In this document: positions 1-64,000 of the stretch, one piece after another
Layout: every line of letters begins with the position of its first letter
How positions within the stretch are numbered: position 1 is the first letter of the stretch
From: Saccharolobus solfataricus P2
Lineage (GTDB): Archaea > Thermoproteota > Thermoprotei_A > Sulfolobales > Sulfolobaceae
Length of the DNA stretch: 64,000 nt
Reading direction: 5' to 3' (one strand)
Assembly: GCF_000007005.1 (NCBI RefSeq)
Contig: NC_002754.1
The notes under the pieces: model-generated
Seen by the model: only the letters and a program-made list of their open reading frames with translations
The model's database searches: none
What the model was told of the DNA's origin: nothing
Made by a program: the position numbers and the translations under genes

Positions 1-148
1 GTGCCAGGAAGCTTGCTGTTATTACTTGGGCTGTGCTGTATTATAATAAGCCCTTTGATGCTAACGAGTAAAGCAGGTGATATCACTTGAATAAGTAGTG
101 TGTACTATGCTCGATTTTTTCACGGAAAGGTTTTATACCGGAAGCTCT
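1..148 (+). mobile_element. 3' end of IS110-family element (ISC1190-like); transposase C-terminus ends at TAA 69-71
   Basis: Frame from nt 3 reads ARKLAVITWAVLYYNKPFDANE*. Nt 1-148 are near-identical to the reverse complement of the copy at 41685-41830; identity stops after ...ATACCGGAAGCTCT. Confidence 0.85.
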
Positions 149-331
149 CAGCTTCCAAGGAACTTTGGAAGTGAATCTAATAACTTAATCGAGTCCTTCA
201 ACTCCCTCTTGGAAAGGAGATTCGGTAAGTTTCACTCCCCTTGGAGGATGCTCCAGATCGCTCGAACCATAGCTAATAACTATAACCTATTAACCTATTT
301 TCTCATTATTGTAATAATATTACATTGTACC
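149..331 (+). mobile_element. C-terminal remnant of another transposase (tentatively IS1-family/ISC1173-like), interrupted by the IS110 element
   Basis: Reads NNLIESFNSLLERRFGKFHSPWRMLQIARTIANNYNLL (integrase-like NxxE motif). Ends ...CATTGTACC, whose reverse complement GGTACAATG resembles an IS1-type GGT terminus. Family call is from memory. Confidence 0.45.
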
Positions 332-435
332 TATTCTTCTCGCTTTATCAGAAATATTCACAATAATTTCTTCATCGAATTATCTTAATTCATAGTGAAT
401 ATTACAATTCGCAATGGAAACATGAATCGCCCATT

Positions 436-1874
436 CAGTGGTGTTTCACCAAATTATTTCATTTGAAAGATATAATATTAGTCCTTTCAAAAAGAGATTG
501 ATATAGAGAAAAACAATAAAATTATTATGAAACATAACATGTTAAGGTAATTTGCAAAAAATATAGCGTACAATTCTAATAATAAGAGGAGAATTCTGAA
601 TTTTTCTCACGTGGTGAAAACGACGTGCATAGTCTCCTCTGAACACCGAGAAAGTTAGAGAAGCTTGACGAATGAATCGAAGGACAAAACCTTCTTACAC
701 GTGGACTTGAAGTTAAAGAGAAGATGATTCACTAGATTCCACGCAGAATCCAGAACCGTGTAATAGAGGAACAAGAAGATCTTATTACTCAACTTCCTAA
801 CATACCTTATCCTTGCCTTCCTAACCTTAAAACCCTCCTCAACCTGCCACCTCAACCTATAGAGTTCAGCCAGTTCATAGGGATCTCCCTCGAAGTTCGT
901 TACGAACATGAAGTGCCTCGGCTTTCCCTTAACGTAAACCACATCGTAATAATAAAGCCCTTCAAATTCCAAGACCCTATACGCAACGTAAACCTTGTCC
1001 TTAACCTCGTATCTCTTCTCAACTAATGGAACGTTAGATAGTTCCTTGAATCCCTTCAAGTTCGACTTCCCTCTCACAATGGTCTTCACGGGCATTTCCT
1101 TGATGACCCCTAGGTTCAAGAATCCGGCGTCAGCTACAACGTAATCTATTTCCATGTATTGGCTTACTTCCCTCACGCTCCTGAGTAGGAACTGTGATGG
1201 ACTGTCGCTTCTCAAATCTGCTACCTCCACTAGGAGGGGTAACCTTAAGGGATATACGAGGTCCAAGGATCTCATCTTTATTCCTTTTCTCTTCCAGTTG
1301 TAGAGTAGAAAGCCCTCTGCTTTTTCTTGTTCCTTTTCTCCCACGGTTAATCCGGTCTCATCTACAGCGACTACGTTGGTCTCTCCCTTTACTTCTCTGT
1401 AGATTGGGTAGAACTTGAAGGTTCTCTGACCTTTACTAATTACTTTCTCGCCTTGTCTTACTACCTTCAAGTAGTATTTTCCTCTGTTTCCGGTTAGCAA
1501 GGATGGCGCTGCTTTCACTATTTCCGGGTCTAGATCTTGAGAGATAACGTTAATATTGATTGTTGCTAAATTTATAGCGAGGGACTTCAGCTCCGTTTTG
1601 GATACTTGTATGGTTTGCATAACGGAGTTATGGAGTCCCTCGCTTTAACCTTTTCTTGTTCATCTCGTCCTTCCACCTACTTTCCTCTATTGATAATACT
1701 AGACAAATGGTATTACTCTTTATATATAAACTCGTTTTCTGTTAGTTTCTTCAACAAATATGAAAATTTTTTGCTTCTTGTGTTGAAATAAGCCGATTTT
1801 TCTAACTCCGCTCTGATATTTTTCTCTTCCATAGAAATTGTATCATTTTGAGTAAAATTGGTGAAACACCACTG
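436..1874 (-). mobile_element. ISC1439 (A-type, ISH3/IS4-like), exactly 1439 bp, no target duplication
   Basis: Terminal IRs CAGTGGTGTTTCACCAAATT (436-455) and AAATTGGTGAAACACCACTG (1855-1874). Flanks TCGCCCATT and TATTTACAC do not match. Confidence 0.92.
655..1620 (-). CDS. ISC1439 DDE transposase, intact, 321 aa
   Basis: VAVDETG, VVADAGF and YRLRWQVEEGFK (Y-2-R-3-E-6-K) motifs. Confidence 0.92.
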   Translation of the reverse strand: MQTIQVSKTELKSLAINLATININVISQDLDPEIVKAAPSLLTGNRGKYYLKVVRQGEKVISKGQRTFKFYPIYREVKGETNVVAVDETGLTVGEKEQEKAEGFLLYNWKRKGIKMRSLDLVYPLRLPLLVEVADLRSDSPSQFLLRSVREVSQYMEIDYVVADAGFLNLGVIKEMPVKTIVRGKSNLKGFKELSNVPLVEKRYEVKDKVYVAYRVLEFEGLYYYDVVYVKGKPRHFMFVTNFEGDPYELAELYRLRWQVEEGFKVRKARIRYVRKLSNKIFLFLYYTVLDSAWNLVNHLLFNFKSTCKKVLSFDSFVKLL

Positions 1875-2196
1875 TATTTACACCTAATTGTTTAAGTAGA
1901 GCGTTAGCTTGATCTTGAGCGTACATCAAAACTTGTTGCGCTTCAGCTCCAACAGAAGACAACTGTCCAGTAAGTGGCAATAGAGCCCCAATCTTAATAA
2001 CTTGTTGTGTGGTAGTTTGAGATTGAGAAGTGGAGATTACAGAGGATTGGCTAGTCATAGAAGAGCTTGATGTAGGAGCATGGCTTCCCATCTGTTGGAA
2101 ATATGCTACTACTCCTACTACTATTAATATTATTACTACTACCGCTATTATTATTGCAGTAGATGTTGATATTGCTCTTTTATATTTGCCTTCCAT
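1875..2196 (-). pseudogene. N-terminal 107 codons of a branched-chain/LivJ-type ABC substrate-binding protein, truncated by ISC1439
   Basis: Class III signal-like KRA/ISTSTAIIIAVV, S/T linker, IKIGALLPLTG motif. Frame runs into the IS end at 1874. Confidence 0.8.
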
Positions 2197-2452
2197 ACTA
2201 TTTAAAGGTAGCGTTAGAACGGTATAAAAATTTTACTATATTAACTATCTAACTATAAACTGATTAATCTAAACCGTATGAAGTATTAAAACAAAGATAT
2301 CAAATAGCCTCTAAAGATAAAAATGGCTAGTTTGAGGCGGTAATGTCTGTTTAAACTTAAACTCAAAAGTTTATATCAGAGAACAATTGTATTAAACAAA
2401 TTTGAATTAGATATGCTAACTTAAATAATAAAAAAAGAGAAAAGGAATTATA

Positions 2453-4117
2453 TTACTTCAAGAGATAGTATTTATTGTCTATGCTGGCTATTGCAAGGGG
2501 TAACGCTAAGAATGGGAGTAAGAAGAGCATTACGCTATTACTTGTCTTTTGTGTATTATTGGTTAGTCCATATGCTGATGGATTTGTAACCCATGGTGGG
2601 TAGTATCCAGCAAAAGGATGGCCGGGGAATCCTAAGTATCCTAATCCTAATTTAGCTGCGGCTAACCATTCATTTTGTTCTTGTTGCATTGAAGATACTA
2701 ACGTAGAGTTCCAAGCAGATAATCCAACCTTGCCAACTTGCTGTAAAGTTAGTAATCCTGAATCTATTTGAGCGAAAACGTCATCAAACACTCCACCATC
2801 TGATAGTTGATAAACGAAGTTTTGCTCTGACGTATTTATTAATTGCTGATAATCATACCATTGTGCTGGTTGAGCATACCAATCCGTACCATTTTTATAA
2901 TAGGTTACTGCCTTGTATTTTGTCCAGACTTCCTGCCCTTGGTATGAAGACCAGAAATGGGCTAGTTGTAAAGCTTGTTGTTCTTGAGGACCTACTGGTA
3001 TACCAATTGTATCTATCACTAAAGCATAGTAGTGCTGTGTGCCTGGGAATGGAGTTTCCACTACAGAAACACTTGAGTTGCTTATGTATTGAGGTAACGG
3101 AGGATAAACTGTAACGTTTATATAACTTGCGTAATTAGTTACCCAGTTCCCATTGGCTTGAAATGCGACTTTACCTTGAGCTATTAGTGCAAATGCTTGT
3201 TCCCATGACATAGATTGCCAACCAGGGTAGTTATAGCTTGTGAAGTTCAAGAACCAATAGTTGGTTTCATTTATTAGTTTCTGAACCGTTGGATTGCTGA
3301 AGTTCAGTGTACCATATATTAGTTCATTGTAGAGTTGTGGCCCAGCTAAATATAAGAATATATCCTCCCATACGTTAAATTGATCCCATCCACCGTCTCC
3401 ACCAGGTATAATCCATGGACTCACACCGTGATTAGCTAGTTGTACAGTATCATAAACGAGAGTACTAAAGTTGTAGGGGAATGGTAAATTATATTCCCTT
3501 AACAATTGAGTGTTGACATAAAGAACTGCTCCCCTATGTACGTTAATTGGTACTGATAATAATGTACCATTATAAGCTCCAGCTTGTAATACTGCATAAA
3601 CCGCGTTATTAAGTAGTCCCCATTGGATTAAATAAGGAGTCATATTGACAAAAGTATGTATACCATTGGGCGCAGCCTCAACATAACTTATCATTTCTGG
3701 TCCATAGTGTACCTGAAATGCAGCTGGAGGTTTACCAGCTTGTATAAGCGCTAAAATAGCATATTTTGCATTTGTACCTCCAGCTCCTGGAATAGAATAT
3801 GTTTGCATTTGTAAGCCCGCATATTGCTTAACTGCAGGGATTATCTGGCTTAGTGCTTCCCCTCCATCACCTCCACCCCACCATGTATAGAAGACTACTG
3901 TATTGCTAGGGGTTGACGTGGTTGTGCTGGGTATTGTAGTAGTTGTAGTAAACGTGCTTGTTACTGTAGTAGTTACAGCAGTTGTAGAGGGCCCCTTGGT
4001 TAAAACGAAACCTGCTACTACTCCTATTATTATCACTATTACGATTACTGCTACTATTACTGCTATTTGGGTAGATGTTAATCCCTTAGCTAGACTATAC
4101 GGGTACTTCCTTTTCAT
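2453..4117 (-). CDS. glcS: Glucose ABC transporter substrate-binding protein GlcS
   Basis: MKRKYPYSLAKG/LTSTQIAV class III (PibD) signal, Thr-rich linker, sugar-SBP FYTWWGGG, C-terminal hydrophobic anchor. Divergent from permeases and glcV. Confidence 0.93.
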   Translation of the reverse strand: MKRKYPYSLAKGLTSTQIAVIVAVIVIVIIIGVVAGFVLTKGPSTTAVTTTVTSTFTTTTTIPSTTTSTPSNTVVFYTWWGGGDGGEALSQIIPAVKQYAGLQMQTYSIPGAGGTNAKYAILALIQAGKPPAAFQVHYGPEMISYVEAAPNGIHTFVNMTPYLIQWGLLNNAVYAVLQAGAYNGTLLSVPINVHRGAVLYVNTQLLREYNLPFPYNFSTLVYDTVQLANHGVSPWIIPGGDGGWDQFNVWEDIFLYLAGPQLYNELIYGTLNFSNPTVQKLINETNYWFLNFTSYNYPGWQSMSWEQAFALIAQGKVAFQANGNWVTNYASYINVTVYPPLPQYISNSSVSVVETPFPGTQHYYALVIDTIGIPVGPQEQQALQLAHFWSSYQGQEVWTKYKAVTYYKNGTDWYAQPAQWYDYQQLINTSEQNFVYQLSDGGVFDDVFAQIDSGLLTLQQVGKVGLSAWNSTLVSSMQQEQNEWLAAAKLGLGYLGFPGHPFAGYYPPWVTNPSAYGLTNNTQKTSNSVMLFLLPFLALPLAIASIDNKYYLLK

Positions 4118-4308
4118 GACAATTTATGGTAACCACTGATGGTTTATAAAGTTTTTTATTGTACTTACTATTAAACTTATATATATTATTATATATAGTT
4201 ACCCCTATTTATAAAGTTTCTCTGCATAGATATTAAGATAATTTTTATATAAACATCATAGATTCTACATGATCATTAATTTATATACCCTCCTATATAT
4301 AGTTAATC

Positions 4309-5169
4309 TTGATGAAGAAGGGTACAATAATCTTGGTTGCTCCCACAGCTATTTTTTCCGCAATACTATTGTACCTAGTAATATGGAATGCAGTAATGTC
4401 ATTCATGAATTGGTCCTTGCTGAACTCTAAACCGACTTTTGTCGGGCTTGAAACTTACAGCATCGTAATAAGAACCTTTCAGTTCACAAACTCTTTATTA
4501 CACTCCATAGAGTTGTCAGTAATTCTAGTAGTTATTGGGAATATTCTGGGCATATTTATTGCAGCTTTACTATACTTTTTAAATTCCAACAAGGCCAGGT
4601 CTACTTTTCTCTCAATAGTAATATACCCTTTATCTATTTCCATGGCTGTTAATGGACTCATTTGGCTTTGGTTATTTAATATTCATATTGGAGTAGACTG
4701 GCTTTTAGTGAGGATTGGTTTACCTCAATTTCCGTGGCTTTCGTCAACCTCTACAATGTTTCCTAGCTTAGTTTTGGTCTCAGTTTGGGCATATACTGGA
4801 ATTGCGGCTCTGTTTTATTTAGCAGGGTTTATGAACATAGATAAGACTATAGTAGAAGCAGCTAGATTGGATGGAACTAGTGCTTTCAAAATACTATACA
4901 AGATACTGATTCCAAATTCGTTAAACTCTTTTATTATAGCCACGGCCCTTCTATTCTTGTTCTCATTTAGAATATTTGATCTGCCTTATGTGTTGTCTGG
5001 TGGCACTACGAATATTTTTCTTCAAACGAGTGAGTTATACATGTATTACCTCTTCACTGTGGAGTATTTCTCTCAAGCTACAGCAGTTGCTACGATGATA
5101 ACATTAATTGCTACGATAATCATTATTCCGTATGCCTTAACTGTCATTAGGAGGTGGATAAGAAGATGA
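4309..5169 (+). CDS. glcT: Glucose ABC transporter permease
   Basis: Six-TM permease with EAARLDG (EAA loop); first gene of the operon with glcV. Confidence 0.9.
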   Translation: MMKKGTIILVAPTAIFSAILLYLVIWNAVMSFMNWSLLNSKPTFVGLETYSIVIRTFQFTNSLLHSIELSVILVVIGNILGIFIAALLYFLNSNKARSTFLSIVIYPLSISMAVNGLIWLWLFNIHIGVDWLLVRIGLPQFPWLSSTSTMFPSLVLVSVWAYTGIAALFYLAGFMNIDKTIVEAARLDGTSAFKILYKILIPNSLNSFIIATALLFLFSFRIFDLPYVLSGGTTNIFLQTSELYMYYLFTVEYFSQATAVATMITLIATIIIIPYALTVIRRWIRR

Positions 5170-6017
5170 GACCAGTGATAAAGGCAAGTTTGCATTATCT
5201 AGCATTAGCGATTGTGAGCGTTATATGGCTTATACCAGTTTATGCAATGCTCATAAATGGGTTTAAGAGTAATTTCGAAGTTCTATCTACTCCAGTTTTA
5301 GTACCACCTACAAAAATTACGTTTGAAGCGTATGTGTCAGTCCTTCTATCACTAGCTAAACCTCTAATCAATAGCTTAATAATTGTTATTCCTACTTCGT
5401 TTATTTCAGCATTCCTAGGTGCTATGGGTGCATATTTCTTTTATACATTATCTTATTCGTTTAGTAGAGCTTCTTCTGCCATAAGTGATGTTTTATTCTC
5501 TCTAATATCACTAGCTACATTTATTCCCCAAGAAGCTACACTATTACCGTTAACTAGGCTAATAGTAAGTATGGGATTATTAGATTCTTATATAGGTATA
5601 ATATTTGCGTTATTGATATTTTATATACCTACTGGAGCTTTATTAATGTCCATGTTTATTTCAGTTATACCAAGAAGTCTAATTGAGGCGGCAAAGATGG
5701 ACGGAACTGGAGATTTAAAGATATTCATGAAAATAGTATTCCCACTTTCTATGCCAGGCTTCATTTCAACGTTAATATTTATTATAATACAAGCATGGAA
5801 TAACTTCTTTATCCCGTTAGTACTAGTGACAACTCCTGGAATGAAACTAACATCTATAGCTGTATTATCCTATAGTGGAGCATATGGTACTTTATATAAT
5901 GATACATTCGCTGCTGGAATGGTTGCAAGTATAATACCACTAGCAATATTTGTATTTCTTGGGAGATACTTTATAAGAGGATTAATGGCACTAGGTGGTG
6001 GAGGTAAGGGGGTGTAA
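5166..6017 (+). CDS. glcU: Glucose ABC transporter permease (ATG at 5166 overlaps glcT stop as ATGA; ORF track starts at 5154)
   Basis: EAAKMDG loop, MalG-type topology. Confidence 0.9.
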   Translation: MRPVIKASLHYLALAIVSVIWLIPVYAMLINGFKSNFEVLSTPVLVPPTKITFEAYVSVLLSLAKPLINSLIIVIPTSFISAFLGAMGAYFFYTLSYSFSRASSAISDVLFSLISLATFIPQEATLLPLTRLIVSMGLLDSYIGIIFALLIFYIPTGALLMSMFISVIPRSLIEAAKMDGTGDLKIFMKIVFPLSMPGFISTLIFIIIQAWNNFFIPLVLVTTPGMKLTSIAVLSYSGAYGTLYNDTFAAGMVASIIPLAIFVFLGRYFIRGLMALGGGGKGV

Positions 6018-6020
6018 AAG

Positions 6021-7082
6021 ATGGTTAGGATTATTGTAAAAAACGTCTCTAAGGTTTTTAAGAAAGGTAAAGTAGTAGCATTAGATAACGTTAATATAAA
6101 TATTGAAAATGGAGAGAGATTTGGCATATTAGGTCCCAGTGGTGCTGGTAAGACAACTTTCATGAGGATCATTGCAGGCTTAGATGTACCTTCTACTGGG
6201 GAACTGTATTTCGACGATAGACTAGTTGCTTCAAATGGTAAACTAATAGTACCTCCGGAAGACAGAAAAATCGGCATGGTGTTCCAAACTTGGGCCCTAT
6301 ACCCTAATTTAACGGCGTTCGAGAATATTGCGTTTCCTTTAACTAATATGAAGATGAGCAAGGAAGAGATAAGAAAAAGAGTTGAGGAAGTAGCCAAGAT
6401 TTTAGATATTCATCATGTCTTAAATCACTTTCCTAGGGAATTGTCTGGAGGACAGCAACAAAGAGTTGCATTAGCTAGAGCTCTGGTTAAAGATCCGTCT
6501 TTACTATTACTAGATGAACCATTTAGCAATTTAGATGCTAGGATGAGAGATAGTGCAAGAGCTTTAGTTAAAGAAGTCCAAAGTAGATTAGGTGTGACCT
6601 TACTTGTTGTTAGCCATGATCCCGCTGATATTTTCGCCATTGCTGATAGGGTCGGAGTGTTAGTTAAAGGCAAATTGGTTCAAGTGGGTAAACCCGAGGA
6701 CTTATATGATAATCCAGTGTCTATTCAAGTTGCTAGTCTCATAGGTGAAATTAATGAACTGGAGGGAAAGGTAACAAATGAGGGTGTAGTTATAGGCAGT
6801 CTCAGATTTCCAGTAAGTGTCTCTAGTGATAGAGCAATAATAGGTATTAGACCAGAAGATGTGAAGCTGTCAAAAGATGTCATTAAGGATGATTCTTGGA
6901 TTTTAGTAGGCAAGGGAAAGGTCAAAGTTATAGGCTATCAAGGAGGTCTATTTAGGATAACTATAACTCCCTTAGACTCGGAGGAAGAGATATTCACCTA
7001 TTCTGATCATCCGATACACTCTGGTGAGGAAGTATTAGTGTATGTGAGAAAAGATAAGATAAAAGTCTTTGAAAAAAATTAG
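6021..7082 (+). CDS. glcV: Glucose ABC transporter ATPase GlcV
   Basis: Walker A GPSGAGKT, LSGGQQQ, LLLLDEP, C-terminal OB/TOBE-like region. Sequence recognised as S. solfataricus GlcV. Confidence 0.95.
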   Translation: MVRIIVKNVSKVFKKGKVVALDNVNINIENGERFGILGPSGAGKTTFMRIIAGLDVPSTGELYFDDRLVASNGKLIVPPEDRKIGMVFQTWALYPNLTAFENIAFPLTNMKMSKEEIRKRVEEVAKILDIHHVLNHFPRELSGGQQQRVALARALVKDPSLLLLDEPFSNLDARMRDSARALVKEVQSRLGVTLLVVSHDPADIFAIADRVGVLVKGKLVQVGKPEDLYDNPVSIQVASLIGEINELEGKVTNEGVVIGSLRFPVSVSSDRAIIGIRPEDVKLSKDVIKDDSWILVGKGKVKVIGYQGGLFRITITPLDSEEEIFTYSDHPIHSGEEVLVYVRKDKIKVFEKN

Positions 7083-7120
7083 AATCCCTAAAAAAAGAGC
7101 TTTCCCTTTTTATTTTTATT
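7083..7120. terminator. Probable bidirectional T-tract terminator between convergent glcV and MFS genes
   Basis: A7 run followed by TTTTTATTTTTATT in a 38-bp convergent gap. Confidence 0.5.
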
Positions 7121-8461
7121 CTACGTAGTTTTTTGTGGTTCTTCAGCTAATCTAGTTCCTAGTGTTTCTGGCCCGAAGTATTGTGCAATACCAACTATTA
7201 AAGCTCCAATCATTAATAATACAGCAGTAGAGAACCATACGTTATTTGGTGTATCTAATGATTTAAACAAGTAGTTATGCATCAGAGGTACGTATATACT
7301 GAACCAACCTCCAAGGAAAATTCCAGAGGAGTAACCGAAACCCACTCCAGAAGCCCTCATTGATGCTTTAAATCTCTCAGATAAATAGATAGGTATTATA
7401 CCCCATGGTCCTTGCGTTATTATACCAATAATTATTGAGAATAACATAGCAGTTATAGCGTTACCAGCAATAGCCGCAGTAATCAACCCATAATAAATTG
7501 GTATTGCAATGACAAAGGTAATTATACTCCATATTATTGTTAACCTCCTTCTTCCAACATATTGGGATAGAGTGCCGAATATCAACGCGCCTGCGAATGC
7601 AGCGTAAGTACCGATACTATATATGTAGTTTGCTTCTCCAAGACTAAATGTGGAAGGACTATGTTCCAAAATAGTAGGCACAAATGCAAATAGAGCATAG
7701 GCGAAGAAGAACATGCCTGTCATATATGCCATGACTTGTAAGAAGTCCCTTCTATAAGGTGCTTTAAACAAGTCCGCCAGTGGTGTCCTTCTAATCAGAT
7801 TCTTCTTTTTAACGTCTTCAAAAACTGGTGTTTCCTTCATGGCGAGTCTTACTGCTAGGGCTATGAAAGCCGGTATTACGGCAGTTAAAAAGACATATCT
7901 CCACGCAAACTCCTCAACACCGGATACGCCATAAATTCCTATGAAGATACCTTCTATAACAGCAGCTAATGCTGCGCCAAATGAGAAACCACCTTGGACT
8001 AGTCCACTAATGAAACCTCTCCATTTATATGGTGTCCACTCCATGGCAAATGGATGACCTGCTGAGTACTCTCCACCAGCGAAGATTCCTACAGCAACTC
8101 TTATTAAAACGAATAGAACGAATGAAAGAATTCCAGCTTGTGCATATGTTGGTAATGCTGAAGTTAATGCACTAGTAATTCCTAAACCCAATACCGTAAT
8201 TATTAAGTCAGCTCTCCTACCTATCTTATCTCCTAAATTTCCAAATATTGCTGAGCCTAAGGGTCTGAATATTATTGTTAAGGAGTAGGAAAGAATGATA
8301 TTAAAGGTCGCTATGAGTGGACTTGCGGGTGGTAAAATTACCTTAGCTAGAACTGGAGCTATGCTTAAAATCATAGTTAAATCATAGGAGTCTAGAAGGA
8401 ATCCTATAAACTGGGATATTATTGCCTTCCCGCTATCCCATGTAAACTTTTCTGGCTCCAT
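7121..8461 (-). CDS. MFS metabolite:H+ symporter (MHS-like)
   Basis: 12-TM pattern; [19 protein letters not shown] (motif A), GGE, SERF. Confidence 0.88.
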
Positions 8462-9639
8462 TGAAGCCTTTTTAAACTTATTGTATTAAAAATTAACTTC
8501 TTAGATGCCTTGTGGACTTGTTGAATTTTCACAAAGAGCTAAGAACCATTGCACACCTAAATTGTATGTTTTGAGATAAATTGAAATGAAGATAATATAG
8601 TAGTTTATTTGGAAAAATTTAATATTTCAGAAAAGTGCTTTCTAGAGAATAATTTGAGTTATTTAAATAGCATACAGTGCTCAACGTTTTATACCTCGCA
8701 TAAAGTTAGAGTGAGATATGGAAGAGATAAATAGAATAGCGATTATAGGAGGAGTAAGGTCTTTTAGTGGTTCCGTAATTTGGCCATTTATCGGATTTGC
8801 GTTATATAAAGTTTATGGGTTCTCTCTAGATACCGTCTCGATATTTTACCTAATTCAAGCACTGATAAACGTTGTTGCGTCAGTTAGTGGGGGAATAGTA
8901 GTTGACTATTTGGGGAGGAGAAACGCCATGATGCTCTCAATGATTGTTTCCTCATTTGCTCTATTTACGGCATATCTAGTCAATCTCCCTATACCTATAG
9001 CAGGATTGATTCTATTACAAACGTTCTTTAACAATATATACAATGTATCTTCTACTGCAATAGTTGGGGATATTTATAAAAGGGCTGATTTAGTTAAGGC
9101 GTTTAGTAGGCAAAGGGTTGGAATTAATGCGGGATGGGCTTTAGGGCCATTGATTGGTGGCTATATTTTCACATTCTACGGATTCAGAACGCTATTATTA
9201 GTATCAAGCTTGATTGCGATCATACCGATATTTCTAGTGAGATTATTACCTGAATTCAAGGGTGGGGGGAATATCTTAAATTTCAATGTCAACAAGCAAT
9301 TTATTCTTTTCCTAATTTCTACCTTTCTTACTTTCGTGTTAGTGGGCCAATTGGGATTCGGTTTACTAACGTATTATAATGCCCAACTTCACTTCACAGA
9401 ATTTCAAGTTAGCATATTATCAGTTGTGTTTCACCAAATTATCTCACTTGAAAGATATTGTGTTAGTTCTTTCAAAAGGGAATTGATATAGAGAAAGATA
9501 GTGATATTATAGTGAAATATAGCATATTAACATTATTTGCAATAAACATAACGTGTAGATTCAGATTAAAGGGAGATAATCTGAATTTTTATCACGTGGT
9601 TAGAACGGTGTGCAGAGTGTCCTCTGCACGCCGAGGAAG

Positions 9640-10686
9640 TTAGAGAAGCCTGACGAAGGAGTCGAAGGAGAGAGGCTTCCTTTTCGTGGACTTGAAGTTG
9701 AAGAGGAGGTAATTCACGAGGTTCCACACTGAATCTAGGACAGTGTAATAGAGGTAGAGGAAGATCTTGTTGGTTAACTTCCTCACTAGTATTTTGGAAA
9801 AGTTCTTAGACTATGATCTAGTGGTATATCCTTTGCCTAAAGCTATAAACTTTCTGAAAGCACTAACGTACCTTATCCTGGCCTTCCTGACCTTGAAGCC
9901 CTCTTCGCTCTGCCATCTCAACCTGTAGAGCTCAGCTAGCTTGTAGGGATCTCCATTGAAGTTGGTAACGAAGATGAAGTGCCTGGGTTTCTCCTTGACG
10001 TATATCACTTCATAGTAGTAAAGGTCATTGTACTTCAGGACCCTATACGCAACGTAAACCCTGTCATTTACCTCGCATTTCTTCTCGGTTAGAGAGACGT
10101 TGGAGAGTTCCTTGAAGCCCTTCAGGTTGGTCTTACCTCCTACCACGGTCTTCACAGGCATCTCCTTGATTACCTTCAAGTTCAGGAAACCCGCGTCAGC
10201 AACAACGTAGTCTATCTTGAGGTGCTGAGCAACTTCGCTCACGGCCCTCATCAGGAACTGGGAGGGAGTATCGCTTCTCAAGTCAGCTATCTCCTCGAGG
10301 AGGGACAGCCTCAAGGGGAACACCAAGTCCACGGACCTCAACTTAACTCCCTTCCTCTTCCCGTTGTAGAGTTGAAATCCTTCCACCTTCCTCGACTCCT
10401 TCTCCCCCACGGTTATCGCGGTCTCGTCCACTGCAACGATTGTAGTCTCTCCCTCAACTTTCACGTGAGGGTAGAACTTGAAGCTCCTCTCCCCTTGACT
10501 CATCACCTTCTCTCCTTCCCTAACGACCTTCAAGTACTCCTTTCCCCTGTTCCCTGTCAACAGGAACGGAGCTGCGTCCGCGATCCTCGTGTCCAACTCT
10601 TGGGAGATAACGTTAAGATTATTGACGATGAAATAACTAGCGAGGGACTTCAACTCCGTTTTGAATCCCGTTTCATAAACTTGCAT
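9640..10686 (-). pseudogene. ISC1439B transposase interrupted by SM1-like MITE
   Basis: Homologous to the 655-1620 ORF up to RIRYV. The insert introduces a stop at 9811; removing it gives 321 aa. Confidence 0.88.
9787..9865. mobile_element. 79-bp MITE (SM1-like), 2-bp TSD AC
   Basis: Imperfect IR TAGTATTTTGGAAAAGTT / AACTTTCTGAAAGCACTA, flanked by AC on both sides. Second copy at 37160. Size matches SM1 as recalled. Confidence 0.85.
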
Positions 10687-11379
10687 AACGGAGTCATGGA
10701 GTCCCTCGCTTTAACCCTTCCCTGTTCGCCTCCTCCCTAGACCTCCCCTCCCCGCTTGATAATACTAAACAGATGATATTACCCTCTATATACAAACTCC
10801 TTTTTAACCATGCTTCTCGTTTAATCTAAAAATTTTTTGATAATCATGTTGAAATAAGCCGATTTTCACAACCATAACTCGATATTTTCCCCTACCATAG
10901 AAATTACATCATTTCTAGTAAAATTGGTGAAACACAACTGGCATATTATTTGCCATAAACGGACTTATGATTGTAGCATTCCAAGATCTGGTTGGCAGAC
11001 TTATAAGTAAGAGGATGTGGTTAATCGTAATCGGGACGCTAATTTATACCTCTGGATATTTCGGAGTCGCATTTATCAGTAACTTTCTAGTCGCATCCAT
11101 TGACATTGCGATTATAACTATCGCTGAAATGATAGTGACACCACTGTCACAAGCCATTGCCAATTCTTTAACAAATCAGAGTTCTAGGGGGAGACAAATT
11201 GGATTATATAGTATGGTTACTGGAATTGGTAGGGTATCCGGTTCGTCATTAATAAGTGAGCTTATGAACTATTATTTATACACTCCCGTCATTTTATGGG
11301 GAATAATGTCTTCCTTTGGTCTTGTTTCTGCAGCTATTTATTTGTACCAAATAAAAATAAAAAGGATAAAAATTTAATA

Positions 11380-11796
11380 TTAACTCATTCCAGCTTTAGA
11401 TTTTTGCTTAATCAATTTGTACATTGCCGCTAAAATCACCACTCCAATCAAGTCATCTATCGGTATACCAAAATGCACTGGATAAAACCAGGCCCATGAA
11501 AACGGTAGCTTAAGATCAACTATCCAATACATAATATCCTCAACTATTGACCCGTAAATTAAGTACCATACAGTCTCAACGGATAGTAGTTTACCCGATG
11601 CAAGATATGAAGGAAATCCAAAAATTAAAATATAAATTACTCTGTAGAAATAAAGTGATACTGTTGGAGTGAATACGCTTTTCATCCACGCTGGTGAGCT
11701 TAAAACCTTGGAAGGATCCCATTGTATTCCTAGTTCGAGGATAGCGTAAATAAACGAGAAAACAGTCATAATTGTTAATCCTCTTCTATTAATCAT
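11380..11796 (-). CDS. Hypothetical membrane protein, 138 aa
   Basis: About four hydrophobic segments; EDIMYW motif; no recognised family. Confidence 0.7.
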   Translation of the reverse strand: MINRRGLTIMTVFSFIYAILELGIQWDPSKVLSSPAWMKSVFTPTVSLYFYRVIYILIFGFPSYLASGKLLSVETVWYLIYGSIVEDIMYWIVDLKLPFSWAWFYPVHFGIPIDDLIGVVILAAMYKLIKQKSKAGMS

Positions 11797-11829
11797 AATC
11801 TTAAAACTTACCTAGACTACTATATATCT

Positions 11830-12015
11830 ATGTTGGATAAAGTGAGGGAGATTGTAAGGAAAATTGACCCAAATGCAGAAATACAAATTAGCAGGAACAA
11901 AAAATTTACGAAAATAAGGGTGAAAAGCAATAGATACTGTGATAGAGCTAAGATTTGGATTTCTTTATATGAGTTATTTAAAGATCATGAAGGCATCATA
12001 ATAGAGGTAGAATGA
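11830..12015 (+). CDS. Small hypothetical protein, 61 aa
   Basis: ATG preceded by a TATA-like tract; globular composition; overlaps the convergent gene end by 20 nt. Confidence 0.45.
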   Translation: MLDKVREIVRKIDPNAEIQISRNKKFTKIRVKSNRYCDRAKIWISLYELFKDHEGIIIEVE

Positions 12016-12553
12016 TGACAATACCTAATAATAATACCGTAATTAAGTAGAAATAATCAAAATTATATTCAGTCAATTTTAAGAGAATTTTATTATTTTT
12101 CACAGATAAACAATACGTAGTTTCCCTTACAATTATTACTGTAATAGGTAAAAGGATAAGACTTGGTTTTGAGAGAATTGAGAGGGTGAGAAGTATTATA
12201 AAATTCATCTGAATTATCGAATTTATGGCCGACCATTGAATAACGTTTAATATTTTAGGTCTCATATTGCTGGGATAGTGGAGAACTTTACCTATTACGA
12301 GTTTTATTAGCACGTGTACCAATAAAAGAGAAAACATTATTCCTCTAGTTAATATATTATCGCTAATGTTGAGCCATTCTACTATCAAAATACCTACTAT
12401 ATAGTATGTAATAGTTGATACGATAGGGACTACGTATGATTCCTTCACCTTTCTAAATGAGTAAAAATAATAAGAAAAAAGTAATCCCTTATAGGGATCT
12501 AGCCCCTCTACTATCCCTAGGCTAAGGATAGCAATAAGAGTCAGAGGAAGCAT
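11996..12553 (-). CDS. Membrane protein coupled to the SBP56 gene
   Basis: Overlaps the SBP56 3' end. N-terminal LGIVEGLDPYKGLLF resembles the LGxxHGLNPxMGWLF start of membrane proteins I recall downstream of SBP56 genes. Confidence 0.65.
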   Translation of the reverse strand: MLPLTLIAILSLGIVEGLDPYKGLLFSYYFYSFRKVKESYVVPIVSTITYYIVGILIVEWLNISDNILTRGIMFSLLLVHVLIKLVIGKVLHYPSNMRPKILNVIQWSAINSIIQMNFIILLTLSILSKPSLILLPITVIIVRETTYCLSVKNNKILLKLTEYNFDYFYLITVLLLGIVIILPLL

Positions 12554-13922
12554 CTCCTCCCCTTAACCTAACTTGATGCGACCTAGCCTCTCCAAAATCC
12601 ACGAAGAACTCCTTATCCACATCTAGACCTCCATCTGGATTAGCATTTAGTTTAACCATCCATCCCTTTAAGCCCTCTGGATAGAATTGATTATCCCAAG
12701 TACTATATAGGGAATTGGTAACGTAAACTCTTTTTCCGTCCCTACTGATTTCAATCATCTGAGGAGCTCCAGTAAGTTTATGATCTGAGGGATGGTCAGC
12801 CCTATGAAATATACCTCCCAATTTTACCTTTCCAGTAAGTACTGGTTTAAATGGATTACTCACGTCGTACTGCCTAATCTCTCCTATACCCCATAAGCTA
12901 ACGTAAAGGAACTTATCATCAAGGCTTAAGTCTATATCAGTAACTAATGGTGGTACAGCCTTAAATGGTTTCAATATCTCAGGCAGTCCTCCCTCAGTAG
13001 GTTCCGCAGGGATTTCAATAACCTTTTCCCCATTCCATTTACCATCTTCGTAGTACCATAACCAGATTGAACTGCTCAGATCCTTTAGGCTTACTACCAT
13101 ATTTATGAATCCCATGAGTTTAGTTGGGTCATGTAGGGGTCTAAGCTCTAACGCCATCCTATTCTCTTCACCAAGGGTTACGCTTGATACCTTCTTTCTT
13201 CTCCTCAAGTCCCAGAAGTGTATCCTATTTCCATATCTATCTTTAAGATGTTCCAATCGAAGCCCGTTCTCAATAGTGTTTGGCACTGCCCACTCACTAG
13301 TTACCATTACTTCATTTGGTAAATTCCACCAGAAATCGTAAGCCAAATATTGGTCACTCCTATCTATCTCCCACTTGCCTAAAGGTTCAAAACTGTAATG
13401 GTCTAACATTAAAATTCCTCCTGGACCCTCACCGTTTTCATTGCCAAAAGCACTTATGTAGATACCATCTGGCCCACAATGTACTGTATGTAGCCTACTG
13501 TAGCCCGTTACTTTCTTAACCTCCTCTGGTTCTATAGTTTTAACTATATTAGGCTGTCTAGGGTTTAATTTTGTATCTACTATATAAATCCTTGAGGAAC
13601 GTAAACCGGGTACAACTAAGAATCTTCTCTCAAAATTTGGTCTTCCATTAGGGCATAAGGCGGAACTACAAGCATTCCAACCAAAATGGTGCAGCTCATC
13701 ATTGACATATGATAATTCAACCTTATGGATTACCTTAGAATAAGTTTCCGATTCAGGCTTTACATCAACTACTGCTATGAAATCTGGCCTATTTATTCCA
13801 GTTCCAGTGTATAAGCAAGCAACATAAGCTAAGTCCTCTGGAGGTGATTTCATGGCCATCTTTGGAGATGGATAAAACGTTGGATCTCTCTTAAAGGGAG
13901 CAAAAACTGACGGTAATTCCAT
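12522..13922 (-). CDS. Selenium-binding protein SBP56 / methanethiol oxidase-like beta-propeller
   Basis: DELHHFGWNACSS, HTVHC, YDFWW, GAPQMIEISRDGKRVYVTNSLYSTWDNQFYP and GGDASSDSY are SBP56 hallmarks. Confidence 0.92.
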   Translation of the reverse strand: MELPSVFAPFKRDPTFYPSPKMAMKSPPEDLAYVACLYTGTGINRPDFIAVVDVKPESETYSKVIHKVELSYVNDELHHFGWNACSSALCPNGRPNFERRFLVVPGLRSSRIYIVDTKLNPRQPNIVKTIEPEEVKKVTGYSRLHTVHCGPDGIYISAFGNENGEGPGGILMLDHYSFEPLGKWEIDRSDQYLAYDFWWNLPNEVMVTSEWAVPNTIENGLRLEHLKDRYGNRIHFWDLRRRKKVSSVTLGEENRMALELRPLHDPTKLMGFINMVVSLKDLSSSIWLWYYEDGKWNGEKVIEIPAEPTEGGLPEILKPFKAVPPLVTDIDLSLDDKFLYVSLWGIGEIRQYDVSNPFKPVLTGKVKLGGIFHRADHPSDHKLTGAPQMIEISRDGKRVYVTNSLYSTWDNQFYPEGLKGWMVKLNANPDGGLDVDKEFFVDFGEARSHQVRLRGGDASSDSYCYP

Positions 13923-13945
13923 TAAAGTTATTTTGTATCTAAACC

Positions 13946-13973
13946 TTATAAAGTTTTATTATTTGTGCAAATT
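13946..13973 (-). promoter_or_regulatory. SBP56 promoter: TATA box TTTATAA (13952-13946) with upstream motif AATTTGCACAAATA (13973-13960)
   Basis: TATA starts 30 nt before the ATG. The 14-mer is identical to one in the sat promoter. Confidence 0.6.
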
Positions 13974-14415
13974 ATTGAGGTTGAACATTCATGTTAATTT
14001 TCTTATCCCTTATTATGTACCACGTTCCCAATCCAATCGCCCCAAGACTTCCCTCAACGTCTTTAAAAGTAATCTCCACTGTAACTGCAGTTCTACCTTT
14101 TCTTATTACATTTGCTTCAACAGTAAACGGCCCCCTATACATTGGCTCTAGGAAATTTACCTTTAGTTCTTGTGTTACCTGATCCATTCCATCGTTTATT
14201 GATAGAACTGCCAATCCACCTGTGTAGTCTATGGACGCAACTATCATTCCACCATTTAGAATATTTCCCCTTCTTGTCAGCTCCTTCTTGAACGGTATTT
14301 GTGTTTTAGCATATCCCTCCTTTATCTCTAAAATTTTCACACCTAAATAATGAAATACATAATCGCTATCGTATCTCTGTAAAATTTTTTCAATATCATA
14401 GTTTTGAGAATCCAT
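13972..14415 (-). CDS. PaaI-family (hotdog fold) acyl-CoA thioesterase
   Basis: [32 protein letters not shown]. Confidence 0.88.
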
Positions 14416-14489
14416 TGATATAATAATGTATAAGCATTCTTAAAAATCTACCTACATAGAATTATAAAAAAATATTAATTTCTTGTATC

Positions 14490-16490
14490 TTATTTGTTGA
14501 TCTTTTCAAACTCTGCCTTAAACTCCTCTAAAGCTTTTTTAATCTCCTCTACAGAAGCCTCATCCTCTAATGTAGTTATATCTCCCACTTCTGCCCTAGT
14601 TGCAACAGCCCTTACAACTCTTCTCATTATCTTTCCACTTCTCGTTTTAGGCAACTTACCCACGAAGAATATCTTATCTATAGTAGCTATAGGTCCCACC
14701 TTATCTCTTACCGTCTTCAGTATCTCTTGTGAAAGCTGCGTATTAGGTGTATAACCTTGCCTCAAAATTACAAACGCATAAGGCACCTCTCCCTTAACTG
14801 GGTCTGGGACTCCAATTACCGCTGCTTCCGCAACTGCAGGATGCTCAATTAAAGCTGATTCTAACTCATATGTACCTAGCCTATGCCCAGCTACCTTGAT
14901 AACTTCATCAGCCCTCCCTAATATCCAGAAGTATCCATCCTTGTCCTTAACAGCGTAATCACCAACATAGAACATTCCAGGGAATCTACTCCAATACACC
15001 TTCACGTATCTTTCAGGATCCTTGTAAATTGTTAATGGCATTCCAGGCCACGGATTCTTTATAACAAGATATCCTCTTTCCTCAAGGTTAACTTGTTTCC
15101 CATCTTCATTAACTACATCTGGCTCAATTCCCAATATTGGTGGGCCATTTGTCCCAGGTTTCATTGGCACAAGATACAATCCTGGTAAATGAGATATTAG
15201 AATACCTCCAGTCTCAGTCATCCACCAAGTGCTTCCAAATGGTACCTCCTCTCTACCGACTAATTTCCATAGCCACTCCCAAGCTTCCGGATTTATTGGT
15301 TCACCTACAGAATGCATTAGCCTAACAGTGGAGGTAATGTGAGCCTTAACCCAATTATCACCATATTTCATGAAGCTTCTAATTGCAGTGGGTGAGGTAT
15401 AAAGGATTGTGATCCCATACCTTTCAATTATCGATACCCACCTATCCGGTTGTGGATAATCCAAGGCTCCTTCATACATTATTTCAGTTGCTCCTTCCAT
15501 TAATGGTCCAAACACAATGTAAGAGTGTCCAGTAACCCATCCTATATCTGCGGTACACCAGTAAATGTCGTCATCCCTTATATCGAATACCCACTTCATT
15601 GTAGCGTGTAATAATGTCATATACCCTCCAATATCGTGGACTATACCCTTAGGTTTTCCAGTGGTTCCAGAGGTGTAGAGTATATATAACGGGTCTTCAG
15701 ATTTCATCCTTTCTGGTTCAACGTAAACATTTTGTGGAATGTCCTTGATTACTTCATCAAAGTACTTATCCCTACCTTCAACCATGTTGACCTTATTACC
15801 TATCCTTCTAACTACTATTACATCCTTTATTGTTGGGGTCTTCTCCAAAGCCTTATCTACAATTCCCTTTAAGTCAACAACTTTACCCCTTCTCCATCCA
15901 CCATCTGCGGTAATTAGTAACTTGGCTTCGGCGTCATTAATCCTACTTGCCAATGCGTCAGCGCTAAATCCTGAGAACACCACCGTAAAGACTACTCCGA
16001 TCCTAGCAGCAGCTAACATGAATATTGGTAATTCCGGTATCATTGGAAGGTAAATCGCTATTGCATCACCTTTCTTTAACCCGTATTTCTCCTTCAAGAG
16101 ATAGGCTACTCTATTAACTTCCCTATATAGATCGTAATATGTTAACTTCCTAACCTCCTTTGGGTTTCCCTTCTCGTCCACTGGTTCTCCTTCCCATATT
16201 ATGGCAACCTTATTCTTCCTCCAGCTCTTAACGTGCCTATCTACAGTTAGATAAGAGGCGTTAAGCTCTCCACCTACGAACCACTTATAGAATGGAGGAT
16301 TACTATCGTCTAGTGTTTTCTCCCATGGTTTGAACCAGTCAATTTCCGAGGCTACAGATGCCCAAAATTGTTTGTAATCTTTTACCGTTTGGCTGTGAAT
16401 CTCTTTATACGTAGTTATACTTACTAGCCTATTTAAATTCAGTTTTGGGTTTATCTTTTGATCAAAAGGTAGAGCCCACGTTACTGACAT
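14490..16490 (-). CDS. acs: Acetyl-CoA synthetase (AMP-forming)
   Basis: YTSGTTGKPKG, WCTADIGWVTGHSY, WWMTETGG, PKTRSGKIMRR. Confidence 0.95.
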   Translation of the reverse strand: MSVTWALPFDQKINPKLNLNRLVSITTYKEIHSQTVKDYKQFWASVASEIDWFKPWEKTLDDSNPPFYKWFVGGELNASYLTVDRHVKSWRKNKVAIIWEGEPVDEKGNPKEVRKLTYYDLYREVNRVAYLLKEKYGLKKGDAIAIYLPMIPELPIFMLAAARIGVVFTVVFSGFSADALASRINDAEAKLLITADGGWRRGKVVDLKGIVDKALEKTPTIKDVIVVRRIGNKVNMVEGRDKYFDEVIKDIPQNVYVEPERMKSEDPLYILYTSGTTGKPKGIVHDIGGYMTLLHATMKWVFDIRDDDIYWCTADIGWVTGHSYIVFGPLMEGATEIMYEGALDYPQPDRWVSIIERYGITILYTSPTAIRSFMKYGDNWVKAHITSTVRLMHSVGEPINPEAWEWLWKLVGREEVPFGSTWWMTETGGILISHLPGLYLVPMKPGTNGPPILGIEPDVVNEDGKQVNLEERGYLVIKNPWPGMPLTIYKDPERYVKVYWSRFPGMFYVGDYAVKDKDGYFWILGRADEVIKVAGHRLGTYELESALIEHPAVAEAAVIGVPDPVKGEVPYAFVILRQGYTPNTQLSQEILKTVRDKVGPIATIDKIFFVGKLPKTRSGKIMRRVVRAVATRAEVGDITTLEDEASVEEIKKALEEFKAEFEKINK

Positions 16491-16583
16491 ATGTTATATA
16501 ATGGAATTCTAGGTAATAAATGTTAAGTAGAATACTGTAAGGTAATAAACTTTATAAGTATATTATTGCTATATAAAGATGTC

Positions 16584-17144
16584 ATGACAGAACAAAAAAG
16601 GGCAAATCCAGCCCCCTTAGGACTTTCTGGTTTCGCACTAACTACACTCGTGTTATCTACCTTCAATGCAGGGTTAATAACACAAGGGGCATCTGTTGTG
16701 TTGGGACTAGCAGCGTTTTATGGAGGATTGGCTCAACTACTAGCCGGAATATTGGAATGGAGGGCAGGGAACACTTTTGGCTATACTGCCTTCTTTACTT
16801 ATGGTGCATTTTGGGAGTGGTATTTCCTAACTGCGGGAGGATTTTTTGGAGGAGTCACACCTCAAGCTATAGGCTTGGTATTAATTGCGTTTGGAATCTT
16901 TACGCTAGCAATGTGGTTTGGCACGTTTAAGGCAAATCTAGGATTATTCATGACATTTCTATTACTGTGGATAACGTTCTTCCTACTTGGAGTAGGAGCT
17001 ATGATTGGAAATGTTGGATTATCCCATGCCGGTGGATATGTAGGAATATTAACGGCAATTGCAGCCTGGTATACTGGACTCGCTATTGTAGTAGCTGAGA
17101 GCTTAGGCAAGAGTCCTCCAGTAGGAAGACCAATAATGAAATAA
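16584..17144 (+). CDS. satP: Acetate uptake transporter, GPR1/FUN34/YaaH (SatP) family (ORF track extends to a TTG at 16566)
   Basis: [11 protein letters not shown] signature; divergent from acs. Confidence 0.9.
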
Positions 17145-17173
17145 AAAATTATTTACATTTTTTAGCTTGAATC

Positions 17174-17488
17174 TTATTGTAGTAATTTTTTCATTAATTC
17201 ATAAAAGTTTTCATAAGGATGAATTGCGGTTACTTCTATTGTTAGTGAATGACCGAGCTCTTTAACTATTGGTAGGGTCTCTAAAATCCCATCTAATTCC
17301 TCATGAGAGTTAACATCTATTATTGCTACAACCTCTCTTCTTCCAGTTACCTTATACAAACCCTTTATCTTCCCAGCCTTAACTGCTGGCATTGCTGCCT
17401 CAGCTTCTCTTTTCCATATTTCCATTAACTGCTTTTGCGTTATATTAGTTGGTTGTTTTATCTTAAACCATAGAAGGAATAGCATCAA
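17174..17488 (-). CDS. Muconolactone delta-isomerase-like protein
   Basis: IWKREAEAA...LYKVTGRREVVAIIDVNSHEELDGILETLP pattern of the MIase/DUF3303 fold. Confidence 0.7.
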   Translation of the reverse strand: MMLFLLWFKIKQPTNITQKQLMEIWKREAEAAMPAVKAGKIKGLYKVTGRREVVAIIDVNSHEELDGILETLPIVKELGHSLTIEVTAIHPYENFYELMKKLLQ

Positions 17489-17545
17489 ATAATATTAAGT
17501 TTAGTTACTTATAAATTGATTTGTTTGTTTGTAAGTGAATTATAT

Positions 17546-17887
17546 CTACTTATATTTTTGTCCTCTCTCAAATCCATAAAGTACTGAAAAATTAGATACG
17601 ATTCCAATTGCCAAAAGGAGATGAATTATGGAGATTATTGGAGAAGCGTTTATGGTATATAGATACCCTAATGCGCCAGTAATCACTATCAATCCAATAT
17701 TTCCTGCAAGGATTCTCTTTTCCATTTGTAGTTTTACCCTAAAATAACCATAGATCGCTAGTGCTAAAAGTATAATTGCAACAAAGACGTGAAGTAGCAA
17801 TAGATAAGGAGAGTTGTAAAAAACGATTATATTTCCTAAAAGTGTTTGTAAAATAGCTATTCCAGCACTAACTAGCCATATGTTCAA
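17546..17887 (-). CDS. Small four-TM hypothetical membrane protein
   Basis: Hydrophobic; two TM His (LLHVF, IIHLL); 4-nt overlap with the upstream gene. Confidence 0.7.
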   Translation of the reverse strand: MNIWLVSAGIAILQTLLGNIIVFYNSPYLLLLHVFVAIILLALAIYGYFRVKLQMEKRILAGNIGLIVITGALGYLYTINASPIISIIHLLLAIGIVSNFSVLYGFERGQKYK

Positions 17888-18237
17888 AACGTTATTACCT
17901 CATATCCTTGATTGACGTAATAGGATACTCTCTCACCGGCTGGCATCAATGACACTCCTAAATTCTCTAGATGTGGCTTTATGTTCATTGCCTGCGCAAC
18001 TCCTATGCAAGCAGAGTCTACTATTTTATTTTGAAGGAGCTCTTGGAACATGTTTTTCATATCGCCATCCAATTGTGTTAATTTCTTCTGACTTGGTCCG
18101 AAATATATCACTTTAACGTCTTCATATCTCTTATTTTTCACTGAGTTATAAGCCATTCTCATTGCTAGATCGAACTTCTCGTCTCCAGACATTATTAAGA
18201 AGAGGACTTTTGCCATATTTTCATCTTTTAAAATCAC
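17884..18237 (-). CDS. DsrE/DsrF-like protein
   Basis: VLFLIMSG...VKVIYFGPS...SACIGVA...GYEVITF pattern with a single Cys. Confidence 0.75.
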   Translation of the reverse strand: MILKDENMAKVLFLIMSGDEKFDLAMRMAYNSVKNKRYEDVKVIYFGPSQKKLTQLDGDMKNMFQELLQNKIVDSACIGVAQAMNIKPHLENLGVSLMPAGERVSYYVNQGYEVITF

Positions 18238-18247
18238 ATTAAAAAGT

Positions 18248-19072
18248 TTAACTTAATAATGTTCTTGATCTAGAGATTAAAATTCCCAAAAACATCAAGA
18301 AAATGCCGAATAACTGTATAGGAAAAGGTAAAACGTGGTACAGTAGGAACTCTACTAGAGTAGTTAGAATAGGCACAGAGAAGCTGAGAACTGTTACCTT
18401 AGGTATCTTCTCAGCCTTAACCATCATGTTCCAAAGGAAGAAGGAAATGGCCCCACCTAAAGTTGAAGTATACGCGATTCCTATATAAAATTCTGGGTTT
18501 GGATCAATGTTATGGTGTATTGGGAGTAGTAATGCTAGGATTATGCTACCTATCGAGAATTGACTTGCATTTACTGTTATAGGATCGTAACCCTTTAATT
18601 TTCTGTAGAAAACTGTAAATAACCCCCAAAATAGGGCATTGACGATAGTTATAATTGAACCAAATAGTGTAAGACCATGAACCAATGGTAAACCGTATAA
18701 AATTACGCCTGAGAAACCTATTACTACTCCAACAATCTCAAGTACCGCGGGTCTTTCCAATAAGATGATAAAGGAAATGGGTATTGAAAACAAGGGCATT
18801 GTATAGCTTAGCACAGCTGACTCAGCTGGGCTTACATAAAGTAAACCATACGCCCATAATAATGATGATACTGTAGTGTAAACTGCCAATTGTATTACGT
18901 CTCTGTTAAAGAGAATCTTTCCCCTACTAATTGATAAAAATATAATAGAAGAGATAACATACCTAATGAGATTGAAAAAGATAGGTGATGAAAACGTTAT
19001 AGCATCCTTTGCGAAGTAGTAGTTAAATGACGTTATTGTTACATAAGGTAGCAGGTATTTTAATATTTTCAC
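18248..19072 (-). CDS. EamA/DMT-family transporter
   Basis: Ten-TM duplicated EamA pattern. Confidence 0.85.
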   Translation of the reverse strand: MKILKYLLPYVTITSFNYYFAKDAITFSSPIFFNLIRYVISSIIFLSISRGKILFNRDVIQLAVYTTVSSLLWAYGLLYVSPAESAVLSYTMPLFSIPISFIILLERPAVLEIVGVVIGFSGVILYGLPLVHGLTLFGSIITIVNALFWGLFTVFYRKLKGYDPITVNASQFSIGSIILALLLPIHHNIDPNPEFYIGIAYTSTLGGAISFFLWNMMVKAEKIPKVTVLSFSVPILTTLVEFLLYHVLPFPIQLFGIFLMFLGILISRSRTLLS

Positions 19073-19144
19073 GTGCTAAATGTTTGGGAGTAAACTTTAA
19101 AGTTACCTAACAAAAGTCAGCGTATTCATTTATAAATTTGTTTT

Positions 19145-20443
19145 ATGATATATTTTTTCATGGTTGATGCTGTAGAACTGTCAAGGAAATACGAGGGAAA
19201 AATTGAGATATATCCGAAAGTTCCTATCACCTCTTATAACGATTTCGCTCTCATATACACCCCAGGTGTTGCTGAGGTATCTAAGGCGATTTATAAGGAT
19301 CCGGATAAGAGCTTTGAGTTAACAAGTAGGTGGAACACGATAGCAGTAGTAACAGACGGAACTAGGGTTTTGGGATTAGGAAATATTGGCCCAACTGCAG
19401 CAATGCCAGTGATGGAAGGGAAATCTCTATTGTTCAAATACTTAGGAGGAGTTGACGCAATACCTTTGCCAATTAACGTAAAGAGTGCAGATGAGTTCAC
19501 AAATGTTGTAAAAGCTCTGGAAACGTCCTTTGGCGGGATTAATCTTGAAGATATTGAGTCACCAAAGTGTTTCTATATTCTGGAAAAATTGCAATCCATG
19601 TTGAATATTCCAGTATGGCATGATGATCAACAAGGTACTGCGGCAGCTATCCTAGCAGGGTTGATTAATGCGATGATATTAACCAATAAAGACCCTAAGG
19701 AAAGTAAAGTCGTATTTTACGGAGCTGGAGCATCAAATATTGCAGCAGCTAGAATTTTAGCTAAATATGGATTCAAATACGAAAATATTGTAATGATTGA
19801 TAGCAAAGGTCCATTGTATGCTGATAGAGAGGACGTAGATCACTTAATGTTACATCATAAGTGGAAGTACGAATTGGCTATAAAGACGAATAAATGGGAA
19901 GCTAAGGAGATAAAGGACGCGTTTAGTGGCGCAGATGCAGTAGTTGCGGCATCTACTCCAGGTCCCAATGTAATAAAGAAGGAATGGATAAGTCTGATGA
20001 ATAAGGAGGCAATAGTCTTTGCCTTAGCCAATCCAGTTCCAGAGATATGGCCGCAAGACGCTAAGGAGGCAGGAGCGAAGATTGTTGCAACGGGTAGAAG
20101 TGATTTCCCTAACCAAGTTAATAACTCCCTAATTTTCCCGGCAATATTTAGGGGAGTTTTGGATAGTAGAGCAAAGGCGATAACAGATGAGATGACGATT
20201 GCAGCCTCTGAGGCTCTAGCTAAATACGCTAGGGATAGGGGGATAAATGAGAACTACATAATACCTAGAATGGATGAATGGGAGGCGTTTTATGAGGAAG
20301 CAGCAGCAGTTGCTAGTAAGGCAGTAGAATTAGGGTTAGCTAGAGTTAAAAAGAGTAGAGAAGAGTTCAGGGAAATCGCTAAGGAGAGAATAATAAGGGC
20401 TAGGAAGATAATGAATTTGGTGATATCCACATGGTCACCATAA
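19145..20443 (+). CDS. NAD(P)-dependent malic enzyme
   Basis: [44 protein letters not shown]. Confidence 0.94.
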
Positions 20444-20895
20444 GGAGGGCTACTAAAGAGGACGTCAAAACGTTAATAGATTTTTTCAGTAGGATGTATA
20501 GGTTAAACAGCGAATTCGATCCACTACTATTGACTCCAGAGAATTTGGAGGAAAGGATTAACAAAGTGGTAGAGAAGAGTCTTGAAGATCAAAATGAGAT
20601 GATAGTAGTAGCGGAAGATCAAGGTAGGATAGTTGGCGCTGCCAGGGTTTTAATAATAGATAGGATATTTTATACACCGGAAAAGGAAGCATTAATTAGG
20701 GAGTTTTACGTACATCCTTCATACAGAAGGCAGGGAGTAGGTAATGAGATAGTAAATTTCATAATAAGCGAGTTGAAAGAGAGGGGAATAGAGATACTAG
20801 GAGCTGAATTCCCTTCTAGAAATTTAATAGCAATTTCGTTCTATAGAAAAATGGGCTTCAGAGAAATATATTGTGAATTCGTTAAGAAAATTTAA
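20431..20895 (+). CDS. GNAT-family N-acetyltransferase
   Basis: [12 protein letters not shown] motif A and [10 protein letters not shown]; 13-nt overlap with malic enzyme. Confidence 0.9.
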
Positions 20896-20902
20896 CCATT
20901 TT

Positions 20903-22015
20903 TTATTCCGGTAAATACTCTTCCATACCAGAAATTCTTCTCAAGTCTTCTAAGGTCTTAGTTACACTCTCTCTTCCAAACTCCCTTTCGTAATCGAAAA
21001 TGCCTTTAGGAAAGCTTAATCCTAATCTGACACCTAGGTCAATATCTTCCTTGCTTGCAATTCCGTTTTTAACCATCCAATTTGCCTCACTTATCGCAGG
21101 AGCTATAATGTATAACGGATTTATTTTTTCAGCTAGTTGTGGAGGTAAATTAGGCTTAATATACTTATTTGATGGATAAGTATAGAACCCTTTTCCGCTC
21201 TTTACGCCGAGATCTCCCTTTTTTGTCATCTCCTCTAGTGTCTTACACGGATAGGCCTTAAATCCCCTTTCCATCATTGCAGAGCTTACGTAATAGTTAA
21301 CATCCACACCAGTGTAATCCACAAGTTCAAAAATTCCCATTGGAAATCCCAATTTATATCTAGCTACTGCGTCTATCGCAGTATATTCACAAATCCCCTT
21401 TTCAACAAGCATGCAAGCTGTGGTGATAATCCTCAATAATATTCTGTTAACCACAAATCCCGGTACGTCCTTATTAACCATTATTGGTATCTTTCTAAGG
21501 GATTTAATGAATTCATAAGTCTGTTTAACAGTGTCGTCTGAAGTTTTACTTCCCCTTATTATCTCCACTAACTGCATTAACACTGGGGGATTAAAGAAGT
21601 GAGTTCCTATAACCCTTTCTTGCCTTTTTACAGCAGAAGCAATTTCCGTAATTGGTAAGCTACTAGTATTAGTAGCCAATATCGCATTATTGGGTAATAG
21701 TTCCTCAAGCTTAGAAAATAGTTGTCTCTTTAAATCCAATTTCTCTGGTATTGCTTCTATTGATATATCAATTTCCCTTAACTCATTCGATAACCCTTCT
21801 ATGGTTTTAATTCTTCCCAAAACGTCCTCAACACTTTCCTTTAAGTTACCTTTTTCATACAATTTCTCCAAACTCCACTTGACCTTCTGTATTGCGTTAT
21901 TCAATATATCTTTAGATACATCACTCAGATAAACGTTATACCCAGCTATGGCTGAAACTTCGGCAATTCCGTGGCCCATTGTCCCTGCTCCAACTACCAA
22001 TACATTTCTTATCAT
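20903..22015 (-). CDS. 3-hydroxyacyl-CoA dehydrogenase
   Basis: GAGTMG, EAIPEKL, ATNTSSL, HFFNPP, PGFVVNR, duplicated C-terminal helical domain. Confidence 0.92.
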   Translation of the reverse strand: MIRNVLVVGAGTMGHGIAEVSAIAGYNVYLSDVSKDILNNAIQKVKWSLEKLYEKGNLKESVEDVLGRIKTIEGLSNELREIDISIEAIPEKLDLKRQLFSKLEELLPNNAILATNTSSLPITEIASAVKRQERVIGTHFFNPPVLMQLVEIIRGSKTSDDTVKQTYEFIKSLRKIPIMVNKDVPGFVVNRILLRIITTACMLVEKGICEYTAIDAVARYKLGFPMGIFELVDYTGVDVNYYVSSAMMERGFKAYPCKTLEEMTKKGDLGVKSGKGFYTYPSNKYIKPNLPPQLAEKINPLYIIAPAISEANWMVKNGIASKEDIDLGVRLGLSFPKGIFDYEREFGRESVTKTLEDLRRISGMEEYLPE

Positions 22016-22021
22016 GAAATT

Positions 22022-22558
22022 TCAACCTACTGGAACCAGTTCATAAGTTAGATATCCTTCTGGTTTCCTCTCAATAACCTCAAGTTTAACCTTCATCCCG
22101 ACTCTAACTTCCTTAGCCCTTACCCAGCCTAGAACATTTACTCCATTACTCATCCTAGCTATACCCACTATATAATCTTGATAGTGAGAGAATGAGGGAG
22201 GTTTGACGTTAACTACGGTATATGCCACAATTTCACCTTCCTTAGGCATTTCAATCCATTCTAAATTTGATATTTTGCATTTTGGACAATCATCTTGAGG
22301 CGGAAAATATATTGAGCCACACTTTGGACATTTCGTGGCTAGAATTTTACCCTCCCTTAATCCCTCAAAGAATTTGAATATCCTTTTAACTGGAATTTGA
22401 TACCTTAGGTCAATCTCCCTTACGTCAATCCAAAGGGGGTTATTAGTCTTTTGTTCATTCACTATTGGTAATTTAGTTGTCTTTATCGCGTTATCAAGCA
22501 TCAACAGTGATTGGGAAATTTCCTTTTGCATCTTATCCCTTATTTCATTTAGACTCAT
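22022..22558 (-). CDS. DUF35 Zn-ribbon/OB-fold protein (thiolase partner)
   Basis: CPKCG...FPPQDDCPKC plus OB-fold; 4-nt overlap with the thiolase. Confidence 0.9.
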   Translation of the reverse strand: MSLNEIRDKMQKEISQSLLMLDNAIKTTKLPIVNEQKTNNPLWIDVREIDLRYQIPVKRIFKFFEGLREGKILATKCPKCGSIYFPPQDDCPKCKISNLEWIEMPKEGEIVAYTVVNVKPPSFSHYQDYIVGIARMSNGVNVLGWVRAKEVRVGMKVKLEVIERKPEGYLTYELVPVG

Positions 22559-23742
22559 GTAGATGGCCTCCTAGTTGAGTATATTGTTACGTATGCGTAA
22601 TGTCCAGTTCCTCCAACGTTGTGCGTTATTCCCATCCCGTTCCTAACTTCCACTTGTGTTCCCTTATGTGCTCTGTATAATAACTGTCTTGTTATTGATA
22701 CTGCCATGCTTACCCCAGTTGCCCCTATTGGGTGTCCCTTTGCTTTCAACCCTCCATCAACGTTTACTGGTATTTTCCCTCCTATGTATGTTTGTTCTTC
22801 TCTTGCCAATAGGTATCCCTCACCTCTTTTTGCGAATCCTAAATCTTCATATGCCATTATTTCCGCTATTGTGAAACAATCATGCACATCTGCTACGTCG
22901 AAGTTCTTCCATGCGTTATCGAATTCTATTCTAGCTCTCTTATACGCTTGCTGTGCTGCAATGTGAGCTGCTTCTATATGTGTGAAGTCAGTTCTCCTAC
23001 TCAAGTTTGCAGTGCCACTAGCAACTCCTTGTGATACTATCCATACTGGAGAATCAGTTATCTTTTTAGCAACTTCCTCAGATGCTAAGACTATTGCAGC
23101 AGCACCGTCAGTAATTGGAGAGGAGTCCAGAAGCTTCAGGGGATAAGCAACTGGTTTGGACTTCAAATATTCCTCCATAGTTATTTCCTTTTGAAATTGT
23201 GCATAAGGGTTCTTAGCCCCATAATAATGATTCTTAATGGCGATCTTTCCTAAGTCTTCCTCTTTCATACCATATTTAGCCATATATGCGGAGGCGTGAA
23301 GTGCGTAATATCCTGGGAAGGTAAGCCCAAAGTTCTCAAACTCCCAGAAATAACCCCCAGCCCTGCCAATTAGTTCAACTACTTGGGGATTAGGTGCTTG
23401 ATGCATTTGTTCTACTCCTACGACTAGTGCTATATCTGCTTCACCAGATTTAATTGCTAGATAGGCATCTCTTATTGCTGCGCTTCCAGTGGAACATGCT
23501 GCCTCAACTCTCATAGTCCCCTTTGGTGTTAGGTTACAATACTCCCCTACTATTACTGCTGGTAATTCCTCGGAACTCCAATTCCCTACATTACCAACAA
23601 CGAAGTATTGTATTTCATTTTGATCTATGTTTGCTTCTTCAAGAGCTTGTTTAACAGCTTCCCATGCTAGTTCTTGCAAATTAACATCTGTCCTTACCCC
23701 GAATTTGGTGTGTCCAGTTCCGATAATTGCTACATTTCTCAT
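22555..23742 (-). CDS. Thiolase (SCP2-type/archaeal)
   Basis: VEAACSTG, HDCF loop, KGHPIGATG, HNVGG. Confidence 0.92.
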   Translation of the reverse strand: MRNVAIIGTGHTKFGVRTDVNLQELAWEAVKQALEEANIDQNEIQYFVVGNVGNWSSEELPAVIVGEYCNLTPKGTMRVEAACSTGSAAIRDAYLAIKSGEADIALVVGVEQMHQAPNPQVVELIGRAGGYFWEFENFGLTFPGYYALHASAYMAKYGMKEEDLGKIAIKNHYYGAKNPYAQFQKEITMEEYLKSKPVAYPLKLLDSSPITDGAAAIVLASEEVAKKITDSPVWIVSQGVASGTANLSRRTDFTHIEAAHIAAQQAYKRARIEFDNAWKNFDVADVHDCFTIAEIMAYEDLGFAKRGEGYLLAREEQTYIGGKIPVNVDGGLKAKGHPIGATGVSMAVSITRQLLYRAHKGTQVEVRNGMGITHNVGGTGHYAYVTIYSTRRPST

Positions 23743-23765
23743 ACTTTAATCTACCACTTGATAGT

Positions 23766-25379
23766 TTATTTAGTTTGTGTCATGTCTCTAAGTACCTTTT
23801 TATCTATCTTATTGGTTGAAGTTAGTGGCATGGAACTTATGAATATAAATCTATCTGGAATCCACCACTTTTGAATTTTACCCTCGTCCGCAAGTTTCAA
23901 TAGGAATTGCCTTATTTCCTCCTCAGACACTTGCTCTTTCGGAACTATGAATGCAGCTGGTCTTTCTCCCCATTTCTCGTCCTTAATTCCAACTACTGCA
24001 ACTTGAGACACCTTAGGGTGTAATGATATGGCGTTCTCTAAGAGTAATGAAGGAATGAATTCTCCACCGCTCTTTATTGCATCTTTCTCCCTATCAACTA
24101 TATGTATATATCCGTACTGATCCATATAGGCTAAGTCACCAGTATGTAGCCATCCTCCTTTCCATAAGGCCTTAGTTTTTTCCGGATCTTTATAGTACTC
24201 TTGAGTTAACCATGGTGCTCTAACTACTATTTCCCCTATCTTACCAGTTTCCTTTTCTTTTCCAGTTGCTGGATCAACAATTTTAATTTGAACTAAAGGA
24301 ATCGGTGCCCCAGCAGTTATTTGCGCCATGAATTTAGTGTTATCATCTAATCTTTCAATTGCTGAGTTATAATAACCGACTGACAATACTGGACAAGTTT
24401 CAGATAGGCCATATCCTCCTATTACAGTAATACCTAATTCTTTAGCTTTTTTAGCTAACCCTTCTGGAAGCGCAGAACCTCCTATTGTAACTTTCCATCT
24501 CTTAAATACGTGGAGATATCTGGGAGCATCGGGATTCGTTAGTAATAGGTAAAGTATAGTTGGTACCATTGCTGAATACGTTACACCCTCCTTATCCATT
24601 AGGCTTAGTATGAAACTGTAATCGTATTTCCCTGGTAAGACATATTTAACTCCAGCCATTAGCGCCACATAAGGATATCCCCAGGCATGTACGTGAAACA
24701 TTGGTACTAGGATCATATATACGTCATTTGAGGTCAGACTTAATGGAGGTCTAGCTCCAACCAAGCTTACACTTATGGCATGCAATACTATCTTTCTGTG
24801 ATTAAACCATACACCCTTTGGTTCTCCTGTAGTACCTGATGTATAAAATATTGTAGCCATATCGTTTTCATTAACGTTAGTCTCCTCTTCCAACGGTTCA
24901 TTTGATTCTATCAGTTCCCAGAAATCTATTGTATCTAATGAGCTTCTTACCTTTTCCTTAGAATCGCTATAGGATATTACTTTCATCCCTACTGGCATTA
25001 TTCCCTTCGCTTTTTCTATGAGTGGCATGAACTCATCTCTTACTATTAAATACTTATCCTCTGCGTGCAATATTGTCTTTGCAATTAATTCCAAGGGATA
25101 TCTGATATTTACTGTGTGCAACACAGAACCTATCATAGGTATTGCGTAATAGTTGTGCATATAGACATCAGTATCCCAATCTATAACTCCTATCTTTTCT
25201 CCTCTCTTAACTCCTATCTTTCTTAATCCATTTGCTAACCTTTTTACAGAATTTGCGAAAGATCTAAAGGTATATCTTCTAATATCTCTGTATACTATTT
25301 CTCTATCTGGAAAACTTCTAGAACCAGAATCTAATATCTTATCTATTGTTAATTGGTATTCGTAATATTCGCTATTCAT
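23766..25379 (-). CDS. Medium/long-chain fatty-acid--CoA ligase
   Basis: YTSGTTGEPKG, PMFHVHAWG, GYGLSET, TGD, IKSGGE, KIDKK. Confidence 0.92.
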   Translation of the reverse strand: MNSEYYEYQLTIDKILDSGSRSFPDREIVYRDIRRYTFRSFANSVKRLANGLRKIGVKRGEKIGVIDWDTDVYMHNYYAIPMIGSVLHTVNIRYPLELIAKTILHAEDKYLIVRDEFMPLIEKAKGIMPVGMKVISYSDSKEKVRSSLDTIDFWELIESNEPLEEETNVNENDMATIFYTSGTTGEPKGVWFNHRKIVLHAISVSLVGARPPLSLTSNDVYMILVPMFHVHAWGYPYVALMAGVKYVLPGKYDYSFILSLMDKEGVTYSAMVPTILYLLLTNPDAPRYLHVFKRWKVTIGGSALPEGLAKKAKELGITVIGGYGLSETCPVLSVGYYNSAIERLDDNTKFMAQITAGAPIPLVQIKIVDPATGKEKETGKIGEIVVRAPWLTQEYYKDPEKTKALWKGGWLHTGDLAYMDQYGYIHIVDREKDAIKSGGEFIPSLLLENAISLHPKVSQVAVVGIKDEKWGERPAAFIVPKEQVSEEEIRQFLLKLADEGKIQKWWIPDRFIFISSMPLTSTNKIDKKVLRDMTQTK

Positions 25380-25413
25380 GTTATAATACTTTGAAAAACA
25401 ACTATAAAAAATT

Positions 25414-26616
25414 TTACATCTTAATTCCGAGAAGTCTTCTCGCAGTTTCCCTTAATATAACAAGTTTTTGAATATCATTAGCACCTTCGTATATTCTCAT
25501 TACCTCAACATCTCTTAACAATCTCTCTACACCAGTAGAAGTAGCTACACCGTATCCACCATGAACAGTTATTGCCCTAATCGCAACCTTCTCTGCAATA
25601 TCTGTTGCGTACAATTTAGCCATTGAGGCAGCTACTATAGCTTCATTCTCAAGACCACGGTCAAATAAATTAGCTGCCCAGTACGTGAGTAATCTTGCAG
25701 TATTTACTTCAGTAAGTGATTCGGCTATCTTCTCTTGAACCATTTGAAATCCTATTAATGGACTCTGGAAAGCAAACCTCTGAGTTGAATATGTGACCAT
25801 TCTCTCTAACGCAGCCTGGGCAACACCAACTCCTTGGGCTGCAACACCAACCCTTGTCCTATCGAAAGTGGCCATTGCGTACTTGAATCCATTCCCTTCT
25901 TCTCCCAAAAGGTTTTCTGCAGGGACCTCTACGTCTTCAAAGGCTAACTCTGCAGTATTTGAAGCCCTTAATCCCATAGTCTCAATTCTATTCAATACCT
26001 TAACTCCCTTCCATTCCCTTTCTACTATGAACATCGATATCCCCTTCCATCTAGCATTGGGCTCTGGGGGTGATGTCCTAGCTGTAACCACGTAATAGTC
26101 AGCTATCCCACCATTAGTGATAAAGATTTTCCTACCATTAATAACGTATTTACCATTTATCTTTTTAGCCACCGTCTGTATTCCAGCAACGTCTGATCCC
26201 GCTACTGGTTCAGTATTAGCAAAAGCTGCAACTTTATCTCCCCTAGCTACTGGAGTAACGTACTTTTTCTTCTGTTCTTCATTACCGAAAAGCAATATTG
26301 GAGTCATGAATAACCCTCCAACAGATATTCTCGTAGAAAGTGAGGCCCAGACTCTAGATATCTCTTCTTGAGCTATGGCAGTCATTAGCGTATCTCCACC
26401 TTGACCACCGTATTGTTCTGGTACTGCAACACCATATAGACCAATTTCCTTAGCTTTTTCCAATACTTCCTTTGGTACTGTACCTTCTTTTTCACCCTTT
26501 TCCACATAAGGCGCAACGTCTCTCTCCATGAATTCCCTTACAGCTCTCCTAAATAGTTCATGTTTCTCGGAAATGTTTATAGAAAATGCTTCCACACTAC
26601 TGAAAGGTAAGACCAT
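25414..26616 (-). CDS. Acyl-CoA dehydrogenase
   Basis: TEPVAGSD, NGRKIFITNG, HGGYG, IYEG. Confidence 0.93.
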   Translation of the reverse strand: MVLPFSSVEAFSINISEKHELFRRAVREFMERDVAPYVEKGEKEGTVPKEVLEKAKEIGLYGVAVPEQYGGQGGDTLMTAIAQEEISRVWASLSTRISVGGLFMTPILLFGNEEQKKKYVTPVARGDKVAAFANTEPVAGSDVAGIQTVAKKINGKYVINGRKIFITNGGIADYYVVTARTSPPEPNARWKGISMFIVEREWKGVKVLNRIETMGLRASNTAELAFEDVEVPAENLLGEEGNGFKYAMATFDRTRVGVAAQGVGVAQAALERMVTYSTQRFAFQSPLIGFQMVQEKIAESLTEVNTARLLTYWAANLFDRGLENEAIVAASMAKLYATDIAEKVAIRAITVHGGYGVATSTGVERLLRDVEVMRIYEGANDIQKLVILRETARRLLGIKM

Positions 26617-26799
26617 ATAATTTACTGAACCAATAGACTAATTATAACTCTTTCTATCATTAGATGCAATTTCAGCCTTTAATTTAGCACATATTGGTAC
26701 CGAAAAGTAATATATTAATCATAAGTGAATAAAGAAAAAACTATGTGAAAAGATAATATTTAGGTGATCACCTTATAAGAACAACATGTAGAAAGAAGG

Positions 26800-27732
26800 T
26801 CAGATTACCTTTAAAATAGCTCTTCCTAAGACCTTTCTCTCCAACATTTTCCTATATGCCTCATTTATTCTCTCTAATTCATAAATTTCGTATATAGCTT
26901 TGATTTTCCCATACCCTACCAATTTAATGGCTTCCTCGTATTCTGCTTGAGTATAAGATGCAGAACCTACTATTTTATGCTGTCTCATTATGCTCATTGC
27001 TGGCCTTGATAGCGTTATCGGCTCCCCTTCAGTATTTCCGATCAAAACTAGAATACCTTCCTTCTTTAATGCCCTTAACGAATCGTTTATGGTTTTAGAA
27101 CCCACTAGTTCAAATATTGCATCAAACTTTTCACCTCTTATATCACTCACTGGCGTTACCCCCAATTCTTTAAGCTTTTCTCCTTTAGATGATAACCCAT
27201 AAACGTTTGATATACCTAAATATTTCAAGTATTGTACAAGATGGATACCTACTCCTCCACCTGCCCCAGTTACCAAAACTTTACTATCCTTCTTTAAATC
27301 TGCAAGTTTAGATGCGTGAATTGCAGTGGCAACTGGGTCCATTGTAGCTGCGTATTTTTCGAGTTTATCGTCTGGCAAGGGTATGAGATTTCTTTCTGGG
27401 ACAATGACCTGCTCTGCATATCCTCCAGTTATCTCTCCCTCTCCTAAAATTCTAGCGTTATCACATAAATTCTCCTTCCCGCTTTTACAATAGTCACAGC
27501 TTCCGCAATATAGATTTGGGTAAACAGCTACTGGTCTTCCATTATAGTAACCTACTATTTCATGCCCTAGGATTAAGGGTAGCTTGAGATTTTTAAATCC
27601 ACCCTTCCATATAACTAGATCCCTTCCACATATTCCAGTATACGCTACGTTTATTCTAACTCCTACTCCATGAGGCTCTGCGTTACCTATTATAAAGGGT
27701 GAGTTAAACTGTGTTAAAATAGCCGCTTTCAT
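26800..27732 (-). CDS. Zn-dependent MDR alcohol dehydrogenase
   Basis: CGRD, GHE, CGSCDYCKSGKENLC, GAGGGVG. Confidence 0.9.
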   Translation of the reverse strand: MKAAILTQFNSPFIIGNAEPHGVGVRINVAYTGICGRDLVIWKGGFKNLKLPLILGHEIVGYYNGRPVAVYPNLYCGSCDYCKSGKENLCDNARILGEGEITGGYAEQVIVPERNLIPLPDDKLEKYAATMDPVATAIHASKLADLKKDSKVLVTGAGGGVGIHLVQYLKYLGISNVYGLSSKGEKLKELGVTPVSDIRGEKFDAIFELVGSKTINDSLRALKKEGILVLIGNTEGEPITLSRPAMSIMRQHKIVGSASYTQAEYEEAIKLVGYGKIKAIYEIYELERINEAYRKMLERKVLGRAILKVI

Positions 27733-27763
27733 ATATTAAAAAAGGAATTGATTGTTAATATAT

Positions 27764-28567
27764 TCATTGTTGACTTAAAGATTTAGGTACAAACATACAC
27801 TTATCTTCAATCTTTCCAGCCAACGCGTCGTCTAGGAGCAGATAGGGGTTCTTAACTTCTTGTAAGCGCTTTCCCGTACCTCCTCTAAGGTCTAATACTA
27901 CCTCAGACAATATGCTCAAGGCTATCTCCTCTGCGGTCTTCGAACCAATATCTAAACCTAGTGGGGAATGCAATCTTCTCTTTATTTCCTCTAGCGGGAT
28001 ATCTCTCTTAACTAATAATGAAATCATTAGAGCTGCTCTCTTTTGACTGGCCAATAACCCAACAAATCTTGCCCTCTTTTTCATTGCGATATATAACGCG
28101 TCTATATCATATGGTTTACCTCCCTCATTTGCTACAATTACAATTGAATCCTCACTTACCATTTGCTCCAGTAGATTTAGATCATTTGAAATAGCGTAAA
28201 CTCCGCTAAAGTCCTCTTCCTTAACATCGCCAGAACCCACTACAGCGACGTAATACCCCATATCTATAGCTAGTTTAGCTAAGAACCTAGCAATAATACC
28301 AGATCCTACTACTATTATGGCTGGCCTTGGTTCAATTGGTTCGATCACTAATTTACCATCTTCTAAATCTTTTTGAATTACCTTTCCCTTTTCCAACGCT
28401 TCCAACGCAATTTCAATTATATTTCTGTCCAAACTTCCAAGAAGGACTCTTCCGTCTGATACTATGGTTCTCTCTAGTCTGTTTCCCTTGTAAATGGAGA
28501 CTATTGCAAAACGCTTCCCTTCAGCACTTAATTTTGAAATTAATGGAAAGATCTCACACGAACTCAT
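27764..28567 (-). CDS. XdhC/CoxF-family molybdoenzyme maturation protein
   Basis: [24 protein letters not shown]. Confidence 0.88.
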
Positions 28568-28767
28568 AAACTAATATTAAATTAGCTAATTAAATACCTT
28601 TTTCTCTAACTAGTTTTAATTCTTTAAGCACATACGTAAACTATTTTCTTATACTCTTTATCTTAATAAACGAGTTTATAAAATTTACAATATAATTTCT
28701 TATTATAATGGATAGCCTGAAAATTGTATAACAGAAAAGTTTTTTATATAGAAAAATTAACTAATTT

Positions 28768-29439
28768 ATGCCACAACAAAATACTGAGATATTGGGCTTA
28801 GAAAAGATCAAAAAAGGCGTTACCTATTTCCTCTTCTACTCCATACTAGACATCATTGTATCAGTGGGAGTCTTCATAACACTAGTGTCAGTGTTCCATT
28901 TACCTTTAACTGTCAACAGCATGCTAGCCCATTATGGAATTTACGCTGAGATTGTTCTAGTAATTGAAGCGGTCTTATTGCCCATATTTATACTCTCCTT
29001 TTGGAGAATAAGGGAAGGATTTAAAATATTGGCAACTTCTAGAAAGGAGTTAAATAAAGGAACACTAGGAGGCACTATAGGAGTAATAGGTTACGTGTTA
29101 GTTCTAGCTGGATCAATAGCTCTGATCCCAGTTCAACTGCAACAAACCGTTATGCCCATAGCCGGTAGGATAGTGATTGGAGGATATTTACTTTCACTTA
29201 TAGGAGTACTTTTAATAGGATTAGCTTACATGAAGGCTAGTAACATTTACAATAACAGAACCATAAAGGAGGGAGGGACATTAATTTTAGCGTGGGTTCT
29301 AATAGCATTTATAATCGGTATTGCACACAGTGAACCAATTGCAATCTTTTCAGAGATATTTATTAGTTCTATAGGATTACTTAGTGCTTATCTCTTATCT
29401 TCAGGCTTAGGGCAAGTTTTGAGATCAAAGCAAATCTAG
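28768..29439 (+). CDS. Multi-pass membrane protein (DUF973-like Sulfolobales family)
   Basis: LGLEKIKKG start, REGFKIL, YNNRTIKEGG; family call from memory. Confidence 0.65.
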   Translation: MPQQNTEILGLEKIKKGVTYFLFYSILDIIVSVGVFITLVSVFHLPLTVNSMLAHYGIYAEIVLVIEAVLLPIFILSFWRIREGFKILATSRKELNKGTLGGTIGVIGYVLVLAGSIALIPVQLQQTVMPIAGRIVIGGYLLSLIGVLLIGLAYMKASNIYNNRTIKEGGTLILAWVLIAFIIGIAHSEPIAIFSEIFISSIGLLSAYLLSSGLGQVLRSKQI

Positions 29440-29492
29440 AGAAAAAGTCTCTATTAGAAATATAAAAAAATAAGCTATTTTTTGTAAGTCCT

Positions 29493-31097
29493 TTAGCTCG
29501 GTGGTAAAGAAGAAGAGAACGCTAATCTTAACAGTTGAAATAGTGACCAAACAACACCGTAGGTAGTATTTAGATTTAGCTCCCTATACTCTAAGGCTGA
29601 TTTCCCTTTAGTCTCCTTTAGCCTTTCAAAATACCACTCTATAGTTTTAAATACTTTATCGATCATGTACGTTACAATCGATCTTATGAAAGGATTCTTA
29701 CTAGTGTAGGCTATTGTATTTCCCAGTCTTCTAGTAATCTTCAGATCATATTTCCATGAAAGATATAATAAGTCCCAATATCTAGACGGCAATCTCTCTA
29801 ATGCAGGTAACGGATTATCCCTAATTTTAGATAAACCCATCGGTATAACTGGCAATGGAAATATCCACGCAATTGGTTCATGATCTATAATGTATTCAAC
29901 TAATTTTATTGAATCCTCAACGTCCTTATCAGTCTCTTCTGGATACCCTATGGTCATAGTATAGCAAGGGAAGATATAGCTTTCATTCATTATCGCTGTG
30001 GACTCCACTATTAAATCCTTCCAATTGGTATAGTTCCAAGGAAAAGCTTTCATCTTCATATATTTATTGAATATTTTTTCGCTTCCAGTCTCAAGCCCTA
30101 CCACTGGAGAAACAGCCTTCTCCTCATTCCATTCAGCTATCTCAGCCATAGCCTTAACAGTCTTAGGACTTAACTTGACTGGTGCTGCGGAAATATGAGC
30201 GAAGTTTATATAATCCACTCCTGCTCTCTTCAACTCAGCGTACAATCTTACTATCGCATCGTGGTTCACTTCATTAAGCCTTTTAGCCCCATATAGTAAC
30301 ATATCATCAGTTATCAAACTGACGTCTTTAATTCCAGCCTTCATATTCACTTCCACTTCTCTCATAATATAATCTAATGGGAAGGAAATGAACGTGTCCG
30401 GAGTTACTGAACAGAACCAACATCCTCTAGGGCAACCTCTAGTAATCTGAACCTCACCTCCCCTAGACGGGTTAATAATTGGTGGAATTTCATCTAATTT
30501 TCTAGGATATCTTCCCCTTACTACTCTAGGCACTTCTTCTCCTTGCTCCAACTTCTTGACTACTTCTGGGAAATCAACCTCAGCATGGCCTAAGAATATT
30601 ACATCTGCCCATCTCGGAGGATCCTTTTCCAATTGCCATGCCCCAGCCCCTCCTACTACGACTTTAAGATGGAATTTTTCCTTCAGCTTACTCACTTTTT
30701 CACCCAATTCGTCAAAAAATTTTGCAGTCCACGTCTCTCCTCCTCCAAAAATCATGCTTAATTTAGCACTAACCGGTTCAATTCCTCTTGGATCATGAAC
30801 GTTGATACCAATTACTTTAGTCCCTTTACTAGTTACTACCTTCTCCAGCTTTTCTGGTGTGGTAACTACTACGTTAAATCCACTTTTCGCCAATACAGCT
30901 TCAACTTTCCTAAGGGGGTAAGGCGCTACTATAGCCTTACCTTCTTTATCTGTGGACATAGGAGGTGCGAATATTCTATCCATGAAAAATCTCGGAACCA
31001 ATCTATAAGGTAAACAAGAAACATAGCCTAATGGTGCAATTCCACCATAATCTGTGAATGTACCTCTATCAGAAGTTAAAACTACATCATACGTCTT
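29493..31097 (-). CDS. B12-binding-type radical SAM protein; start codon uncertain
   Basis: QITRGCPRGCWFC (CxxxCxxC), GLETGS. Frame stays open 32 codons upstream of the TTG at 31001, up to a TAA at 31100-31098. Confidence 0.8.
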   Translation of the reverse strand, partial: KTYDVVLTSDRGTFTDYGGIAPLGYVSCLPYRLVPRFFMDRIFAPPMSTDKEGKAIVAPYPLRKVEAVLAKSGFNVVVTTPEKLEKVVTSKGTKVIGINVHDPRGIEPVSAKLSMIFGGGETWTAKFFDELGEKVSKLKEKFHLKVVVGGAGAWQLEKDPPRWADVIFLGHAEVDFPEVVKKLEQGEEVPRVVRGRYPRKLDEIPPIINPSRGGEVQITRGCPRGCWFCSVTPDTFISFPLDYIMREVEVNMKAGIKDVSLITDDMLLYGAKRLNEVNHDAIVRLYAELKRAGVDYINFAHISAAPVKLSPKTVKAMAEIAEWNEEKAVSPVVGLETGSEKIFNKYMKMKAFPWNYTNWKDLIVESTAIMNESYIFPCYTMTIGYPEETDKDVEDSIKLVEYIIDHEPIAWIFPLPVIPMGLSKIRDNPLPALERLPSRYWDLLYLSWKYDLKITRRLGNTIAYTSKNPFIRSIVTYMIDKVFKTIEWYFERLKETKGKSALEYRELNLNTTYGVVWSLFQLLRLAFSSSLPPS

Positions 31098-31777
31098 TTA
31101 ACTCACCTCCAGATTTAACATGTCACTTTCTTAAAATAAAAACTTTCATATTATAAAAAGTTAGAAGGATAACTTTTAACTTGCACTTAGACAAGAAAGA
31201 AAACTGTCACTTTATTCAGAAGCAGATTGCGCCTCGTCGTACTCCTTATCGCTAACCTTTTCAAGCCACTCTACCGATTTACCGTTTAGCTTTTCTTGAA
31301 TAGCTATATGGGTCATTGCAGTCGTTGACGTAGCACCATGCCAGTGTTTCACGCTAGGAGGAGTCCATATAACATCTCCAGCCTTTATCTTTCTAGGAGG
31401 GTTTCTCCAGGTTTGAATTAACCCTGTTCCGTAAGTGACTATTAATAGCTGCCCTAATCGGTAGACCCAAAATCATTTTACAAAAAATAATTTTGGTTGG
31501 GTAATATCAGATTCTGAAAAATAATAGAATTTATAGCTTTAACAAGAACGCAACTAATTGAAGAAAGATTTAAGGTGAGGAAGCCGGTATTATCACGTGG
31601 TGAAGACAAGGTGATAACACCTGGTCTTCCCCACCAAAATAATATACAACAAGTAGGGTATAAATTACTTTCCATGTTGAGCTTCAAGGGAAGAAAGGCT
31701 GAGGAGGTATCGAGAGTTCTGGTCTCCGCGTGCTTGTGGAACGACTCCGTGGAAAGCAAGTCCAAAGGGTATAACGT

Positions 31778-33005
31778 GAGAGTGTCCGGAATGTAAAAAA
31801 TTGAATTTTTATTGGCAAGAATAAATTGGTTTCTAGTATTATCTTGGATTAAATTGGAGTAACACTTAAGTTATGGGAGTAGAGGGTAGTACCATGGCAA
31901 GAACATTAAGACACATACCAAACCTGATGTACTACCCTCTTCCCCCAATAGAGGATATGCCGTGGAGGGAAAAATGGTTAACGGAGATCAAGCCCGTGCT
32001 GGACACCATGGATTTGGAGAGGGTTCTGGGCGAGGGTGCGCTGGTTTACCTGAAGTTGTTAATCGTCATGGTGCTCTACTCTTGCTCCTATAGGGACGCG
32101 GTGAAAATGGTCAACGTGAACGTGGTCGTGGCCTGGTTCGTGGGGAGGAAGGTGGGGAAGAGCACGCTGCACGACTTCGTGGGCAGGTTGTACGGGGTGA
32201 GGAAGAAGTTGTTGGAGATTTCCTTCAAGCTTGAGGAGAAGTGCCTACCCAGTTACCTCCCTGCGAGCGCGCATCTCGTGGACTTCATGGCGTGGCTAGT
32301 GGACTCCTTCCTACTGGACTTACCTCCTGGGAAGAGGAGCGTGGAGACCTTTCGGGAGAAGGCGGAGCTGGAGAGGAGGGAAGGTAACCTGGAGAGGGCC
32401 AGGAAGCTGCTCTCCCTGGGGAGAACCAAGAGGAGGTTCGAGGGAAGGTGGACCAAGAAGAGAGGGGTCTCGCACTACGGGCTCAAGGCAGTGGCCGTGA
32501 TCTCCGTCTCCCTCTTCGTGAGGTCCATCACGGTGAAGCCAGCCAACTTCTCGGACAAGAGGTTCAAGTCACCGCTCAAGGGGATTAAGATCGCGGACAG
32601 GGGATTCTCTCCCTCCCCGACACAGCTCATAGCGCGGGAGAAGCCCTTCACTACCCTGAGGGCCCACGTGGAGTTCTTCGGCACCTACCTGAACGCGTTC
32701 TGGAGGCCCTACGGGACCACGACCTGGAGGAACGACGTCTTCCTTCACGTCCTGGGAGTGATCTACAACATCAAGATGTTCCTCGCGATCCAACGGAGGA
32801 CTCCTCCAGGACGTAGAGCCGTTCAGCTCTGAGACGCGCCTCCTCGCGATCAGGCAACGCTATGCGCGATAGGTAAATCCTCTCGTCTTGATATTTTTCC
32901 ATTATAAAGTTTTTCTCGGTTATCCGGGTTTCACCCTTCTGGCAATATTAATATTTATCATTCTGTTTATCTATTCGTTCAGATAATTACATTCCGGACA
33001 CTCTC
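31778..33005 (+). mobile_element. IS5-family element (ISC1234-like), 1228 bp, 4-bp TSD ACGT
   Basis: Perfect 19-bp IR GAGAGTGTCCGGAATGTAA; ACGT on both sides; the uninterrupted site is seen in the copy at 37880-37890. Confidence 0.85.
31873..32832 (+). CDS. IS5-family transposase, apparently intact
   Basis: LVDSF, RWTKKRGVSHYGLK, IADRGF, HVEFF. Confidence 0.85.
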   Translation: MGVEGSTMARTLRHIPNLMYYPLPPIEDMPWREKWLTEIKPVLDTMDLERVLGEGALVYLKLLIVMVLYSCSYRDAVKMVNVNVVVAWFVGRKVGKSTLHDFVGRLYGVRKKLLEISFKLEEKCLPSYLPASAHLVDFMAWLVDSFLLDLPPGKRSVETFREKAELERREGNLERARKLLSLGRTKRRFEGRWTKKRGVSHYGLKAVAVISVSLFVRSITVKPANFSDKRFKSPLKGIKIADRGFSPSPTQLIAREKPFTTLRAHVEFFGTYLNAFWRPYGTTTWRNDVFLHVLGVIYNIKMFLAIQRRTPPGRRAVQL

Positions 33006-34134
33006 ACGTGTCACCACAGACCGTGAGGAACTACGTGGAGGAGCAGGGAACTGAGGTGATCGAGAAGCTATTAGAGTCCATGAGGAGGATTTCCATGGAG
33101 ATACTCAAGGGAGTGAAGGAAGTCGACATCTCCATAGACTGGACAACCAAGACGTGGTATGGTAAGCCGGTGGAGGGACTGGGTAGTTCAGCCAAGGGGA
33201 ACTCGTGGAACTACGCTACCGCGACCACGAAGTATCAGAATATGGTGCTCCTCCTAGCTTTCGTTCCCCAAGTTAACGGGATGAGCAAGGATGAGATCGT
33301 GAAGCTCCTCATGGAGCAAATTGTGGGAATGGGCCTCAAGGTGGGGCTCGTAACCTTGGACGCGGGATTCTACACCGTGGAAGTCCTCAAGTTCATATCG
33401 CAGTTCAAGTTCGTGATAGGAGTCCCTGTGGGGGACGTGAAGATCTACGAGGAGTTCGACGGAGAGTACACGACAAACAGTAAGAGGCATAAGAAGGAAG
33501 AGCAGGTCAAGTTCAGACTCCTGGTGTATGGTAAGGAATCGTTAAGAAGAGGAGAAGACCGTGGTGTACTTCGCGAGGCGACCAACCTCGACCTACCCAA
33601 GAGGGAAGTGCTGAAGTTGTACAACAAGGTTAGGAGTCCCATTGAGACGTCTTACAGGAACATCAAGGCCTTCCTTCCCTTCACGAGCTCCACCAAGTTC
33701 ATCTTCCGCGAGTTGATCTTCGTGCTGGCCATGATCTTCTACTCGCTTTACACCGTGTTTAAGAACGTCATGACAAGAGAGGAGTTTAGATTGCTGCTCA
33801 TCCTCTGCTTTCTAGACGATTTATCTGATCTAAAGGATTTTATATTTAATCTTGAGGAAACACTTATTAATACTATAGATTTATTTTTATGGAGGTGATT
33901 TTGGGTCTACCGTAATGGGTGGTAGTGCCAATTGGTTCTCGCCCCTGGCTCAAATGTTACAATACTTGCTGCAACTCTAGACGGTTCTTCAGAATCGTGT
34001 ACTTGTTCAATAATTACGTTACCAGTGAAAAATCTCGGGTCGCCCCTAGTAAAAGGGATAGTACCGTTTTTTCTAACGATAAGATCCATACCAGCTTACC
34101 ACCGTCTTTTTCTTAGTTGTATATCTTTAGGTTT

Positions 34135-34554
34135 TTAACCTTTCTCCTCCTCTTTAAGTTCCTTAATGGCTTCTTGTGCTATTCTAAAACTGTCCATAGC
34201 CGCTGGTAATCCACAATAGGCTCCCACTTGCAATAATACCTCCTTTATCTCCTCTTCAGTACAACCGTTCCTTATGGCACCCTTAACATGTAATTTAAGT
34301 TCATTTTGTCTGTTCAAACAGCTTAATATTCCAATATTTATTAAACTCCTTATCTTCTTTGGAATAACATCATCTCTGGTCCATATTAACCCCCATGCGA
34401 AAATTGTCACCATTTCTTGGAGTTCTCTATTGAAGTCCGTAGTTTGACTTAATGACTTTTCCACGTATTCTCTTCCCATCACTTTTTTCCTAACTTCAAG
34501 TCCTTTCTCATAGAGCTTCTTTAATTCCGGGTCTTTGTCGAACAGACTACCCAT
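34135..34554 (-). CDS. Carboxymuconolactone decarboxylase (CMD)-family protein
   Basis: AWGLIWTRDD, RSLINIGIL, ELKLHVKGAIRNG, GAYCGLPAA. Confidence 0.88.
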   Translation of the reverse strand: MGSLFDKDPELKKLYEKGLEVRKKVMGREYVEKSLSQTTDFNRELQEMVTIFAWGLIWTRDDVIPKKIRSLINIGILSCLNRQNELKLHVKGAIRNGCTEEEIKEVLLQVGAYCGLPAAMDSFRIAQEAIKELKEEEKG

Positions 34555-34612
34555 ATAATATTTGATTAATATTAAGATAAAAAAGCGATCTGGTAAAGAA
34601 GAGGGACTCGGA

Positions 34613-35527
34613 TTACCTTGCGAAATAATCTATCGTGACTTTTTTTACTGCTTCATCTAATCTCCTTAAGTCGCTATCCCTAAGCGACCATCCTAGACTT
34701 CCTAAATTCTCCTTGAGGTGATCCTCTTTAGTAGTGTTGAAGATAGCAAATACATTATCCTTACTGACCAACCAATTTAGAACTACTTGTGCTGGAGTTT
34801 TACCTAGTTCCTTAGCAATTGAAGATATTTCCTCTATGAGCGGTTCTAAGTTTTTAATGTAAGTCTCCCTAGCAAGGACATACCATCTGTACTCGTTTCT
34901 GACCTCCTTTCTCCCTATTAGATAACCTAATCCTAAAGCATCGTATGCTAGCAAGGGGATATTTTCCCTTAACATATAAGGAAGAACCTCCTTCTCTACG
35001 TCTCTAAATAGAACGTTATAATGCAATTCATTAGCCGCAACGTCAGTCTTAGATAAATGTTCTCTAAATTCCCTCATCAAGGGAAGGGAAAAGTTACTTA
35101 GGCCAACATATCTAATTTTTCCCTCGTTGAATAACCTCTCCATCGCCTTAGCAGTTTCCCTTATGGGCACATAGTGATTAGGCCAGTGAACTAGGTATAA
35201 GTCTATATATGATGTGTTAAGTCTTTTTAAACTTCCCTCAGAAGCCTTCAAAACGTCATCATATCTTAAGTGGTCAATTGATACTTTAGTTATTATGAAC
35301 AAATCTTCTCTCTTGAATTTACTTATGGCTCTTCCAATAATTGTTTCTGAAAGACCATTTCCATAGGATTCGGCAGTGTCTATTGCGTTTATTCCAAGCT
35401 CTATTGCCCTTTGAATAGCTTTTATTGCATTATTCTCGTCGATTATTGAAGGTGTACCAAATTCCCAAGAACCTAAGATTAAGGGGGATATTTTCTCATT
35501 CGTCCATCCTAATGGCTTCTTTTCCAT
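34613..35527 (-). CDS. Aldo/keto reductase
   Basis: IDTAESYG, ITKV, DLYLVHWP, RYVGLSNF. Confidence 0.92.
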   Translation of the reverse strand: MEKKPLGWTNEKISPLILGSWEFGTPSIIDENNAIKAIQRAIELGINAIDTAESYGNGLSETIIGRAISKFKREDLFIITKVSIDHLRYDDVLKASEGSLKRLNTSYIDLYLVHWPNHYVPIRETAKAMERLFNEGKIRYVGLSNFSLPLMREFREHLSKTDVAANELHYNVLFRDVEKEVLPYMLRENIPLLAYDALGLGYLIGRKEVRNEYRWYVLARETYIKNLEPLIEEISSIAKELGKTPAQVVLNWLVSKDNVFAIFNTTKEDHLKENLGSLGWSLRDSDLRRLDEAVKKVTIDYFAR

Positions 35528-35600
35528 GAATAAGTAAGATATTGTTAAGTATTTAAATGTTTATTAATTGAGTTTAGCCTAGACCAATTTTCTTTTAATT

Positions 35601-36188
35601 TTGACTAACATACTAATTCTTATGGAGAGGGAGATAATTAAGATCTTATCCGTAGTTGAATTCCATCCTTTAATATTGGCTTTTCATCTTGGTTTGATGC
35701 TAGCAGGAGTTTCCCTACTCAGTTACTCCTTGTTCTTAATACTTGTCAAAAAGGTAGATATTATGCTCCCACTAGTTATCAGTTTCATGGCTTATCTTAC
35801 ATCGTTAATACTCCTTATACTAATTTTACTTCTAGAAACTTATCGTTTTCTGATCTTTGATGGGAGAATTTTGGTAAAAAACAGTCTCTTAACGAGAAAT
35901 GAATTCAAGTTTAGCCTAAGGGATAAAAATCTAATAATTGGCTTTTATGACAAGGCTTCATTAGGAAAGTTTGCAATAATATATGGCGATAGATTGCTTT
36001 TTAAATTTTTAACCCAGCAAAAAAATATAAGACTGATAAAAAACTTTGTGGTCAAGTCAGGTTACAGATTAGGTGGAACTTATAAAATTTGCAGAGTTTG
36101 TGGAAGCATAAATGAAGAAAACGCAGAGTACTGTGATTTCTGTGGCTCAAGAGAAGTTTCACCTTACGATCTCTACTGGATAGATTAG
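35601..36188 (+). CDS. Membrane protein with C-terminal zinc ribbon
   Basis: Two N-terminal TM helices; CRVCG...AEYCDFCG. Confidence 0.7.
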   Translation: MTNILILMEREIIKILSVVEFHPLILAFHLGLMLAGVSLLSYSLFLILVKKVDIMLPLVISFMAYLTSLILLILILLLETYRFLIFDGRILVKNSLLTRNEFKFSLRDKNLIIGFYDKASLGKFAIIYGDRLLFKFLTQQKNIRLIKNFVVKSGYRLGGTYKICRVCGSINEENAEYCDFCGSREVSPYDLYWID

Positions 36189-36208
36189 GTAATCTACTCT
36201 GCCCTAAC

Positions 36209-36510
36209 CGGTAGATCCAAAATCTCTCCCTTAAAAATAAATCTGTAGTATTATTAAGCGTTTTTTATTTTAATAGAATTATCTTCCACTATTAATGTTA
36301 TGGATAAAATAATGGGTGAAAGTCTTCCCTCTCCACATCCTTGAATATTGTGAAGAGGCACTACATGCCTCGCCTCTAACAAACCTACTGGGACAGCGAG
36401 TCCAGCGCGTCGCCTACGTCAATGTCCTTGAGGTCGACATTCTTGCCCTTGGGGATCCGGAGACGCTTCTTCGCGGGGCCCTTGTAGACTGTAACACATT
36501 TGCATAACTT
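36209..36510 (-). mobile_element. Degenerate ISC1225-related remnant (right end)
   Basis: CGGTAGATCCAAAATC resembles the ISC1225 IR. Minus frames read CLFTIFKDVEREDF and KTLNNTTDLFL, like the ISC1225 C-terminus SLYTVFKNVMTREEF...ETLINTIDLFL. Several stops. Confidence 0.65.
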
Positions 36511-36589
36511 TTAAATACTTTTAATCATTTCACAATATGATCTTTATTATGATTATGTTTATATATTATTTCCTCTACATTATAAATTG

Positions 36590-36785
36590 ATGAACTCCAT
36601 ACTGATGACGGGCTATGCTCACGAGGTATTGGGGGCGACAAATACGGATGGGAAGGTAGTGGTGTTTCCCTCGACTAGCCCCAATGAGTTGAGGGTGAGT
36701 GTGTATGAGCCCTCAAGAGGGGTGCCCCGTGGCGGAATTAGAAGTGGTTAAAAGTAAGCAGAAGTTACGCCACGGGTAAACACTC
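36590..36785 (+). other. GC-richer orphan fragment, probably mobile-element derived; abuts the truncated vapC
   Basis: 53-codon ORF (MNSILMTGYAHEV...GVPRGGIRSG) in a composition unlike its flanks; family not identified. Confidence 0.3.
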
Positions 36786-36893
36786 CGTAGCCTTCTCTTT
36801 CATCTCAGATATTTTCTCTTCTACAGATTTCTTAGGTTTTAAAATTGCGTAAACAAATACGTTATAATCTATAAATCTTACGCTTGAGCTCAT
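36765..36893 (-). pseudogene. vapC: Truncated PIN-domain (VapC) toxin, 42 aa; not in ORF track
   Basis: MSSVRFIDYNVFVYAILKP... has the PIN N-terminal hhDxNh motif and overlaps the antitoxin 3' end; frame stops after 42 codons. Confidence 0.7.
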
Positions 36894-37086
36894 GCCAGTC
36901 ATCCGGCAATTCATCAACTTCTACACTATCTATTAGTTTTGATACATTAGAGACCTTAGGATAAATTTCGATTCTATCATCCTTTAAAACCATAATAAGG
37001 TCTTCCGTATCGAATCCGGCTCTCCACTCTTTTGGTATAACAATTCTTCTCTGATCATCAACTTTCTTTATTACCACTTTTTCCAT
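36862..37086 (-). CDS. vapB: AbrB/MazE/SpoVT-fold antitoxin (VapB-type)
   Basis: KKVDDQRRIVIPKEWR...IEIYP swapped-hairpin signature. Confidence 0.8.
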   Translation of the reverse strand: MEKVVIKKVDDQRRIVIPKEWRAGFDTEDLIMVLKDDRIEIYPKVSNVSKLIDSVEVDELPDDWHELKRKIYRL

Positions 37087-37159
37087 TTTCTTGCTAATTA
37101 ATTATCGAATTATCATCATATAAGCTTTACGCCAAATATAAGGGAAGAGCGAATTACGT

Positions 37160-37234
37160 TAGTATTTTCGAAAAGTTCTAAGACTAGGATTTAACAGCGA
37201 ATCCTTGGAAGCTATAAACTTTCTGAAGGCATTA
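37160..37234. mobile_element. 75-bp SM1-like MITE, 2-bp TSD GT
   Basis: Aligns with 9787-9865 (TAGTATTTT.GAAAAGTTCT...AGCTATAAACTTTCTGAA.GCA.TA); GT on both sides. Confidence 0.8.
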
Positions 37235-37439
37235 GTGAAGGAAGATTATTATAATAGACGGGGGTTCAAAGGGGGCGGAAAACTTCGCCTCTTTGAGACG
37301 GAGATGGATAGCCCCCTTTGTAGAAATATTTAAAAACACTGACTATGAAATATTTTTGATGACAGTTACTGATGGGGCAAGCGTCACCGAGACACCTTGG
37401 TTAAAGCGAGGGTCTATGAGGTACGCCTCTGCTCCAGAC

Positions 37440-37566
37440 AGTGATGGCACAGACGTTAAGTACCATGCGGGGTGGGAGCCACCCTTAGTGCCTGTGGAGC
37501 TCTGCCCTCTACCAGTACTTCGGTACTGGCATGGTAGAGCTGTGAAGCAGGAAGCTCCCTCCTTTA
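37440..37566 (+). ncRNA. Candidate TnpB omegaRNA/reRNA scaffold; 5' limit uncertain; 3' part displaced to 38789-38807
   Basis: CCAGTAC-TTCG-GTACTGG cUUCGg hairpin (37512-37529) nested in CTCTAC/GTAGAG; located at a tnpB 3' end and IS605 right end. Confidence 0.55.
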
Positions 37567-38788
37567 CGGTAGACCCAAAATCATTTTACAAAAAATAATT
37601 TTGGTTGGGTAATATCAGATTCTGAAAAATAATAGAATTTATAGCTTTGACAAGAACGCAACTAATTGAAGATAGATTTAAGGTGAGGAACCCGGTATTA
37701 TCACGTGGTGAAGACAAGGTGATAACACCTGGTCTTCCCCACCAAAATAATATACAACAAGTAGGGTATAAATTACTTTCCATGTTGAGCTTCAAGGAAG
37801 AAAGGCTGAGGAGGTATCGAGAGTTCTGGTCTCCGCGTGCTTGTGGAACGACTCCGTGGAAAGCAAGTCCAAAGGGTATAACGTGTCACCACAGACCGTG
37901 AGGAACTACGTGGAGGAGCAGGGAACTGAGGTGATCGAGAAGCTATTAGAGTCCATGAGGAGGATTTCCATGGAGATACTCAAGGGAGTGAAGGAAGTCG
38001 ACATCTCCATAGACTGGACAACCAAGACGTGGTATGGTAAGCCGGTGGAGGGACTGGGTAGTTCAGCCAAGGGGAACTCGTGGAACTACTACCGCGACCA
38101 CGAAGTATCAGAATATGGTGCTCCTCCTAGCTTTCGTTCCCCAAGTTAACGGGATGAGCAAGGATGAGATCGTGAAGCTCCTCATGGAGCAAATTGTGGG
38201 AATGGGCCTCAAGGTGGGGCTCGTAACCTTGGACGCGGGATTCTACACCGTGGAAGTCCTCAAGTTCATATCGCAGTTCAAGTTCGTGATAGGAGTCCCT
38301 GTGGGGGACGTGAAGATCTACGAGGAGTTCGACGGAGAGTACACGACAAACAGTAAGAGGCATAAGAAGGAAGAGCAGGTCAAGTTCAGACTCCTGGTGT
38401 ATGGTAAGGAAATCGTTAAGAAGAGGAAGAAGACCGTGGTGTACTTCGCGAGGGCGACCAACCTCGACCTACCCAAGAGGGAAGTGCTGAAGTTGTACAA
38501 CAAGGTTAGGAGTCCCATTGAGACGTCTTACAGGAACATCAAGGCCTTCCTTCCCTTCACGAGCTCCACCAAGTTCATCTTCCGCGAGTTGATCTTCGTG
38601 CTGGCCATGATCTTCTACTCGCTTTACACCGTGTTTAAGAACGTCATGACAAGAGAGGAGTTTAGATTGCTGCTCATCCTCTGCTTTCTAGACGATTTAT
38701 CTGATCTAAAGGATTTTATATTTAATCTTGAGGAAACACTTATTAATACTATAGATTTATTTTTATGGAGGTGATTTTGGGTCTACCG
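37567..38788 (+). mobile_element. ISC1225, 1222 bp, transposase frameshifted (1-nt and 2-nt deletions)
   Basis: Same IRs as the 31459 copy. ORF pieces 37647-37901, 37841-38149, 38034-38774 with IDWTTK, LDAGF, RSPIETSYR. TTA repeated at both junctions. Confidence 0.92.
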
Positions 38789-38978
38789 TTTAGGAGGGGG
38801 TAGCTCACATTATATACATGAAGGTTAAAGAAGATTAAGTATTAACTTTACTTACAAGTCGCCCAACAGATAGCTAAACACTTCTATGAAGTTGAAGAGA
38901 AGGATTTTTTGATAGATTAGTACTTTTCCCAATTTAAGGGCTCAATAATGTTATAAACTTACTTAACAGAATGTAACT

Positions 38979-39782
38979 ATGCCTTGTAGAGGTTTACACG
39001 CAATACCAGCTGGTCCTCCAGAGTTTCCCGAACTAGCAACAATTTACGTAGTTTGCGGAGATAAACTTAACGTAATGATAGACGCTGGTGTTACAAACTC
39101 AATTATGGACTCTTCTTTTTTAGAAAAACTTGATCTCGTAATATTGACACACATTCATATAGACCATATTGGGCTATTACCAGAAATTTTAGATAGGTAT
39201 AAGAATGCTAAAGTCATGATAAAAAATGGATTTAAAAAGTTTCTGACAACTGAAGATGGAGTAAGGAGATTGAATGAGAGCTCGGAGAAAGTATTAGGCG
39301 ATCTTTATTATATTTACGGTGAGTTTACAAAAATAGATCCAGACAAAGTGGTTGAGGTTGAGGGTGGAGAGATGATTGATATCGGGGATGGAAAGACTTT
39401 GAAGATAATTTACACCCCAGGGCATGCAAAACATCACATTTCCGTAGTTAGTGATGATATTTTATTCACTGGTGATAGTGGAGGAGCTTACTTTAACGGT
39501 GCCGTTATACCAACAACTCCTCCACCACTAGATTACGATAATTACGTTAATAGTTTAAGGTTACAAATTTCATTAAAACCTAAGGTTGTTGGCTTAGCTC
39601 ATGGTGGACTTGTAAGTCCTAATATACTAGAACAACACTTGGATCAGATGCTGGGTAAAGAAAGTTTCGATATTGGCGAAATTGATATTGGAGGTATAGG
39701 CGGGGAAATCCTTAGGAAGCAAGTAGAGGTCAACTTAAGAGGCTTAAATGAGGCTTTAGGAAGAAATAAAAAGACATTATAA
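38979..39782 (+). CDS. Metallo-beta-lactamase-fold hydrolase
   Basis: THIHIDHIG, TPGHAKHH, FTGD, LAHGG. Confidence 0.9.
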   Translation: MPCRGLHAIPAGPPEFPELATIYVVCGDKLNVMIDAGVTNSIMDSSFLEKLDLVILTHIHIDHIGLLPEILDRYKNAKVMIKNGFKKFLTTEDGVRRLNESSEKVLGDLYYIYGEFTKIDPDKVVEVEGGEMIDIGDGKTLKIIYTPGHAKHHISVVSDDILFTGDSGGAYFNGAVIPTTPPPLDYDNYVNSLRLQISLKPKVVGLAHGGLVSPNILEQHLDQMLGKESFDIGEIDIGGIGGEILRKQVEVNLRGLNEALGRNKKTL

Positions 39783-39864
39783 TCTTATTGCTTATTTTTA
39801 TTTATAACGATGATCTAAACTTTATCAAACTAAAGAATATAAGATATACTTGTATATTAGACTT

Positions 39865-40194
39865 ATGGTTTGGAAAAGAACCATATCCGCAAAAGCATTA
39901 GAAAAAGCGAAAAGCGCAGCGGTTAAGGTAGAGGATAAAGTTGTTTTTATAGCTAATATAAAGGGAACGCTATACGCTATGGATGCAGTGTGTTCACACG
40001 CAAGGTGTATTTTAGATCAACTAGATGAAGAGAAACTTACTGTAAAGTGTTATTGTCATCAAGCATTGTTTGATTTAAGGAGTGGTAAAATGCTAGAACC
40101 ACCGTATGTTGCTCCAGATGCCCCAAAGGAAAAATTGGGATTAAAAACATATCAGATAAGAGATAATGGTGGTTGGATAGAGGTGGACGTTTAA
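39865..40194 (+). CDS. Soluble Rieske [2Fe-2S] ferredoxin (ORF track starts at TTG 39850)
   Basis: CSHARC and CYCHQALFDLRSG Rieske boxes; no TM anchor. Confidence 0.9.
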   Translation: MVWKRTISAKALEKAKSAAVKVEDKVVFIANIKGTLYAMDAVCSHARCILDQLDEEKLTVKCYCHQALFDLRSGKMLEPPYVAPDAPKEKLGLKTYQIRDNGGWIEVDV

Positions 40195-41294
40195 CTTTTC
40201 CTAATGGATTCAACTAAAGGCTTTAGGATAAAGTCCACTCCACCGCTTAAACTGGCCCAATATAACCTAGTGAAAGCTTTTTTCATATAACGATAGATTG
40301 ATGTAGGCCCTAAGGCCTTGCTCTTCTCATAGTTTAACCAAACTAACATACCTTCATTTGGTCCAGAGTAAACTGCGCATATAGCGGTACCGTCATAACT
40401 CTCTTTACTCCTATTTCCCTCTATTTCAGCTAGTATATTGTTTGCAACAACCTCAGCTTGAAAGTGGGCAGCTGCACCGGTTTTAGGTGTTGGGGTACTA
40501 TTGGCATCGCCAATTACGAAGACTCCATCCTTGTAAGCCAAAGTGCTCTTATCGACTGGTATTAATCCAGACTTATCAGCCAACTCACTAAAGCCCGTGG
40601 AGATTGGTGTATCTATAATCAAGTGGTCAAAAGCAATCTTCTCTCCTTCAGTCGATACTGCATACCTTTCGTTGTAGTTAACCTCTTGTATTACAAACCC
40701 TTTGTAAACTTTTATACCTAACTCGTTAGCCTTCTTATTAAACATGTTTGACATTGGGACTTGTAAAGGGGGTGGTTGCTTAGCAGGGACTATTACACTA
40801 ACGTTGGCATCGGGATATTTTCTCTTTATTAGAAATGATAATTCCCACGGTGCAGCTGGACACTTTATTATTCCCGGAAGAGACCCAATAACGAAACTCT
40901 TTCCCCTTGGATTCATAACTTCATTTTTAATCATCTTAGCGTCTTCGATTGTATGATAGCCCCTCAGACTATGAACGGGTATATTTTGTCCTCCAGTTGC
41001 TATTACTATATAATCGCCCTCAAATTTTTCTCCACTCTCTGATATTATTGTCCTATTTTCTGGCATTATTTTGGTAGCTTTAGACCTTACCCATTTTACT
41101 GATGGTTTCAATAATGAGCTAGTAGGCATCTTTATTTTATTCTCATCTACTTCCCCAGTAATGTAATCCACTAATCCAGGTTGATATGTGTGATATTCAT
41201 TTGGTTCTATTACCGTAACTTCTAATTTATCCGCTAACAAGTTTGCTATCAATGTTCCTGCATTTCCTCCCCCAACTACGACTAATCTTTTCAT
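40191..41294 (-). CDS. Sulfide:quinone oxidoreductase / FCSD-like flavoprotein
   Basis: GGGNAG, IATGG, IKCPAAPWE, FVIGDA, PKTGAAAHFQA, YDGTAIC (two redox-type Cys). Confidence 0.78.
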   Translation of the reverse strand: MKRLVVVGGGNAGTLIANLLADKLEVTVIEPNEYHTYQPGLVDYITGEVDENKIKMPTSSLLKPSVKWVRSKATKIMPENRTIISESGEKFEGDYIVIATGGQNIPVHSLRGYHTIEDAKMIKNEVMNPRGKSFVIGSLPGIIKCPAAPWELSFLIKRKYPDANVSVIVPAKQPPPLQVPMSNMFNKKANELGIKVYKGFVIQEVNYNERYAVSTEGEKIAFDHLIIDTPISTGFSELADKSGLIPVDKSTLAYKDGVFVIGDANSTPTPKTGAAAHFQAEVVANNILAEIEGNRSKESYDGTAICAVYSGPNEGMLVWLNYEKSKALGPTSIYRYMKKAFTRLYWASLSGGVDFILKPLVESIRKS

Positions 41295-51502: not shown

Positions 51503-52164
51503 AAACTGTTACCCCTAATGTAAAATACTGTATAAAATGTGATCATCGAGAAGGAGTAAATAAAATCCTCAATTGGAATTGTAATAAATCTAATCCCTAC
51601 AATACTGTGTGACCCATATATCACTACTGGATCTGAGGTTAGGAAATAGTCAAATACTAGAAAGGGAATGTAACTTAATCCCATGAAAATCCAGAAATTT
51701 CTAGATGCTAATAAATTTCTTCCTATAAGCAGAGAAACTATAAGGCTCATAATCAGGTAAACTAGGTCTATGAAGGTATACGAATAGTTGTAAACGAACG
51801 GAAGGGTAAGTAACAACAATGGAATTGCTACACATACAACTTTTGGGACCCATTTTACTTCTTTATCCCTTACTTTACCCATGACAAAGTCAAATATTAA
51901 AAGAGTAGCAAAAGGAGTTACGAGGAAAAACATTACCTCTTCTATGGGCAAATCTATTACGTAAATTCCCGCTACGTACTTAGGATTAAAAGTCCATGAG
52001 TTTCTCCATGTAGCGAGAAAGTCCCAAAATAGATAAATTGGGGAAACGATTCCAATCGACTTCAAAAGCTTTACGTAATTTCTCTTAATTAAAAACGAAA
52101 GAATCAGAGTTGGAAAGAAAATCATTGAGTCTATCATCAAATAATCGGGTTTAAAGATCTCCAT
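51484..52164 (-). CDS. crtY: Lycopene cyclase (archaeal membrane type, duplicated CrtYc/d domains)
   Basis: Two repeats of WDF/FDY...PIEE/PIEDF; coupled to crtB. Confidence 0.88.
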
Positions 52165-52970
52165 AGATAGACGCCAGCGAAATTCTTTATTACAGTTATC
52201 ACTATTTTCGTCCTTCTAGGCTTTACCTTTTTTGATAATACGATACACGGAGACTTCTTTATCCTCAACGCAGACCACTTATACATTTCTGAAGCAGTCT
52301 TTATGGGAACTAAGTATCTAGCTGGTATGAACTTAAACCCCTTTTCTGCCTCCCTTTCAAATTCAAAGTAACGGCTAATTTCGTATCTTATGAATTCTAT
52401 AAAACCTTCATTACACTCCATCTTGTCAATTCCAAATTTCTCCATATCTTCAACGGGTAAGTATTGTCTGCCTAAATACAGGTCCTCTTGGACGTCTCTG
52501 ATGAAATTTAAAAACTGCATTGCTCTTCCAAGCATTCTGGCATAGTACATTGAGTCATTATGTAAATCTAGAATCTTCATCATGAATAGACCAACTACTT
52601 CAGCAGAACCATACATGTACTTCAAAAGTTCCTCAATACTGTAATACACTTTCTTATATATGTCACTTTCCATTGCATCTAGAAAAGCATCTATCCAACT
52701 GTCCTCAAATCCTTTTCTCCTAGCTAGCTCAACGAAATTTTGCAATACAATATTTCCAGTATTATAACCACTCTTCTCTAATTGATAGAGCTTTCGCAAG
52801 TTATAATATTCCTCTATTTTCTGTGGAACAGAATCGACAAGATCGTCAAATACCCTTACAAAGGCGTAAAGTTTAGTTACATCTTCCCTAATCTTTTTTG
52901 GAAAGAAATAAGAGCTATTATAATATGTAACGCTTCCCTTCTTAAAGATCTCTTCAAGTTTTTCAATCAT
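52137..52970 (-). CDS. crtB: Phytoene synthase
   Basis: [37 protein letters not shown]. Confidence 0.93.
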
Positions 52971-53100
52971 TTACTCTCAAGCTTAAAACCCGTTAAAGTA
53001 GCTAAATCTTTGTATTAGACAAGTCTTAATATGACTATTTATTAGAATGTAAAAAACACTCTTACATATATTTATATCCCAAAGGATTAAGTAAGCTAAC

Positions 53101-53556
53101 ATGATGCTCATATACTATGTGGGGATGGCGGTACTAACGTTTGTAGGCATGGAATTCGTAGCCAGATTAATGCATAAATACGTTATGCATGGTTTACTCT
53201 GGTTTATCCATGAGGATCATCATAAGGAAAAACAAGCTGAGCTCGAAAAAAATGACCTATTTGGTTTAGTGTTTGCCAGTGTGTCGGTTTACCTTTTCTT
53301 TTTAGGCATACAAGGAAGTTATGTAGCTTTAAGCATAGCTATTGGTATGAGTAGTTATGGAATAGCTTATTTCTTCATTCATGATATGGTGATCCACGAT
53401 AGACATTTACATTTAAGATCTTGGGGTTTAAAGCATAGACCTTTCAAGGATTTGATACTGGTTCACGACATTCATCACAAGGAAGGAAAGGGCAATTGGG
53501 GATTTTTGTTCGTTATAAAGGGTTTAGATAAGGTTCCGATTTTGAAGGATGAATAG
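53101..53556 (+). CDS. crtZ: Beta-carotene hydroxylase
   Basis: [25 protein letters not shown] histidine boxes. Confidence 0.93.
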
Positions 53557-53558
53557 TG

Positions 53559-54920
53559 ATGAAGGCAGTAGTAGTAGGTGCTGGGTTAGGAGGAATTTCA
53601 ACAGCTATATTGCTAAAGAAGTTTTTTGATGAAGTTGTAGTACTGGAAAAGAATACAACTCCAGGCGGGAGAGCTAGGTATTTTTCAGTAGGTGAATTTA
53701 GATTTGATATGGGTCCTTCATGGTATTTAATGCCAGAAATTTTTGAGGAATTTTTCTCTGAGGCAGGAGAAAATCCTCATCCAATAATTAGAGTTAACCC
53801 TCCAGTTAAGGTAATGGAAAGCAAGTTTCTCAAAAAAGAATATAGGGAATTCACTGGAGATAACGTAGATGATAGGTACTTAAATAAGACAAGGTTATTT
53901 TATGATTTTTCTAAGAAGTTCATAAAAAAGGAGATGGTTTTCTCAGATTTTCTTGATAAGGAAGTATTAGTTAACATATCGGCATTATTTGACACTCTAG
54001 ATAATTTCAATGCCAGATATTTTAGGGACAGTTTGATGAGAAAAGCTATGGGTTTTTCATCAGTATTTATAGGTGGTTCCCCATTCAGGGTACCAGCAGT
54101 TTATGCTATGATAAACTACGCTATTTACGGTCAAGGAGTTTTCTATCCTTATAAGGGTTTTGAAGGCTACGTAAAGAGATTATATGAAATAGCTAGAAAA
54201 AAGGGAGTAGAATTCAAGTTCGATTTCCCAGTTAATAAGGTTAAAATAGATGAAGGTAAAGTGGTAGAAGTATCGTCAAATATTAAGAGAGAGATGGGAG
54301 ATGTATTCGTCTTCAACATGGATTACTTTTACGCCGATAGTTTACTACCAGAGGAATATAAGGTTATAAGTGGTAGGAGGTACAAGTTATCTCCATCAGC
54401 TATTTTAGCCTATATTGGATTAGAGGATACTCTGGATTTACCTCACCATACTGTAATAATTAATGGTGACTGGAGGGAGCACTTCACATCCATAGATAGG
54501 AATTCATTGCCTAGTGTAGAAAATACTTCTTATTACGTGAGTTACAGAGGAGCGACCAATAAAGAGACAAGGGATCTAGTTATACTAATACCCGTAGGTA
54601 CAGGTACTGAAATTAGTAAAGAGCTTATAGACGGGGTAATTAGGGATTTAGAAGTTAAGATAGGATGTAAGATTAAGGCTAGTTATATTAGAATTTATGG
54701 GCCTGATGATTTTAAAAGAGATTATAATGCATATGAGGGAACGGCATTTGGCTTAGCTCATACTCTAGATCAGACTGGGCCCTTTAGGCTTCCAATGAAG
54801 AATACTAGATTAAAGAACCTATATTATGTTGGGCAATACACTCAGCCTGGAATAGGAGTACCAATGGTAACGCTTTCATCCATGATAGTCAGTAAGAAAA
54901 TATCGAAGGAATTTTTATGA
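53559..54920 (+). CDS. crtI: Phytoene desaturase
   Basis: [27 protein letters not shown]. Confidence 0.9.
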
Positions 54921-55248
54921 TCCTACACTCTTCCCTAAATCATTTCCATATGTAAATCCTTCTACGGCTTTCGAATGACTTCCCTATGGGAAACATGTAT
55001 ATAACGCCCAGCATTCTAGATATATACCTAAATTAGACGAATCGTCTAATTAGGTTACTTGTAACGAGTTACTTTACAGTATTTAAACCGTTGATTACAA
55101 AAAGCCTAACAAATATACATATAATAATATAGTAATGAATTATACCATTTACAAGGTACATGTAGTTAAAATAAGTACCCTATGTGTAATATTCATATAT
55201 TTTCCCCAATTAAATCCAAATGTTCTCATTGTATTCCAAATAAATGCA

Positions 55249-55944
55249 TTATCTAAATTTCCATAGAATTTCTCTCAATCTCACAACGTTTCCTAAAACC
55301 AACAAAGAAGGAGTAGCTAAATTATTACCAACTTCAGCTAGTTTCTCCAATTTGTTGACGTGTACCTTCTGATCCAGATAAGTCCCTCTTTCTATAACTG
55401 CTACGTCTTCTGAAGGATCTCTCTTAGCCATCAACCATTTACTCACCTCCTCTAATCTCCTGCCTCCCATTAAAACTACTAGAGTACCATAATCTGGAAT
55501 TTTTTGAAAGTTAAAGAGCTTCCCACCTTGTGAAACTGCACTTACGATTGTTACCATATCGGAGACTCCGTTGAAAGTGAGTGGTATCCCAGCATACGCA
55601 GGGACTGAGTTAACTGACGAAACTCCGGGTATTACCTCACACTCTATACCGTCTTTAATTAACTCTTGACAAATTTTCCCTCCCCTTCCAAATATGTAGG
55701 GATCTCCGTTTTTTAGCCTAATCACAAGCTTATCTTCCAAAGCGTACTTTCTCAATAAATCAACTTCAATATCATCATTACTGAGGAATATTACAAAACT
55801 CGACGGCTTAGCGTAATTAATGAGTTCTCTGGACACTAACTTATCGTAGACTATTACATCAGCCATTTGTAAATATTTAATACCCTTTAACGTTATTAGT
55901 TCAGGATCACCAGGACCAGCACCTACTAAAACTACCTTACCCAT
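55249..55944 (-). CDS. cobA: Uroporphyrinogen-III C-methyltransferase (SUMT)
   Basis: GAGPGDPELITLKG, LKNGDPYIFGRGG, PGVSS. Confidence 0.92.
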   Translation of the reverse strand: MGKVVLVGAGPGDPELITLKGIKYLQMADVIVYDKLVSRELINYAKPSSFVIFLSNDDIEVDLLRKYALEDKLVIRLKNGDPYIFGRGGKICQELIKDGIECEVIPGVSSVNSVPAYAGIPLTFNGVSDMVTIVSAVSQGGKLFNFQKIPDYGTLVVLMGGRRLEEVSKWLMAKRDPSEDVAVIERGTYLDQKVHVNKLEKLAEVGNNLATPSLLVLGNVVRLREILWKFR

Positions 55945-57829
55945 ATCTACTCACCTCCTCTAAACGTTTTCTTAGCAGATCGTGATACTCCCTATAGCCC
56001 TCAATCTTTCTATCAAACTTGTGAGGTTTCATGAGGTCTTTAGTCTTTTCGTGACCCTTCAACCACTCAATTATCTTCTTATTACCCAGCAACCTAAATA
56101 CTAGACTAGGATCTTCACTTATATCCTTATTCTTTTCGTATAGTTCAAATAACGCTTCAGTTACATCAGCTAGTCTATTGGACGGAACTTGATATAGGTA
56201 AATAGAATTCTCGTCCCAGTCAATTAGTGGTTCTCCTAAACTTCCATTTCCTCCACCTATCTTTAACATGTAAAGCTCATATCCACTACCTACCCAACTA
56301 ATGGGATGAAGGGCTGGTCTTGAACACTGAGCTACACAACCTGACAGTCCTATTGAAACTGGAATGTCTTTCCACCCTCTTCTCTCTAACTCGTCAATTA
56401 GACTTGGAAGGAATCTTTCAGAATCAGTGAAGGACAATTTACATGTTGGAAATCCTACGCACGCCGTTGAGTTAATCCTTAAACTGGAATATGGCTTTCC
56501 GTCTCTGAATCCGTAGTTGAACTCCCTAAGTATCCCATCGATTTTCTCCTTCTGCGGCTGGTCTATTTCAGTAATTAATAGATGTTGATTTGGAGTTATG
56601 TAAAACATTAAATTATCGAAATTATCTGCAATATATCTGATCATACTTTTTGTCCTACCGTTTTTGCCGTCTATTAGCCTACCGTTTTCAACGAAAATAC
56701 CATAAGCCCACTTATTATCGCCTAAATTTATCCAACCCAAATGTAAGTCCTTGTGGGTGAGATCTACTTTAACTATTTTGCCTAATTGTATCCCAGAGTG
56801 TTCCCTTACTTTTTCCCTTAACCACTCCAATCCCATCTTATATACAACGTACTTGAATCTAGCCCAATGCCTGTTCTTCCTATCTCCCCACTCCTCTTGT
56901 ATTGTCACAATAGCATCTAACACCTTTATTAATTCGCTATCGTTTACTACAGTACCAATCGGAAGTCCAAGAGCCGAAAAAGTTGGATAAGAATTGTTCT
57001 CACCCATTGATCCACCAACGTATATTTGATAACCTATTACCTTTTCATCCTCTATTAAAGGGACTATGCCTATATCGTTGGATTGAACTTCAACGCAATT
57101 ATCAATTATATACTTTCCGTTAATTGTTCTCAATACCCCCGCTATGGCGATCTTAAACTTTCTCGGTAAAAGATTTTCACCATATTTGAAAGATTCTCTA
57201 TCAAATTGTCTATTTTCTATCAGAGGTATTTCAAAGACTTGAAGATATAAATCCAAAGGTAATCTAAAGTAGTTAGCAATTTTTCTAGCTAATGAATTCG
57301 CGTCGAAAACCCAATACTTGGAAAGTGGGCAAGCTATCGTATTCCTTACATTATCTCCACAACCGTTTACAGTGAGAAAACCAGATTCAGCGACCTCTCT
57401 TATAAGGTTAGGTAAATCCCTTTTCTTTACGTGGTGAAATTGAATAGCTTGTCTCGTAGTCAGTTTTAGAGATGGTGAGGGATATCCAGTATAAGCATCC
57501 GATATCGTATATTTGTTGGAAATATCGTCTAAAATTCTCCATTGTTTAGAGCTTATTGGACCTCCTCCGGGAATCGGTAGCCTTACCATGTATATCCAAT
57601 CTTTGACTCCATTTAATTTCATCTTATCTCTATTGAATTCAATGTATATCCCGAAACTTTTAGCTATCAAGGACACTTCCTTCTCGAGATCTTCTCTAGA
57701 TAAGTCGTGGAATGACGAATATATTCCTATTGTATCCTCAGTTAATCCTTTAGTTTTCAGCTTTGCTCTCTCTTCCTCACTGTAATCTTTAGGATCTGTT
57801 CTAAAATTGGGCTCTATGGGAATCTTCAC
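55937..57829 (-). CDS. sir: Siroheme/[4Fe-4S] sulfite reductase (ferredoxin-type)
   Basis: TTRQAIQFH, CGDNVRN, LPRKFKIA, CVGFPTC and GCVAQC ligand motifs. Confidence 0.9.
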   Translation of the reverse strand: MKIPIEPNFRTDPKDYSEEERAKLKTKGLTEDTIGIYSSFHDLSREDLEKEVSLIAKSFGIYIEFNRDKMKLNGVKDWIYMVRLPIPGGGPISSKQWRILDDISNKYTISDAYTGYPSPSLKLTTRQAIQFHHVKKRDLPNLIREVAESGFLTVNGCGDNVRNTIACPLSKYWVFDANSLARKIANYFRLPLDLYLQVFEIPLIENRQFDRESFKYGENLLPRKFKIAIAGVLRTINGKYIIDNCVEVQSNDIGIVPLIEDEKVIGYQIYVGGSMGENNSYPTFSALGLPIGTVVNDSELIKVLDAIVTIQEEWGDRKNRHWARFKYVVYKMGLEWLREKVREHSGIQLGKIVKVDLTHKDLHLGWINLGDNKWAYGIFVENGRLIDGKNGRTKSMIRYIADNFDNLMFYITPNQHLLITEIDQPQKEKIDGILREFNYGFRDGKPYSSLRINSTACVGFPTCKLSFTDSERFLPSLIDELERRGWKDIPVSIGLSGCVAQCSRPALHPISWVGSGYELYMLKIGGGNGSLGEPLIDWDENSIYLYQVPSNRLADVTEALFELYEKNKDISEDPSLVFRLLGNKKIIEWLKGHEKTKDLMKPHKFDRKIEGYREYHDLLRKRLEEVSRYG

Positions 57830-58545
57830 TTCACCTCTCTATAATGAAGCCCACATTCCTTGTCACTATTCTGCTCCCACCACCATCTACCAGCTCTTGG
57901 ATGCTCCCAAGGTTTAACTGGTCTAGTACATGGTACACATCCTATACTCTTATACCCTTTATCGTAGAGCTTATTATAAGGAACATTATTTTTATTTATA
58001 TATTCCCATACCTGTTCCCATGTCCAGTCAGCCAACGGATTTAACTTAATAATCCCTCCATTGACTTCGTCTATTTCTATTTTCCTTATCCTCCCTCTAG
58101 TGAAATTTTGTTCTCTCCTTAGCCCAGTTATCCAAGCTTCCATTCCATCCAACGCTCTCTTTAGGGGTCTAACTTTCCTCACTTCACAGCACGCCTTTCT
58201 AAGTTCAACACTTTTGTAAAATAAGTTGATTCCATACTTATTAACTAGATCTTCTACCTCTTTATAGTCTGGAAAATATATCCTTAAGTCTATGTTATAC
58301 TTTTTCACTATTTCCTCTATTAAGTCATAACTTTCTTGGTGGAGTCTACCAGTATCTATTATAAAGACTCTTGGTTTTTCAGTAACCTTACTTAACATAT
58401 CTAGTATTACCAAATCTTCAGCCTGAAGACTACAAGCTAAGGCGATTTTAGGGTAAAATTTCTCTATTCCCCATTTCAGCACTTCTAGGGGTTCCTTATC
58501 TTCGAACAATTTATTTAGGGAGTCTAACTCATCTTTGCTAAGCAT
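57826..58545 (-). CDS. cysH: Adenylylsulfate (APS/PAPS) reductase, Fe-S-type signature
   Basis: IDTG, ACCEVRK, SIGCVPCT, ECGLH. Confidence 0.92.
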   Translation of the reverse strand: MLSKDELDSLNKLFEDKEPLEVLKWGIEKFYPKIALACSLQAEDLVILDMLSKVTEKPRVFIIDTGRLHQESYDLIEEIVKKYNIDLRIYFPDYKEVEDLVNKYGINLFYKSVELRKACCEVRKVRPLKRALDGMEAWITGLRREQNFTRGRIRKIEIDEVNGGIIKLNPLADWTWEQVWEYINKNNVPYNKLYDKGYKSIGCVPCTRPVKPWEHPRAGRWWWEQNSDKECGLHYREVK

Positions 58546-58586
58546 CAGAATAATTGAGTAAGGATTAATACTTTAGTGTTTCGATA

Positions 58587-58620
58587 TGTGCAAAATTTGC
58601 ACAAATAGCTAAATATATAA
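58587..58620. promoter_or_regulatory. 17-bp palindrome TGTGCAAA-A-TTTGCACA plus sat TATA box TATATAA (58614-58620)
   Basis: Perfect 8-bp arms centred in the 100-bp cysH/sat divergent gap. Confidence 0.65.
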
Positions 58621-58645
58621 GCTTACCCTTGACAAGATTAAGACT

Positions 58646-59866
58646 GTGAATCTCATAGGACATGGCAAGGTTGAGATAGTTGAGAGAATAAAAACGATTT
58701 CAGACTTTAAAGAGTTACATAGAATTGAAGTCAAGAGACAGTTAGCACATGAGATAGTGAGCATAGCTTACGGTTTCTTATCTCCATTAAAGGGTTTCAT
58801 GAACTATGAGGAAGTTGACGGTGTGGTGGAAAACATGAGATTGCCAAATGGCGTGTTATGGCCAATACCATTAGTGTTCGATTATAGTCAAAATGAAAAG
58901 GTCAAGGAGGGAGATACTATAGGAATAACTTATTTAGGAAAGCCGTTGGCAATTATGAAGGTAAAGGAAATCTTCAAATACGATAAGCTGAAAATAGCAG
59001 AGAAGGTCTACAAGACTAAAGATATTAAGCACCCTGGAGTGAAAAGAACGTTGAGCTATGCAGATGCTTTCTTAGCAGGGGATGTTTGGCTAGTTAGGGA
59101 ACCACAGTTTAATAAACCATATTCGGAATTCTGGTTAACTCCCAGAATGCACAGAACCGTCTTTGAGAAAAAGGGTTGGAAAAGAGTGGTTGCATTTCAA
59201 ACTAGGAATGTTCCACATACTGGTCACGAATACTTAATGAAGTTCGCTTGGTTTGCAGCAAATGAGAACCAAAAGGTAGATGAACCTAGAACAGGTATTC
59301 TAGTTAACGTTGTCATTGGGGAGAAGAGAGTAGGTGATTATATAGATGAGGCAATTCTTTTGACTCATGATGCGTTATCTAAATACGGTTACATAAGTCC
59401 GAAAGTACACTTACTTTCATTTACTTTATGGGATATGAGGTATGCTGGACCTAGAGAGGCTCTGCTTCACGCTATAATTAGGAGCAATTTAGGATGTACT
59501 CACCACGTTTTTGGTAGGGACCATGCGGGGGTTGGGAATTACTATTCACCCTATGAGGCGCATGAAATATTTGACAGCATTAATGAAGAGGACTTACTGA
59601 TAAAGCCGATATTTTTAAGGGAAAACTACTATTGCCCCAGATGTGGCAGTATAGAAAACGAAATACTCTGTGACCACAAAGATGAGAAGCAAGAGTTCAG
59701 TGGTAGCTTGATAAGGAGTATAATATTAGATGAGGTAAAGCCAACTAAAATGGTAATGAGACCAGAAGTATATGATGTTTTAATGAAGGCAGCCGAGCAA
59801 TATGGGTTTGGGAGTCCCTTTGTGACCGAGGAATACTTGGAGAAGAGGCAGAGTATATTGGGGTGA
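58646..59866 (+). CDS. sat: Sulfate adenylyltransferase
   Basis: FLSPLKGFM, WPIP, FQTRNVPHTGHE, VFGRDHAGVG. Confidence 0.95.
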   Translation: MNLIGHGKVEIVERIKTISDFKELHRIEVKRQLAHEIVSIAYGFLSPLKGFMNYEEVDGVVENMRLPNGVLWPIPLVFDYSQNEKVKEGDTIGITYLGKPLAIMKVKEIFKYDKLKIAEKVYKTKDIKHPGVKRTLSYADAFLAGDVWLVREPQFNKPYSEFWLTPRMHRTVFEKKGWKRVVAFQTRNVPHTGHEYLMKFAWFAANENQKVDEPRTGILVNVVIGEKRVGDYIDEAILLTHDALSKYGYISPKVHLLSFTLWDMRYAGPREALLHAIIRSNLGCTHHVFGRDHAGVGNYYSPYEAHEIFDSINEEDLLIKPIFLRENYYCPRCGSIENEILCDHKDEKQEFSGSLIRSIILDEVKPTKMVMRPEVYDVLMKAAEQYGFGSPFVTEEYLEKRQSILG

Positions 59867-60172
59867 ATGGAAGTGAAAATCTACATTTGGCTAAATGAGG
59901 AGTTGAGTAGAAAGTTCGAGGAGTTAGGATTAAAGCACGCTAAGGAAGTATTGGGAGGAATGAAACGTATAGAAATAGATGTTGAACAAGAAATGGTGGA
60001 GGAGATAATTAAGCTGTTTCCCAACGCTAAAGTTGACTCATCAACTACAAAATCCATTGAACTTTTGCCGAAGAGTTTCAAGAACGAAATATTAAAGATA
60101 ATTATTGAGAAGAAATTGGAACCAAGGGAAGCCTTAAGGGAGGCAATAAAAAAGTTTAAAGGGGATATTTGA
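59867..60172 (+). CDS. Conserved hypothetical protein, 101 aa, possibly ribbon-helix-helix-like
   Basis: Abuts the sat stop; N-terminal VKIYIWLNEELSRKFEEL and C-terminal PREALREAIKKF. Confidence 0.7.
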   Translation: MEVKIYIWLNEELSRKFEELGLKHAKEVLGGMKRIEIDVEQEMVEEIIKLFPNAKVDSSTTKSIELLPKSFKNEILKIIIEKKLEPREALREAIKKFKGDI

Positions 60173-61023
60173 TGTTAGATTTAATTTATCTGTCAGTAAT
60201 TATCTTCATTGCTTCTATACCTACTGGTGCATTTGCATACGGATTTTCATCCACAGCAACACCGTTACTTCTCATAAGGTATACTAACAAGCAGATCTCC
60301 CCAATATTGAACTTTATAGAGATGTTTCAAAATTTAACGAATGTTATTTTAAATTTTAAAAATTACAGTATAAGATCTTTGGTATTCACAATTTTCGGGA
60401 CTCCCGGTGTACTTATAGGTTCTATAGTAGGGGCATATATCCTAAAAATTTCGGCAAATGAAACCCTCTTTAAGGTTATAGTTTACAGTATATTAATACC
60501 ACTAATCTTATTGCAAGCTGCTGGTTTTAGAAAAGAGATAGGTTTGGAGAAGTGGAAAAAAATAGGATATTTAGTAACCTTTCCAGTAGGTGTCTTGTAT
60601 GGCGTAACAACAATAAGTGGACCACCTTTAGCACTCATAATAAATAATCAAGGGTTAACAAAACAAGAATTTAAGTTCGCTATAGCGGTACTTAGAACAG
60701 TAGAAAGCGTTTCAACTTTTGGCGCCTACCTTACTTTAGGAATCTTTAACCCACAAGTAATCTATTACGCTACCGTCACCTCACCTGCTGTAATAGCTGG
60801 CATGCTAATAGGAATATTCATGGGCAATGTAATAAAACATAAGGAGGATTTCAGAAGGCTTGTCATGAGTTTTGATAGTTGGATTAGTGGATATGGACTT
60901 TCGTTCAACTTAGCTAAGGTTGTGGATTATGGAGTATGGTATTGGCCCATGACTGCAATAATTGCAATTGACTTGTATCTTTTGTTAAGGTATATTAAGG
61001 GTAGGAGAAGGCTGTTAAAATAG
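60169..61023 (+). CDS. TauE/SafE-family sulfite exporter
   Basis: GAFAYGFS, GSIVG, GVTTISGPP; eight-TM pattern. Confidence 0.85.
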   Translation: MMLDLIYLSVIIFIASIPTGAFAYGFSSTATPLLLIRYTNKQISPILNFIEMFQNLTNVILNFKNYSIRSLVFTIFGTPGVLIGSIVGAYILKISANETLFKVIVYSILIPLILLQAAGFRKEIGLEKWKKIGYLVTFPVGVLYGVTTISGPPLALIINNQGLTKQEFKFAIAVLRTVESVSTFGAYLTLGIFNPQVIYYATVTSPAVIAGMLIGIFMGNVIKHKEDFRRLVMSFDSWISGYGLSFNLAKVVDYGVWYWPMTAIIAIDLYLLLRYIKGRRRLLK

Positions 61024-61071
61024 GCTGGTTAATAATTTGATTTTATAAACCCTAAAACTAAATTAAAAGAT

Positions 61072-61263
61072 ATGGAAAAACCGGATTTTGAGGAATTATT
61101 GTACATAGTCTCGGGAGTTATCTTTTTAGCCTCCCTAGGCATTGGATTAGAGGTGATAGGAGATTACATAATAGGGGATATAATGCTATTTCTATCAATT
61201 CTATGGGCACTAAGCATATTTCTCTTCATGAGATATGTGGAAAGAAAAGATAGTCAAGAATAG
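61072..61263 (+). CDS. Small two-TM hypothetical protein
   Basis: ATG with upstream TTTTATAAA; hydrophobic hairpin. Confidence 0.55.
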   Translation: MEKPDFEELLYIVSGVIFLASLGIGLEVIGDYIIGDIMLFLSILWALSIFLFMRYVERKDSQE

Positions 61264-61267
61264 AAAA

Positions 61268-62143
61268 TTAGCTTGTAATTGAAAAGACTGCAATAGAGAG
61301 AAATAGTAGAAACAGAGAAAGTGCTGAAAACAGTACAGATATTGAAATCTCGTATAAGATGGGTAAAGCGATAAAGCGTACCCTTACGATATTGAGCGTA
61401 GCGGTTGAGAGAACCGCTTGAGGAAATATTACTGACCATAGAGATGGATGAAATTGTCTAATTGAAATCTCAATAGAAATTAATTTGATTAGACTAGCTA
61501 GTATTACCAGAGGTAAGAATATCAGAGCTAAATACCAAAAAACTAAACTCACTACTTTAGAAAAAGGGCTAATAGCAAAAGATATCAAAGCGGGTAATCC
61601 CATTTGAATCCATATGGAACCATCTATGAGCTTGATTACGTTCTTCTCCTTCAATATCCTCTTCAATAGGAGGGAAGTTACCATGAGGTACATTACAATA
61701 CCGATGCACACGAATATAAAAGATAAGATAGGCAAGTAACTACGTAATTCGATTGAGAGAAGTGTGATTGCAACTCCAAGTAAGTGGTACTTAAACGAAA
61801 CTTGTTTTAGAGATCTGAGGACCCTATATGCTATTATTAGGTAAAAGATCGATAGTATTACCAAGGGGATAAAATAAAAGAGGGAAGAATAGAGCAATCT
61901 CAACCTTGCGATAAATAAGGTAAGTCCAGAGATAACAGCCATAATGTCAACCATTTCGTATTTCATTCGGTTTAAATTGAGAATTGAAAAGAAGGTTAAG
62001 AGAGATAGTAACGCTATTGATATTCCAAAGGATGATAACGATAGAGAAGTTAATCTATCATAATATGACGCTATTGATATTCCAGCGATCCCCATAAGCA
62101 TTGTAAAGGAAATTGGTTGTCCAAAAATATCATCTAGCGACAT
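61268..62143 (-). CDS. TDT/SLAC1-family (SSU1/TehA-like) anion exporter; likely start MSLDD at 62143
   Basis: FTMLMGIAG and FHPSLWSVIFP motifs. The longer track ORF starts inside the IS end. Confidence 0.78.
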   Translation of the reverse strand: MSLDDIFGQPISFTMLMGIAGISIASYYDRLTSLSLSSFGISIALLSLLTFFSILNLNRMKYEMVDIMAVISGLTLFIARLRLLYSSLFYFIPLVILSIFYLIIAYRVLRSLKQVSFKYHLLGVAITLLSIELRSYLPILSFIFVCIGIVMYLMVTSLLLKRILKEKNVIKLIDGSIWIQMGLPALISFAISPFSKVVSLVFWYLALIFLPLVILASLIKLISIEISIRQFHPSLWSVIFPQAVLSTATLNIVRVRFIALPILYEISISVLFSALSLFLLFLSIAVFSITS

Positions 62144-62177
62144 ATTATTAGATAATAAAAGCTTTATCTTATACTTT

Positions 62178-64000: not shown

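Follow-up and report, generated by a model that had tools for sequence, protein, structure and literature searches.

A palindromic box between cysH and sat as a putative operator of sulfur-acquisition genes in Sulfolobaceae

The window analysed here, a 64-kb stretch (64,000 nucleotides) of the Saccharolobus solfataricus P2 chromosome, carries two divergent sulfate-assimilation operons. On the minus strand, cysH (PAPS_reduct; SSO2911; 57826-58545) is followed by the genes for a sulfite reductase (SSO2909; 55937-57829) and for a siroheme (uroporphyrin-III) methylase, a tetrapyrrole methylase (SSO2908; 55249-55944), the whole operon spanning 55249..58545. On the plus strand, sat (58646-59866), a DUF6955 gene (59867-60172) and a TauE gene (60169-61023) form the operon 58646..61023 (SSO2912-2914). 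The DUF6955 protein, of ~100 aa, is encoded directly after sat in every Sulfolobales locus examined. A further minus-strand unit (11996..13922; SSO2860, SSO2858) consists of SBP56, a putative methanethiol oxidase (12522-13922), and of an overlapping membrane ORF of 185 aa. A 4HBT thioesterase gene (13972-14415, -) lies upstream of it. Apart from the membrane ORF, these genes were assigned with Pfam, which agrees with the identities first proposed for cysH, sat and SBP56. The SSO gene order and numbering also agree with the genes of the window. SBP56 matches PDB 2ECE along 460 residues; this chain is that of a hypothetical selenium-binding protein of 462 aa.

The ORF overlapping the 3′ end of SBP56 encodes a hydrophobic membrane protein of ~180 aa, without a Pfam family and with invariant HY and N residues. 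It is always the next gene and is conserved in all Sulfolobales loci examined (window 11996-12553 (-); L082 11349-11897; L084 11370-11924; L091 11352-11906; L094 11346-11879; L096 5049-5591). A metagenome search with the alignment of this ORF (orf185) gave 6 loci. The protein is probably an accessory partner of SBP56. The window is, besides, dense in IS elements, with several transposase fragments (DDE_Tnp_1, IS110-type, DUF772), and contains long near-identical repeats, direct and inverted (31459-31730 and 37567-37840; 1-135 and 41685-41818; 9421-10930 and 436-1860).

The gap between cysH and sat is 100 bp long, and no Rfam family was found in it. It contains a perfect 17-bp palindrome, TGTGCAAAATTTGCACA (58587..58603), with the core box GTGCA-N5-TGCAC. 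The centre of the palindrome, at 58595, is the midpoint of the gap, 51 nt ahead of the sat GTG and 50 nt ahead of the cysH ATG. An extended inverted repeat, ATATGTGCAAA / TTTGCACAAAT (58584-58594 and 58596-58606), has 11-nt arms with one mismatch (91% complementarity). At sat, the right arm of the palindrome is the 14-mer AATTTGCACAAATA (58594..58607, +), comprising the sat-proximal half-site and its flank and spanning 39-52 nt ahead of the sat start. Only one other exact copy occurs in the window, in the SBP56 promoter (13960..13973, -). This copy spans 38-51 nt (-51..-38) ahead of the SBP56 start, has the same orientation relative to its gene, corresponds to a half-site only and overlaps the stop codon of the thioesterase gene. 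The original prediction had reported the two identical 14-mers at 58594-58607 (+) and 13973-13960 (-), the palindrome to which the sat copy belongs and the overlap with the upstream stop codon, and each of these observations was reproduced.

The motif is separated by 6-7 nt from a TATA-like box, TATATAA at 58614-58620 for sat and TTTATAA at 13952-13946 for SBP56 (7 nt). The sat box, read from the sequence as AAATATATAA (58611..58620, +), is preceded by a BRE-like AGCTAAA. The putative cysH box, CTAAAGTATTAAT (58564..58576, -), is preceded by the BRE-like ATATCGAAA and is kept in A. manzaensis and S. tokodaii. The TATA box of SBP56 (13946..13952, -), centred ~27 nt before the ATG, is kept in orthologues. 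The conserved flanks ATATCGAAA and AGCTAAA look like the BREs of the two divergent promoters. Because the TATA-like box lies ~27-30 nt before the GTG, the sat mRNA is predicted to be leaderless or near-leaderless.

Identity over 14 nt is by itself weak evidence, because isolated exact pairs are frequent in this AT-rich window (37% G+C), which contains dozens of exact 14-mer pairs. We compared the -80..-21 regions of 66 ORFs in all 2145 pairs, with an offset of at most 3 nt, against 400 shuffles. The longest run shared by any pair was the 14-nt run of sat and SBP56, and a run of 14 nt or more arose in 1.75% of the shuffles (P ~0.02; window-wide P 0.0175). The second-longest match, 12 nt between the gene at 2453-4117 and SBP56, was rejected as being just the shared BRE/TATA, TAAAACTTTATAA. 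The partial match near 47215, against which the original prediction had cautioned, is real, but the sequence at 47215-47228 amounts to a half-site standing alone, with 2 mismatches, and the same holds for the matches at 3182 and 8524. The radical-SAM gene at 29493-31001, probably the hydroxyurea (HU)-induced SSO2881, has a lone GTGCAAG in the wrong orientation, which was not accepted as a site. An exact TGCA-N5-TGCA, ACTGCAATAATTGCAAT (12.4 bits with the matrix described below), occurs at 60952-60968, within the 3′-terminal part of the TauE gene; it is nearer to the Ss-LrpB consensus than the sat box and may be due to chance. The window by itself thus gives a modest signal, and the case rests on cross-genome comparison.

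Orthologous loci were retrieved through exact-protein look-up. In the sulfate-cluster promoters of seven Sulfolobaceae lineages, the core RTGCA-N5-TGCAY is constant while the flanks diverge, and the invariant alignment columns read TGC.A....TGCA. In S. tokodaii, 35 bp around the box are identical to the window and the remainder of the cysH/sat gap has diverged. The sequence TTCGATAT[G/A]TGC[A/G]A..TTTGCACAA[A/G]TA is kept in the cysH/sat gaps of A. manzaensis, S. acidocaldarius SUSAZ, S. tokodaii and one metagenomic lineage. In a distant Sulfolobaceae MAG, whose Sat is 69% identical, the core GTGCAAATAATGCAT alone is retained at the same place. The cluster of M. sedula is rearranged, with sir (sir-cobA) divergent from cysH-sat and a gap of 109 bp, longer than that of the window. 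Two boxes, GTGCAATTTTTGCAC and CTGCAAATTTTGCAT, lie side by side in this gap, and for both the distance from the box centre to the respective start codon is 48 nt. The SBP56 gene of M. sedula lies ~3 kb downstream of this cysH-sat cluster (L091 2814-11389). At least five genera, among them Sulfolobus, Sulfurisphaera, Acidianus and Metallosphaera, have kept the box. A self-contained 12-bp site of the form ATTTG-CA-CAAAT was also considered. It is less favoured than TGCA-N5-TGCA because the ATTTG/CAAAT arms vary among orthologues and the TGCA-N5-TGCA is kept.

The genes concerned also respond together. In the S. solfataricus RNA-seq study of HU treatment, just 25 transcripts changed significantly (PMC5134839). 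Among the induced ones were SSO2908:2909:2911 (cysG, sir, cysH; log2 3.4), SSO2912:2913:2914 (sat, a hypothetical gene, TauE; log2 3.6), SSO2858 together with SSO2860, the selenium-binding protein (log2 3.7), and the rhodanese SSO1817 (log2 3.4; PMC5134839). The cysH, sat and SBP56 operons of the window thus share an element and change together, and their orthologous promoters likewise carry the element. In a co-expression study of S. islandicus, sulfite reductase and ATP-sulfurylase share a separate subcluster. Other genes are also induced by HU, and co-induction is therefore no proof of one factor.

We then consider SBP56, for which the window offers a half-site only. A 17-column matrix was built from sulfate-cluster sites only and used to scan 273 kb, later 312 kb, of non-redundant Sulfolobales DNA with 288 upstream regions, 274 of them untrained. 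The top score, 26.0 bits, is that of the palindrome TGTGCAAAATTTGCACA. The best untrained match, at 24.5 bits, is a perfect palindrome, ATGTGCAAAAATTGCACAT, in the A. brierleyi SBP56 promoter, and exceeds most training sites; likewise untrained, the SBP56 promoter of A. manzaensis (GTGCAATATTAGCAT) reaches 16.6 bits. Of the 274 untrained upstream regions, the five that score best include four from SBP56 or rhodanese genes; among these five are a Metallosphaera rhodanese promoter (16.6 bits) and an A. manzaensis peroxiredoxin (13.4 bits). Outside these promoters, exact TGCA-N5-TGCA occurs only ~3 times in 383 kb. The SBP56 region of the window, with the 17-mer equivalent CCTCAATAATTTGCACA centred at -50/-51, ranks 11th of the 274 untrained regions.

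It could be argued that the cysH/sat palindrome is the only functional operator, the SBP56 14-mer of the window being a chance half-site and SBP56 being induced by another route. The low score of the SBP56 17-mer (7.4 bits against 26 for sat), the absence of its left half-site and the abundance of exact 14-mer pairs in the window, for which the window-wide P is only 0.0175, are in line with this explanation. So is a change in two close relatives (L100 and L104), whose SBP56 promoter equals that of the window except for TTTGCACA -> TTTACACA in the half-site core, ~50 nt before the ATG. However, this G-to-A change affects position 4, where R is permitted in LrpB-type boxes at a cost of only ~4-fold. 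Moreover, Acidianus brierleyi and A. manzaensis have full or near-full boxes at the same position of their SBP56 promoters. The half-site TTTGCACAARTAA was footprinted by comparison in SBP56 promoters of other lineages: in the more diverged L102 and L103, TTTGCACAA[A/G]TAA retains its distance to the TATA box, and the sequence upstream has diverged. Among nine aligned SBP56 promoters the sole invariant upstream columns fall in ATTTGCA, a conservation based on few AT-rich sequences. Finally, the offset of the SBP56 site equals that of sat and cysH, and the operons are co-induced with near-identical fold changes. We consider a chance half-site at SBP56 unlikely.

The form of the site at SBP56 varies between lineages. 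A single, promoter-proximal half-site is present in Saccharolobus (the window), S. acidocaldarius and the RB850M lineage, and the M. sedula and M. javensis SBP56 promoters have TTACATAA only. A zinc-finger/TenA-THI-4 gene (L096 2693-3589 (-)) is the divergent neighbour of SBP56 in the RB850M lineage; the TenA/THI-4 gene SSO2089 is likewise HU-induced in S. solfataricus. Conservation of the motif in Sulfolobales orthologous promoters, proposed initially as a check, was thus borne out by the boxes of seven sulfate-cluster lineages and of Acidianus SBP56. The proposal that one factor would co-regulate sat/cysH and SBP56 gains support from three independent sides: the footprinting, the fixed geometry and the published co-induction (PMC5134839).

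The rhodanese gene was predicted as a further member because SSO1817 is HU-induced and because S. acidocaldarius and S. tokodaii have a rhodanese gene behind their sulfate clusters. In these two species the rhodanese promoters have TTGCACA 12-13 nt before the TATA box (ATTTAAA). The prediction was examined in further lineages, the rhodanese set having been chosen partly after a hint had been seen. The Metallosphaera rhodanese promoter has a full box, AGTGCAGTTTTTGCATA, by far the best of its locus, and the rhodanese promoter of a Sulfolobaceae MAG has AAGGCAATAGTTGCATT (11.1 bits) at the canonical TATA distance. No S. solfataricus rhodanese homologue was found among the top matches listed.

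We next asked what kind of element the box may be. Its centre precedes that of the TATA box by ~22-25 bp and is 48-53 bp away from the start codon. The 22-25 bp spacing, measured from TATA boxes assigned by eye, is observed at sat, cysH, SBP56, M. sedula sir and cysH, A. brierleyi SBP56 and the Metallosphaera rhodanese. The resemblance of the flanks ATATCGAAA and AGCTAAA to BREs and the AT-richness of the region might suggest that the block belongs to the core promoter or plays a structural role, as would an extended BRE or intrinsically bent DNA, and needs no dedicated factor. This is extremely improbable. The invariant positions are the G/C-containing TGCA cores rather than AT tracts, and the element is missing from ~270 other upstream regions, being restricted to sulfur-related genes.

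The same geometry bears on the sign of regulation. With TATA boxes assigned by eye, the site lies just upstream of BRE/TATA at a fixed helical phase, as expected for an archaeal upstream activator. A position upstream of BRE/TATA is typical of archaeal activators (Ptr2, LysM-type sites). Activation is favoured because of this position. A repressor operator, for example of a cysteine- or sulfide-loaded repressor wrapping or occluding both core promoters, would fit several observations: sulfate assimilation should be switched off in tryptone medium, HU causes a strong derepression or induction, and Lrp-type proteins can wrap DNA (PMC3584215). In A. manzaensis, in addition, a 1-Cys peroxiredoxin gene (19911-20591) has the box-like site TATGCAAGATTTGCGTA (L081 19881-19897, 13.4 bits) overlapping its core promoter, which is a repressor-type position. 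Nevertheless, the box of the sulfur operons is upstream of BRE/TATA and not over the TATA box or the TSS, and the strict 22-25 bp spacing, kept by the box duplication of M. sedula, suggests a stereospecific contact with the pre-initiation complex. Repression is therefore the less probable mode, though one that deserves attention, and we retain activation as the working assumption.

The box is a dyad-symmetric site of the 13-17 bp size with an AT-rich centre found in generic Lrp/AsnC-type operators. It also closely resembles the Ss-LrpB operator, a 15-bp palindrome. Its core GTGCAAAATTTGCAC is identical at 13 of 15 positions to the Ss-LrpB consensus TTGCAAAATTTGCAA, keeps C5/G5′ in both halves and differs only at positions +/-7 (A to C). 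Saturation mutagenesis showed that the C5/G5′ pair is critical for the Ss-LrpB box (PMC4046817, PMC1802622). Indeed, Table S3 of PMC4046817 lists GTGCAAAATTTGCAC as an in silico Ss-LrpB site at -58 of Sso2912 (sat), with a theoretical KD of 3469 nM, and a cysH counterpart at -57. The original prediction had called the motif undescribed. This stands for the link between motif and regulon, which was not found in the literature searched and appears to be new, whereas the palindrome is already in print as a putative Ss-LrpB site (PMC4046817).

If the palindrome were an operator of Ss-LrpB (Sso2131), sat and cysH would belong to the Ss-LrpB regulon of S. solfataricus. In addition to the 13/15 identity, the theoretical KD of 3.5 µM, only ~2-fold weaker than those of the bona fide porD, Ss-lrpB and Sso2127 sites (PMC4046817, Table S3), speaks for this assignment. 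However, the A-to-C change at position 7, present in both halves, is the worst substitution there (KDrel 6.96), and in vivo no ChIP-chip enrichment was observed at Sso2911/Sso2912 (PMC4046817). Furthermore, the Ss-LrpB gene is reported to have been acquired by S. solfataricus alone (PMC3584215), whereas the box is found in Sulfolobus, Sulfurisphaera, Acidianus and Metallosphaera, so that the factor is not present wherever the site is conserved. Because the protein is species-specific and the box is kept in at least five genera, Ss-LrpB was excluded as the cognate factor, and we regard its control of these operons as very unlikely. This probable independence from Ss-LrpB also appears to be new.

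Since the box is of the Ss-LrpB type (RTGCA, AT-rich N5, TGCAY), the putative factor most likely belongs to the Lrp/AsnC family. A conserved protein whose specificity resembles that of LrpB would be the most economical candidate. The Lrp-like proteins kept throughout the Sulfolobales are Sa-Lrp, LysM and the Saci_0992 group (PMC3584215). We retained two Lrp/AsnC candidates, the Saci_0992 orthologue group, for which no characterisation was found in the literature searched, and an AsnC-type gene close to the Metallosphaera rhodanese. The latter, a full-length Lrp/AsnC-type gene (L105 4777-5235 (-)), is divergent from the rhodanese-orf79 operon at a distance of 765 bp and is a weak lead. It is the only regulator gene found linked to the examined loci; in the window itself, neither locus has a transcription-factor gene beside it. 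A gene of HxlR type (45268-45651, +) was rejected, being paired with a metal ATPase; its divergent neighbour (43129-45216, -) encodes an HMA-domain P-type ATPase for heavy metals. In the main text of the LysM ChIP paper, neither Sso2911, Sso2912 nor cysH is named, and the literature searched describes no sulfur-assimilation regulator or motif for Sulfolobales. To our knowledge, no regulator of assimilatory sulfur metabolism has been established for Crenarchaeota.

Overall, we propose that the palindrome is the operator of a conserved, putative dimeric factor of Sulfolobaceae, probably of the Lrp/AsnC family, that controls sulfur-acquisition genes. From the sequence comparisons and the published expression data, we put the probability of this reading at roughly 65%. 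One dimer would bind midway between the divergent cysH and sat promoters, abutting the BRE/TATA of each, and could thereby contact both pre-initiation complexes. Both operons would be under its control, and activation, by recruiting TBP/TFB, is the probable mode. In longer gaps, such as that of M. sedula, a second box would preserve the spacing. The same factor may act at the SBP56-orf185 and rhodanese operons from the same TATA distance, through a site that is full in some species and reduced to a half-site with its flank TTTGCACAAATA in Saccharolobus. There, a strong proximal half-site plus flank may suffice, or binding may be weaker.

Such a regulon would gather the routes to reduced sulfur: from sulfate to sulfide (sat, cysH, sir, siroheme synthesis, TauE), from thiosulfate (rhodanese) and possibly from methanethiol (SBP56). 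The methanethiol oxidase activity of archaeal SBP56 is assumed by analogy with bacterial and human homologues (PMC5739008, PMC10362175). More tentatively, and with odds below even, the box may be the operator of the first dedicated master regulator of archaeal sulfur assimilation. This Lrp-like protein, with the Saci_0992 group as candidate, would sense a sulfur metabolite, activate both divergent promoters from one central dimer and recruit SBP56 and rhodanese for scavenging. The box provides a ~25-bp bait for finding the regulator of assimilatory sulfur metabolism, and the cysH/sat gap a compact bidirectional control region in which one archaeal factor may serve two promoters. Sulfur acquisition would also give a physiological context to the widespread, enigmatic archaeal SBP56 and its conserved membrane partner, and offer one explanation for the joint HU response of these operons.

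The proposed sulfur box can be compared with known systems. It shares with the Ss-LrpB box TTGCAAAATTTGCAA the 15-bp palindrome, TGCA cores 5 bp apart, the AT-rich centre and C5/G5′. In contrast, its outer positions are G/C (RTGCA...TGCAY) instead of T/A, it shows no in vivo Ss-LrpB binding and it is conserved in genera lacking Ss-LrpB. By analogy with LysM at lysW, BarR and Ptr2 (PMC3597687 and general knowledge), it would be a single palindromic dimer site just upstream of the BRE of metabolic operons, and the divergent promoters of BarR resemble those of cysH/sat. Unlike in these systems, the sequence specificity is another one, and the single cysH/sat site appears to serve two promoters symmetrically. 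As in the bacterial CysB and CymR regulons, genes for sat, APS/PAPS reductase, sulfite reductase and siroheme synthesis are induced together, and a sulfite/sulfonate-type permease and sulfurtransferases are part of the set. However, the archaeal set has archaeal promoter architecture, without evidence of LysR or Rrf2 proteins, and it includes SBP56, which is no classical member of the bacterial Cys regulon.
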